From the NCBI RefSeq assembly GCF_000143415.4, contig NW_003314323.1, positions 686,499-750,498 of the forward strand: a stretch of 64,000 nucleotides of DNA, written 5' to 3'. The stretch's first letter is position 1. Every line of letters starts with the position of its first letter. Source of the stretch: Selaginella moellendorffii (taxonomy: Eukaryota > Plantae > Lycopodiophyta). Shown in pieces: positions 1 to 64,000 of this stretch. The position numbers and the translations under genes were made by a program. Under the pieces are notes generated by a model. The model was not told the origin of the DNA. It made no database searches and saw only the letters and a program-made list of their open reading frames with translations.

Positions 1-1199
1 GTAAGAAGGGGTTCACTTTCTTTTATAGCCTTCCAATTTCCAAAACCAAACTTCTGATATCCTCGCAAAAGCACATCTTCCTCCGAAACAGTCCAGTCTT
101 TTTGGTGTAATCCTGAAAGTAGCATGCGAAATATAGTGTTTTTCGTACGTTGGAACAAGACAAAGACAAATGCCAACCTGAAGGTGAAGACGACAGCCTG
201 GAGTTTGCAGATTCGTCTCCTTTCTGAAGCCGGACGAGCCCAGCCACTGCAAGCCCCGAGCGTTTCTTCTTCTCTAGAAAATGATGTGACCATTGATGAT
301 CGTTTATGCACGTCTTTCCATCTGGAAGCTCGTCTTCACCACCAAGAAAGAAAAAAGAAAAACACCTTTGTCTGAAAAGAACGAAGTATTAGCCAAAGCA
401 TAGATTGTACAACGAGTGATTACCGGAATCCAATATTCGGTGAATCAAATGCTGTAAGAAACTGATTAATCGACACCCCAAGCTGGAGATCCCACCAAGG
501 AATGAGAAACTCAAGCTTCTCCTTTTTCTTCAGACTCACTTGCCATTGCGCGAGCCTTAGATTGTTAAGAACCGTCTTGCCGCCTCCTACGCGGGGAGAG
601 AGACAAGAGTTATCGTCACGTAGGAAAGTAAAACACAACATACTTGAATAGGGGAACCAGTGGCAGACTTCCCAGGCTAGTGGCGAGGCGGGGTCAGCAT
701 GCCAGTAAAGAACGTTGCCATACGAGTCTACTCTAAAACACGCCGGATCAAAACCAGCATTGCTGCGCAAAGAAATCCACAATACTTTTTAGCAAGAGAC
801 AAGCAAAAAACTACTTTTTACCCGAGGTGATCAAGCTGCTGCCAGAGAACATCCTTGAATTTGTGGAGATGCGAGGGATGCTCCTTTCTGGTGTCACTGA
901 GAACGATCGGGAACAAATCTTGGACTTCTTCCAGCTTTGCAACCTGGAAAGAACTCGTTGGAACAAAACCCTACCACAGTAAGAAACCGCACCTCTTCCG
1001 GACGAGCAGTGTAGGGAAGAAACGCTCTGGGAGGGCCATCTGCGTGAGGCAGCAAGAATCCCTGGAGCTGGAGCCAGGCACAGGCGTTCCGGCACAGCTT
1101 CGCGTAGGCCCGAGGATACCCCAAGTGAGGATCGACCCTGCGATCTTCGTCCGAGAAGCAAATCCCCGCGGCCACCACTGAATCTTTCCTGCTTCCCAT
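1..1199 (-). CDS. Conserved plant protein with HNH-endonuclease-like motif (multi-exon; 3' end runs off the left edge)
   Basis: ATG at 1199 (MGSRKDSV...VDPHLGYPRAYAKLC...GPPRAFLPY). A later exon reads NAGFDPACFRVDSYGNVLYWHADPASPLAWEVCHWFP..GGKTVLNNLRLAQWQV..LEFLIPWWDLQLGVSINQFL, which resembles a conserved uncharacterised land-plant family. GT-AG introns; a donor near position 16 shows the gene continues beyond the window. Confidence 0.7.
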
Positions 1200-1577
1200 G
1201 AAAAATCGACCCAAGAACTAGCCTAGCCTTCGATCTGGAGCGCCGGAGGCGAAATTTCAGGCATTTCTTGGCCAAGAATCTTGGCGCTGCTGCGCGGCAT
1301 TGTGGCGCCCTCCCCCCGGGCTCGCGAATTCGTGCGCGCCTAATAATCCTAGGTCACACCCCTCTCCGACCCGCCGGCGTCATCACTCCAGAGAAGAAAC
1401 GACCAAACAACACCCGACCTCTTCATTCATTCGAAGCAAACGGCTAGAAAATTTGTGTCAATCCAACGGCTCAAATTCCCACCTGTACGGACATGTTTGG
1501 AAGGGAGCATATTCCTTTAGGGTTCTTGGCAGGCTAGGGTTCTAGGCAGTGTAAGCGGCGGAGATTGAGCGGCAGCG

Positions 1578-1819
1578 ATGGCGAAGTCGAAGAATCACAC
1601 TGCCCACAACCAGTCGAGGAAGGCGCACCGCAATGGCATCAAGAAGCCCAAGAGGCAGCGCTACACCTCCAAGAAAGGGGTAAGTAGAGATTTCTATAGA
1701 AATTTGTGATTGATCGATCCGAATACCGGCAGATGGATCCGAAATTCCTGAGGAACCAGCGCTACTCGAGGAAGCGCATGGCGCTGCTAGCGAAAGAGAT
1801 CGTGAAAGAAGAATCCTAG
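1578..1819 (+). CDS. RPL29: 60S ribosomal protein L29 (eL29), 2 exons (1578-1679, 1733-1819)
   Basis: Manual translation: [34 protein letters not shown]|[34 protein letters not shown]...CAG intron. Absent from the ORF track. Confidence 0.97.
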
Positions 1820-1932
1820 ATAGAAGAATGCTTGTCCCAATTTTCGATTTAATCCAGCAAAAGAATTTGCGTTGCTCATAAACCCTAAATTTCTACAGTG
1901 TTCTAGCGTTAGGGTTCTTGGTTGCCATAGCA

Positions 1933-3325
1933 ATGGAGGCGTACAAGGCGTGGGTGCGTGGCAATCGGCAATGGCTCGCTTCAATCGAGAGCATTGCTAC
2001 GGTGAGATCTGTCGCACCGCTCTTGGTCCTGAGATTTTCTTGCTTTCCAGACCATGACTTGGCTGCTGCCAGAGAGGTTTGCGAGCTCGGAGCTGGCTCC
2101 GGAAGCGCGTAAGGAATTTTCTTTGGCCATTCCGTCCAGCATTTTGTTCTGATCGCGATCGTGGCAGTGTCGACGGCGATTGGGCTCGTCACGGTGATGA
2201 ATCAATATATTGTGGAGTCTGCCAGTCCCAAAAATCTTCCCCCATTCATGCGCAGCGGCGCAGACGATCGTGACAAAAGCATTCCTTGGCCGATTTTCAT
2301 CTCGATTGTGAAAGAGCTCGAGGTGTTGGTGGAGCTGACTGCCGAGCACTACCGCGGTCCAAATGGGAAATGGAGCACTCTAGCCGTCGTGGAAGCGATC
2401 AAGTAAGCTTTATTTCTATGAAGAAGAGAATTTTCTGCTAACTTTGTTTGCTCTATAGGGTCTTGATCAGGCTAAAGATTTTCCACGACAGTGGATACAA
2501 GATGCTCATCGATGGAGGAGAGTCCGAGAATCAAGAGGAGGCCTCGTACTGCGATCCTTACGCGAGACGAGGAGCTAGAACAAGCGGTCGACCACAAAAC
2601 GTTCAAGGAAAAGCTATGGGAGCCTTGTATAGCTTTGGAAACAGCCTCTCTGGAAGACCATCGTGGCTACAAAAGAGGGACGCTGCTCAACAACGTAAGA
2701 ACATCACCTCTCCTTCGTTCGAGTTCTCACTTTGGTTTCTTCTAGCTGTGCAAAGAGGCTTGCTCTCGCTTTGGAAGCAACCAGCCGCTAGGTGGTTCAT
2801 CGTCGGTGAAACTTCTCTCATCTTGAGACCACTGATCTACGTTTTTCTCATCCGCCGATACGGACTGAAGTCATGGAAACCTTGGCTGGCTTCACTCGCC
2901 ATAGATCTTACGGGTTTCAGCATCTTGTTTTTGACAGATCAATGGAGTAGCAAGAGTAGCAACGAGTCCTTGATAATTTCTCAAGGGAGTCCATCCAGAC
3001 CACTATCAGCTGCCGAAAAGAATGAGGCAAGTTCTAAAGCTTTCCACATCTCAAGGAGGTTTTTTAATCTTTTGTTCATTGCAGCTTAAGCGACGACAAC
3101 TCTTGTGGGCTTTCTATCTTCTCAGGAGTCCCTTCTTCGACACATACTCGAGGTAGCTTTGCGGACTTTCGTCACTGCTAGTATCAATCCTTTATTTGCA
3201 GACACCAATTCCAAAGGATCGGAAAGGTAGCAAAGCCTCTACCTTTGTTCGGCACCTTGGCATCCAAGGCGATGGAGCTGCTAGCGGGAGTCCAAAGCAT
3301 TTACTCGTACACTGCCGCGTCGTGA
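1933..3325 (+). CDS. PEX16: Peroxisome biogenesis protein 16 (SSE1), multi-exon
   Basis: MEAYKAWVRGNR..., LRPLIYVFLIRRYGLKSWKPWLASLAIDL, NE|LKRRQLLWAFYLLRSPFFD, C-terminal YSYTAAS*. All are typical of plant PEX16. Confidence 0.92.
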
Positions 3326-3387
3326 CGAGAGAAGAACCGTAAAGATTTAAGATGGACCAGCGATTGGGTTCTTATTTTAGGGTTTCT

Positions 3388-4182
3388 ATGTCGAGCTCCG
3401 CGATGAATGAATCCAGGCTCCACGAGAAGAGGTGGGGATTGATCGATCTCTTGCCCAGCGTGACCCCTGAGTGTTTTCTTGCAGCGTCGAGGAGCTCCGG
3501 AAGCTCTTGTCGGATAAAGACGCGTATGAGAGTTACCTCCATTCGATCGAGGAGGTGAAGCAACTGGACACGGTGAGCGTGGTTTCTTTCTTCTTGGCTG
3601 GATCCCTTCTTATTTGGGAATTTTGGCAGCTCCGGAACGATTTAAGAAAGAGCAATGTGAACCTCGCAAGTGAGTGATTGATTGTTCTTTGTTGAACAAA
3701 AAACTCATTGTTTTTGCTTGTCAGGACATAATTTGGGGAAGGAGTCCGAGATGGCTGAGCTTAGAAACCAGGTATGCTTCTTTTCTCGTGTAAAAAATTG
3801 TATTTTTCGTCTTTTTAAAATTTTTTTCTCTGTGTGCAGTGTATGATCATCAGAACGACCGAGTTGGCCACAGCACAGGAGAAGTTTTCAGACGCTCAGC
3901 GGCGAGAGAAAGAGATCCTGGCGAGGAGCTCGCCAGCATCAATCTTAAACAAGCTACAAGGTCTAGAGAGAGTTTTTTCTTCTTCTTCTTCTTCTTTGCT
4001 GACGACGCGTGTATTGATTCATTCCAGAGGCAGCCAACGCGGCGGACGACGAATCCGAAAGCTTACACCACAAGCTACTGAGCGGCGAGCTTGAGTTCCC
4101 GGAGTTTCTCCAAAAGTATAGGCAGCAAAGGGTTCTCTATCACCGAAGAACTTTGCTTCGCCTGGCCGCTCTGGCCGGGTGA
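3388..4182 (+). CDS. VPS37: ESCRT-I subunit VPS37 (Mod(r) domain), multi-exon
   Basis: Spliced KSVEELRKLLSDKDAY..., ELRNQCMIIRTTELATAQEK, EAANAADDESESLHHKLLSGELEFPEFLQKYRQQRVLYHRRTLLRLAALAG*. Start codon inferred. Confidence 0.88.
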
Positions 4183-4346
4183 TCGATCTTAGAGATCTCA
4201 TAGCGCTGCGCACTGGTATCTTCAATTTAAACCCTTTCGCCGATTAACAGCCTTTCTCTCCTTTTCGTGTGCCTTTTAGAGCGAGTATTTTATCCTTCGT
4301 AGCGCTTTTAGGGGAGGAAACAGGAAAGGTGAAAGGAGGAGCAACG

Positions 4347-6108
4347 ATGCCCGCGGCAGTGGCTAGCATTCCGGTATGGCAGTTAGCAAGCAGTTCTTCA
4401 AATGGGTCACGGGTAGCAGCATGCCCAACAAGTGGCCTTCCGTCACCTTCGTGCTTCACAAGTCGGGCGACGATGGGGACGTGCTCCTTGTGGGGTTGCA
4501 ACGTCGCCAGGAAGAGCGTCCGGGATGGAAGCCCAATGCCCGAGGCTGCGTCCATGCCGGCTGTGACGCCGCTCGCGGATCTCTACGACTTTATCTGCAA
4601 GGGGCCGCTGCTGGAGAGGATTGGATTGGATGCCGAGGACGTGAGGCGGGACATGAACGAGTGGATTGAGATGGGACTGAGGCTGTCTCGGATCCTGGGC
4701 TTCAGGGAATTGATGCTCAGCGAGTCGGAGAAGGCGAGAGTTTATCACTACTACCTGCCGGTGTATATGTGGTGCAAGAGGGAGCTGGAACGCCATCGCG
4801 GCCGGTTTAACGACGGCGATAAGCCGATTCCTGCGTTAGTGGTAAGACTTTGTTTTGTGTTTCCGAGGCTTCTGTTAGCTGCTGTTAGTGCATGCATGGC
4901 GCACTTTCCTTACGATGTTTCTGAAACATGGAGTTGGTTTTTCTGTGTTGCAGATTGGGATTAGTGCACCTCAAGGTTGTGGGAAGACTACGCTTGTGGA
5001 TGCTCTTGAGTACATGTTCAACTATTCTGGAAGGTATGGTGTTTTGTTCATTGGCAGAAGGACGTAACCTGTGTCTTGTTTTTTCCAGAACCGCTGCGTC
5101 AGTGTCAATTGATGACTTCTACCTTACAGCAGCCGATCAGCAAACACTTGCGAAAGAGAATCAAGGCAACTTGCTTTTGGAGGTAAGAAGTTGCTGACCT
5201 TGGTGCGTTTCTTACAATTGCTTACAGCTTCGTGGAAACGCTGGAAGCCACGACTTAGATCTTGGGACTCAGACAATAAAGTCCCTTCAAAATCTTGCCG
5301 AAGGTCTGTCAGGATTGTTTGTTGTGCTACATATGCTAACATCTCGCTTTTTTATTTTTCAGGAGAAGTGGCCAGTGTGCCACACTATGACAAGTCTGCG
5401 TACAATGGTCGAGGTGATAGATCAGATCCATCGACATGGTCCAAAGTGACAGGACCATTGCAGGTATTCGTTGTTGTTTTTTTTTTACGCACAGCTCTTC
5501 TCAAACGCGTTGGAACAGGTGATTTTGTTCGAAGGATGGATGCTGGGCTTCAAGCCGTTGGGTAAAGCCGCAGTTAGCTCCGTGGATCCTCAGGTAACTT
5601 GTTTTGATTACTTAGGAACTCTTGTTCGGTTGCTTAAACCCGGTGGTTGTGTCTCCTGATGCAGCTGGAAGTAGTCGACAAGAATTTGGTGGCCTATCAA
5701 AAAGGCTGGTTCAGTCTTGTGGATTCATGGATAATTGTCAAAGTGGACGATCCCGGTTGGGTGTATGAGTGGCGTCTTGAGGTACTAAAGAAACATTTGT
5801 TTCGCTTCGAGGCATTCTAATAATGTCGTGGGTACAGGCAGAGATCGCTATGAAGGCCAAAGGCAAACCTGGCATGAGCGATGAACAGGTATCAATCAAC
5901 TCAAGTTTCTTTAGAAAACTTAGAAAGCTTCCTCACTAGAAAACGAGCTGACCATAAGAATACTTTGCAGGTTGCGGACTTCGTGGCGAGATATATGCCC
6001 GCATACAAGGCGTACCTCGAAACTTTGTACAGCGAGGGACCTGGCAACGCGAAACCAGACAACGTCCTCAAGTTTTCCATCGACAAGAACAGGAACCCGG
6101 TTGGATAA
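4347..6108 (+). CDS. GLYK: D-glycerate 3-kinase, chloroplastic (photorespiration)
   Basis: Ser-rich transit peptide; DLYDFICKGPL, RVYHYYLPVYMWC, P-loop IGISAPQGCGKTT, SIDDFY, LRGNAGSHDL, ILFEGWMLGFKP, DFVARYMPAYKAYL...DKNRNPVG*. Confidence 0.95.
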
Positions 6109-6332
6109 GTCAATCGATCAATCCAACGCGAGGTTCGTTTGTGAAATCAAGAATGCTTGTCCTTCGTTTTATGCAGTGGAGATGTGCAATATAATTAAGG
6201 ATTTCACATGCTGCTACTGTAGTGGTTGTTCTCCTGAAGGCGACGGACTGTTAGAAATTCCGCTTTTTCTAAGGAGGTGATGTCCTTTGTGTTTCCTTTT
6301 GCTAACCTAGGATAGAAGCTAGCTTTGTAGCA

Positions 6333-7809
6333 ATGGGAGCTCTTTCAGGGAGGACACTGGTCCTAGCAGGAACTAGAGCCTGGTTCTTCGCTAACAGCAG
6401 CAAGAATGGTGGTCTCAGAGTACCCGCATTTTTCCGGCTGGGCTTTGTGATTTGCATTCTGCTACTCGCAGTGGTGCTGCTCATCTTGGTCAGTGCAGAA
6501 TGGAACCAGAGCTGGAAATCGTCTCAGAAAGCCCGAGCTGCTGCTGCACTGTCGGCGGAATTCGGCGTCTTGGGTGTTCCCTGGTGCAAGTAAGCATCGA
6601 GTTTGTGATTTGGAATCTCTCCTCGGCTAAAAAGTTTCGTTTTTTTCTGTATTTTCTTTAGAGCGAAGGAAGGCTCTGCGGTTCCTTGGACGAGAGAGGA
6701 GCTCGTACAAGGATTGCAGGAGTTTGTTCCGGTGTACAAGAAGAGACCCATCAAGAACAATGCTTTCGGGATGGGCTTTGATCATTCCTTCGGCCTTTGG
6801 TTCCTGGCTCGTCAAGTGAAACCTTTGCTCCTCATCGAAAGCGGCGCGTTCAAAGGGCACTCGACGTGGGTCATGAGACAGGCTCGGCCGGAGACACCGA
6901 TAATCTCGATAAGTCCCCGCCATCCAGAAAAGTACCTCAAGAAAGGTCCCGCATATGTGGATCGCAACACTCGCTACTTCGCAGGAAAGCAGTTCGTGGA
7001 TTTCGGAAGCGTCAAGTGGAACAAAGTTCTCGAGGAAGCTGGTGTTCAGGACAGGAGCAGGATACTTGTGTTCTTCGACGACCACCAGAGCCAGTTGAAA
7101 AGGTACATTTCTTTCTTGAGCAAACTTTCCTCTTTTTCTTACAACCAACTTGGATGTCAGGATCAAACAAGCCAGGGATGCTGGATTCCAGCACCTCGTC
7201 TTCGAAGATAACTACGACACCGGGACTGGCGATCACTACTCGCTCCGGCAAATCTGTGACCAGCTCCACATAGAAGGTATTGGTTTTGTAGTAGCTTTCA
7301 CTTTCCCTAGTCGCTTCGTTTCGTTGCTTTCTTTTTTTTGCTTTTCAAGTTTCTCCGTTTTCACGTTTTGTAGCTTCTTTTTCTTCGCAGGTGGCGGACA
7401 CAACTGTGACCCCGAAAGCGAAGAGGCACGAACGAGACAGTACAGGAGCAAGAAGTGGGAAAAAGCGATGGACTCGTCCCAACTTTGTGGAGGCGGCGGC
7501 GAGTGGTGGGGCGTCCGCGGCGAGATGCGTGACAACTTCAACCATAGCAACGCTCCGATCTCTCACCAGCAGCACCTCCACAATGGCCGGCTGGTGGAAT
7601 CGATGCTCCAGCTCTACTGGGAGCTCCCGCCGGTGGCTGGCCCGAGCCTGACCAAGCAGAACCGCTACGACCCCGCCAGGAGCTCCAGGCCGCTGGTGGG
7701 CGATGGAGACCGAACTCTCTTCCGGAAGCTCGGCCTCCATAGCTTGGAAAAGCGAGTTTTCAATGGCTACACACAGATGGCCTACGTTCGTCTGCTAAGC
7801 AGCAGCTAA
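6333..7809 (+). CDS. Conserved uncharacterised type II membrane protein with class I SAM-methyltransferase-like motifs
   Basis: N-terminal TM helix (FVICILLLAVVLLILV), then RPIKNNAFGMGFDHSFGLWFLARQVKPLLLIESGAFKGHSTW, LVFFDDH and FEDNYDTGTGDHYSLRQIC. Four exons. Confidence 0.75.
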
Positions 7810-8516
7810 AAATCGGTCTTTTATGTGAAAAGATGATTCTTTGGCGTGAGAATAGTTAGATTAAACAATTGTAATTGTCTTTTTCACCTGTGATGGAAAT
7901 GTTCTTTTACGAAGACTTCTATCAAAAGTAAGCCACGCCTTTTCTCCTTTTGCATCGCGTCGTACGGACGGAAGAAGAAAGGGTAAATTTCAAGTTACGG
8001 ACTGACGTGTAAATCCCAGCTTAAACAAAATGGCGTTTTAAAAGTGTTTTCTTTTTCCCCCTTGGCTATGGTGTTCTTGGAGCTCTTTAGTTTTCCCCCA
8101 AGGCGCTAGGGTTTCGCGTGCGGGGATCTAGGGCGCCTTGCTGGGAGCTGCGACGCCGGGCGCGATCTTCGCCTCACAGGTACGATCTCTCTCGCCACTG
8201 CTCGGCTCGGATGCATTTCGGCAGAAATTCGCGAAATTTCTCGCTTCTCGCTCTTCCATTGCGATGGCTTTCTTCGAGAGGCTCCTCGAATCGCATTTTC
8301 TTGCTCCAGCGCTCGCAACGTTCATTTTTTAAAAATCTTTCCAATTTTTCTTTTTCTTCTCCATTCTTGTTTTCCTCGGATGAGTGTGGCAGCTGTTCTA
8401 GACTGCATGCATGGTCACTGAGACAACGGTTTTTGTTTTTATTGCCGCAGGAAAACAACGCACTAAAATCCACTTGCGATGTGACTTCTCGTCTGGGATG
8501 AAGAGGTTGCCTGGGA

Positions 8517-11500
8517 ATGGAGCTCAAGGCAATTCTCCTAGGGGTTTTAGCACTCTGGCTCACTCTGGGAAGTTTTTCCATCGAATTCTCAAGCGCCCAC
8601 AACATCGTCAATGACTTCCAGGCACAAGCTTCCCATCTCGGCTGCTCACCATTTGCCAAGTCTTCGCCGGTTCACTGTGAAGAAGACTTACATGGAACCG
8701 GCTCGTTCGACACGACTTGCTACTTGGAAGAGAGTGTGTCGGTGGACAGGGATCTCTGCATCGCCGGCGCGGGAAATCTCAGCATCTCTTCCGACGTGAC
8801 ACTCGACTGCCCCTTCTCCGGATGCACCATAGTAGCTAGTCTCTCCGGGGACGTGATTCTGGGGGTGAATGCGTCCATCGTTGCGGGAACGATCGTCATC
8901 CAGGCCGAGAACACGTACTTGAGGGCGAACTCGTCACTTTCATCGCTTGGTCTCGGTGGAGCACCACCTGCACAGACAAGTGGCACTCCCTCAGGGCTCG
9001 AAGGCGCTGGTGGCGGTCACGGGGGACGAGGGGCTTGCTGTGCCACCAAAGATCAAGGTGATATATGGGGCGGTGACGTCTATGCTTGGTCGTCGCTTGC
9101 TACGCCTTGGTGCCATGGAAGTCGTGGAGGTAGCACGAGCGAGACTGTAAACTATAGTGGTGGTGGTGGTGGCCGGATCAACGTCACAGTAATGCACGCT
9201 TTGGAGCTGAATGGGACTATTAGTGCAGATGGAGGATCCGGGGGGGAGAAAGGTGGTGGTGGCTCTGGTGGTAGTGTTATTGTGGGGGCTGCTAGATTGT
9301 GAGTATTTGGTCTTTCTCTTTTTTACTTTTATTCTTTGCCTTACTCGGAAACGTTTGTAGGACAGGAGTTGGGACATTAACGGCTAGAGGAGGCGATGGT
9401 CGAGGTGGGGGAGGCGGTGGTCGCGTGGCTGTCAAGTGCTATAGGCAGGAAGATGTCTCCATTTACGTCCATGGTATAAGCTCAATGATTTGCATTTGAT
9501 TTGATTTCAACTGAGCATTTCAACCGGTTTGATGTTTCCAGGGGGGAGTAGCTTTGGCTGTCCAGAAAATGCTGGGGCCGCAGGAACGCTCTTTTATGTC
9601 GTTCGGCAGAGCTTAACCATCAGCAATAACAACAAATCGACTGTGACTGATACTCCTCTACTGGACTTCCCTACACATCCTCTCTGGGTGGATGTGGAAG
9701 TGCTCTGTAGAGCTAGAGTGGTAGTTCCGCTGCTCTGGAGTAGAGTTTTGGTACGTCACTCGACTACTATGTTTGTTAAGGCATTGACGACATTTTGGTG
9801 TTGTCCAGGTTCGAGGGCAGATAAGTTTATCGTACGAAGGGACACTTATATTTGGCTTGGCTCACTATCCAAGCTCTGAGTTTGAACTTGTTGCGGAGGA
9901 GGTTGTTATGGAGAATTCAATAATCAAGGTGATGTTCGTGTTTTGAAAGCTAGAATCTTACGAGGCTTTGCGACGCAGGTTTATGGAGCTCTCAAGCTGT
10001 CTGTAAAGATGCTGTTGATGTGGAATTCTATTTTGCAAATTGATGGTGGCGGAGATGTCATGGTCAGCACATCCACTATGGAAGCCAGCAACTTGGTGTT
10101 TATAAGGGTGAGCTTTAAAATCCGTGAATGTGGTCTAATGTTTCTTATTGTCAGGGTAAATCAGCTTTGCAATCCAATACAAATCTTGGCATTCATGGAC
10201 AAGGGATGCTTAAGTTGGCCGGTGCTGGTGACTACATCAGAGCTCAAAGACTATTTCTGTCGCTTTTTTATAACATTCATGTAAGTTTGATAAATTTTCC
10301 TAGAATCTGAGCATTAACAGCATTTGTGGCGTTCTAGATTGGTCCAGGCGCCATGTTATTAGCTCCACCCGATGAGACTACAACTACAGACGAGTATGTA
10401 TGTCGACGAACTTCGACATCTATTAATCTTGTTTCCAGGTCTTCAAAACTTTATTGCGACACCTCCAAATGCCCTGCCGAGATTATCAATCCTCCGGAGG
10501 ACTGTACCTTAAATGTTTCACTCCCTTTCACCCTTCAGGTGCGGTCTTCGTGATTTAAAGTCCTTGTTGAGCTGAATGTTTATGCTATAGATATGCCGTG
10601 TGGAAGACATTGCAATTGACGGTGTTATACGGGGTAGTGTCGTCCATCTTCAACGTGGCAGGACTGTTACAGTCAATCCCGGAGGACTCATATCAGCTGC
10701 TGGCCTTGGTACGTAGGTTTCAGTCTGCTTGAAAGGCTCATTGTCTTGCTCGCAGGATGCAAAGGTGGTCTTGGAAAAGGTCACTCGTCTTCGTCAGGCG
10801 CTGGAGGAGGTGGAGGATTTGGAGGCAGAGGTGGCAAAGGGTATTACAAAGGCAGCTGGAGCGAGGGAGGAGATACTTATGGAAAGAAAACTCTTCCATG
10901 CGAACTAGGAAGTGGTGGTGGAAATTCTTCAACCTCAAGTAAAAGCAGCAGTGGTGGTGGAGTGATTGGTACGTAAGATAAATTTTCGAATTCATCTCTA
11001 ATTTCTTGCTTTTGCAGTTATGGGATCGCAAAATCACCCTCTTTCAACTCTCGAAGTTTATGGAACTATCAGCGCTGACGGTGGAAGTCTTACCAACTCG
11101 AGTGGTTCCGATGCCAAAGAAGAAACAGGAGCTGGTGGTGGATCCGGCGGTAGTGTTTTGCTCTTCCTTCAAAATCTGGCCTTGCAAAATGGATCAGTCC
11201 TTTCTGCGGGTGGAGGCGAAGGTGGGTATGTAGGTGGAGGCGGTGGCGGCGGCGGACGAGTTCATTTTCATTGGTCAAACGTACCAACTGGAGACGATTT
11301 TGTTGCAATTGCAACGATAAAAGGACTTATACATACCAAGTACGCAGTTCTTGCAGTTTTGGTTCAATGTCAGAGGCTTTTTGTTACCTTTCAACAGAGG
11401 TGGAAATGGAGGGGATATTGGCTATGCCGGAGACGATGGTACCATAACCGGAAAAGAGTGCCCAAGCGGTTTGTTTGGAGTTTTCTGCATGGTAAGTTTT

Positions 11501-13936
11501 TTGCAACAAGAGAAATAAAGTTCACACTTAGTGATTCTCTTTTGACAGGAATGCCCTGTTGGAACATACAAGAATGACTCTGGCTCGGATGCTTCCTTGT
11601 GCAAACCTTGCCCTCCGGAAAAATTGCCTCGGCGGGCTTCTTATGTCTATGTTCGTGGTTAGTGTTTTGATTTATGTGTTTCAAACTCTCTACGCAACTC
11701 TGGCTTTGTTTTTCAGGAGGAGCACTCAAGCCTACATGCCCCTATCAGTGCAATTCCGATAAGTACAGGATGCCAAACTGTTATACACCATTAGAAGAGT
11801 TGATATATGCGCTGGGAGGACCTTGGCTATTTACTCTGCTCTTATCTGGTCTTATGATAGCTTTGGCTCTCGTGCTGAGCATTGCTCGTGCGAAGCTAGT
11901 CGGTACAGACGACTTCTCTGGGCCTACTCCAGCCCCACAGGGCGCTCATATTGATCATTCCTTTCCCTTCTTGGAATCTTTAAATGAGGTACGCCTTGCC
12001 TGTGGATGTCTGTTTCTTTTTTCTTCTTTAACTTTTTGCATCTGGCAGGTCTTAGAGACCACAAGAGTCGAAGAATCCCAAAGCCATGTACATAGGATGT
12101 TCTTTATGGGATGTAATTCTTTCGCAGAGCCTTGGCATCTTCCTCATTCTCCGCCCGAGCAAATCGTTGATCTTGTGTACGTTGAATACTTCACCTTCAA
12201 TTTACTGTCGACTAAGTTTCTTGTACAGGTACGAAGACGCTTTCAACAGATTCGTTGATGAGATCAATTGCCTTGCAGCGTACCAGTGGTGGGAAGGGTC
12301 TGTGTACAGCATACTGTGCTTTGCTGCATATCCCGTTGGCTGGTCATGGCAGCAGTGGCGCCGGAGGAGAAAAGTTCAGCAACTTCGTGAGTTTGTAAGG
12401 TCCGAGTATGATCACGCATGTTTACGTTCGTGTAGATCACGAGCACTGTACGAGGGCCTGAAGGTTTGTAGTGCAAAGCTTCTCGCTGTTCTAAGTTGCA
12501 AATTTTTTCAGGTGGCTGCAACCGCCGAGCTAGTCCTGGGTTATATTGACGTCTTTCTGGGTGGCGACGAGAAACGACCGGATTTACCTCCTAAGCTAAT
12601 GCAAAGGCTTCCAATGTCAATCATTTTTGGTGGAGATGGTAGCTACATGGCTCCCTACCACCTTCACAGCGATAACCTTTTGACAAGTCTCATGGGACAG
12701 GTTTGGCTGTCCTTACAAGTTGATGCTTGCTTCAAACATTCAACTCTATGACAGGCTATACCAGCGACCATATGGTATCGAATGGTAGCCGGCTTAAATG
12801 CACAGCTAAGACTGGTCCGCAAGGGGCGGCTAAGATCTACGTTGATACCAGTTATTGAGTGGCTGAATTCGCATGCAAATCCGAGGCTGGAGCATCACGG
12901 TGTCGCTGTTCGTTTGGCATGGTTCCAGGCCACTGCCTCTGGATACTATCAGCTGGGACTTGTTCTAAATACTGCTGAGTCCTTTTCTTCAATGCCCCTG
13001 GATAGTATGGCTTCATTATGGTCTCAGCATCCAAGGTGAGGTGCATTTTTCTTGGAAACTCAGTGAGTGGCTATTCTTCGAATGTAGGACAAACAACGGC
13101 GTCCAGGCTCCACTTCTTTCCTCTGAGCGGCAGCATGAACAAACTCCTCGACTAAGAAGAGCTGGGGGAGGTTTAATAGACACGGTTACCTTGCGGACTT
13201 TGGAGGATTCAAGAGACATACTGTATCCTCTTTCATTGTTATTGCAGAACACCCGGTGTGTCGGCCACCACGTAAGTAGTCTGCTCTCTCTGTACTTTCT
13301 AAGCTTTTCTCTTTCGTTTTTGTTTGGCAGGCTTTAGTGGGTCTGGTCATTTCAATTTTGCTCCTCGCGGATTTCAGCCTTACGCTGCTATTGTTGCTCC
13401 AGTTTTACTCGATTTCGTTGGACGCATTCCTTGTTGTGCTCCTAGTTCTACCCCTGGCGTCGCTGCTTCCTTTTCCTACAGGAATCAACGCTCTCTTCAG
13501 CCACGGCCCCCGGAAAGCTGCCGGACTGGCTAGAGTATACAACCTCTGGAACATGACTTCTCTCACAAACACGGTAAACCAACTTGGCTTTTCTTCTTCA
13601 CGTTTTGTGATCACACACTGTCGGAAATGTGCATAGGTGGCAGCCTTTCTCTCGGGTTTTTTCCACTACAAAGTCAAGTTCTCATCGAAAAACCTGTCGT
13701 CCCTCGTGAGCTTGGCGTTTAGTTCGTAAGTATTTTGCTCGATCGAGAGTTTCTCACTCGCTCACTCGCCGTGTCTATGAATTGGCAGGGAGGAGAACAA
13801 CTGGTGGCTCATTCCCGTCGCTCTGCTCGTCTGTAAATGTACCCAGGCAAGGATCGTAGATTGGCACGCTGCAAATCTGGAGATCCAGGACCGGACTGTC
13901 TATACCGAAGACCCGGCCAAGTTTTGGGAGGCCTGA
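8517..13936 (+). CDS. Large Gly-rich membrane protein of unknown function (At5g11700/At4g32920-like family), about 20 exons
   Basis: Signal peptide; repeated GGGGSGGS/GGGGGGR motifs; GAGGGHGGRGA; Cys-rich ephrin-receptor-like CPVGTYKNDSGSDASLCKPC; TM helix GGPWLFTLLL...; YQWWEGS; LRSCRSRALYEGLKV; C-terminal multi-TM region ending ANLEIQDRTVYTEDPAKFWEA*. Confidence 0.9.
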
Positions 13937-14149
13937 TCAAATCTCACAAGATACGCTCTCTCGTCATCCAGTGAGTTTGCATAGAGCAAGCACAGTTTTG
14001 CATTTTGATTATCCTCCTTCTTACTCTTTTTTTTATCCTGTAAAGAAAGAAAACGAACAGAAAAATGGTCATAAGTTATATTAGTACTCTATGCTTTGAA
14101 AATGTTCCACAGCGCCGCTCCGCCAGATACATAGGTTTTACTACGATTG

Positions 14150-14960
14150 TTTTTAACGGTCAGGATTTGTCTTCGTCTCGCTGGCCGAGGAGAGATTTAC
14201 AGGGGAAGATCATCAATCTCAGGAGCCTCAAGAGAGGCTTGGCTCTTCATTCCCAGATCCAGAGTGGTGGATTCTTGGTGGACAGGTTCGTGGCCAGCGC
14301 CATGGTGGATTTCTATGGAAAGTGTGGCAGCATGAGAGAAGCTCTAGAGATTTTCCAGGCTGCTGCCAAGTTGGGAACAAAGGACGTGGTTTTGTGGAGT
14401 GCAATGATCAGCGCTTGCTCGCAAGGAGGGGAAGACGAGCTAGCCTTGGAGCTCTTTGCGCTTATGCTTTTGGAAGATGGAGTGGAGCGGCCGTGCTCAA
14501 TGCTTGCACGAATCTGGGTTGACTGGACCTGGGCGGAGAGATTTACCCCCAGCTTACAAGAACAGGGACAGGGACTTCGTCCAGCGTTTTCGTCTGCAAC
14601 AGTCTGATGGATATGGATGCGAAGTGGGGGAGATTGCTGGATTGTTGGCGAGTTTTTGATGGGATGAGGGATTCGGTCTGCTGGAATGTTATGATCATGG
14701 GATATGCAAAGGTGGCGAGGCCGAGAGTTTTTCACGGCCATGCAAGCGGGAGACGTGGTCGTCAGTTCGAGAACTTTGGTGGCCGTTCTCCAGGCGTGCT
14801 TGGATAGGAAGAGGTGGATGGAAGGCCCTTGAAAGTGGCGTCGCTGGAGAAGTTATTGACGTTTCATTCCCGCTTTCTCCACGGGCTGGAAGATACAAAC
14901 AACTTGATCAGTCTCTACGCAGTGTGGAAGTTTGGGTGATGTGCTCGGGTTTTTAATAAC
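14150..14960 (+). pseudogene. Degenerate PLS-class PPR pseudogene fragment
   Basis: FVASAMVDFYGKCGSMREALEIF, DVVLWSAMISAC, VCNSLMDMDAKWGRLLDCWRVFDGMRDSVCWNVMIMGYAK are split across three frames by frameshifts and stops. Confidence 0.8.
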
Positions 14961-14989
14961 ATCATGATCGAAGCGTACACCGAGTGGCA

Positions 14990-15544
14990 ACCGCATTCAC
15001 TCCTTTCAATTTCCCAACCTGTTCTGGTTCCAGCATTCCTGCAAAGATAGAGAGAAATAGCTCAGTCTCAGAGCCCCAAACTCACGCCACCATACCTTTA
15101 AGATCAAATACAATAGTGTCACCCTCCTTCGCCTAGTAGACACGATGAGTTTTCTTCTTTTATGACGCAAGAGATGAGTGGCTAAGCTTATGAATGTATA
15201 TCACAAACCTGCTGTTACATGAAACTTGTTCGGGACTGTAATCTTGAGCAGGCCAGTCGACTCATCGTCTAGAGAGAGTTTCAGATCCTGGAGTGTGTCA
15301 CTTGGGAATGAGAACTTCCGGTACTTATCCTGACATGAGACTGTCAAGGCGCATTTACTCCTTTGAATTTTCCAACCCTGTTTTGGTTGCAGCAACCCTG
15401 CAAAGAGAAACAAATAGAGAGCTCAGTCTCAGAACACCAAAATCACGCCACCATACCTTCAAGGTCAATTACAATAGTGTCACCCTCGGCTCTCTTCCAT
15501 TTCGTTTGCAGCAGGGTTGGAGCCTTCACCTAGCAGACACGATG
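14990..15544. repeat. Diverged direct duplication (~14990-15147 vs ~15349-15544)
   Basis: Shared strings include gctcagtctcaga..cacgccaccatacctt.aag.tcaa.tacaatagtgtcaccctc and cctag.agacacgatg. Confidence 0.85.
15201..15529 (-). pseudogene. Divergent alpha-crystallin/HSP20-like domain exons (15529-15457, 15397-15201); 5' part unclear
   Basis: Spliced KWKRAEGDTIVIDLEG|LLQPKQGWKIQRSKCALTVSCQDKYRKFSFPSDTLQDLKLSLDDESTGLLKITVPNK resembles ACD strands (DW.E....F..DLPG ... F.R.F.LP ... GVL.VTVPK). Confidence 0.45.
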
Positions 15545-16145
15545 TTAACGATGTAGATACAATAAGGCATATACTTACTAGTAGCGGGCTTCAGCTTACG
15601 CTGGCGTTCAGTGCGTGGGGAAGCTCAAATCTGAAAAGAGGCAGCAGACCATCGGCACTAAATTCGGGAAGGCCACCCGCATCAGCCACCACCTCTGCTC
15701 TGACCAGCGCTTCCTCAATGAGAAGTAGGTGTCTGTCGGTACAGTACGAGTCTAAAGGGACTCGGTCTGCAGACTCGTTTCTGAAGTAGTTTACTATTGC
15801 CAGGAATCAAAACATGAAAGTTAGAACACACAGACAATCTGATCGAAAAATTACATGGCAGAAGCTGAGGCTCGTGAAGAGGCTCAATATCGTAGTTGTC
15901 AAGTGAATAGTCACTGGCGACCATTTTCTTGCAGCTGACGGACATTTGGCTGACCAGCAAATAGGTCCTTTTCAGCTTGGCAGATTGCGTTCTTGAGGAA
16001 TTCCAAACAAGGAGGCCTCGCCTCTTCAGGATCATGACGAAACATCCTGCCAATCTACAAAGATTGAGACCTGTATTCCCTAAATCTTCATAGCAAAAGG
16101 AATTACAAAAAGGCAATATTACCATGTCAAACTGCTTCGCCATCT

Positions 16146-16322
16146 TGTAAGAAGATTATGATATAGGAATATCTCGTATATGACACCACATGCAATTCCT
16201 ATGTGGCATATAGCTGAAGTAGGGCACATAACTATTTGTTTGGGCCTCACAAACAGTTTTTGAATGAAGAGATTAGATTAGAAAATGAGGAAACTCACAT
16301 AGCTTACAATTGGTATTAGAGA
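16146..16322 (+). mobile_element. LTR (16146-16308) plus degenerate tRNA-iMet primer-binding site
   Basis: Begins TGTAAG and ends CTTACA (6-bp terminal inverted repeat). Followed 2 nt later by TGGTATTAGAGA, versus the canonical PBS TGGTATCAGAGC. Confidence 0.75.
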
Positions 16323-16438
16323 AGCTCAATTGGCATTAAGCTTTCATAAATCAACTTAAAATTCGTGTCTCTAGCATACTTCACTGGAAAGGAAGTTGTA
16401 AAATTCGTGATAGCCACTGAAATTGCATTCATGCATGC

Positions 16439-16895
16439 TCATCGACTGAGCAGATCAGCTACTAAGTTCTTATCTCCTGGAATGTGAACAATCTTAAAGT
16501 GGAAATTTACAAAGAACGCTTGAGTCAAATAATGTTTCAATGCATGGTGGTCTGTCCAATGCTTCCATTTCTGTAAAGCATATATCATTGCCAGAAATTC
16601 TTTATTGTACAGAGAGTAGTGTGCCTCAGCACTGCTAAATTTATGGCTTTCATAAGCAATAGCTTTACTCTCTTGCATTAACACACTTCTATGCCAGAAT
16701 CGCTTGCATCCGTCATCACCACAAAGGACTTGGATGGATCTAGAATGGTCAAAACCGGAGCATGAGTCAAAACATGTTTCAACACCTCCATAGAAATGAG
16801 GTTTTCTTGTGGAGCAAATTAGTAAGTGGAGTAGTGAAAGATCCTTAACAAATCTCCTGTAAAAACCAGTGAGGCCTAAAAAGGATTGTACCGGT
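16439..16895 (-). mobile_element. Ty3/gypsy pol relic (RT thumb / RNase H)
   Basis: VQSFLGLTGFYRRFVKD, VLTHAPVLTILDPSKSFVVMTDASD, IAYESHKFSSAEAHYSLYNKEFLAMIYALQKWKH..TDHHALKHY..FKIVHIPGDKNLVADLLSR, with frameshifts. Confidence 0.9.
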
Positions 16896-16898
16896 TCT

Positions 16899-16970
16899 TA
16901 TGACCCTACTTCAGCTATACACCACTGTGGTGTCATATACGAGATATCCTTGTATCATAATCTTCTTACA
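16899..16970 (-). repeat. Inverted copy of the LTR 5' end
   Basis: Reverse complement tgtaagaagattatgatacaaggatatctcgtatatgacaccaca..gtatagctgaagtaggg matches 16146-16224. A third short copy (cctacttcagctatacaccaca) lies at ~17683-17705. Confidence 0.85.
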
Positions 16971-17034
16971 TTAAAATGGACAATGTCCTTATTGTCCCAA
17001 AAAGCTTTCGTAAATCACCTTAAAACTCACTCAA

Positions 17035-17500
17035 TTGGTTGCTACCCCACTAGTGGAATTAAAGAATGTCGGGACTCACAAGCGATTGGATGATTCTGAT
17101 GAAGAAGATTCCCCGGAGCCCAAGCGTGAGGAGGAATCTCCACCCAAAGTGAAGACACTATACCATCTGCTTAAGAAAGAGAAGAAGCTTTATGTGCTGC
17201 CATTGCTGAAGCCCTATAATGGTGCTAGAATCAAGACAACGCTCTCAGATTGGGCGTTGAAGATGGAATCCTACTTTGTAGCCGCAAAGACACCAGAAAG
17301 TGAGCAAATGATGTGTGCATCTAATTCTTTGGAAAAGGATGCCCTCTCGTAGTGGCATCGTTATTTAGCTTCAGTTGAAAACAGAAAGGCCAAGAAAATC
17401 GAGTCTTGGTCAAAATTTGTGGGAAGCTCGGGAATACCTTATTCCTTCAAATGCAAAGATGAAAATCTGAGACAAATTGCACGAGCTCAAGCAACAGGGT
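17035..17500 (+). mobile_element. Ty3/gypsy gag relic
   Basis: LKPYNGARIKTTLSDWALKMESYFVAAKTPESEQMMCASNSLEKDALS*WHRY...KIESWS (Retrotrans_gag-like), with an in-frame stop. Confidence 0.75.
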
Positions 17501-17724
17501 GCACAGGCCAAGGCAGATGAGACGCAAACGTGGTGTTCGTGGGAGTGGCACAATCTTCTTTCGATCCGCATGATAGTGTTTTGTGCTGACACGTAAAGAT
17601 GGTTAAGACACAGCAAATGGCCTGGATTTTTCAATGTTTCCAGTCCGTTTTCCTTTGGCTCAATATCTAGCTTTGCGGCTAGGCCTACTTCAGCTATACA
17701 CCACATAAAAGGACCATACCTCAA

Positions 17725-18160
17725 GTGGAACTTGAAGTGAGCTCCATGAGCCTCATCAACTATGATTGGGATACCATGCTTGTGACACACCTTTGCGATC
17801 ACCGCCACTGGGCTACACACTCCAAAGTAAGTTGGCGAGACAATCAGAACAGCTCCAATGCTCACGTATTTTCTTTTCTGCGGATCCAAGATGGCCAGCT
17901 CAATGCTTTCGGCAGAGAGACCGTGAGAAATCTCCCAGAGCTCGTAAGAAGGAAGAACATAGCGACGCATTGCTCCAGTAAGAACCATGGCTGAGAATGC
18001 TGAGACGTGGGCGTTCCTGGGGAGGATCAAAACATCTCCGGGATTGCAGCAGCTCATCACCGCCGCTTGAATTACACACGTAGAGCCGTTTACCAAGAAC
18101 CACGAATAAAAAGCTCCACAGCCATTTGCTGCGTTTCGGAAATCGAAGAGGGCGCTCAGG
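17725..18160 (-). pseudogene. Truncated Orn/Lys/Arg decarboxylase (fold-type I, bacterial LdcC/YaaO-like) fragment
   Basis: SWFLVNGSTCVIQAAVMSCCNPGDVLILPRNAHVSAFSAMVLTGA...VLIVSPTYFGVCS...KHGIPIIVDEAHGAHF. Upstream ISETQQMAVELF is in another frame. The sequence switches into LTR-derived DNA before the PLP-lysine SxHK motif. Confidence 0.85.
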
Positions 18161-19503
18161 AACCGCGCACGAACCACAAGAATATTCCGAGAATATTCCA
18201 TAGCCTGTGGGATTTAAAGCCCTGACGCAATAAGGGTTGGGAGGTTGGCCTAGGGTTCATTCTCTTGTTCGTTTCATGGGAAGTGAAATGCAGCGACATG
18301 CTCCTCGCCAGTTCTCTTGAGAGCTTCAAGCAAAGGAGATGAGGGGAGCAGTAACGGAGGATGATTGTTGAGCACCGACGTCGGCATAGCCATCCACACC
18401 ATGACTCGCTCAAGCACGAATACTTGATACACGATATTGTTTCAGGAATGCTAGACCCACAAATTTTCATCCAGCGACACAAAAGTCTCCAGCCAATTCG
18501 TCTCTTCCACAAAAATGTGGAGCAAACGCAGTCCCGACTGGTCTTAGTGCTTACTTCTACACTTACTTGATAGCCATGATCTCAGCAACCAGGTTCGATA
18601 ATAAAATTTCATACCATTGACTTGAACCATTAGTAAATTTTGAATTTGCATTCACTGCGCAGCACCCTGGCGGAAGCCCTTCCCGGATTTGGGAGTTGCT
18701 GAATTGCTTCGCCTCTGTTCAAAGCCCCGGCCTCAACCTGGTGGGACATTATCCAGCGAGTGTGGAAACGGAGGCTCGAGAGTTCACTCTGGTGGCTGAT
18801 CGCGCACACAACCCATTTTTTCTCTTCCAGTTGAACTTATTCAATCAGGTTTTCCCTTATTTCTTGCTCTTTTGTCGGCCCAGAAAGAAGTAGAAACAAC
18901 AGATTCCTGGGCTGCTGTTAGCCACATCTTCCTATTCGACTCAACCGTCTTCAAGATCAAATAGCTCTGAAACATTTGACCAGTCAAAACAATTTGCACA
19001 CTCCCGTTGCCCGGATCGTTTTTCAGTTTGACCATGATAAGGTACGTATGTTATGAAAGACGTAAGGGCCATTTCTCAAAATAAATATTGACTTGTACTT
19101 ATTGCTGCAATACTTTAGCGTTGGAATCCTTGTTTGTGTCGCACTATCTTTTCTCTTAAAAGTACAAGTTGCAAGTTTATATTCGTGCTTTAGAGTGGTT
19201 TTCTCCTCGACCTAGACTTCAAGATCACCATCTCTACTCCATGGGGTGAAGACTCAAAGTGTTTGTCTCCCTGGGGTGTGAGAGGGAAAAGGAGCTGGAG
19301 GTATTGTGAGAGAGTTTGGTGCCTGGCTCTATTGGAACTCGGATTAGTACTTGGGGCTCTGGGTAAGGCCTTCAAATAAAAGAGACTCAACTACTGCCTC
19401 CATGTCCTTGCTCCAAACCCTAAATCAGCATAAAGTCCTCAACAGTGGAGTTCTCTTGCGCTGTAAGCTTCTAATAGTTTACTGTATTGTCAATGAAAAC
19501 TTT

Positions 19504-22491
19504 TTAGATCTCATGCTGCCATCGCTGTACGTCCATGGAATGCTCCCGATGTTTGATGGGAAGTGGAATGCCACACTGGCTATACAACTTGGCCATCAAA
19601 ACATAGGCTGCAGAATCACTCTCGTCCAGCTCCACCATCCTCTGGAATGCAGCCCTTCCATTCTCCAAATCCTTCCACTCAATGCAAGCGCATAACACCG
19701 TCTTCCACACCATTGAGTCGGCCTCCACCAGCATGCTCTCGGCCACAGCCACGCTCTCCTCCACAAGGTTTGCTCGTCCCAGTAGATCCACCACGCAGTT
19801 GTAGTGCTCCACGCCGGGAGCAATGCCGTAATCTCTTGCCATGGCCTCCAAGTAGCACTTGCCATCTTCCACCAGTCCTGAGTGGCTGCAAGCGCTGAGA
19901 AGCCACAGGAAAGTCGTGCCGTCAGGAGCTACCGATCGATCCTTCGTCATCCTCTCAAAAGTTTCAAGTACTGACTTGGAGTCCCCGCACTGGCTGTATC
20001 CCGCAAGAAGATTGTTCCAGATGATCACTGGAAGAACAAGGTGCTGCTGCCTCTGGATTGATGCAAAAACCTCCTCTGCCTCGGCCATGCTTCCACACTT
20101 CCCGTAAAAGACAATGAGTGCGTTGGCCAAAAGAACACAGTCGCTGGGCCCAGCCTCGCGAATGCTGGCATGAATCTTTCTCCCGACCTCGAACAATGCA
20201 AGTATCGTGCATGCCTTGAGTGCCGGCACGAAAGTTTGAGCGTTTGGTGCTGGATCTTCTTGCTGCTGCTGCAAGCGCTGGAAGAGCTCCAAAGCCGTGT
20301 GGCTCTCCCCGGCCTCGACGTAGCCACTGATGATCGCGTTCCACGATACTATACTTCGCTGCTGCATCCCTTCAAAAACCCATCTCGCCATATACATGCA
20401 CTTGCACTTTGAGTACATGTCCACCAGAGTGTTGGCCACGAATATATCTGCCTCAAGACCCAGCTTTGCTGCTCGAGAGTGAAGTTCCATCCCTGTTTCC
20501 AGCCACCTCTGCTGCTGCTGCTGCTGCTGTCGTCCAGTAAGTTTCTTAGTCTTCTCTCCTTTGCTGGCAAGGCCTGAGCACGCACTTAAAGCCGCAATGA
20601 AAGCCCGAGAGTCCGGTTCCACACCTTCGTCTTGCATCCTCTGGAACAAATCCAGAGCCATCTTGCCTTCACCACCTTCCGCAAGCGCCATTATCATCGA
20701 AGTCCACAGCACCGAGCTTCGATGCCTCGTCACGAAAAAGACACGCTCAGCATCACCAAGGCTGCCACACTTCGCGTACATGTTGATAAGCGAAGTTGCC
20801 ACAAACGAGTTGGAGTCATCACCAGATCTTCGAGCTCGAGAGTGAACAGCCATGCCTCTCTCCAAGCTCAAAACTTTCACCATCATTGTTCTATCGCCTG
20901 GAAAACCTGTTGGCTCTTCCTTCTCCGCCAGACTTGTGCAGGCCATGAGCGCTGGAAGATAAGCCTGAGCGTCAGTCGCGAAGCCTTCAGCTAGCATCGC
21001 TTCAAAGTACTTTAAGGAAATCTCGCCTTCATGGTTCTCCATATATCCCGAGACCATAGCAGTCCACGAAACTACACTATGCCTTTGCATGCTATCGAAG
21101 ACCAGCCGCGCGTTGTCCATGCTTCCACATTTCGCGTACATGTCCACCAGCGTGTTTGCCACAAAAATGTTTGCACTGTGCCCGAGCTCCGCAAGCATAG
21201 CATGCAAAGTCATGCCTGTTTCCAGCCACCTGATTTTAAGATCTCGTCCTTGGAGTCTCTGGCTTTCCTCCTTGGCTGCAAGGCTTGAACAGGCCCTCAA
21301 GACAGCGACGATAGTTCTTGAGTCCGGTGCCAAGCTTTCCACCAGCAGCATGCGAGAGAAAACCTCCAAGGCCGCTTCATCTTCTTTGCTTTCCACGAAT
21401 CCCAGAAGCAAGGCAGTCCACAGCACCGCGTCGCGTTCTCTCATCTTCTCAAAGACCCGACTAGCGTCCACCATGCTCCTGCACTTCGCATACAAGTTGA
21501 TGAGGGTGCTCCCAACGAAGAGGTTTGCAGGGAGATTTCCTCCAAGTAGTTTGTGAAGTACCATGCCTCTTTCCAAACTGACCACCTTGACAAGTTTTCC
21601 CTGCAGAAGTTTTGCACTTTCTCTAGCTGCCAGACTCGTGCAGGCAATGGCTGCCGCGAGGAATGTCCGAGCATCCGGCTCACCACCTCTAGTGCGTTGC
21701 ATGAGAGAAAAGAGCTCGAGAGCCACCTCGCCTTGATCGTTCTCTGCATATCCAAGGATCATTACGTTCCAAGACGACACACTGCGGTCTTGGATCCCGT
21801 CAAAAACCCGTCGAGCGTCTTCCAGAGATCCACACTTCACGTAAAAGTCGAGTAGCGTGCTTGCCAGAAACCGGTTAGACTCGAGGTCACTCCTGGAAAG
21901 CTCTGAGTGAAAAGCCATTGCTCTCTCCAGAGAGAACACTTTCACCATTTTTCCAGCCAGCTCCCTGCCGTCTTCTCCGGCTGCCAAGCCGGCGCAGGCA
22001 CCAAGAACAGCCACGAAGGTTCTCGCGTCCGGCTGGAAGCCTTGATCCAGCATGGTGGAGAAAAGTTTCAGTGCCAAATCCTTTTCTCCACTCCGAGAAT
22101 AAGCCTTGATGATCGCATTCCAGGACACCACGGTTCGCTGCTTCATGTCGTCGAAAACTCGCCGAGCTTCGACCAGGCTCCCAAATCTGGCGTACATGTC
22201 GATGGATGTGTTCGCCAGGAAAACGTTCCCATCTCGTCCACATTTGGCGAGCACCTGTTCAAGTTCCTCCTTACTGCTGCAAGACTTTAGCGTCGCGAGG
22301 AGCGCTGGAATGCTCCTTCGTATCGTGCTATCTTTTCTCTTCAAGTTGTCGTTGGAGTTGAATGCTCGTTGATCATTAAAGCTACAAGTTTCCCCGGGTT
22401 GCGAGTTTGTATTCCCGCATCTGCGACGCTCGGAGAGAGCATTGGAATTGTTTTCTCTCAACGATACATCTAGCAAAGAACAAGGAAACAT
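19504..22491 (-). CDS. PLS-class pentatricopeptide repeat protein with E extension (no DYW), intronless
   Basis: 995-aa ORF with repeated DMYAKCGS..ARxVFDxM..RSVVSWxAxI motifs, TFLWLLSACSHSGLVEDG, EHYNCVVDLLGRA and an E-domain ending SAAYVLMAKLYS. Confidence 0.92.
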   Translation of the reverse strand: MFPCSLLDVSLRENNSNALSERRRCGNTNSQPGETCSFNDQRAFNSNDNLKRKDSTIRRSIPALLATLKSCSSKEELEQVLAKCGRDGNVFLANTSIDMYARFGSLVEARRVFDDMKQRTVVSWNAIIKAYSRSGEKDLALKLFSTMLDQGFQPDARTFVAVLGACAGLAAGEDGRELAGKMVKVFSLERAMAFHSELSRSDLESNRFLASTLLDFYVKCGSLEDARRVFDGIQDRSVSSWNVMILGYAENDQGEVALELFSLMQRTRGGEPDARTFLAAAIACTSLAARESAKLLQGKLVKVVSLERGMVLHKLLGGNLPANLFVGSTLINLYAKCRSMVDASRVFEKMRERDAVLWTALLLGFVESKEDEAALEVFSRMLLVESLAPDSRTIVAVLRACSSLAAKEESQRLQGRDLKIRWLETGMTLHAMLAELGHSANIFVANTLVDMYAKCGSMDNARLVFDSMQRHSVVSWTAMVSGYMENHEGEISLKYFEAMLAEGFATDAQAYLPALMACTSLAEKEEPTGFPGDRTMMVKVLSLERGMAVHSRARRSGDDSNSFVATSLINMYAKCGSLGDAERVFFVTRHRSSVLWTSMIMALAEGGEGKMALDLFQRMQDEGVEPDSRAFIAALSACSGLASKGEKTKKLTGRQQQQQQQRWLETGMELHSRAAKLGLEADIFVANTLVDMYSKCKCMYMARWVFEGMQQRSIVSWNAIISGYVEAGESHTALELFQRLQQQQEDPAPNAQTFVPALKACTILALFEVGRKIHASIREAGPSDCVLLANALIVFYGKCGSMAEAEEVFASIQRQQHLVLPVIIWNNLLAGYSQCGDSKSVLETFERMTKDRSVAPDGTTFLWLLSACSHSGLVEDGKCYLEAMARDYGIAPGVEHYNCVVDLLGRANLVEESVAVAESMLVEADSMVWKTVLCACIEWKDLENGRAAFQRMVELDESDSAAYVLMAKLYSQCGIPLPIKHREHSMDVQRWQHEI

Positions 22492-22779
22492 GACTTAGAG
22501 AGCTCTGTCGAATTTAAAAGCCTTGGTTGAACGCACCTCTCAAGGAAATTCCATTGCCTGCCGAAGCTACCATGTAGTCCCTTCCATCGCTCCAGAATGC
22601 TATTGCTTATACGAACATTGGGATTTTCTTTGAATACCTCGAAGAAAAACCATTCTGGACGAGACTTGCTGATGGGAATCTTCTGATGGCAGTGGCAAAG
22701 AGAAGCTCCAGGAATCGCGAACAATCCAAACCCCAAAGAACCCTAGAATAATGCCTACATTTTTTCAAATCACTTGGCC

Positions 22780-22948
22780 AGGCGCTGTGACGATGGACGC
22801 ACAACACGAATCAATCCATCGCAGAGCTCCACAGCTTGGACAGCTTTCTCTAAAGGTAAGCGGATTCAACTCTCGATTCGTACTCACAAACACAATGCGC
22901 GCAGCGAATTTCGTTTACTTTCTTAGAAAGCTGGTTTTCACCATGTCC
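22780..22948 (+). repeat. Diverged duplicate of the OEP16 5'UTR/first-intron region (24356-24635)
   Basis: Shared ggcgctg.gacgatgg..acacgaatcaatcc..gagctccacagc..agctttctctaaaggta..cacaatgcgcgcag.gaatttcgttt..agctggttttcaccatgtc. Confidence 0.85.
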
Positions 22949-24630
22949 AAAAGGACACAGGCTTACAAACTGGAAGATTTCGAAAGCTACGAATGTTACA
23001 ATCCTGGCTGCGAGAACGAGTAGTCAGTATTTACAATGTGCTTCAACCATATTCGCTTTGTTAGACCGATCTCTGACATTCAATAAGCCCGCGAGTTCAC
23101 TCCGTGGTGGATTAAAGATGGAGAAACCTCTCCCGCGGCATTGCGATTCTAAATTGTTTGCCGGGGGCCGGCCTCAATCGGCCAAGGAAGAAAAAATGAG
23201 TTTGTGTTCGAGATTTTCTTGCTCGCTCGCTCACTCGCTGCCTACGAATGAAGCAGGAAGGAGAACAACTGGTGGCTCGGGGAGAAATGCACGATACAGC
23301 ACCCCCTCTCTCCCCCTTTTTCCGAGCAGAAAAATGATAAGTTCACTCAAAAAACTGAAAATTGCGCCACCATCTTAGCACAAATGTTTGGAGACCTACA
23401 AATTTTCATCCAGCGAATCAAGTCTCCGAAGCCACATCTTCCACAAAAATGGCGGAGGTGCTCGAGCACAAAGCATTCCACTGGATCTTCGGACTTCAAG
23501 AATTTTAGTGTTTTTAGTGTAAATCAATGCCGTCGTCATAAAAAAATCCATAAGTCTTTAGGAAAAAAAAAAACTAAAGAAACAAGGAAAGAACACGTAC
23601 CTAAATAAATAGAAAGGGTCTGTCGTTAAAAAGAATGTTGGCAAAACTAAGAAAACATACCGGTGGTAACTCTGGAGGAGAAGTGACACCATCAGGCCTG
23701 TGTTGCTCCACGTACTTGCCAAAGTGAAGCAGAGACGCTTTGCTCGTTCTCGGTAGCCATGCCGCATGGGCGTTCTTCTCCTCGATCAGCTTGGACAACA
23801 TAGCCTTTGCGTTTAGGAGGCGTGTTGTTGCATCATTCCAAGCACAACCACAAACATTACAGAACGTCACCCATTCTCGTAACGCTAGCCCTAGTTCCGC
23901 ACAAGCATGCCGCGAACATCTGGAAGTTGGCCCAAGCTGACAATCCGAGGCCCACGACCCTTGCGGTATTGTCGCAGAGAAGGATCTGGTGCGAGCATCT
24001 AGATCGCTCTCATGCGAGTCGCGGTAGATTTCAGCGACCATCCTGATGCAGTCATAGACAAGGAACAGTTACGCTTCATCTTCATTTCGGAGTGCAGCGC
24101 ATCAACCCAAGCTCTCGAAGTGGTACTGCAGCACATCACACCAGGTACCTGCCGACGAGTACCCCACACGCCACCTTTTTCTTCGCATCCAAGAAGAGTT
24201 CCTTGCCCGTATTGAAGCTCCGCCACAGACAGCATAACCCAGTTGACCTAAAATTTGAAGGATAATGCAGCTTTAACTCATACTGACGTGGCAGTTTAGC
24301 TAGCCGAAGAGCAACGTCCTTTCAAATCACTAGGGCTTTTGGCGATCGCGGTGGAGGCGCTGCGACGATGGGCGGACACGAATCAATCCGCGAGCTCCAT
24401 CTCTTTTCGCGCTGAGCTCCACAGCCTGCAGAGCTTTCTCTAAAGGTACGCCGATCAAACTTTCGGTTCGCCATCGATTCGATTCCATCGCTCACAAGCA
24501 CAATGCGCGCAGGGGAATTTCGTTTTCTCTCGTCGTCAAGAGCTCGAGAGAAGATCGTCTTTGCTAGTTCTCGGGGGCTTCTTTTTTCTTTTTCCGTTCG
24601 TTTATCCTGCCAAGTTAGCTGGTTTTCACC

Positions 24631-25613
24631 ATGTCGAAGCCAAGGGGAAAAGCCATGTTTGATACAGGGAATCCTATGCTCAACAGTGTAGTGGATGGAT
24701 TCATCAAAGTTGGCGGAGTAAGTATCGAAAAGCTTTCCTTTCTTTTTTTTCCGCCCGCTGTTCTAGTTTGAGACGAAGTGTTTGACAGAGAATTTTGGCA
24801 GGTTGGGGCAATTCAAGCAGCATCCAAGGAGTCATATCGGATTTTAGTCCATGGTATACATTGATTTTCTCTAGGAGAATGAAGCTTACTCTCCTTTATT
24901 CTTTCTTTTCTGGCCACTTTAAACTGACGATGTTCTTGACTTTGCAGACGATACGAACAGCAGAAGATCTGTTGAGAGAGCGGTATGTCAATTTGTCCAT
25001 CATTTACTCAACCCGGAGGAAGAGGAGGAAACCACAGCTGTTACTTCCTCAACCTTTGTTTCGTTCGTTTAAGTTCTCTAAGACTCGTTTTTAGTTCCTT
25101 TTTTTTGTGCTTCAATGCTTTGTTCTTTGTATATTTTTCTTCGTTCTTGTGGCTTCAGTGATGCGGGATAGAAGTCGAGATGTCTTTCTCTCAAAGCATT
25201 GACAAAGCTTTTCCGGTTTTTGCAGGTCCAACGTATGGGCCGAGACTCGGTGAACTGGGGTACGTTTTCTAAGATTTTTCTCTTCGTTTAACTCCGTGAC
25301 CACTTTGATCCGACCAGGTCTAGCTGCTGGCATGTACACTGGGGTTTCTTACGGGATCCAAGAAGCCAGAGGCGTCAATGACTGGGTAACTCTCAAGAAA
25401 TCCTCGAAAACTTAAAAGCAGAGGTATAAAACGAGCTCTCGATGATTGTTTTGACGCTTTGTTTTCCAGAAAAACGCCGTTTTAGCAGGAGCTGTGACCG
25501 GAGCGGCCATAACTCTAGCCAATCCCAGACCTCGACAAGACCACGTCGTTCACAATATGATCACGGGAGGAGCCATCGCCACCGCAGCCGAGATTCTACG
25601 AAACTTATGCTGA
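24631..25613 (+). CDS. OEP16: Plastid outer envelope pore protein 16 (OEP16-2-like, Tim17/22/23 family), 6 exons
   Basis: Spliced FDTGNPMLNSVVDGFIKVGG|VGAIQAASKESY...VQRMGRDSVNWG|LAAGMYTGVSYGIQEARGVNDW|KNAVLAGAVTGAA...ITGGAIATAAEILRNLC*. Not captured by the ORF track. Confidence 0.9.
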
Positions 25614-25868
25614 CACGGAGGAGGCGAGAGAAAAGGAGTGACAAAGTTTGACAATCCACGGGCATCACGATCGATCCACCACTCTGTTTCCAACTTGCCA
25701 TCGTTCTTCCCGGCACTCTTAACATCATCTCGGAAGAACTTACGTGTTTTTCTAGCATCTAGCATGAGTTTTTTCTTTTCTAAAGGTGTTCTTCCAGGGA
25801 AACAAACTCTGAGAGGTTTTATTTCATAGCTTTCTAGAGCACAGGCTATGGAGCAAAGCCAAGCTTTC

Positions 25869-26534
25869 CTAGAGAGTTGGCTGCTCCACGAGACGGATGT
25901 AGGCCTTACCAGATGGAACTTTGACGGTGTCGAATCCTTTTGGAAACATCTCCTTGGCCTTCTCGTCCGAGATAGTGGGAAGAATCATACACTTCCTCCC
26001 ATTCTCCCAGTTCGCGGGCGTGGCCACGCTAAACTTATCCGTGAGCTGCAGGGAATCGATCACGCGCACGAGCTCGCTAAAGTTCCTGCCCGTACTGGCC
26101 GGGTAGAGGATAGACAGCCGTACCCTCTTATCCGGGCCAATCACGAAGCACGCGCGACAAGTCAGCGGCATCCCCGCGGCATCCTTCTCCACGGGGTCGA
26201 GCATCCCGAATCGGACGGCCAGATCGCGGCTTGGGTCGGCGACGATAGGGTATTTCACCTTGGTCTCCGGGCAGTAGCTCTCGATGTCGCCCAGCCACTC
26301 GCGGTGGGAATTCACGTCATTGCAGCTGAGAGCAATCACCTTGACGCCGCGGCGATCGAATTCGTGGATGCGCGACGCCAGGGATCCCAGCTCCGACGTG
26401 CACACGGGCGTGAAATCGCTGGGGTGGGAGAGGAGAATCGCCCAGCTGCCGTCGATATACTCGTGGAATTTGATGGTTCCCATTGTGGATTCCGCCTTGA
26501 AATCCGGCACAATGTCGCCCAAATTCAGACCCAT
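25869..26534 (-). CDS. PER1: 1-Cys peroxiredoxin (rehydrin/Prx6), intronless
   Basis: MGLNLGDIVPDF...SHPSDFTPVCTSELG, ILYPASTGRNFSE, VATPANWENG, VPSGKAYIR. Confidence 0.96.
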   Translation of the reverse strand: MGLNLGDIVPDFKAESTMGTIKFHEYIDGSWAILLSHPSDFTPVCTSELGSLASRIHEFDRRGVKVIALSCNDVNSHREWLGDIESYCPETKVKYPIVADPSRDLAVRFGMLDPVEKDAAGMPLTCRACFVIGPDKRVRLSILYPASTGRNFSELVRVIDSLQLTDKFSVATPANWENGRKCMILPTISDEKAKEMFPKGFDTVKVPSGKAYIRLVEQPTL

Positions 26535-26594
26535 TTTCCCCTCCTCTCTCCTCTTTCTTCGAAGAACCCTAAATCTTTGCAGTGCCTTTGAGTG

Positions 26595-26632
26595 GCTTTT
26601 ATATCCTAGCCACTCAAGTGGGACACGTGGGC
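26595..26632 (-). promoter_or_regulatory. TATA box and ABRE/G-box upstream of PER1
   Basis: TATAAAA on the minus strand at ~26597-26603; GACACGTGG at ~26622-26630. Confidence 0.6.
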
Positions 26633-26723
26633 GGTATGCACCGGGTAGGTGCCAATAACGGCTTTCCTGTGAAAGCGGGAATATGTACGAAAGTTCCGAC
26701 GAATATTCCATACCTTTAAGACT

Positions 26724-27996
26724 TTACAAAAAGTTGTTTGTGAAGAGGTCACTGGCATTTACGCGGATTTGTTCTTCGCTGCTTCCATCTGATGTTAACA
26801 GATCACGGAGAGAGACGCTTACGCCCGGATTTGGATTTCGCGACTGGATTCTTGTGGTGAGCATTTTGTTGGCGGAGAGCCAGTCCAAGAATTTGGACCA
26901 CTTGCCGCTCGCCATGGTCCCCCATTCGCCCGATGGATTGGCGAGAAAAGTCTTTGATAGAAACTCGAGGGACTCCATCACCATGTCCAAATCATCGAGG
27001 TGCTCGGGAGCTTGTGCCTGTCGCAGCGCGTTAAGAACCGTTTTTTGCTTACAACTTCAAGCTTACCAGAAGAGTTTTTGCCGAGGACTCGATGTTTGCT
27101 GTGCTGTAAGCGAATCCTTTTGCCGAAGCTCGTAAGAATCCCCTCACAACGTCTGGTTTCTCCCTGTTGGAAACATTAGGAAGAAAACGCAACGAGACGA
27201 AAGAGCTTACTCGAGAGTGTCCGGGTGAGCTATGACGACTGGAGAATAGCAGTAAGGAATCCTGATACATTGGATGGTGCTAATCAGTTGCAGGGTACTT
27301 CACAAAAGCCACAAACATACCCGTATTCCTCGAGGATAAACTCGTTTAGTTCGATGCCTTTGCGCTTCGCCAGCACACCCTCCCAAGCTCGAAAAATCCA
27401 AGTTGCGTCTGCCTTGTTTTGTAATAGAGTGTTCCAGATTCCCAACTTGTCGGGAGTAGCCTCCTCAAAATTCCCGGCACCACCATCGGCTTGGATAAGT
27501 TTCTGGACAATTCTGCCTTCAAATCTTGCTGCGTAGGACGCATAAACCTTTCCATCCAAATCTCTAGGCCGACACAATCCACTCTGTTTAAGAGTAGCTG
27601 CACAAACAGGGAAAGATTACAAACAAGATTTCGAAAAATCCAAGTACCAATTGCGCTGAGATCATCTTGAAGAACTGCCGCTACAGCGACGAGTTTGGAC
27701 CTCGCTGGAGGTAAATGATAGCTTATTACAGTCTCGCTAGGTGCAAGCCCGAATGCTGCATAAACACTTCTTAGTTTCTGAAAGCACGAACCAGACCACT
27801 TACTTGCTTTTCGTGCAGAAACCTGAGAAGCTGGGGTCAGTTCGTAGTTGGAAACATGGGGACTTAGAAACTCCACGCAGATGCCTTCCTCCTTGTAGTA
27901 GCCCAACGCCTGTGCCACATAAAAGCCCACATGATTTGTGTTGGCCGTCCAGTCCAGCGCCAAAGAAACGCTTTGCAAGGTTCCTTCGGTGGCCAT
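26724..27996 (-). CDS. NMT1/THI5-like (ThiY/SsuA-type periplasmic-binding fold) protein, multi-exon
   Basis: VSLALDWTANTNHVGFYVAQALGYYKEEGICVEF, KLVAVAAVLQDDLSAI, RPRDLDGKVYASY, ADATWIFRAWEGV, EEYGIPYCYSPVVIAHPD, PDVVRGFLRASAKGFAY, WGTMASGKWSKFLDWL. GT-AG introns. Confidence 0.88.
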
Positions 27997-28071
27997 GGCT
28001 GGGAATTGCAAGAAGTAAAACTTCTTTTCAAGTAATAAGCTGATAAGTTAACAACGTTTCATTCATACCTG

Positions 28072-29772
28072 TCAATGGACGCTGTTGACAGCAAGAGTAT
28101 GAGAACAATATGGACAAGTTCCATGAAGTACATTGAAGGACCTGACACCGCGCCGTTCGTCAAGAAACCGTAAGAGAACGCAATGCTTACTGTATAGTTG
28201 TGGGCAACAACCAATCAGCTAGACATATTGTGTGGAACGCTTGGCCACAGCTTGGATTGTTACAAACATGATCCGGTATGCCGTCCTCTGTGTAACATAA
28301 CAATGCAGTAAAACAGCAGTTACCAACACGAGATTTTACCGTCTGGTAGTTTGTATGCGTAACATATTCCACATTCCGTTGACAGTCCTCCCAGTTGATG
28401 GGTTTCAGGAGGAGGAGGAATGGGAACTTGAAGAACGGTTTCTAGATTGTCAAGCAAGTTCTTGTCTTCTGTCCTGCAGGAAAAATATCATTTTTGTTAG
28501 AAGGATCGTAAGAAAGAAAATGTTTCAGAACCATATCATGCTACTCCCAATCAATCTTTGCCTCAGGGGCGAGACGACAGTTCCAGGGCCGAAAAAGCTG
28601 CACCTAGCAAAAGCAATTCTAAGCGTCATGTAAAAACTATCCTACCTTACTCTGGTAAAGAACGCGGAGTTGCTGGATTGATCTTGATTGATACTGAGCA
28701 GTGACCGCCTGTGAAAAAGAGAGTGTGAAATTTGAACACGTAAAAAAAAGACAAACCCAAATAAATTCGTCTGGAGATGTCAGCTCGAGAGAGCTGAACA
28801 GGTTCATGTACCCAAGCTCTTTTGTCAATGTCGTCCATCACGTTCCAAAAATCTTGATAGCTATCCACGGCCTGCATTTACATTGTTTAAAGATTAAAAG
28901 TTCCAAAAGGAAAAAAGAAGAAAGAAGTTACCAACTGGAACTGTGATAGAGCATCTCTCAAACTAGCACGGGAGGTCCATTCCACAGACCACGAAGATGG
29001 AAGGTCCTACAAAACGTTCCGGTAAAAACTAGTTGGCAGGATGGGTGCTTACAGCAGTAATACTGGGCTGCGACAATGGAAAATCTGGAGAGAAACTTAA
29101 ACGTAGAGTGTGCACTCGATCTGCGCTGTCGCTGAAAGAGAGTACTTGATTAAGAAACGTAGAAGACAATTATCTTACATCACGCGAAGCCAGAGCTTAG
29201 AGAAGTCGTCACTAATGTAAGCAATGTTCTCCCATCCCATCTCATCGATCTGAACAAAATGAATCTAAAGTGTTTGGAAAGATAGAAGAAGAAGATGCTT
29301 ACTTGAGTGTAGAGCTGCGAGGGCGATAACACTGGCTTGGATTGAGCATGCAAAATACATTCCTACAACCACAGTAAGTAAAGCCTTCGCTCGAGAAATC
29401 GAAGTAGAAAGCTTTACCATAACGTTTTTAACTTCCACACAAAACGCATCGATGTTCTTACTCTTCTGGAGCCTCTGCAAAAAAACTTTAGCATTGAAGA
29501 AAAAAGAGAGAAAATTCTTGCCACTCACATCCCAAAGAACTTCCTCAAAGCCTCGAAACATTGCGCGCATCGGGGCGCCACACTCGATCTTTGCGTTGGA
29601 TAAGGGATTAGAGATAGGATCTACATCGTGGAGGGAAAACGAGAATTCTTGGTTCTGTGAAGGAAGAAATCGCCACTAGAAAGAAGAATCCGATTGATAG
29701 GGATACCTGGATTGAGAAGAAGACTTGAAATGCCGTGGCGCTGGTGCCAAGCGGCAGCACAGTGGGCGCCAT
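28072..29772 (-). CDS. FANCL: E3 ubiquitin ligase FANCL, multi-exon
   Basis: N-terminal ELF-like FQVFFSIQ|NQEFSFSL..NAKIEC; DRWD region YQDFWNVMDDIDKRAWVHEP..DISRRIYLG..SIKINPATPRSLPE; RING VECGICYAYKL..IPDHVCNNPSCGQAFHTICLADWL..SFNVLHGTCPYCSHTL. Confidence 0.92.
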
Positions 29773-29836
29773 TCTCCTCAAGAGCCCTAAGAATATGAAA
29801 TTTTGGCGCCAATTTTCTAGGGCTCTAGTGGGATCG

Positions 29837-32182
<2,346 letters not shown>

Positions 32183-32347
32183 AAGAAAAGGTATTTACTT
32201 GATGTCAATAAATCAAGTAAGAAACCACAAGGGTAAAAAAGTGCGCTTTGTTTCAAAACATCTCCCGCGTCTTTTTGCCCTAAGATTATTCTCTTCGTTT
32301 CGTGGGCGATGAGCTAGGGCGCGATGAGCAGCGTCGTCTAGGGCCCG

Positions 32348-34156
32348 ATGAGCAGCATCGTCTGTCCGGTGTGTTATGAGGATGCCAAGCCTGGAAGCGA
32401 GGATCTCCAAGCTATTGCTGGATGCGGACATGTGTTTCACGAGCTTTGGTATGTGATTCATTTCGCGCGATCAATCTATTCATTCCTTTCTTCTGATCCT
32501 CATTCTCTTCTCGTCAAGTCTCCAGCAATGGCTCGAGTATTGCCACAGGAAACCGTGCTGCCCGGTGTGTAAAGAATCTTGCCCAGCGAAACAGATCCAT
32601 CGGCTATACTTTTTATCATCCGACCAACAAACCCAATCAGTTTCTCACTCGCAAAACAGCAGCGCAACCATTGACGCAGTAAGATCTCCACATTTTATTC
32701 TCCATGGTTTTGCTCGAATTCTTTACTTTCTTCTTTTCCTTGTAGGTGCTTGGGAAGCTGGAGTCTCAGCTCTCGGTAGCTAATGCAGCACTACAAGCGA
32801 TCAAGCAAGAAAACAAGCATCTCGATGACGAGGTGGATTTTCCTTTTATCAAAAAGTGTTTTTTTACTGATAAATCTGTGTCACAGCTCGCCAATCTTAA
32901 GATCAAGCTTGAGAAATCAGAGTGTGTTCGACGGAAAGCTATGAGTGACCTTGACATCTGCAGAGAATCCTCGTCAAGGCTCCAGGAGGTATATTCAAAC
33001 TTTTTTAGACGTTCAGCATGAGCCTGTGTGTTCTTCCTGTAGGAAGTGAATAGGAGTTTAGAGGACCGCACGAAGCTGATTGAGAAGAACACATCGTTAG
33101 CAAAAGAGCTTGCTTCCATGAAGATGTAAGTAGTGCCTTGTATTTGCAGTGTTTTAAACCGTCATTGTCACAGGGTAGCAGACATTTCCTTGGACGAGGA
33201 TGAAATCTTGCGGCTTGCAAATGTAGGCCAAGCAAAGAACAAGGATAATATTATTGACACGCTCACAAGATCCCTTGTCATTCGTAACAAGTATGTTTCT
33301 ATGTTCTTCTTGACGCGACCAATCCTTCCAAGCCGTCTGTATTCAGGAGTTACAGAGACTTGGTGAACAAGTGCAGCTCTTTGGGAATGAACGAGACAGT
33401 TGCTATTCAAAAAGCTAACAAAGCATCTGAGCAACTCAGAATTCTAAAGGTATGCACAGCTTTGATCCATGTTTTTTCTCTACTTATCGAATCCAGGCTC
33501 GCGTCCAAGAGCTAGAAAAAGCTCTAGAGGTTAAAGAAAACAAGGAGCTTCGAGACCTGAAGAGGAAGATCGAACAAAGTAATACGAACTTTGTAGCTGA
33601 AAAAAAGATGGCTTCCACAACTGCGGAACATGAGGACAAAGTCAGGCATGAAACCGCTACTGAGGATGGCTGCTTTGTGCCTAAGCCTACAAATCTCTGC
33701 TCTGATAAAGCTCTACAAATCTCCATAAGGCGCGACGCTCCAATATGTAGCCCGATTCTTCCAGGTAAATCACTGAAACGTCTCACTTCCTCACCAGCAG
33801 CACCATGAGTCGCAGGCGACTTGGCGAAAAACCAAGAGCAAGTCTGTGCGCAAGACTCGTCGACCAGAAAGAGAGTGTACGCCGCAACGAGCGGGACGAG
33901 CTCTCCTCGAGGATTTACACCGTCCAGCAGTGACAAGGGAAGCTTCATACTCCGCGGTGCAGATGGCCGTGGTGGAAGAGTGACGATCTTGAAGCCTCCG
34001 GTAAGTCCGATCACTTTAGTCTCAGTGTCTAAGTCCATATATGTTTCCAAATTCCAGGGAATCAAAGCAAGCGCGCATAAACAATCCAAGCGTGCCAAGA
34101 ATCACCGCAGCAACGAAGGATTGCACATAGAACACTTCTTCGGGCGAGCAGAATAG
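32348..34156 (+). CDS. TRAIP: TRAIP-like RING E3 ubiquitin ligase (RING + coiled coil), multi-exon
   Basis: CPVCYED..DLQAIAGCGHVFHELCLQQWLEYC..CPVCK..IHRLYF; long coiled coil; IDTLTRSLVIRNK; GADGRGGRVTILK; C-terminal PIP-like LHIEHFF. Confidence 0.8.
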
Positions 34157-34232
34157 AGTATGGTTGCATTACATAGTATATATTTTGCGGTATATTGCAT
34201 TTTGCAGCAATGTATAATACCATAGTTCTCCG

Positions 34233-34929
34233 TCACGGAGCTTCCAGGAGCATCTTGCCAGTGTCAAACTCCAGAAGCGGCTGCTGCTCCAGCCAAGACT
34301 CATCGAACTCGATGTTGTTATCCGGGATCGCGAAGAGCTCCTCCAGAAACGCATCGTCCAGTGTAAACGTTTGCTCGTCACCTTCCAAGCTTCTGGATTG
34401 CGGCTGCTTGGCATCGATATCACTTCCCACAAACTCTCCTTGCACAGCTTGAATTGCATCCTCGAAATCACCATCTGCGGAGCTCAACGAAGGCGAGGAT
34501 ACCAGAGGTGGTGGCGAATCCTTGTTCAAGGTTAACTCCTCTGGCTCTTGAGACTTGGGACGATCCTCCGCCAACTTATGGGTAGTGTCACCTTGTAACG
34601 ATTGGATGAAGGGCTTCATCTGGGGTGGCAGAGTTTCGAAATTGAGGCCGGCGATAGTGTCGAGGGCGTATTTCTTGCCCGTGTCCGGAGAGATAGCCGA
34701 TACGTTGAGTATTGTACGTGTGAGCACATGTAGTTCCCATATTTTCTTTGTGATGCCGAAAATTCTCTTGCGGAAACAACTTTTTCTTGTTTCCGGGTCC
34801 TGGATGTATTTGAGTGGGATTTTCTTCTTTCCGGCTGTTTTTTTCTACAACATAAATCAAAGAAGGAAAATTGAAGAACTATACATGGAACAATCATACA
34901 AATACAAATACCTTGATTGATGGCGACAT
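34233..34929 (-). CDS. Divergent type I (SRF-like) MADS-box transcription factor, 2 exons (34929-34912, 34844-34233), about 209 aa
   Basis: Spliced MSPSIK|KKTAGKKKIPLKYIQDPETRKSCFRKRIFGITKKIWELHVLTRTILNVSAISPDTGKKYAL aligns with the MADS consensus GRxKIxIxxIxNxxxRxxTFxKRxxGLxKKAxELSxLT. It is in frame with the 164-aa ORF; acidic C-terminus; no K-box. Confidence 0.8.
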
Positions 34930-35229
34930 CCTATTGGGGGGACAATCCCTTAAATTGTCTCCCCATGGGGGGGACAACAACTTAAATATTATATCTTACC
35001 CTTAAATCAGAAATAATATTTTATTAAGTGTACGATCTGCTAATTCCAGCGACAGCGTCCAATTTGATGATACAAGTGTATCCCTAAATTAATCACGAAA
35101 GCATCTTCACATGATATCTCTAAGAAATGTACTCGTGTGGAATTCCACCCTCAAAGCGTATCCGGAGCGCAGTCTCTTAGAAGAAAGCTCACAACTATTT
35201 GGGAAAGCTCCGGGTATCTATCTCCATAT

Positions 35230-36923
35230 CTAAATCAAAAGCTTTTGATAAATGAAATGGTTCCATGTGTCCACAGCCCCTGGTAAGCACCAGTGCAAGC
35301 AGTCATTTCTCCGTGGCTTACCTGGTTCCTGTGTCTTGAAGAAATTTGGATGCCCATCCGGCCTCATGAATGCGCTGTAAGTGACGTCCAAAACATCAAA
35401 CCTACTAGCATTCGCCAGCCCCGCCACCTTTCCTCTCTCTACCTCCGCCACCTTTGCTCTCTCCACCTCCTCCCTCTGGATCCTGTTCATCCCGCTGCTC
35501 ATGAAGGGCAGCCGTACGCTCCCGGGGGAGTATGGCACGGTACGGTTGCACACCCCGCCGGCGTACCACGCCCCGTGCTCGAAGTGATCGACCGTCACCG
35601 TCCTCGCGATGGTAACACCGCGGAACTCCCGCAGCAGGTAGCCCAGGACGCTGCGGTACGCTAGCCGGTAGGCCTCTAGCTGGTCGACCTTAGTGACACC
35701 ATCGCCAGCAGCATTGCATGGGTTGCAACCAAGAACTTTGGAGGAGTTGTAGTAGACGCTGGGGCGGTAGTACCAGTATCCCGTGGAGATCACCGCAACG
35801 TCGTACTGGAGGACCTTGGAGGCCCAGATATCGTCCGGGGTGTCGAGGAAGACGCGGTAGGGATCGCTAGGAGATGTTCCAGGCGAGAACTTGACGAGGA
35901 ACGGTGACCAGATGTGCGTGAGCGTGAAGTTGTGGCGGTCGAATCCCCACCGCATCTCCTTGTCCGACTCCTCGAAGAAGATGATCTGGGGTCTCTCGAG
36001 CTTGTGGGGCTCTTCCACCTAGACGAGAAAGTTTCCAAAAGTTTCTAGGAGCTCTTTGCTTGGAACTTGGAGGCTTACTTGGGCGAGCGCGCAGAGGAGA
36101 GATTGCATATGGTTTCTGGCCATGGAGTCGCCGATGAAGATCATCTTTTTGTTTGTCATGCGGCGAAGGAAGTCGCGGGGATCCAGAGGTGGTAGCTCGC
36201 AATCGTCGGGCTTCCACCTCCAGTTGAGGTACGTCAGGTCGGGCCTTCCATTTTTCACGCAGTTTTGGTTCGGCTGGATGAACTTGCACGTCTCGTTGGT
36301 GTAGAGCGGAGGTGTTGAATCGGGCACCCAGTTACCCTTTGAAAGATCACACTTTTCTCCTGAAAAAAAAAACAAGAAAGATAAAAGGAGAAAAAAAGGC
36401 AAAAAGTTCGAAAAAAGCTACCTGAGCTTGATGGTGGATTGCTGGATCTCTCCTCTAAAAAAAAATCGAATATAAGCTAAGCATCGACCAATCCAAGTTG
36501 AGAATTTACCTGTGGTGTCCGTGGCTTGGTCATGTTTCTCTGAAATCATCCAGTTATAAAACGGGAAGTGATTGATTCCATAACTTTACCTGATCCTGGA
36601 ACATAGATCCAATCAGGAAACCAGATAAAAGAAGAAGTAAAAATACCTGAAGGAGAAGGAGATGGAGCATCACCGGTTGTCTCCTTTGCATTGCTGGGTG
36701 TGTCTAGAGAACCAAACTCTCAGATCCAAAGAGAAAGACTTGCAAAACCACTAAAATGAGGGTAAATTTTAGCCAAACCTGACAATGAGTCCCGGATCCT
36801 GCTGTTGATGGCGGCGAGCTCCGCCTCAAAATCCTGCCCTGGAAGGAAAGACAAGTAAACGAACCACAGATTGAGCAGCGTGAAGACGATCACTATGATC
36901 GATGTAACAGCGGCGTTCGCCAT
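35230..36923 (-). CDS. TBL: Trichome birefringence-like (TBL) polysaccharide O-acetyltransferase, copy 1
   Basis: N-terminal TM; CDLSKGNWVPD, QNCVKNGRPD..WRWKP..C, FIGDSMARNH (GDS), RPDGHP, DCLHWCLPG (DxxH). Confidence 0.93.
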
Positions 36924-37565
36924 AGCTTCATGGTGTTTCTAGAAATCCAGACAGAAAAACCAGGCAGGAAAGAAGGGATCTCCAATCGACTGGATGGAGG
37001 GATTCAAAGCCTCCAGCCGGGAAGTAGCTCTCCAATCGGCATCACCGCAACTATTCCTTGTGCTTGTCACTACGTGCTTACGGGAGAGAGAGCAAGAGAA
37101 AAAGCATCTTTCCGAAAAGAAATAAACATACCTTCCAGTCACGAAGACACGCTGTGTGATACTTGGTGGGGCGTTTAAGTCCGCGGGATTGTCAATCTCA
37201 AAGTGGTCCTGTGCTGTCACAAAGAACAAGGGAACTAATAATCAACCGAGACCCACTGGAACTTTTGGTGGAGCAATCCTTGTCGTGGAGCATTCCTGTT
37301 TGAAGACACGATCAAAGAAACCAATTCAAAACAAACACTGGTTGCAAGAAAAAATGGTGAAAGTTTGCTCGATCAGTAACACTGGAGGTAAAAGAAAAGT
37401 TTTCTGGATCGACCGTGAAAACGTTTCGATCTTATGCTTACTACCGGACTGTTAGCTTCGGAGCCGGAGAACAGCTCGAGCTCGAGCTGGAAGAATCGTA
37501 CCGAAAAACCAAAAGAAAAAAAGAAAACCAAAGAATAGATCGATCGAGATTCGAGATCGATCACT

Positions 37566-39158
37566 TCATCCTCCTCGAACCTTGTGAAACTGTCTCAACT
37601 TGGAGTCCCCCATCTCGCTCTTCCTCCGCGTCTCGATCAGCAAGTGGAAGAGAAGCTGGTTCCACGTATCGATCGGGCCGGGCAAGCACCAGTGCAAGCA
37701 ATCGTTCTGCGGCCTCTCGCCCGGCGGCTGGACGCGAAAGGTGTTTGGATGCCCGTCGGGCCTCAAGAACGAGCTCCAAGTCACATTCAACACCGCCATC
37801 TTCTTCTTCCCACTTTGATCCTCCCGCAACACTCGCTCAAACTCCTCCACCTGGATGTGGTTCATCTCGTTGCTCATCCACGGCAGCTCCAAGCCGGCTG
37901 CCTGATCGAACGGGATCGTCCGGTTGCACAGCCCCCCCGTGTTCCAGGAGCCGTGCTCGAAGTGATCCACCGTGATCGTCCGGAGAACCGTGACCCCCCG
38001 GAAGTTGGCGGCCATGAATTCGAGCATGTTGCGGTGCGCGAGCCTGTAGGCCGGGAGGACCTCGAAGATGGGCAAGTTGAGGTGCGACCGAGGATTGCAT
38101 CCCAGGATGGTGTTGTTGGAGTAGTAGACGCTGGGGCGGAAGAACCAGTAGCCGGACGAGAGGATCGCGACGTCGTATTCGTGGAGCTGCGTCTCCCACA
38201 CGCTCTCCGGGACGTCGAGATGGATGTGGTAGATCTCGTCCACGAACTCGTGCTGCGCGAGGAACGGCGACCAGAGGTGGCCCAGCGTGAAGTTGTGCGA
38301 TCGAAACCCCCATTTCATGATCTTGTCATCGGTGTCAAAGAAGATCTTCTCGGGCTCCTCCACCTGTTGTTCATCGTCAACCTTTAGAGCTCCACCGGAG
38401 AAGTTCTAAGAGATTGTTAGAGATTTACCTGGGCGAGAGCGCACAGCAAGGATTGCATGTGGTTGCGAGCGATGGAATCGCCGATAAACACCATCTTCTT
38501 GCCGCGCATGGAGTCGAGAAACTTGGCTGGATCCAAGCTCTCCAGCTCGCAGCCGTCGGGCTTCCACCGCCAATCCAAGTACCCTCGATCGGGCCTCCCA
38601 TTCATCATACAGTTCTGCGAGGGCTGGATGAACGCGCACGTCTCGTTCGTGTACAGTGGCGTCCGGCTCGAATCGGGAATCCATTTTCCCACAGAGATGT
38701 CACACTCTTAGAAAGAAAGAAAGATAATCGATCAGATGGGTCCAGGATCCTGGGACCGATTCCCAAAACCGAGTACCTGGGCTCGCGATTTCCTCTATTG
38801 GGTCACTGGAACTGCCATTCCCTCCCGGTAATTCGCACCCCTCGCATTGCTGATCGACCGATGGGGACGAAGAACCAATACCTGGAGCTGGAGAATTGTC
38901 GATTTCTCGTGGTGGGTCGCTCGAGTTCACGGTGGCGGGGGCGCTCCGGGCAGCGCCAGCGCCAGCGGCAGGAGAGAGGTCGATTTCGTGCCTGGCACCA
39001 ATGTCAGGCGCAGTGGTAAACGCGCCATCTTCGCTTCCTGGCCAACGAACAAAGGAGGAGAAGGAGAAGAACCAGCAATTAGCGAAGAGGGCGATGGCGG
39101 CCACCGTTGCAAACGCCAGTGCCGTTCGCCCACCGCCCATCGCCGCCTCCTTTCTCAT
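37566..39158 (-). CDS. TBL: TBL polysaccharide O-acetyltransferase, copy 2 (tandem paralogue)
   Basis: TM helix; QNCMMNGRPD..WRWKP; FIGDSIARNHMQSLLC; RTITVDHFEHGSW; RPDGHP; NDCLHWCLPGPIDTWN. Confidence 0.93.
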
Positions 39159-39813
39159 GGCCTTGGAGGACCGCTTGCCGCATCTCTCTGGGTGGTCACT
39201 GCCGAGCCATGCCAAACAAAACGGCGACCATTTCAACCCCTCTTTTCTTCCAGGGTACATAAAGCTGGTCATGTTCTTGCGGCTGGGATACAAAAGCATA
39301 AATGCAAAAGCAAAGCAACGCGCAAGAGAGAGATCTTTCTCTTCTTTCGAGGCAAAAGAGCTCTCTCTCTCTCTCTCGATCGGCGCTTCCTGCACACGGC
39401 GACATTCCCTTTTGTTTTGCGATGATCGCGCCCGGTTCGTTACGTCGGGTGGAATGGAATAGGCGCGCCTGCCATGCTTCGTCTTGACGAACAATCAACT
39501 CCCAGCGATTCCCCTGTTTTTAGGGCACCCAGAAATTTAGGTCAAAATCAGGAATTTAAATTTCGAGATTCGCGCTATAGTTAACGTGCACGGCCACGCA
39601 AGCTTTCTTTCCGCGCCACGTGCTTGGGCCAGGGCATGGGCCACTGGCCAAAACCCGCGTGGCGGTACGGCTATTGGATAAACCCAAGCCCGCATCGTCA
39701 CCGTTTCAACCGACGGCTGCGATGGCGCCACATTGCGATATATTAGCGCGTTTTGGCCCATGCATTGAAAGGGTCCGCTTCTTCTTTCGCTGCTCTCTTT
39801 GGGTTCTCCGGCT

Positions 39814-40592
39814 ATGGGACTTCTCGACAAGCTGTGGGACGATGTAGTCGCGGGGCCAAAACCATCCGAGGGCCTCGGCAAGCTGAGGAGGAAGAGCAAT
39901 CCAGGTGAGCGATCGATCTTTCCCTGCTTTTCGCTTTCTTCGGGCGGATTTTGCTGGATTTCCTTGCTCTTGCTTGTGTTTTAGCTGATCTTGTGATGGA
40001 TCGGTCGATATTCCAGCGGGTGAGAACGGCGATCGGCGATTCCAGCAGCGGAGCAAGAGCATCGCTGTTCCTAGGCGGCCGCCGGCCTTGAATGTCGAGT
40101 GCGAGGCCTCGTCGCCCTCTTCGTCGTCGCTGCCGTCGACGCCGCTGGGATCGAGCCCTCTAAATTCCCCCTCGCCTGTGCCATCTCCGGGTATGAACTT
40201 CTCTATCGATAATCTCTAGCAGTGTCTTGAAATTCTCTCTTTGCTATCGTCTTTAGATTTCCCCCTTCTTTGTCAGTGTCTTCTACATTCGATTTGTTCT
40301 TTAGTTTTGCGTTTTGCTAGTTCTAGATTTTGCTATCTTCACAAATTGGCTCTCTAGGCCTAGTTCTAGATTTTGCTATCGTTTCTTCGCTAACGCTTGG
40401 ATCTTTCTCATCTTTCCAGCCTCGAGAATGCGGCACAGTCTGTTTCGTCAATGCAACAATAGTTTCACGACCCAATCCGATCTGTAAGTTCCTTTCCGCT
40501 GCCGAATTTTCCTACCAAAGTTTTGGTGACATCTTCTCACGGAGAGAATCGACTTTTTTGGCAGGATGGTCATTAGTGCGCTGGACAAGTGA
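39814..40592 (+). CDS. Dormancy/auxin-associated (DRM1/ARP) family protein, 4 exons
   Basis: MGLLDKLWDDVVAGPKPSEGLGKLRR, Ser/Pro-rich middle, C-terminal DLMVISALDK*. Confidence 0.85.
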
Positions 40593-41243
40593 TCGATCGT
40601 TACGATCTACACTTGGAAGATATGTAAGATCCCTGGTGCGTAACGCGGCCTGGTCCTGCGCGGTGGCTCTGCGTCCAAAGCCATCGATGACGATGAAGAT
40701 GATGATGAAAAATAGTGTAAAGTTTTGTATCAAAGTACCTTGTGTGGTCCTGGGACTCGAATCCCGCCCTTCTAAGCAAAAGAAGTGTTTGTGTGGTTTC
40801 GTTCTTATCGCGAAGCTTTGTATTACTCGGTCTCCGCGTTTGTGGTGTCATTCTTATCTGTAACTTATCTACGCGTTTGAGAACTCCTGCAAAGAACTTT
40901 GTAGCAAAGGAGGTGGCGAAAGAGAACTTTCGTACCATTCAGTCGCAAGACAATCGTGATTCTTGAAGAAAGCCATTGATCCACGCAAAATCCTGGGAAG
41001 CGAATAAAGAATAACACACACACAAAAAAAAAAGTGTGGTCAAATGTACCTCGTTCACGCAATCTCGCTCGAGCGTTTCCAGGCTCCACCATATCCATTT
41101 TGTTGTCCCTTCTAGAGCTTTCCACGAGCTTCCTCTGAGCAAGCGGGACTTTCCCGTGATTCGGCCGGACAACAAAGAAGAAACCCGAGAGCTTTTGGGT
41201 GGTGCGTCGCATCGGATCAAGCTCTCCTGGGAAAAACTGACTT

Positions 41244-42946
41244 TCAGTGAAGCTGCTTGATCAAAGGCCTTTCCGGAAGTCGAGAGAGTATCCCTATCGT
41301 CTCCTCGTCGGCTTCCACCCCGTCAGCTTCCAATCTCTCCATGAATCCAGCCACAGGCTCCCTCGCCACCTCGTACGCCCTGAGCAGCGCGTTGAACAGC
41401 CTCACGTCCGTCTTCCACTTCTCCAGCCTCCAGTTCCGGAAGAGAGTTTCGCAAGCCACAACTTCGCCTCGCTCTGCCAACGCCAGCATCATCATCCGGC
41501 ACGTCCCAACCCACGGCTTTATGTCCTTTCTCGGCTCGGTCGACATGAACTTCCGTTCCTGCGGGGAGAGCTCGAACGGGACCCGGAACACCTGCCTTTC
41601 CAGCTGAAACAAATCCAGGGCCCTTTGGATGTTGTCGTTCTTGAGATGAATCGCAATCAGGTGGTGATACGTCGCTGGATCCGGCTTAAATCCCATCTGA
41701 TGGATCTTTCTCAGTAACGACTCGGCCCGCAGCACAAAGTTTCCGGCCTGACAAACTTGCAGCATCACGTTGCACACAGTTATGTGCATCTTTCTCTGGG
41801 CCGCGAGAGCGAGAAATCCCGACTCTGCCTGTTCAAACAGCCCAACCTTTGCCGAGCTCCTGATCATGCAGATGTAGTCCTCGGCAGTGGGATCCATCCT
41901 GCTCGTAATGTCCCAGATCCTCTTCACCCCTTCCACGTCGCCGATAAACCCGTAGATAACGATGATCACGTTGTAAGTCCTTCGCAGCCTGTTAAACTTC
42001 CCGGTTTCCATGCCGTCCTCCACCACCATCAGCATCTCCTTGGCCTTGTCCACCATCCCGGCCCGCCCGTAGGAACTAGCAAGCATGCAGTACGTGTGCT
42101 CGTCCAGAAAGTTCTTAGACTCCATCATTTCGACGAGGCTCTCCATCTCGGCCACACCCCCGGCTCTGAAAGTCATCGGCAGCAAAATGTTGAAGGAGCA
42201 CATATTGAGAGACTGGCCAGCCTCCTCGGCGTCTCGGATGAGCTCGGCCACCTTCCAGAAAACTTGGTGCTTCTGGTAAAGAGTGAGCATCATGTTGATC
42301 GGTGAGATAGAACGCAATCCCCACCTCTTGAGCGTCGTGTAGATCGATTCCGCGTCGGCAGCCATGCTGTGCCTCACGTACATGGAAAGAAGAACCGTGT
42401 AGCCCTCTCGGGATTTCCAGTCGGCCGGGAGATTGTCAAACATTTCCCTTGCTCGCGTCACACTCACTCTGGAAACCAAGTCGATGTGGTTGAGAGCTTC
42501 CTTGTGGTCGTATGGGATCACTCTCTTCTTGTAAGCTATCCAATCCGATATCTGGAAGAGAAAGGGAGAACTTTAGATCACAGGGATCCCTGGAAGAAAT
42601 TGCGACTCACCCGGAGAGCGTGATGGAATCGCTTGCGCCTGCGCAGCTTGTGGCGGACGATAATCAGTCCATACCTGGTGATCTCGTTGCCCTCCGCCAT
42701 CCATTCCTCGACGATCGGCACCACCAGGTGATCCTGGCACCACTTGAGCCTCGAAATCCTCCTGGCGAGCTCCGCGTGCGCGACTGTCTCCGGCGTCACG
42801 CCGCAGGGATTCTTCCTCGTGATGTAATCCACCAGCGGCGGCCCATCGAAATGGCCGCTATCCCATCCCAGCGCCGTGGACATCGCTCGCCGCCCTAGGA
42901 GCTGGAGCTGGAGCCGGCATTCTCGTAACGCATTCCAGGCAGCCAT
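41244..42946 (-). CDS. P-class PPR protein, likely mitochondrial, one intron
   Basis: Presequence MAAWNALRECRL..RRAMST; VVPIVEEWMAEG..KLRRRKRFHHALR|ISDWI; tandem P-type repeats. Confidence 0.85.
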
Positions 42947-43213
42947 AGCTAGGGCAATACATTGGGAATATCCTTGACAGAGATCTGGGCCGTTGATTTT
43001 GAGCTGGCAAAAATGGCGGGACTGTTTTTAGGGTTTATTGTGACGTGGTGAAGGGGCGTTTCCTCGGCGATGGCTGTTCTTCGGGGAGATTGGATGAATT
43101 GGCGAAGGGGCGAGTGACGAGCTTGTGTAAGTTTCGTCATTCCTCTGCGTTTTTTGCCGAATCGAAATCGGCGCTGTGTTCTTGCAGGCTTCTTTTTCAT
43201 GAGCGGATGAAGC

Positions 43214-45312
43214 ATGGGGCGATCAACGAGCTCCAAGGCCAGCAAAGACAATGACGGCGGCGAGAAGATTAGCATCACGGACCAAGTCCGGCTCTACGGC
43301 ATCTACATGTATGTGGATTTTGTTTTTGTTTTTCGCTTTCGTGTGGAGGGGATAATTTTTTCGAAGAAATCAATGAAGTGAAGAGCAGAAGGTTGCATTG
43401 GAAGATGCGAGAAAACTTATCGAGAAGCTCCAAAGGGACTTTAACCAGCTTCGACTGGAACGAGATATCATCCAACAAGAAGCTGTAAGTTCTCCTTTTC
43501 TTCCAAGGTTTGTGAATTTCTCATTGTTCTGCTCTTCGTTCTAGTTTGCGTCCACGGAGTTTTACGAGCATGATATAAAGCAGAAGAAAGAACTAATCCA
43601 GGAGTTGGAAACTAAGCTAGAAAATGTAAGCGTTCTAAAGCTGTTTCATGATCGGTATCTTCTCGTTTCTTTTGCAGAAAGAGAACGAGAATGTATCCAT
43701 AAAGAAGCAGTGGCAAGACGAGCTCGCGGCTACTCTTACTGCTGCCAAGATGGAGAAGGCCGAGCTCATCAATCACATTGGCAAGATCGAAAAAGAGCTC
43801 TACACCTTGCAGCACTTTTCGGAGAAAAAGGTAGATTATGGCTTTCATTTCGGAATATCTGACTTTGCAAGTTTTGGATTTCAGGCACAACTTGAAGCCA
43901 AGCTTGCCGCCGCAGATGCCGAGAATGTCCAGCTCGTAGAGAAGCACGGCAACGAGTTAGCGGAGCTCGAAAGAAAATACATAGAGCAAGTAAGTATCGG
44001 CTACCACCGTCGTCATAAACTCCTTGCCTTTTCCAGGGAATCAACATGAAAAAAGACTTTGAGAAGAGCCTGGATGAAATCCACAGGAAGCTAAACTCCG
44101 AGATCGAGGACCGCGTCGGGCAACGAGTGAGAGACATCCTTGCCGAGGTACGTGATTTGTTTTTCCGGAGGAAGTACAAAGAGTTTTGTGTATGAAGGTG
44201 GCAGAATGAACGACTTGGCAACGAAATCCGGATGCACGTCGAGATAACCGGCAATCTCCAGAGGGAAATTGATATCATCCAGGCGGATGCCGCTGGAGTG
44301 ACACGAGACATCGATTTGCTGCGGGAGGCCGACGGGCTTCATATGCAAAGGAGCAGCACACAGGCCCGAGTTATCGCCGAAAGCAACTCAAGAGTACACG
44401 CCATTATCACTAAGATCCTCTCCTTCGTTCTTACAGCTTTTATTCCAGCTAGTGAGGCTCGAGCAAAGCATTGGCAATGTCGTTCGTCAGTATGGATCCG
44501 AGAGACGCGCCTTGGAGGACGAGCATCTCAAAAGCATCGCGGACTTCCAGCTTGAGAAACAGGCAAGAGAAACCTCTCATCGTTCTCGCGTTTCTCACAA
44601 AAGTTTTTGCTTGATCTCGCAGACAATGCGGCGGATCCTCCAGACGAAAGCCAAGGAGCTCCGGCGCGTGAGGCAGCTCGCCCAGCAAGTCCTCCGCGAG
44701 CGCGGCGAGGTGGAGTCGTTCCTCATCGAGTCGCTCCACACGGTGGTGGAGGAGATCAAAAAGTCCAAGAAGCAGCAAACGCCGCCAATCCTCACCAAAG
44801 CCATGCTGCGCGCGTGCAGCGAGCAGAAGAAACCCGACGCCTCCTCCAAGCCGGCCACGTCCTCGTCGCCGCCATCGCCAAGCTCGCAAAAGTCGTCCTC
44901 GGCCCGGTCAGCGCAGTCGGCAAAGTCGGCGCAGTCAGCGAAGTCAGCGCAGTCGGCCAAGTCAGCGCACTCGGTTGACTCCGCCGCCGCCAAGCCCAAG
45001 CCCAACCGCGCGGTCAACAAGCTGGTCAAGTCGAAGTCGCAGCTGGAGGGGGAGACGCAGCTGGACGTGATGGGGCAGATGGAGGAGGTGCCGGTGCGGC
45101 TGGAGGCGGCGGTGGACGTGTCGCAGCTCAGCTGGGGCGACAAGGAGAAGGTCCTGCGCTACCTGTTTGCCAAGATCAACAGCGCGCACCAGATCCCCGG
45201 CAGCGTCGTCATGAGCCAGGCGCGCTACCCCGAGCTCTTCGACGACGACGACGACGCCGAGGAGCAGCACCTGTTTGGATCCGTCAGCGACGCGGGCAGG
45301 GTCCTCGTTTGA
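43214..45312 (+). CDS. BBOF1: Basal body-orientation factor 1 (CCDC176)-like ciliary coiled-coil protein, multi-exon
   Basis: Long coiled coil; KELRRVRQLAQQVLRERGEVESFLIESLHTV and VDVSQLSWGDKEKVLRYLFAKIN match the recalled BBOF1 motifs (KLAKNILDERTEVERFFLDAL; DLTWEQKEKVLRLLFAKMN). Confidence 0.78.
44908..44973 (+). repeat. Coding 18-bp tandem repeat, (SAQSAK)x~3.7
   Basis: tcagcgcagtcggcaaag tcggcgcagtcagcgaag tcagcgcagtcggccaag tcagcgcactcg. Confidence 0.9.
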
Positions 45313-46092
45313 AACAATGCGGAGCTTGGAAATTAGGGTTGTGTCCGTATCAGTTTCGTATAATGAGGAATAGAACGTTCAAGAGTAGCACGTTAGTCAT
45401 GCTCAACACGCTTGTGAATGAACGGCAGATGGAAAGCACCCTTGGTTGACCAGAGCAAAAGCAGCACCTATTCATGTGATCGAAAAAGATGGCATTGACG
45501 TTCTTCTGTCCAGGAGCGAGAGAAAGGAAAAGCACTTTTGTGCTGGCTCGTCTCTCCGCTACCAATCCATGTTTATTTCTCCCGCTCCAAACAATTTTGG
45601 TGCCAGCGGCAGCCAGGAGGAATTTAATGGCGCTCGCATCGGATCGATACTTTCGTCTCCACCAGCAACAGTCTTTCAATGTCCCTGCTGCTCTGGTCCC
45701 TGCAAGTGCAAGCCATACCATATTCATCCAAAGAGATCTCGTCGCTCTTTTCCTTGTCTCTGATCGCGATTTTTTTAAGGCTGCTGCTGCTGCCACATTT
45801 CGTGATGATCGAGCAGCAGCCTCCACGACTGCTGTTGATCTGGCTGGCCCGATTCAGTAGCTATAATCTGGTGGGAGAGCTTTAACTCGCGACCAACACA
45901 TCTTTCTTAGTCACAAAACCATTCACAATATACCACTCCTCTGTACACGCAGCGCTAAAATGCTGCTGCGTTTCTTGGCTTTTCCTTCGTCAGGGCTCCT
46001 GGAAAAATCGAGGCTTTGATCGATCAGAGCCAAAAAGCGAAACGATGTCACACCTTGCGAGTTGCACAGCGTCCAGTTGGCAAGCTTTCCAC

Positions 46093-47823
46093 TCAGTTCT
46101 TCACGGGATGATAGACAAGCTTGGACGATTCCAAAGGCGACTTTCGTCGGGGCTGGACGGCACACCTTACGGCCTTGAACACGAACATTTGCTACAAAAC
46201 CAAGCCATTAGCCACAGTTGCAAAACCAAAGACGTTTGTTACCAGGAGCCTCGAGCTTCTCCGTATTCGCGTCACCACCCACCTCCTCTGCCCGGACGAG
46301 CTAGCGCTTCGCATCAATCGAAACCGAGATGGAGCGAGCCTCGGCGACGCACAGCCGCAGGACATTGCTCCTCCAGCCGCAGCTGACTCCTCAAAACCCA
46401 AAGCCCTATCTTGATCGATCTCACCGGAGCCGAGCTTGAGCACCTTGTCCGATTCAACATCGCCCTCCTCGTCCGCGCGCTGGAGCAACACAATTTGCCC
46501 GCTGCTTGGCACCGAGGCCGACTCATCCTTGGCGCTCTCCGAACCTTCAATGCTGTGGAAGTACGCAGCGAGCGTCGGAGCCCACATCTCCACATCCTGG
46601 CTACCACGGAACTTCTCGCGCTTGGATCGCAGCCAATCGGGATGGAGAATTCTCTCGATCGATCGGGTAATAGAGACCTTAACGCTGCTACGGCCACCCT
46701 TGAAACAATCCTCTATCACCGCTGCTGGATTCGCCACACTGGTAGTAGTCCCCGACTCGGCGTCCGAGACCACCGCCGAGTCGGAGATGGTGTCCGAGGA
46801 TGAAGCGCTGCACGACGCGCTGCTCTGGTCGGGGCCGCACAGTATGCTCGTCGGAGAGCTTGGGTCGACCGTCTTACCGTCGGCGGTACCGTGTTGGACG
46901 GCTGGAGAGCTCGAGTTACCGTCCGCGGCAAGCGAGACCGCTGCTAACAGCAATCCTTGCCTGTGATTGACGGACTGCGCTCGGCGCTGGGAGAAGTTCG
47001 AGGAGATCGCGGATTTGTGGAGAGTGGCGCTGCGGCTGAGACGAGGAGGGAGCTGGAGGGTTGGATCCGGCTTCTCCAACGAGGGCTTGGGCTTGCCTGG
47101 CGCTTCCTCCCACTTGAATGGCACCGAAGCCGAGCACTTGAAAGACGATTCCCCCTGTTCCTCCCGAGCTGCCGCTCGATTGGCAAGGAGAAATTTCGGA
47201 CCCGGAGAACCGACGAGATCGTAGCGGCGGGAATCGAAGCTCTGGGAGCGCTGATCGTCGATGTTGAGATTGCTGTGGTGGCGGCTGGAGGGATTTCCAG
47301 CTGCTGCCAGGTCCTTGAGCTGCGAGATGGAGCAATCGGAGGCGACGAGAGGGAGGTAGCTGTCGTCGCGGCTGCACAGGAGCTTCATCCTGGAGGAGAG
47401 AGCGTGAAGATTATCGTCGAGCGACAGCGCTCGCATTTTCCTCGTCACGACGAATCCCAGCTTCTTGCAAGCATCGCCGGCGGCATTCACATTCTTCTCG
47501 CCGCACAGTCGCGGCAATGCGAGACCACTCCACGACGAAGATCGCCGCTTCTTGCCCGGGATTTGTTCCTCCTCCCCCTCTTTCACAGCAGCGTGGCGGC
47601 AATCCTGGGAAAAAGAAGCGAGATTCTCAGCGGAGGAGGCATCAGTGGACACGAGAAGCGCCGAAATCTCTGAATCCTCGCAAATCCTCCCCCGATCGTC
47701 GAAAACCTGGCAGCACGCAACACCGCTTATCGAATCCTGCGCTTCTTGATCGCAACGCTCGCATTCCCGATCACGAAACGGCTGCGTCACTCGCCTCCGC
47801 CTACTCCGTACCGTCGAGGCCAT
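46093..47823 (-). CDS. DUF688-like, largely disordered plant protein (probable intron ~46242-46192)
   Basis: SASVPFKWEEAPGKPK and LQLPPRL motifs; Ser-rich. A GTAAC...TTGTAG intron joins a final exon QMFVFKAVRC...VKN*. Confidence 0.7.
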
Positions 47824-48747
47824 CGATAAGCCAAAAACAAAGGAACAAAAGAACCCTATTCCGCCATAGCCACCACGATCACGTAAAAGGTTAAAATTTT
47901 GAAAATTTTGAAAACTTTTACGAATTACGGCGCGCGTGTAATGCCGGTCAAACAGTTTACCGCCCAGCGAATGGGGTGGCGCCAGATGGCGAGATTTGTC
48001 TTCTAACTTAACTAGTAACGGCGAAATTTGCCGCCGTCACAAACAGTCTTTAATGCGCGCCGACGGAATCTGAGTGTGAGGAACAGAATATGCGTAGCAG
48101 TGTGACCGTTAGGGCTTTAATACTTCACCGACGTGGGAAGTGATTCATTACTATGGAACGGAAGAATTCCATCCATCATCAGAAAACTATAGAAGTTCTA
48201 GTAAGAAATTTCATGGAAACCTGTGATTTGCCAACTCAATCGAATCATCGAATCAAAGGAGAAAAGTCTGACCAAAAATCGCGACTTTGGTGAGTTTGTT
48301 TGTATACAATGAAGAGAGAACCGAAAATTCGAACTCCACATCGATCCTGAAAGGCATATCACCAGTTCCAGCCCGCTCTTAAAGGCAACTCCTTTGTACC
48401 TTTCCAAGCCGGTGTTAGCGCATCGCTACGAGTAGCTTTGCAACGATTTCAAAAGCATGAAATGGATGGTCCGCAAAGCAAAAGCCAGCGATTGCGAGTA
48501 GAACACCTGGAAAGATTGTGATCCATAGTTAGTTGATCAACTTCGGCGAGAACTGGAAGAAATTGATCACTTCCAAAAAACTAAGAAAAACTTTCCATTC
48601 ACCTGTGAAAAGCTCTCTGGAAAATTATCCTCAATGCCGTAGCCTCTCAAAGTTCCCTCGATCTCCATGGGTCCAGTTACTTCTACAAAACCATCGCTCG
48701 CGTTAGAATCAAAGCTCTCGAAATGCTTACCGCCATCGTCCTCGGTT

Positions 48748-51126
48748 TTACTTCTCGATCAAGCTCTGGCCGGGAGGCTTCTTCAATCCCATCTCCTTCA
48801 TGCTCAGCTGGACCTCCAGCGCCTCCTGCGGCAATCCAGCCGCCGTGAAGATACTCGACAGCAGCGAGTACAGCGAAGTGTTCTCCGGATCCAGCTCTTT
48901 CACCCTCCTCGCCGCTCGCTTCGCAGTATCAGCATCCGAGTGTGTCTTACACGATCCAAGCACCGTCAGCCAGGCCACCGAGTCCGGCTGATACGGCATG
49001 GATTCTACCAGCGCTTCCGCGTCTCGCAGCCTCCCGCTTCGTCCCAGAAGATCCACCATGCAGAGGAAATGCTCGCGGATAGGAACCACTTCGTGCTCGC
49101 TCTGCATCTCCAGGAAGCACTCCACGCCTCTGGCGAGCAAACCGGCGTGGCTGCAGCCCACCAAGATGCTCGTGAAGGTGATCTCGTTGGGCCTGATGCC
49201 GTGGAGCACCATCTCCAGGTACAAGTCGAGCACTTGATCAGCATGGCCCTGTTGAGCGTAGGCGGACGTCATTGCAGTCCACGAGAGAACGTCCCTCTGT
49301 CCCATGTCCTCGAACATACTTCTCGCCGTCTCGAGCCTCCCACACCTCCCGTACATGTTAACCAGCGCCGTCTGGACCATCAAGCTCGACCGGAAGCTCT
49401 GGTTCTTGAGCACCCGGCTGTGGATCTCCCGGCCTAGCTGGAGAGAGCCAGATATCGCACAGGCACTCAAACTGCTGGCGATGGTCACCTCGTCCGGAAG
49501 CACCCCCTGGCTCGTCATAGTCTGGTATAAGTCGAGGGCCTCCCTTCCGAGTCCGTGCTGAGCATAAGCTCCGATCATCGCGTTCCAGGACACCAAGTCC
49601 TTGCGACCCGATGCCTCAAAAGCCGATTTTGCGAGCTCCAAGCTCCCACACTTGGCATACATCGTCACCAGCGCGTTCTGGACGGCCACATTCGAGGCCA
49701 GCTCGCTGTTCTCGACGTGTCCGTGAATTTTCATCCCTGCTTCCAGATCACCCGACGAGGAGCACGCCGCTAGAACGTTTGAGAAAGTATACTCGTTCGG
49801 CCGGGTCCCCTCGGCCACCATCTGGTCGTAGAGCTCCAACGCTTCTTGGGTATGCCCGGCTTGGGCATAAGCAGATATCATCGCCGTCCAGCAGTAGACG
49901 TTTCTCTTCTGCCGGACCCTGTTAAACACCGCCCTCGCAGCGTCCAGCTCTCCACACTTTGCGTACATGGTGAGAAGCGCGGTGTGGACGACAAGCGACT
50001 GGAATCCACACTCGAACACCCGCGAGTGGATTGCTTTGCCTTCCTTGAGAGCCCCCAAGCTCGCGCATGCCCCGAGAGCAGTCACGTAAGTCACACCGTC
50101 GGCATGGACGCCTTCGTGGTCCATTCTACCGTAGAGATCCAGCGCTTCTCTGTAGTGACACGTCTGGACGTAAGCCGTCATGAGCGAAGTCCAGCAAACG
50201 ACGTGTTTGTTCTGGATCTTCTCGAAAGCTTGCCTCGCGGAGCTCACGTCTCCACACCTCGCGTACATGTTGATCAGAGCGCTTCCCACAAAGTCCGACT
50301 CCATGTTGCTGCTCACGATCCTTGCATGGATCGCTTTCCCGTCGACCAGTTTCGTGCAAGCCAGAAGAGCGCTGGTGAAAGTTATCGAGTCGGGCTGGAT
50401 TCCATCGGCGTCCATCTGCTGGTAGAGATCCAGTGCCTCGTCGCAAAACCCATTGTTGGCGTAGGAAGAGATCATCGAAGTCCACGAGACAGCGTCCCTG
50501 TTCTTGATCCCATCAAAAACCTTTCGTGCCTCTTCCACGCTGCCACACTTTCCATACATGTTTACCAGCGCGTTCTGGAGAGAGAGATTGTCTCTGATGA
50601 TCTGTGGTGCCTCGATGATGCTGGCATGGATCTCTCGAGCCTCACGGAGACTTCCCACCGCCGAGCAAGAGCCCAGAACGATGAAGTACGTGATCTTGTC
50701 CGGCTCCGGCCCTTCCTCGCACATCCTGTGATACAACTCCAGTGCCCGGTTCCACAGCCCGTTCTTCCCGTAAGCGCTGAGCATCTGGTTGTAGCAAGCC
50801 ACCGCCTTGATGCTTGCGAAATTCTGGAACGCGGCCCTGGCGAGGTGGATTTCTCCACAATTTCCATACATCTGGATGAGGAGATTGCCCAGGAACTGGT
50901 TCCGGCCATGGCCGGTGCGGAGGAGATGGCGATGGACGAGCTTACCTTCTGCCAGGGAACCCAGTCGCCCGCATTGCTGGAGGAGCTCGTCGTAGAGCTC
51001 GACGTAGCCGTGGCGCCGCTGATCGAGCTGCTCTAGGGCGTCGCTCACGGAGATCCTCGCCACCGGCGCCTTCTTCTTGAGATTGAAGACGAGCTTCCTC
51101 GAGACGAAGCTCGCCTTCCTCAGCAT
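48748..51126 (-). CDS. PLS-class PPR protein with E domains (no DYW), intronless
   Basis: 792-aa ORF with canonical PLS triplets, GCSHAGLLARG, EHFLCMVDLLGRSGRL, ending KKPPGQSLIEK*. Confidence 0.93.
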   Translation of the reverse strand: MLRKASFVSRKLVFNLKKKAPVARISVSDALEQLDQRRHGYVELYDELLQQCGRLGSLAEGKLVHRHLLRTGHGRNQFLGNLLIQMYGNCGEIHLARAAFQNFASIKAVACYNQMLSAYGKNGLWNRALELYHRMCEEGPEPDKITYFIVLGSCSAVGSLREAREIHASIIEAPQIIRDNLSLQNALVNMYGKCGSVEEARKVFDGIKNRDAVSWTSMISSYANNGFCDEALDLYQQMDADGIQPDSITFTSALLACTKLVDGKAIHARIVSSNMESDFVGSALINMYARCGDVSSARQAFEKIQNKHVVCWTSLMTAYVQTCHYREALDLYGRMDHEGVHADGVTYVTALGACASLGALKEGKAIHSRVFECGFQSLVVHTALLTMYAKCGELDAARAVFNRVRQKRNVYCWTAMISAYAQAGHTQEALELYDQMVAEGTRPNEYTFSNVLAACSSSGDLEAGMKIHGHVENSELASNVAVQNALVTMYAKCGSLELAKSAFEASGRKDLVSWNAMIGAYAQHGLGREALDLYQTMTSQGVLPDEVTIASSLSACAISGSLQLGREIHSRVLKNQSFRSSLMVQTALVNMYGRCGRLETARSMFEDMGQRDVLSWTAMTSAYAQQGHADQVLDLYLEMVLHGIRPNEITFTSILVGCSHAGLLARGVECFLEMQSEHEVVPIREHFLCMVDLLGRSGRLRDAEALVESMPYQPDSVAWLTVLGSCKTHSDADTAKRAARRVKELDPENTSLYSLLSSIFTAAGLPQEALEVQLSMKEMGLKKPPGQSLIEK

Positions 51127-51313
51127 CCCACAGCATTTTGCGATGCCCTAGAAAGAAGTGCTGACTCAGCCCTAGGAAGTGACGCGGCAAAATCAAATTC
51201 ACCGCCAGCTTGGCGCAATTGTGGCCGCTGGTTTGGAGCTCTCCCCGCCGTTGGATATATAGGGCATCGGCATGAAATACTTTTTGTGTGTCGCATCGAG
51301 GAACAGAGCAGCG

Positions 51314-52827
<1,514 letters not shown>

Positions 52828-52849
52828 TAGGATGTTTTTGTCTCATACA

Positions 52850-55440
52850 ATTTTGAAATAATCCTATAGCACCTAACTTATTGATACCTTTGATTTATAA
52901 CAAATGAGGCCACTCCATATGGAGCTTAATGACAAACTCCAAGCCAGCCTAGATGTGGACAACTTCCTGCTACTATACCTAATGGGACTATTTCTTATGC
53001 AATGATATTTTTCTATAAAAGAAGCCTGATCTATAGATAGTTACAGTTAACTTATTTTTAAGAAATAAATCTCTTTTATAATGAGAAGAATGTGCATATC
53101 ATATGTACTATGAAAATTTTAATAGTTAACTATTTTTCAAAAAACTCTTTTAAGATTAAATGTAACATTTGTTAAAATTTTAGCAAATTATACAAACTTT
53201 AACTCCAGGAAAATTGTCATATTTTATTTTAATAACAATTTTAAAAGTAAAAAATATTACAAGTTGTATTTAATATCTTAACTTAAAATAAATAGATTCA
53301 ATTCTTTTTTCAAAGTTATTTTTGAACATTTAAAGAATTAAAGTATTAAATTCTAAAAGTGACAATTTATATAGTAAATAGTTTAGTGGGAAAAATAAAT
53401 TTTGTTAAAAAAGATGGTTTTGGTTAGTCTCAACTGGAACTTATTTAGTTAAACTAGTTATAAAAATATTAAATCAATAGTTATATAAATAAAAAATAAA
53501 AATTATCACTCTATATTATATGTATTTAAATTATTAATTTTTGGATTATATTAGGTAAATTTATAAGGACGAAAACCTTATAATCAAGAATGGGGTAAAG
53601 TTCATCGCAGTGAAACTATATTATAGAGAGTTTAAGTATGTGGAGCCAACTACCTAACATATTTCTTTAAATTAATAAGAATTATAAAATTATTTATAAA
53701 TACAAGCTAACCAAGTAGCATATATCTATTTTATTTTGTTATTAATAAGTTTGTATTATAAACTTAGAAAGAAAAATCTTAAATATGTTATGTTGATAAT
53801 TTAAATATACAATTTTATTGATAATATATAATTTATAATAAATATAATGTTGGTATTAATATGTACTATATTAATGTCTAAATAATAAAAAAATTTGGAT
53901 AATAAAAAAATTATTATTATTATATTAAATGAACAATATAACTTAATTTATTAGATTGTGTAAACTCTTGAGTTTATATTTTCTGGGAAAGTATAGAAAT
54001 CCTTGACACGTGGATACATGCCTCACATCTTTAACAGTAATTTGTAAATAGGGAAAACCCTTCTATTTCATTACTACATAGAATAATTTAAAATTGTATA
54101 AATAAATAAATATATATATATATATAAAATTTAAAGTTAAAAATAATTCGAATCAAATAATAATTACTTTATAAATGAAATAATAAAATTTAAAAATAGA
54201 TTTATTTACTTATATCACTACTTCTTCTTCTCAATCCAATTTCTTTTAAATATTTATTATCTTAATTTGCATATTATAAATTTATTAATATGACTTTTTT
54301 TTAATGCAAAACTGATTTATTTACTTTAGATAATCTAAATTTGGTAATATTTCAAATCAACCCCATATATTCAAAATATCCTCAAAAAGCATTTAACAAC
54401 TTTCTAAGTTTTCCATATGCCCACATCCACAGCAATGTAATAAACAACATAAGTAGTAACAATGGAAATAAAGGTATAGGAAAAGCATTGATTATCCCTA
54501 GGCTGGTGCTAAAGCTAATGCTCAGCACAGTGCCAAAGATGGTGCTAATGGTGCCAAAGCTGGATAAAATTCTGGAAGTAGTGCTAAATGAAGCTTTAAA
54601 GGTACTATTGGAGCTGATGCCAAAATTGTTGAACATAGTGCAAAAGATGGTGCTATTGAATGTGGAGACTCTGGTGTTGGAGATGGTGCTAGACACTGTG
54701 TTGAAAGTGGTGCTAAATGTTATCATTTTGTATAATAACTATATTGAAAATTTATCTTAAAAGAGATATATGATATAAAAAATTAAGTAAAAAATTTGAA
54801 AATCTATTACTTATAAATTCATTTAAAAAATACAATATAAAATAGTGGATTGGTTTTAATAATAATTCACCACAAAATAATGAAAAAAACTTTCCTTTTC
54901 AAAATTAAAATGTATTTATACTGGGAAAACTTTTCTAGTGAACAAGAGTCTTCATGAGTATGTTGACATTTCAGTAATGTTGATAGCATTTTAATAATTA
55001 AAACCATTTGATAATTGCATTGCCTAGTGTGTGATATTAAGGCATTCATTTATGCATTGATATGCTCTATGTGAACTTCAGCATTTCAACATAGGTGGCC
55101 ATCAAAGTGGCCTAGTATGGGCTGTTTGAGACAACTAGCCTTTCTATTGTTCTCCACCATGTTGAAATGGATTAAATTGGGAATGCTATAGCTACTGCTT
55201 TGTCAAAACTTTGTGAGGCTTGTACCAAATGTAGTTCTACATTTGTTAAAGGTTTATTCCAACAGAAGTTAATGTTAAGCATGTGATGAATTTAGCCATA
55301 TATATCAACAATTCCATCTCCTAGATGGAGGCCTCCACACCAAACATAATGGTAATCACAGGCTGAATTCCATTAGAGGGACTAGAGTGGGTTCATTTAG
55401 TTAGTATGTATTCTTAATCAACAACTCCAAATTGAAGCTT
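52850..55440. other. Very AT-rich, CpG-depleted gene-free block, probably a decayed methylated transposon or repeat
   Basis: Abrupt compositional shift from the ~50% GC flanks; almost no CG dinucleotides; degenerate GGTGCTAAA-type periodic repeat at ~54500-54720. Confidence 0.6.
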
Positions 55441-55826
55441 TACTAAGTTGATGACAATAGCATGACAAAAGACGCCGATGCTCTCGTCTTCGAACCAAGA
55501 AGGCTTGTAGCAAAATGAAAGTAATTCGTGATTAAAAACATATCAAGGTGCAGTTTATTTGTTTGTACACAATTCTGCAAAGTAAGCAAAAAAGGGAGAG
55601 CATTAGGAAACTTCACTTCACAAGTAAAAGGCCATACCAAGAGTTCCTTCAAGCCTTCACAGGTTTGGATACCTTTGATATGAAACTACAGCCAATAAAT
55701 CTACACTGTGCTGAGTAATAGCTATTCTCCCCACCCCACCTTTGCAGCAATTTCAAAAGCATGAAATTGAAGTTGCTAGAGCTCTCCCATCCAGTCCCAC
55801 TTTGGCTTCGCTGCCCAAAAGCTCTT

Positions 55827-56984
55827 TTACTGCTCCCTCCAAATTCTGCCTGTCACCCTCAGCTTTAGCTCCTTCCTGTCACCCCCGGAGAAAAACAAGG
55901 CCATGTTTCTCTGGATTATCAATCCGTCATGGCTGTCCCTCACTTTCTTGTGGCAGTCCCGAATGCTTCTCGGGACACCCTGCCACATCAATTTCCTGCC
56001 ATTGGCGCCTACCTCGAGGCTGTAGCTGAAGTTCTTGGCATCGTTGTCGTCCCCCATGAATCTCAAAAAAGCCATGTAAACTGGCATTGTCCCGAGCTGA
56101 AACGCCTCAAAGTGTAGGCAGAAGTGCTGTCCGTAACAGTTGAAAACCTGGAAACCAAACAGCAGTCGTCGGGTTACTCGATCAAACTTCTGAAACTGAA
56201 GCTTGCATAGCTTCAAAAGCTAGCAGCACAAGAACATCAAACGAAGAAACGATTGGACCAAGAGGAAACCAACGTTACCGTGAGCATCCAGGTAGCATTC
56301 TCGACTTCCTGTGGATTGGACTTGACATAGCGATGGTTGAAGGTGCAACCATTGTGCATGTCCACCTTGTGATCGTCGCGCAAGTGAGCAACCAGCGTTG
56401 GAATGTTGCCACTGATGGAGCACTCGGATCCCGCGTAGGGGCAGCCGTAAGGCCGGAAGCAACACTGCGCTTCGTGCTTGAGCTTGCTGTAGTATGGAAA
56501 GATGTCGGGGCATCCAAGTCCCTGGTACCTACAAGGAAGTTCCAGCGATTCCGCAACCTTCTCCAGAGCCAAGCAGCGAATGTTTCCCAGCTCGTATCGG
56601 CAAGTTGGGCAGCGATTGTGGACGCGGACTTTACAAGTAGAGCACAGAGTGTGGCCATTTGGACACTGCACAGTGAAGAGAGAGACTAAGAACCAAGCAA
56701 AAAGGAAGTAAAACGAAGAATTTTCCAACACTCACCTGGTGGATGGGAGGATACATCGAGTTCGTGCAAACCGGGCATTCAAGGAGCTCGTGGACGCTGC
56801 TAGTGGATTTGGAGCACGACTTGGATGATCCGCAAGAGGCCGAGGGAGGCGCGGAGGATGCTCCTACCGACGACGCCGCTGACCCCGCCGCTGCTACTGC
56901 TACCACATCGGCATCGGCCGTGGTTTCTGTGCTATCGAGCGATGGCGACTCCGGGACATCGAGGTAGATCGTCCCGGGCGACAT
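55827..56984 (-). CDS. SINAT: Seven-in-absentia E3 ubiquitin ligase (SINAT), 3 exons
   Basis: SVHELLECPVCTNSMYPPIHQ|CPNGHTLCSTCK..ELGNIRCLALEKVAESLELPC; NPQEVENATWMLT|VFNCYGQHFCLHFE..ELKLRVTGRIWREQ. Confidence 0.97.
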
Positions 56985-57220
56985 TCGTGCCGGGCGATGG
57001 AAGAGCTCTCCTCCCTAACCCTACCTGATGGAATGAGGGCCTGGGAATCGAACCCTGGCCAATACTCGAAATTTACGCGCCGAAAGCTCTTTAACGCCCT
57101 TAACTACAACGCTTTTTAAATTCCAAGAACCCTAAAAACAGAGAAATGGAGCCCTAGAAGCAGAGCTCTCTCTTTCATTCATTCATCTCTAGATAGAGTA
57201 CAAGCGTGGGCGAAAAATTT

Positions 57221-58229
57221 CTATCGAATTCTCAGGCCCTGCAAGCATCGCATTCGATCGGTTTCATTGATTGAGAGGAACAGCGAGAGATCTCCGTACC
57301 TTTTTGATCGAGCCAACCAAATCCTTGGCGTTGTCACCAGCGTCATCGGCTTTGCTCCTCGCATCGCCAACGAGTCCCTTGAGTTTCTCGTTTGGATCCT
57401 TGGATTGCCCCTGAACTGAGTCGACATCGCTCTTTACCTTGCCTTTGGCCTGCCCGAAGAATCCCTGGATGCCCTTCTTCGCATCCTCGGCCTTGTCCTG
57501 GAAACAAAGAAGAATGGAATCAGCAAAGTAGAAGATCTCAAAACAGATTTCTTTCACTTCACCTGAGCTTGGCCCAGAGATTCATCCAATCTCTGCTTGG
57601 TCTCGGAAGCCTTCCGGGCGACCTTCTCGCGACCCTTTCCTACGAGCTCTGATCCACTGTCCTGGATCTCTGGAATGGCGCCACTCCCACCTCTGCGCAA
57701 TCGATCGGTCAGATCAATCAGTCAATCAATCTACACAAAAATTCTCACTTTTGGGCGATTCTTCCATCGTCTTCCGACTTGACACCGCCCCGGGATGGGC
57801 CAAATCGCGGCGGCGAGTCGTCGTTGGTGAGCTTGTCGGCGTCCTTGAGCAATTTATCTGCCTGCTCGCCAACGTTGAAGATCGGAACCAGGCTTGGATC
57901 TTGCTGCTGCGCCATCGCAATGCCGCTGCCACTGCTCGTGGAGACCGCCAGCGCCATCAGGCCAGTCGCTGCCAATCGCCCCAATCCACTCAACCGCGAT
58001 GTGCTCGTCTCGGGCGCATCATCCTGGCCAGAACAAGAGAGTGAGTACTGCGATTCGGGGAAATTCGTGGGTGAGTTTCTGGTACCTGGCGAGAACAGCA
58101 GCATTGCACGGATGATCTGCTACTGCTTCTCACGGCAATTCTCTGCGAATTGGGCGATGGGCGCAGCGAAGAACAGGACGAGAGCATCGACGAATCCAGG
58201 CACACATTTTGGACTCCTACAGCCGCCAT
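57221..58229 (-). CDS. LEA-like hydrophilic protein with bipartite chloroplast/thylakoid targeting signal, 5 exons
   Basis: Ser/Arg-rich transit peptide; hydrophobic LAATGLMALAVS...GIAMA (AxA site); K/D/E/A/G-rich amphipathic repeats (KASETKQRLDESLGQAQDKAEDAKKGIQGFFGQAKGKVKSD..DARSKADDAGDNAKDLVGSIKK). Confidence 0.7.
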
Positions 58230-58329
58230 TTCTTCGATGGATCGAGAGGAACCTCTTCAACAATTTCTTCTCTTCTCTACTCAAGAGATGTAAGAGCTCG
58301 ATCTAAGTTACTGCAATGTTACCCCGCTA

Positions 58330-58458
58330 CAGTATATATACCGCGAAAATCGTAGACAAGAAAAAATGATAAAAGCTGTCCACCCTTCCACTCGTCGCGC
58401 GAGAAAGAAAGATGGCGTGGCCACTCTACAAGTGTCCCTCCACGTGTCAATCATGCAC
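58330..58458 (-). promoter_or_regulatory. TATA + CE3-like + ABRE + RY element module upstream of the LEA-like gene
   Basis: TATATATA at ~58333-58340; GCGTGGC at ~58415; CCACGTGTC at ~58440 immediately followed by CATGCA at ~58452. Confidence 0.65.
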
Positions 58459-58637
58459 TAACATAAGCCAAATCCATTCTCTCATCGTCACAAGCATCAT
58501 AGTTTTACAACCAAACGTTTTTCTTGTGGCTAATAGGATCTTTGCGAATATCCTCGAAATAAGAATATGCTTAAACCCTAGACCCTCCATAAACCCTAGA
58601 CCCTAGGGCATTTTTGCGAGCGGCGAGGCGATCGACA

Positions 58638-59841
58638 ATGCAGCAGGCGCGCGCTCTCCGGCTCTCCGCGAGGCTCTTCGATGCGGCGGCGATGGCGGCG
58701 GCGGTGTCGCGCACGCGAGGTCGGTGGATTCATGCTAGCAGCAGCCTGGAAATGCCGCTGCCGTCGCGGCCGGATGTGAGCAAGAACATCTCGCGGATGA
58801 ACATGCCGCCGGAGGGGCAGCAGCAGAAGAGCGAGCAGAAGTCCAAGATCGACGAGTGGCTCAATCCGCCGCCGCCGCCCACGGAGCTCCTCCAGAGGAT
58901 GAAGTTCAAGCTCTCAGATGCTTGCTCCATGACGATCTACTATGGTGATATCTCCAAGTGGAATGTGGATGGATTGAACGACGCCATTGTAAGTTTGTGC
59001 TCCTCTCTAATCGTTTTCTTTCTATTCTACGGTTGTTCTAATGTGGTGAATTGCTGGTAATGTAGGTTGCCCCGGCAAATAAGAGACTCAATGCAGGGGC
59101 TGCGGTTGATGGAGGTAAGAGTTTCATCTTTTGTTCCTTTCTTGTTTTGTTCTTTTCTATATCTCTGTTTGGCGTTGTTTTCTACAGTCATCCACAAGGC
59201 TGCCGGGCCGAGACTTTTATCGGCTTGCCAGAAGCTCCCGGACGTTGCTCCGCTTGGAATCAAGTGCAATGTTGGGGAAGCTGTGAGCACAAGGTATTTA
59301 ATTCTTCGAGGGCCTGGAAAGAGCTGTTTTGTTTCAACTTCTGTTTCTGGCAGAGCTTATAATCTCTTGGTATCGCGTGTTATCCATACAGTCGGGCCTG
59401 TATTCGAAGGCAAAGAGTCGGATCCCGTCCTTGAACAGACCTACAAGTAAACTATCCGAAGGTTTTGTCAAGCTCTGTCTCTAAACTTTGCGTTTTCTAG
59501 GAGTGCTCTCGCTCTGGGCTTAAAGGAGAACATCAAGTTCATATGTTTTCCAGCTCTATCCTGTCGCATCTACGGGTAACTTGCTTACGTTCTCAGGATC
59601 ACTCGAAGCTTTGGGTGTTTTTCACAGATACCCCTACTCTGAAGGTGCTGAAGTCGCGATCAAAACAGTGAAAGAAAACTTCCAGGGCTACGCCCAGGTG
59701 AACTTGCTCACGGAGTTTGTTCTCATGAAAGAAATCTCTTTGCTTATTTTGCAGGTCGATTTTGCGATTCGGAACATCGAAGGCTACGAATGCTGGATCG
59801 ACGAGGCGTTCAAGCATTTCACGGAGATCAAGCAAAAGTGA
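58638..59841 (+). CDS. Macrodomain (MacroD/Appr-1''-p processing) protein, likely mitochondrial
   Basis: Arg/Ala-rich presequence; GDISKWNVDGLNDAI|VAPANKRLNAGAAVDG|VIHKAAGP; RVIHTVGPVF; FPALSCRIYG|YPYSEGAEVAI. Confidence 0.88.
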
Positions 59842-59979
59842 TCAAGCGAAAGATGGAATCATGTACAAAGCTCTTCGACTACTGATTTAAAATGGTATCT
59901 GTCATTCAGTAGAAAGCTGTGGAAGAGAGCTATGGTATTCCAGCTTGGAACTCCCGCCACGCAAATTCCGGGACGTAAG

Positions 59980-60062
59980 ATCGCGACACGTGGCATTTTT
60001 CACGTGGGCATAGTCCGTACGAGCGAGCTGGACCTTAGCTTTGTTGTTACTCCAATATCTGG
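59980..60062 (+). promoter_or_regulatory. G-box pair (and AATATCT) upstream of SPA
   Basis: GACACGTGGC at ~59985, TCACGTGGG at ~60000, CAATATCT at ~60053. Confidence 0.5.
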
Positions 60063-60350
60063 CGATTGGGGACAAGCCAGAGCCACTCTTTCCTCATCAC
60101 TTAGATTATCCTTTAACGCTATGGGTTTAAAAAAATCTCGTGAGCCCTAGAAATCTCTCTCTCTCTTTTGCGCGCAATGGCGATGGCGCTCGATCGGGTT
60201 GCGAATTCCTGCTGTTCGCGGCGATTCAATCGTGGAGGAGCGAGCGGGATTGCGATAGTATTGCTCCAGGTTTGCTGATTTCTTGCGCGCCGCAATGCCG
60301 TCGTGAGATGCCGCCGATGTCGCGGCGCGCAAATGTGGAGGGATTTCTAG

Positions 60351-63279
60351 ATGAAACGAAAGAGCACGGAGCTGGGGGACGCAGGGATCGATCTGGAGAG
60401 GCGGCGGGATAGCAGCGACAATGCAACCACGGCGGCGTCGGTGTTTGCCCAGGGATGGGCGGTGGCTCCAAGAAGTGGCTCTCAATCGCGTGTGGCGGCA
60501 TCCAGCTCTAGCGTGGAGAACAGATTACCGCCAGCGTCGATGGAGCTGGTTCTAGCGACCGATGCCGGCGATGGTGATACCAACATGAACGATACCGGGG
60601 CCGAGGAGGAGGAGGAGGAGGACGATGGTGGCAATGACCACGTCGGGGACGTGACGCTTCGCCAGTGGCTGAGACCAGGGAGGACTGTCGATCGAGTGGC
60701 GTGTCTACACATCTTCAAACAGGTGCTGGAGTTCGTAGAGCTCGCACAGAAGCAAGGTGTGATTCTCCGGACTATCAGGCCATCCTGCTTCATGATCTCG
60801 CCTCTCCATCGCATCACCTTTATCGAGTCCGCCAGCAGCTCGGACAGATCTTCCGAGCACTCGACCGGGAGGGCCGCGGACTTTCCCGAGCAGGATATGG
60901 GAATGGAGGCCCAGAGAAATGTGGATGCCGCTGCTACCACCGCGCAGCCCGATGACCAGTGGACGTCTTCGTTCGATCCCAGCGAGCCCAGTAGCCACGA
61001 GATTGACGAGAACTTTCCTCTCCGACAAGTGCTGGCCAAGGAGCAAACCTGGTACACGAGTCCCGAGGAGCTTGCCGGTGGCGCTAGCTCGTTTGCATCG
61101 GATGTATACAGTCTCGGCGTGCTTTTTTTCGAGGTATGAGTTTGTTTTTCTCTTGTTTGTATTGTTGAAAAAGCTTGCCGACTTTGTTGCAGCTGTTCTG
61201 CGTCTTCTCCTCAAACATGGAATGGTCGAGAGCGATGTCTGATCTTCGCCACCGGATACTTCCTCCACGACTGCTTTCCGAGTCGCCGAAAGAGGCAGCG
61301 CTCTGTCTCTGGCTTCTTCATCCGGAGCCTCAGTCCCGGCCGAAAGCCAGGTCAGTCAGTGACATATGTGTATCGATGATTGAACCTGGGCATTATTTTC
61401 TTTCTAGGGAGATCTTCCAGTGCGAGCTATTCAGTGAGGCAGGAGAGGCTCTTGCCGAGCGTGAGGCGGCCGTGGACATTGAAGAGAAGGAAGCAGACTC
61501 GGCCTTGTTGCTAGAATTCCTTCTTCGTGTGCAACAGGAGAAGGAAGAGGCGGCCCAGAAGTTGTGTCGAGACGTGCAAGGCCTCAGCACAGACATCGAC
61601 GAGGTTGAGAAGCGTAGAGGGGTACTAAAACACAAGGGACTGATGGTAAGCCATGCAGAGAGGGACAGGATGTGGAGCCTTGGGGGGCCGAGGGATGAAA
61701 GTTTTGGTAGCTCTAGCAGGCACAGGCTAGATCTTTCGTTGCGGATGGAACCAACTAGAGTAGGAGGAGATGAAGCAGGGCCGTCCGAGGGGAATGACAT
61801 AGTTTCACCGGTGGCTGAGAGTAGGAGGCATAGCGAAGTTTTGTCCAGGAGTGCCCGACTGATGAGGAACTTTAGTCAGCTAGAGCAGGCTTATTTTTCA
61901 ATGAGGTGGAAAGTCGATCCTCCGGGAGTGGATATGGACGTGGACGGGCCTTCTTCTGGTGGTAAACAGATCGTAGAAGCTTCTCCGGTGGCTGGAAGTG
62001 CGAATGATCGTCTCGGGGGCTTCTTTGACAGCCTTTGCAAGTATGCCAGATACAGTCGGTTCGAAGTAAAGGCTACCTTGAGGCATGGGGACTTGCTCAA
62101 CACAGCCAACATGGTGTGCTCTCTCAGCTTCGATCGGGACGAGGAATTCTTTGCAACAGCTGGAGTGTGCAAGAAGATCAAGGTGTTCGAGTGCGATACG
62201 GTTCTCAACGAGCATGTTGACATTCATTACCCGGTGGTGGAGATGGCTAGCAGATCCAAGCTTAGCAATATCTGCTGGAATAGCTACATCAAGAGTCACC
62301 TTGCTTCAAGTGATTACGATGGTGTAATACAGGTACTCTTTGCGATTCATCTTCTGTGCAAACATGACACCTTCATTTTACGCAGCTTTGGGACGCTAGT
62401 ACCAGTCAGACACTCGTAGAGTACAAAGAACACGAGAAACGGGCGTGGTCTGTGGATTTTTCGCATGCAGACCCGACGAAGCTCGCAAGTGGTAGCGATG
62501 ATGGAACTGTAAAACTGTGGAGCATAAACCAGGTAGGAACAGCCGTATTTCTTTCTTATCATTTAAACTCAAATCCTTGTGTGTGTACTCCAGGAAGCAA
62601 GCACTGGAACGATTAAGACCAAAGCCAACGTTTGCTGCGTCCAGTTTCCTTCCGACTCAGCGCACTTACTTACCTTCGGCTCGGCTGACTACAAGATCTA
62701 TTGTTACGACTTGAGGAATACAAAGGGTCCCCTGTGCATCCTGTCGAGCCACAACAAGGCCGTGAGCTACGTAAGGTTCGTTGATTCCTCGACGATCGTC
62801 TCAGCCTCGACGGATAACACACTCAAGCTGTGGGACCTGAGCAAAGTGATGAGAAATGGAAACTCTAGCAACGCGTGCGGCTTGACTTACACGGGGCATA
62901 CAAACGAGAAGGTAGCGACTCTCTTTCGATATCTTCGTGTCTCTTACGTCGTGAACCGACTTGCTTGAGCAGAATTTCGTTGGATTGTCTGTATCCGATG
63001 GCTACATCGCGTGTGGCTCAGAGACAAACGCCGTAAGTCGACCGTAGCTTTTCTTTCGGAAACCTCTCATTCCATCCATTTTCGCAGGTGTTTTGCTATC
63101 ACAAGTCACTCCCGATGCCACTGGCGACTCACAAGTTTGGCTCCTCGGACCCGGTCTCCGGCCAGGAAAACGAAGACGATGGAGGTCAGTTTGTCTCGAG
63201 CGTGTGCTGGAGAGGCAAATCGCAGACTCTCCTCGCTGCAAACTCCATGGGAAACATCAAAGTCCTCGAGCTGGTTTAA
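60351..63279 (+). CDS. SPA: SUPPRESSOR OF PHYA-105 (SPA) family protein (kinase-like + coiled coil + WD40)
   Basis: [18 protein letters not shown]; [20 protein letters not shown]; [11 protein letters not shown]; CLWLLHPEP; [34 protein letters not shown]; [12 protein letters not shown]; GHTNEKNFVGLSV; [14 protein letters not shown]. Confidence 0.96.
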
Positions 63280-63309
63280 GCAGAGGAGTTGCAATTTTTG
63301 AGGAACGAA

Positions 63310-63650
63310 GAACAAAATATCTTCCTCCAAAGCTGTAAAGAGAAAAAGTGAGCTGTATCATTGTAAATGGTGGACGCAATTCCACGAAAGGTTTTTTCTT
63401 AAGATCGTCTTTACCCGTCCCAGCGTGCGCCACGTCGCCCTAGATTTAGGCCACACACGTGGCTAAAATATCAAGCTGGATATCCGAGACCATATCTCCG
63501 CACAATGCGCTGGCCGTTGGATCCGCGGAAATCAATCCCGACGCTCTGATTGGCCTCGGAAATCCATTACTTTATTTTGAATGCTTGCCACGTCGGATGG
63601 AAATATCTCCCAGGGCCCGCCACGTGTGCCGTGAAAGAAAGATATTTCGA
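63310..63650 (+). promoter_or_regulatory. Cluster of evening elements and G-box/ACGT boxes upstream of the PRR gene
   Basis: AAAATATCT 63314-63322; AAAATATCA ~63465; AAATATCT ~63601; AGATATTT ~63640; GCCACGTC ~63429 and ~63587; CACGTGGC ~63456; GCCACGTG ~63619. Confidence 0.75.
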
Positions 63651-63798
63651 TCGTTGGCTACTTGACGACGGGGTTTTCTGTGGTTTGTGGAGTGTCTCAT
63701 TCTAGGTTTTTGCCCTGGATCGAGGTTTGTAGCGCGATTTTTGCGAGGAATTCGGCTGTGCGCGGCCCGATTTCGAGGTCAGATCGCCCAATGGTGCG

Positions 63799-64000
63799 AT
63801 GACAATGAGGCAGGCAGGGATTCTTGATGCGCCGAATGGCGCGGGCGCTGGAATTGGCGGGGAGAGTGGGAAATTGAGGCCACACTCACAGCACGGTGAA
63901 GGGTGGGAAAATCTTCCTCCATACAAGCAGCTCAAAGTCCTCCTCGTTGAAGATGATGATTCCACGAGGCATGTCGTGGCTGCTTTGCTACGCAATTGTG
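63799..64000 (+). CDS. PRR7: Pseudo-response regulator, PRR3/7 clade (5' partial)
   Basis: Translation reaches WENLPPYKQLKVLLVEDDDSTRHVVAALLRNC, the start of the receiver-like domain; continues beyond the window. Confidence 0.9.
   Translation, partial: MTMRQAGILDAPNGAGAGIGGESGKLRPHSQHGEGWENLPPYKQLKVLLVEDDDSTRHVVAALLRNC

Follow-up and report, generated by a model that had tools for sequence, protein, structure and literature searches.

FANCL, a RecQ-like 1 helicase gene and a TRAIP-like RING ligase gene are close neighbours in a gene-dense region of the Selaginella moellendorffii genome

Genes for FANCL, a RecQ helicase and a RING ligase resembling TRAIP form a contiguous trio in Selaginella moellendorffii, within a stretch of 64 kb that was analysed as a whole and is referred to below as the window. 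The earlier note on this DNA had described the three genes as separated by spacers of only 64 and 165 bp, and both the gene coordinates and the spacer lengths are confirmed by the gene models and the sequence. The genes and the spacers between them are as follows.

28072–29772, minus strand: gene for FANCL, 366 codons in 13 coding exons, with a FANCL-type RING at the C-terminus
29773–29836, no strand: head-to-head spacer of 64 bp from the FANCL ATG to the RECQL1 ATG, taken to be a shared bidirectional core promoter
29837–32182, plus strand: RecQ helicase gene of the RECQL1 type, 10 exons, 605 codons
32183–32347, plus strand: spacer of 165 bp between RECQL1 and the TRAIP-like gene, comprising the 3' UTR of RECQL1, which reaches about 32244, and the 5' region of the TRAIP-like gene
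32348–34156, plus strand: gene for a plant TRAIP-like RING ligase, 10 exons, 434 codons

All introns of the three gene models have GT-AG borders, and the modelled introns agree with the RNA joints shown (15 out of 15). Joints were seen in FANCL at 28472/28531 and 28601/28649, in minus-strand sense, and nine introns of the TRAIP-like gene are matched by RNA joints as well. Intron 1 of FANCL, which is only 31 nt long in the model, lies outside the 15 joints. Each of the three genes is covered by stranded RNA reads on the expected strand, and the read depth is similarly low for the three of them in two RNA runs. Similarity searches with the Selaginella genes were performed exon by exon; otherwise proteins from the databases were used as queries.

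The minus-strand gene can be called FANCL with certainty on the basis of its domains, as the earlier note had proposed. Pfam FANCL_d3, the central UBC-like (DRWD) domain, was matched at 28758–28871 with 31.2 bits (cut-off 23.7), and FANCL_C, the FANCL-type RING (PHD-like), at 28193–28285 with 39.7 bits (cut-off 27.3); a further FANCL_C match of 25 bits covers 28075–28140. When compared with the PDB, the exon carrying FANCL_d3 matched only FANCL chains (3zqs, 7kzp and 6sri), and the exon encoding CGICYAY likewise retrieved FANCL chains only. Both the CGICYAY and the CPYC signatures are present. The ELF domain region yielded no Pfam match at an E-value of 0.1 when the N-terminal exons, each of which is too short (19–49 residues) to be judged on its own, were searched singly. 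With FANCL_d3 and FANCL_C, the Selaginella gene resembles known FANCL, the E3 ligase of the Fanconi core complex, and there is nothing unusual about it. In plants, the Fanconi pathway and most of its FANC genes contribute little to crosslink repair (PMC6747210).

The second gene encodes a RecQ helicase, in agreement with the earlier note, and is of the plant RecQ-like 1 (RECQL1) type, as judged from domain layout and exon-level similarity. Pfam searches with its exons identified DEAD, Helicase_C (1.8e-9) and RecQ_Zn_bind (3.6e-8; 34.5 bits, cut-off 25), an arrangement in which the RecQ zinc-binding module comes after a superfamily-2 helicase core. Matches in the PDB were to RecQ, BLM and RECQ1 at 1e-20 to 1e-23 (best 5e-23), one exon being about equally similar to bacterial RecQ, BLM and human RECQ1. 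The subtype is indicated by other features. The N-terminus of the protein appears UBA-like, an acidic linker is present, and the sequence stops 36 residues into the zinc module, with neither an RQC nor an HRDC domain. All ten exons are colinear with those of other plant RECQL1 loci; exons 1 and 2 align to exons at loci L012 and L014 for which PF28551 (UBA_RECQL1) had been precomputed, and the named exon-level relatives are annotated as 'ATP-dependent DNA helicase Q-like 1'. A search with exon 8 returned exon-sized fragments of at most 71% identity, with no other Selaginella among the matches. Helicase core and zinc module as well as the absence of RQC and HRDC are common to AtRECQL1, OsRecQ1 and the Selaginella protein, and so, apparently, is the UBA-like N-terminus. 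The earlier note had called the gene RECQ1, the name of the animal fork-restart helicase, and had counted it among genes acting at stalled forks or interstrand crosslinks; a role in crosslink repair is not supported. Plant RecQ-like 1 is linked instead to damage-induced small RNAs; this is the process to which rice RECQ1 has been tied, rather than crosslink repair (PMC3559376). Crosslinks in plants are repaired with RECQ4A and HRQ1, and no role of plant RECQ1 in this repair is documented (PMC6747210).

The third gene had been claimed to encode a TRAIP-type RING ligase with a PIP-like C-terminus. Animal TRAIP, a RING ligase, attaches ubiquitin to CMG where forks have stalled or converged, and it contacts PCNA via a PIP box at its C-terminus (PMC4700480, PMC6773462); a peptide comprising residues 447–469 of human TRAIP has been crystallised with PCNA (PMC4700480). 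The Selaginella protein consists of an N-terminal RING, a middle part rich in K, E and L, and conserved C-terminal motifs. Exon 2 encodes the second half of the RING, a part conserved across the family. Exons 1, 2 and 5–10 are colinear with full-length streptophyte proteins. Most plant members of the family are longer (510–660 residues) than the 434 residues found in Selaginella. The following two motifs stand out in the C-terminal part.

33923–34000, plus strand: conserved motif SFILRGADGRGGRVTILKPP, carrying the family signature GADGRGGR(I/V)K(I/V)L
34121–34141, plus strand: PIP-like motif LHIEHFF, four residues before the stop; the family form is (L/F)Q(I/M)EHFF

The region of the first motif is 81% identical to that of Sphagnum over 26 residues, and the GADGRGGR signature can be followed from ferns and mosses through to angiosperms. 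In the second motif, which is conserved throughout the family, there is no variation at E, H and the second F, and almost none at the first F (12 sequences, Chara to angiosperms). At its hydrophobic and aromatic positions this motif agrees with a PIP box, and the C-terminus would probably dock on PCNA. Like animal TRAIP, the protein has its RING at the N-terminus, a long helical middle part and, a few residues from the C-terminal end, a conserved hydrophobic/aromatic motif; the plant motif differs in lacking the glutamine at position 1 of the canonical PIP box; the two families were compared by layout, Atlas neighbourhood and names.

The gene might belong to an unrelated plant RING/coiled-coil ligase family that is TRAIP-like in general layout only, in which case the trio would shrink to a pair. 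The missing PIP-box glutamine is compatible with such a reading, and so is the generic character of the RING: exon 1 gave RING matches in Pfam, the best being zf-RING_11 (2.9e-5; 24.1 bits, below the cut-off of 27 bits), and the PDB entries retrieved with RING exons 1 and 2 were all RING proteins of a generic kind, with no TRAIP chain among them that could be used for comparison. A profile of the C-terminal motif found no match in the PDB either. However, the nearest non-plant clusters to the whole protein in the ESM Atlas are all animal TRAIP (0.94–0.96, 198–207 shared features), and animal TRAIP still ranks at the top once the RING is removed, at 0.82–0.84, a score level rated as a lead only. 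Members of the family have been named TRAIP, TRAIP-like or TRAF-interacting protein independently by the NCBI, UniRef and JGI pipelines, and human TRAIP shares the succession of N-terminal RING, helical middle and, within six residues of the C-terminus, an aromatic PIP-like motif (PMC4700480). We consider a resemblance in layout only very unlikely. The gene is the Selaginella member of a single, streptophyte-wide family that looks like the counterpart of animal TRAIP, and the pipeline names together with the protein-language-model search favour the TRAIP-type assignment. A search with RING exon 2 gave no Selaginella self-match, and those with the Taxus and Diphasiastrum proteins had only other plants, and neither Selaginella nor animals, among the best 120 matches. 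Our literature search yielded no work on a plant TRAIP. Two C-terminal motifs of the family are sharply conserved from Chara up to flowering plants, and the family is an obvious candidate for replisome unloading or PCNA-linked ubiquitylation in plants.

FANCL and RECQL1 are arranged head-to-head, and the claim that they share a minimal bidirectional promoter is borne out by the 64 bp between their start codons, by the RNA 5' ends and by an E2F site. The RNA contigs extend to 29777 for FANCL and from 29836 for RECQL1, which places the observed 5' ends at most 58 bp apart. The spacer had been singled out in the earlier note as a place to look for E2F motifs, and an exact site was indeed found there, flanked by the arms of an inverted repeat.

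29781–29789, plus strand: left arm of the inverted repeat, AGAGCCCTA, telobox-like, 9–17 bp upstream of the FANCL ATG
29802–29809, plus strand: exact E2F-type site TTTGGCGC in the middle of the spacer, found by pattern search
29818–29826, plus strand: right arm of the inverted repeat, TAGGGCTCT, telobox-like, 11–19 bp upstream of the RECQL1 ATG

The repeat is perfect over 9 bp and surrounds the E2F site, the core of which, GGCGCC, is nearly palindromic; judging from this symmetry, the central site could serve both directions. By pattern search, E2F-type sites are not overrepresented in the window (7 observed versus 11 expected), and any given stretch of 64 bp would contain one by chance with a probability of about 1/100. 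The flanking AGCCCTA was considered as an element specific to the trio and was rejected, since it is enriched window-wide (10 observed versus 5 expected) and occurs near other start codons too. At other RECQL1 loci (L012 and L014–L016) no exact TTTSSCGC was present from -600 to +100 of the RECQL1 start, and only near matches to the E2F site, GGCGGGAA and TTTCGCGT, precede RECQL1 at L014–L016.

Bidirectional promoters of repair and cell-cycle genes are often driven by E2F, and the Selaginella spacer is similar to them in that a divergent pair of genome-maintenance genes is arranged around a central, nearly palindromic E2F site. What sets it apart is its extreme shortness and near symmetry, an inverted telobox-like element lying to either side of the E2F site. 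Nor was FANCL found paired with RECQL1 at the other plant RECQL1 loci examined. The 64 bp spacer probably drives both genes in S phase; most likely, the central E2F site and the inverted telobox-like elements would switch FANCL and RECQL1 on together in proliferating cells. The near-symmetric arrangement of E2F and telobox-like elements makes the spacer a natural minimal bidirectional plant promoter that is directly testable.

The spacer on the other side of RECQL1 separates two transcription units. RECQL1 and the TRAIP-like gene assemble into separate mRNAs, the RECQL1 contig covering 29836–32244 and the TRAIP-like contig beginning at 32310. The TRAIP-like gene probably starts from a promoter of its own, about 65–100 bp after the end of the RECQL1 mRNA. 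Two tiny upstream ORFs, with ATGs at 32309 and 32324, are found in the 165 bp spacer and stem from repeated copies of the start region.

Microsynteny, which the earlier note had named as a check of its proposal, was compared at six TRAIP-like loci, namely those of the moss Sphagnum, the liverwort Calypogeia, the lycophyte Diphasiastrum, Chara, the crucifer Eruca and a moss-like metagenome scaffold; other Selaginella species and Isoetes are outside this comparison. None of the six has matches to RecQ or FANCL exons within 10 kb of the TRAIP-like gene. The FANCL-RECQL1 pair was compared from the RECQL1 side only, in two plants and over short flanks: at two different plant RECQL1 loci, no matches to FANCL or TRAIP exons were present in the flanking 5–8 kb, and the neighbours there are DUF3511, VARLMGL/DUF4378 and Kelch genes. 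Adjacency of the trio was thus found at 0/6 TRAIP-like and 0/2 RECQL1 loci examined. Within Selaginella, the next CDS beyond FANCL starts at 27996, 76 bp from the FANCL stop, and a convergent CDS beyond the TRAIP-like gene has its stop at 34233, again 76 bp from the TRAIP stop. The spacing within the trio is therefore ordinary for this region, because the genes just outside it are packed equally tightly.

These observations do not support an operon-like or functional repair cluster, as had been suggested in the earlier note: the transcripts form separate RNA contigs, the other plant loci examined lack the adjacency, unrelated genes flank the trio just as tightly and plant RECQ1 is without a documented role at crosslinks. 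The note had allowed for chance adjacency in a compact genome, and this is the reading that fits best. It is likely, in our view, that FANCL, RECQL1 and the TRAIP-like gene are independent, separately transcribed nuclear genes that are lineage-specific neighbours in a gene-dense region, and not a conserved or operon-like repair module; they would have become neighbours in the Selaginella lineage. The note knew of no described plant repair cluster of such kind, and our literature search likewise yielded no description of a FANCL/RECQL1/TRAIP neighbourhood.

A Selaginella-specific module might nevertheless be envisaged, in which selection keeps the trio together as one E2F-controlled chromatin neighbourhood and the three products are made in fixed proportions at S phase or under replication stress. 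The exact E2F site in the spacer shared by FANCL and RECQL1 would suit such a module, as would the exact E2F site at 32461 in intron 1 of the TRAIP-like gene, the 7/8 match TCTCCCGC in its upstream region and the similar RNA depth of the three genes in both runs; real co-regulation of at least two of the three would follow from the E2F site together with the symmetric promoter. In a single genome, three consecutive genes acting at forks or crosslinks are improbable by chance: we estimate 0.007–0.06 repair-gene triples per genome, assuming about 22,000 genes of which 150–300 act in repair. This low expectation has to be set against the approximately 250,000 windows that were scanned, in which any functional theme would have been flagged, so that a chance triple is expected somewhere. 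The arrangement occurs in no other lineage examined, and the unrelated flanking genes are equally close. The functions reported for plants also argue against a common task, with rice RECQ1 tied to damage-induced small RNAs (PMC3559376) and crosslinks being repaired with RECQ4A and HRQ1, with FANC genes mostly of minor importance (PMC6747210). A selected, co-regulated trio is consequently unlikely. Somewhat more doubtful still is the fuller version, a lineage-specific, E2F-controlled replication-stress module maintained by selection, in which the TRAIP-like protein, through GADGRGGR and (L/F)Q(I/M)EHFF, would be the plant counterpart of the animal CMG-unloading ligase. With chance neighbourhood as the preferred reading, the trio matters little as a cluster and rather illustrates how related genes may be grouped by chance in a compact genome. 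Human TRAIP and FANCL are both listed as DREAM/E2F-class targets (PMC5729532), and separate E2F control of each gene would therefore be expected; the TRAIP-like gene of Eruca carries two exact E2F sites itself.

Reading the region 27500–34800 in all reading frames yielded three gene models:

29772 to 28072, minus strand: FANCL, 13 exons, 366 codons
29837 to 32182, plus strand: RecQ helicase gene, 10 exons, 605 codons
32348 to 34156, plus strand: RING gene (TRAIP-like RING ligase), 10 exons, 434 codons

The introns of all three models are of the GT-AG type and 31–71 nt long; such very short introns are consistent with the Selaginella moellendorffii source. As the earlier note had it, 64 bp separate the start codons of FANCL and the RecQ gene, and the ATG of the RING gene lies 165 bp past the RecQ stop codon. 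However, this spacing is not special, as the whole stretch is equally packed: the next CDS on the FANCL side opens at 27996 and the convergent gene beyond the RING gene has its stop at 34233, each 76 bp from the stop codon of its neighbour in the trio, and gaps between coding sequences throughout the stretch measure 64–165 bp.

Homology searches were performed with single exons from the window or with database proteins as queries. FANCL could be identified firmly: its exons matched the Pfam families FANCL_d3 and FANCL_C, both above the curated cut-offs, and two of them matched only FANCL chains in the PDB. The exons of the helicase gene matched DEAD, Helicase_C and RecQ_Zn_bind in Pfam, and its large exon retrieved from the PDB, in this order, bacterial RecQ, BLM, RECQ1, RECQ5 and WRN. 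An exon-level search returned fragments, the named ones being 'ATP-dependent DNA helicase Q-like 1' or 'Q1'. Following up four of them gave plant contigs to which the full set of ten Selaginella exons aligns, colinearly and with identical boundaries. UBA_RECQL1 is a precomputed Pfam assignment for the first exons of these contigs, so that a UBA domain may be inferred for the Selaginella helicase through the homologous exons. The protein ends directly after the zinc module and has neither an RQC nor an HRDC domain. On these sequence features, the helicase is assigned to the plant RECQL1 type. The RecQ identity claimed previously stands. Rice OsRecQ1 is required for the small RNAs produced on DNA damage (PMC3559376), while crosslink repair in plants relies on RECQ4A, HRQ1, RAD5A, MUS81 and FAN1, most FANC genes being minor (PMC6747210); the functional tie assumed to connect the helicase with the Fanconi pathway is consequently weak in plants.

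For the RING gene, Pfam returned generic RING families only, and no TRAIP chain in the PDB matched its exons 1 and 2 or the C-terminal motif profile. An exhaustive search with exon 2 retrieved 39 proteins, and every one that was traced to its source came from a streptophyte. Full-length relatives (about 500–660 residues) are colinear with exons 1, 2 and 5–10 of the window gene, whose exon boundaries are common to Sphagnum, Diphasiastrum and Eruca. Source databases name these proteins 'E3 ubiquitin-protein ligase TRAIP', 'TRAIP-like' or 'TRAF-interacting protein', and many others 'uncharacterized'. Apart from clusters of the plant family itself, those lying nearest in the ESM Atlas are chordate and arthropod TRAIP (0.94–0.96); with the RING removed, TRAIP clusters still rank at the top at 0.82–0.84, which is to be taken as a lead only. 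The family shares two C-terminal motifs. One is GADGRGGR(I/V)K(I/V)L (GADGRGGRVTIL in Selaginella); human TRAIP presumably has a DGLGGR stretch ahead of its PIP box. The other, (L/F)Q(I/M)EHFF, is found from Chara to angiosperms, lies 3–6 residues before the end and reads LHIEHFF in Selaginella. Human TRAIP binds PCNA via a PIP box within its last ten residues (PMC4700480). The plant motif resembles a PIP box in its hydrophobic and aromatic positions but lacks the leading glutamine. A relationship of the plant RING gene to TRAIP is thus very probable, by layout, naming and language-model neighbours rather than by alignment. That it is not a TRAIP counterpart, as the missing glutamine at PIP position 1 might hint, appears very improbable in view of the layout, the names and the Atlas neighbours; the proposed TRAIP-like ligase is the probable identity. 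The gene identities in the earlier note are, then, largely right.

The exon-intron structure varies within the family. The Calypogeia fissa gene (10001–11710 of its locus) is intronless and translates directly to a 569-residue protein, whereas those of Selaginella, Sphagnum, Diphasiastrum and Eruca have several exons with common boundaries, and in Diphasiastrum the gene extends over 68 kb.

Expression across 28160–34159 was assessed from stranded RNA-seq reads (two runs, 2026) and Logan contigs (two sets). Reads from FANCL run one way and those from the RecQ and RING genes the opposite way, the switch falling in the bin 29760–29959. All 15 splice joints listed agree with modelled introns, nine of them being introns of the RING gene. 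The RecQ mRNA is covered by one contig (29836 to 32244), the RING gene by a separate contig starting at 32310, and the FANCL contig extends to 29777 before running into adapter sequence. Taken together, the stranded reads, joints and distinct contigs show that the three genes are real, spliced and transcribed separately. Confidence is a little lower for the FANCL start codon than for the rest of the models, because the modelled intron 1 (29676–29706) is only 31 nt long, against 45–71 nt in all other introns, and its joint is absent from the 15 listed. If this intron is left unspliced, the frame opened by ATG 29772 ends at a stop after 54 codons.

The FANCL/RECQL1 spacer (29773–29836) contains an exact E2F site, TTTGGCGC, at 29802–29809, with a nearly palindromic GGCGCC core. 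On either side of the site lie the arms of a perfect 9 bp inverted repeat, AGAGCCCTA (29781–29789) and TAGGGCTCT (29818–29826), each 9–19 bp ahead of its own ATG. The observed 5' ends of the two transcripts are at most 58 bp apart, as judged from RNA contigs at a depth too low for true start sites. These observations bear out the suggested minimal bidirectional promoter, in which one E2F dimer at the central site would likely recruit transcription both ways in proliferating cells. The 64 kb window shows no excess of E2F sites (7 observed, 11 expected), so the chance of finding one within any given 64 bp is about 1 in 100. Upstream of RECQL1 in two foreign loci, only near matches to TTTSSCGC were found and no exact one. 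The element AGCCCTA was considered as a mark of the trio and rejected, since it is twofold enriched window-wide (10 against 5 expected; no shuffle reached 10) and adjoins several other start codons, at times beside E2F-like sequences. It looks like a general telobox-like promoter element belonging to the common promoter layout of this genome. AGCCCTA/TAGGGCT occurs beside E2F-like sequences and start codons at 24331–24412, 48027–48116, 51168–51191, 57150 and 60143, for instance as CTAGGGCTTTTGGCGATCGCG about 30 bp before the ATG near 24369 and as AGCCCTAGAAA...TTTTGCGCGCAATG at 60143.

Whether the neighbourhood is conserved was examined at TRAIP-like loci of Sphagnum jensenii, Calypogeia fissa, Diphasiastrum complanatum, Chara braunii and Eruca vesicaria and on a 109 kb moss-like metagenome scaffold, with 10 kb on each side. 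Called neighbours were Alfin/PHD, F-box, nucleotide-diphospho-sugar transferase, ribosomal L5 and other genes, and none of the window's FANCL or RecQ exons, all used as tblastn queries, had a match at these six loci. For RECQL1 orthologues, represented by one contig (L012) and four mutually near-identical ones (L014–L017), the 5–8 kb flanks gave no exon match to FANCL or TRAIP; the neighbours there are genes of the DUF3511, VARLMGL/DUF4378 and Kelch types. The adjacency is therefore absent from six TRAIP-like and two RECQL1 loci, all outside Selaginella and anchored on the TRAIP-like or the RECQL1 gene.

With separate transcripts, a neighbourhood not shared by the loci examined and ordinary spacing, the trio gives no support to the operon-like functional cluster originally proposed. 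By our own estimate, which assumes about 22,000 genes with 150–300 acting in repair or replication stress, 0.007–0.06 runs of three repair genes are expected per genome; such a triple is rare for one genome, but not for a scan of ~250,000 windows that flags any shared theme. A Selaginella-specific co-regulated module would accommodate this rarity and the E2F site in the spacer, yet seems unlikely. E2F control is a property of each gene and needs no cluster: human TRAIP and FANCL are listed as DREAM/E2F-class targets (PMC5729532), and in Eruca vesicaria the TRAIP-like gene is itself preceded by two exact E2F sites (9890–9935 of its locus), 111 and 73 bp upstream of the ATG, which suggests cell-cycle control of the family in flowering plants. 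Given the size of the scan, an arrangement that the other loci do not share and spacing that is usual for the region, chance adjacency in a compact genome, the fallback of the earlier note, is the best and a probable reading. The locus offers an example of two genome-maintenance genes paired at a bidirectional E2F promoter, adjoining a gene of the TRAIP-like family, for which the literature searched holds no plant study.

Further features were observed around the trio. Within 32307–32347 the TRAIP-like start region recurs two to three times (GGGCGATGAGCTAG, GGGCGCGATGAGCAGCGTCGTCTAG, GGCCCGATGAGCAGCATCGTC...), and these repeats, upstream of ATG 32348, create two tiny uORFs at ATG 32309 (2 codons) and ATG 32324 (MSSVV-stop); as the RNA contig starts at 32310, at least the second lies on the mRNA. 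The FANCL-side flanking gene (27346–28011, minus strand; starting MATEGTLQSVSLALDW...) begins 76 bp past the FANCL stop, and its first codons include an exact E2F site (27957–27964). On the other side, 34233–34727 (minus strand) holds the acidic C-terminal exon of the convergent gene; with 76 bp between the convergent stops, the 3' UTRs of this gene and the TRAIP-like gene must be tiny or overlapping. Finally, RNA reads over 28160–34159 show a second base at many positions in about half of the reads, a 6-base insertion at 28207 and deletions of 3 and 6 bases at 32120 and 32628, which fits joint expression of the two haplotypes of the genome.
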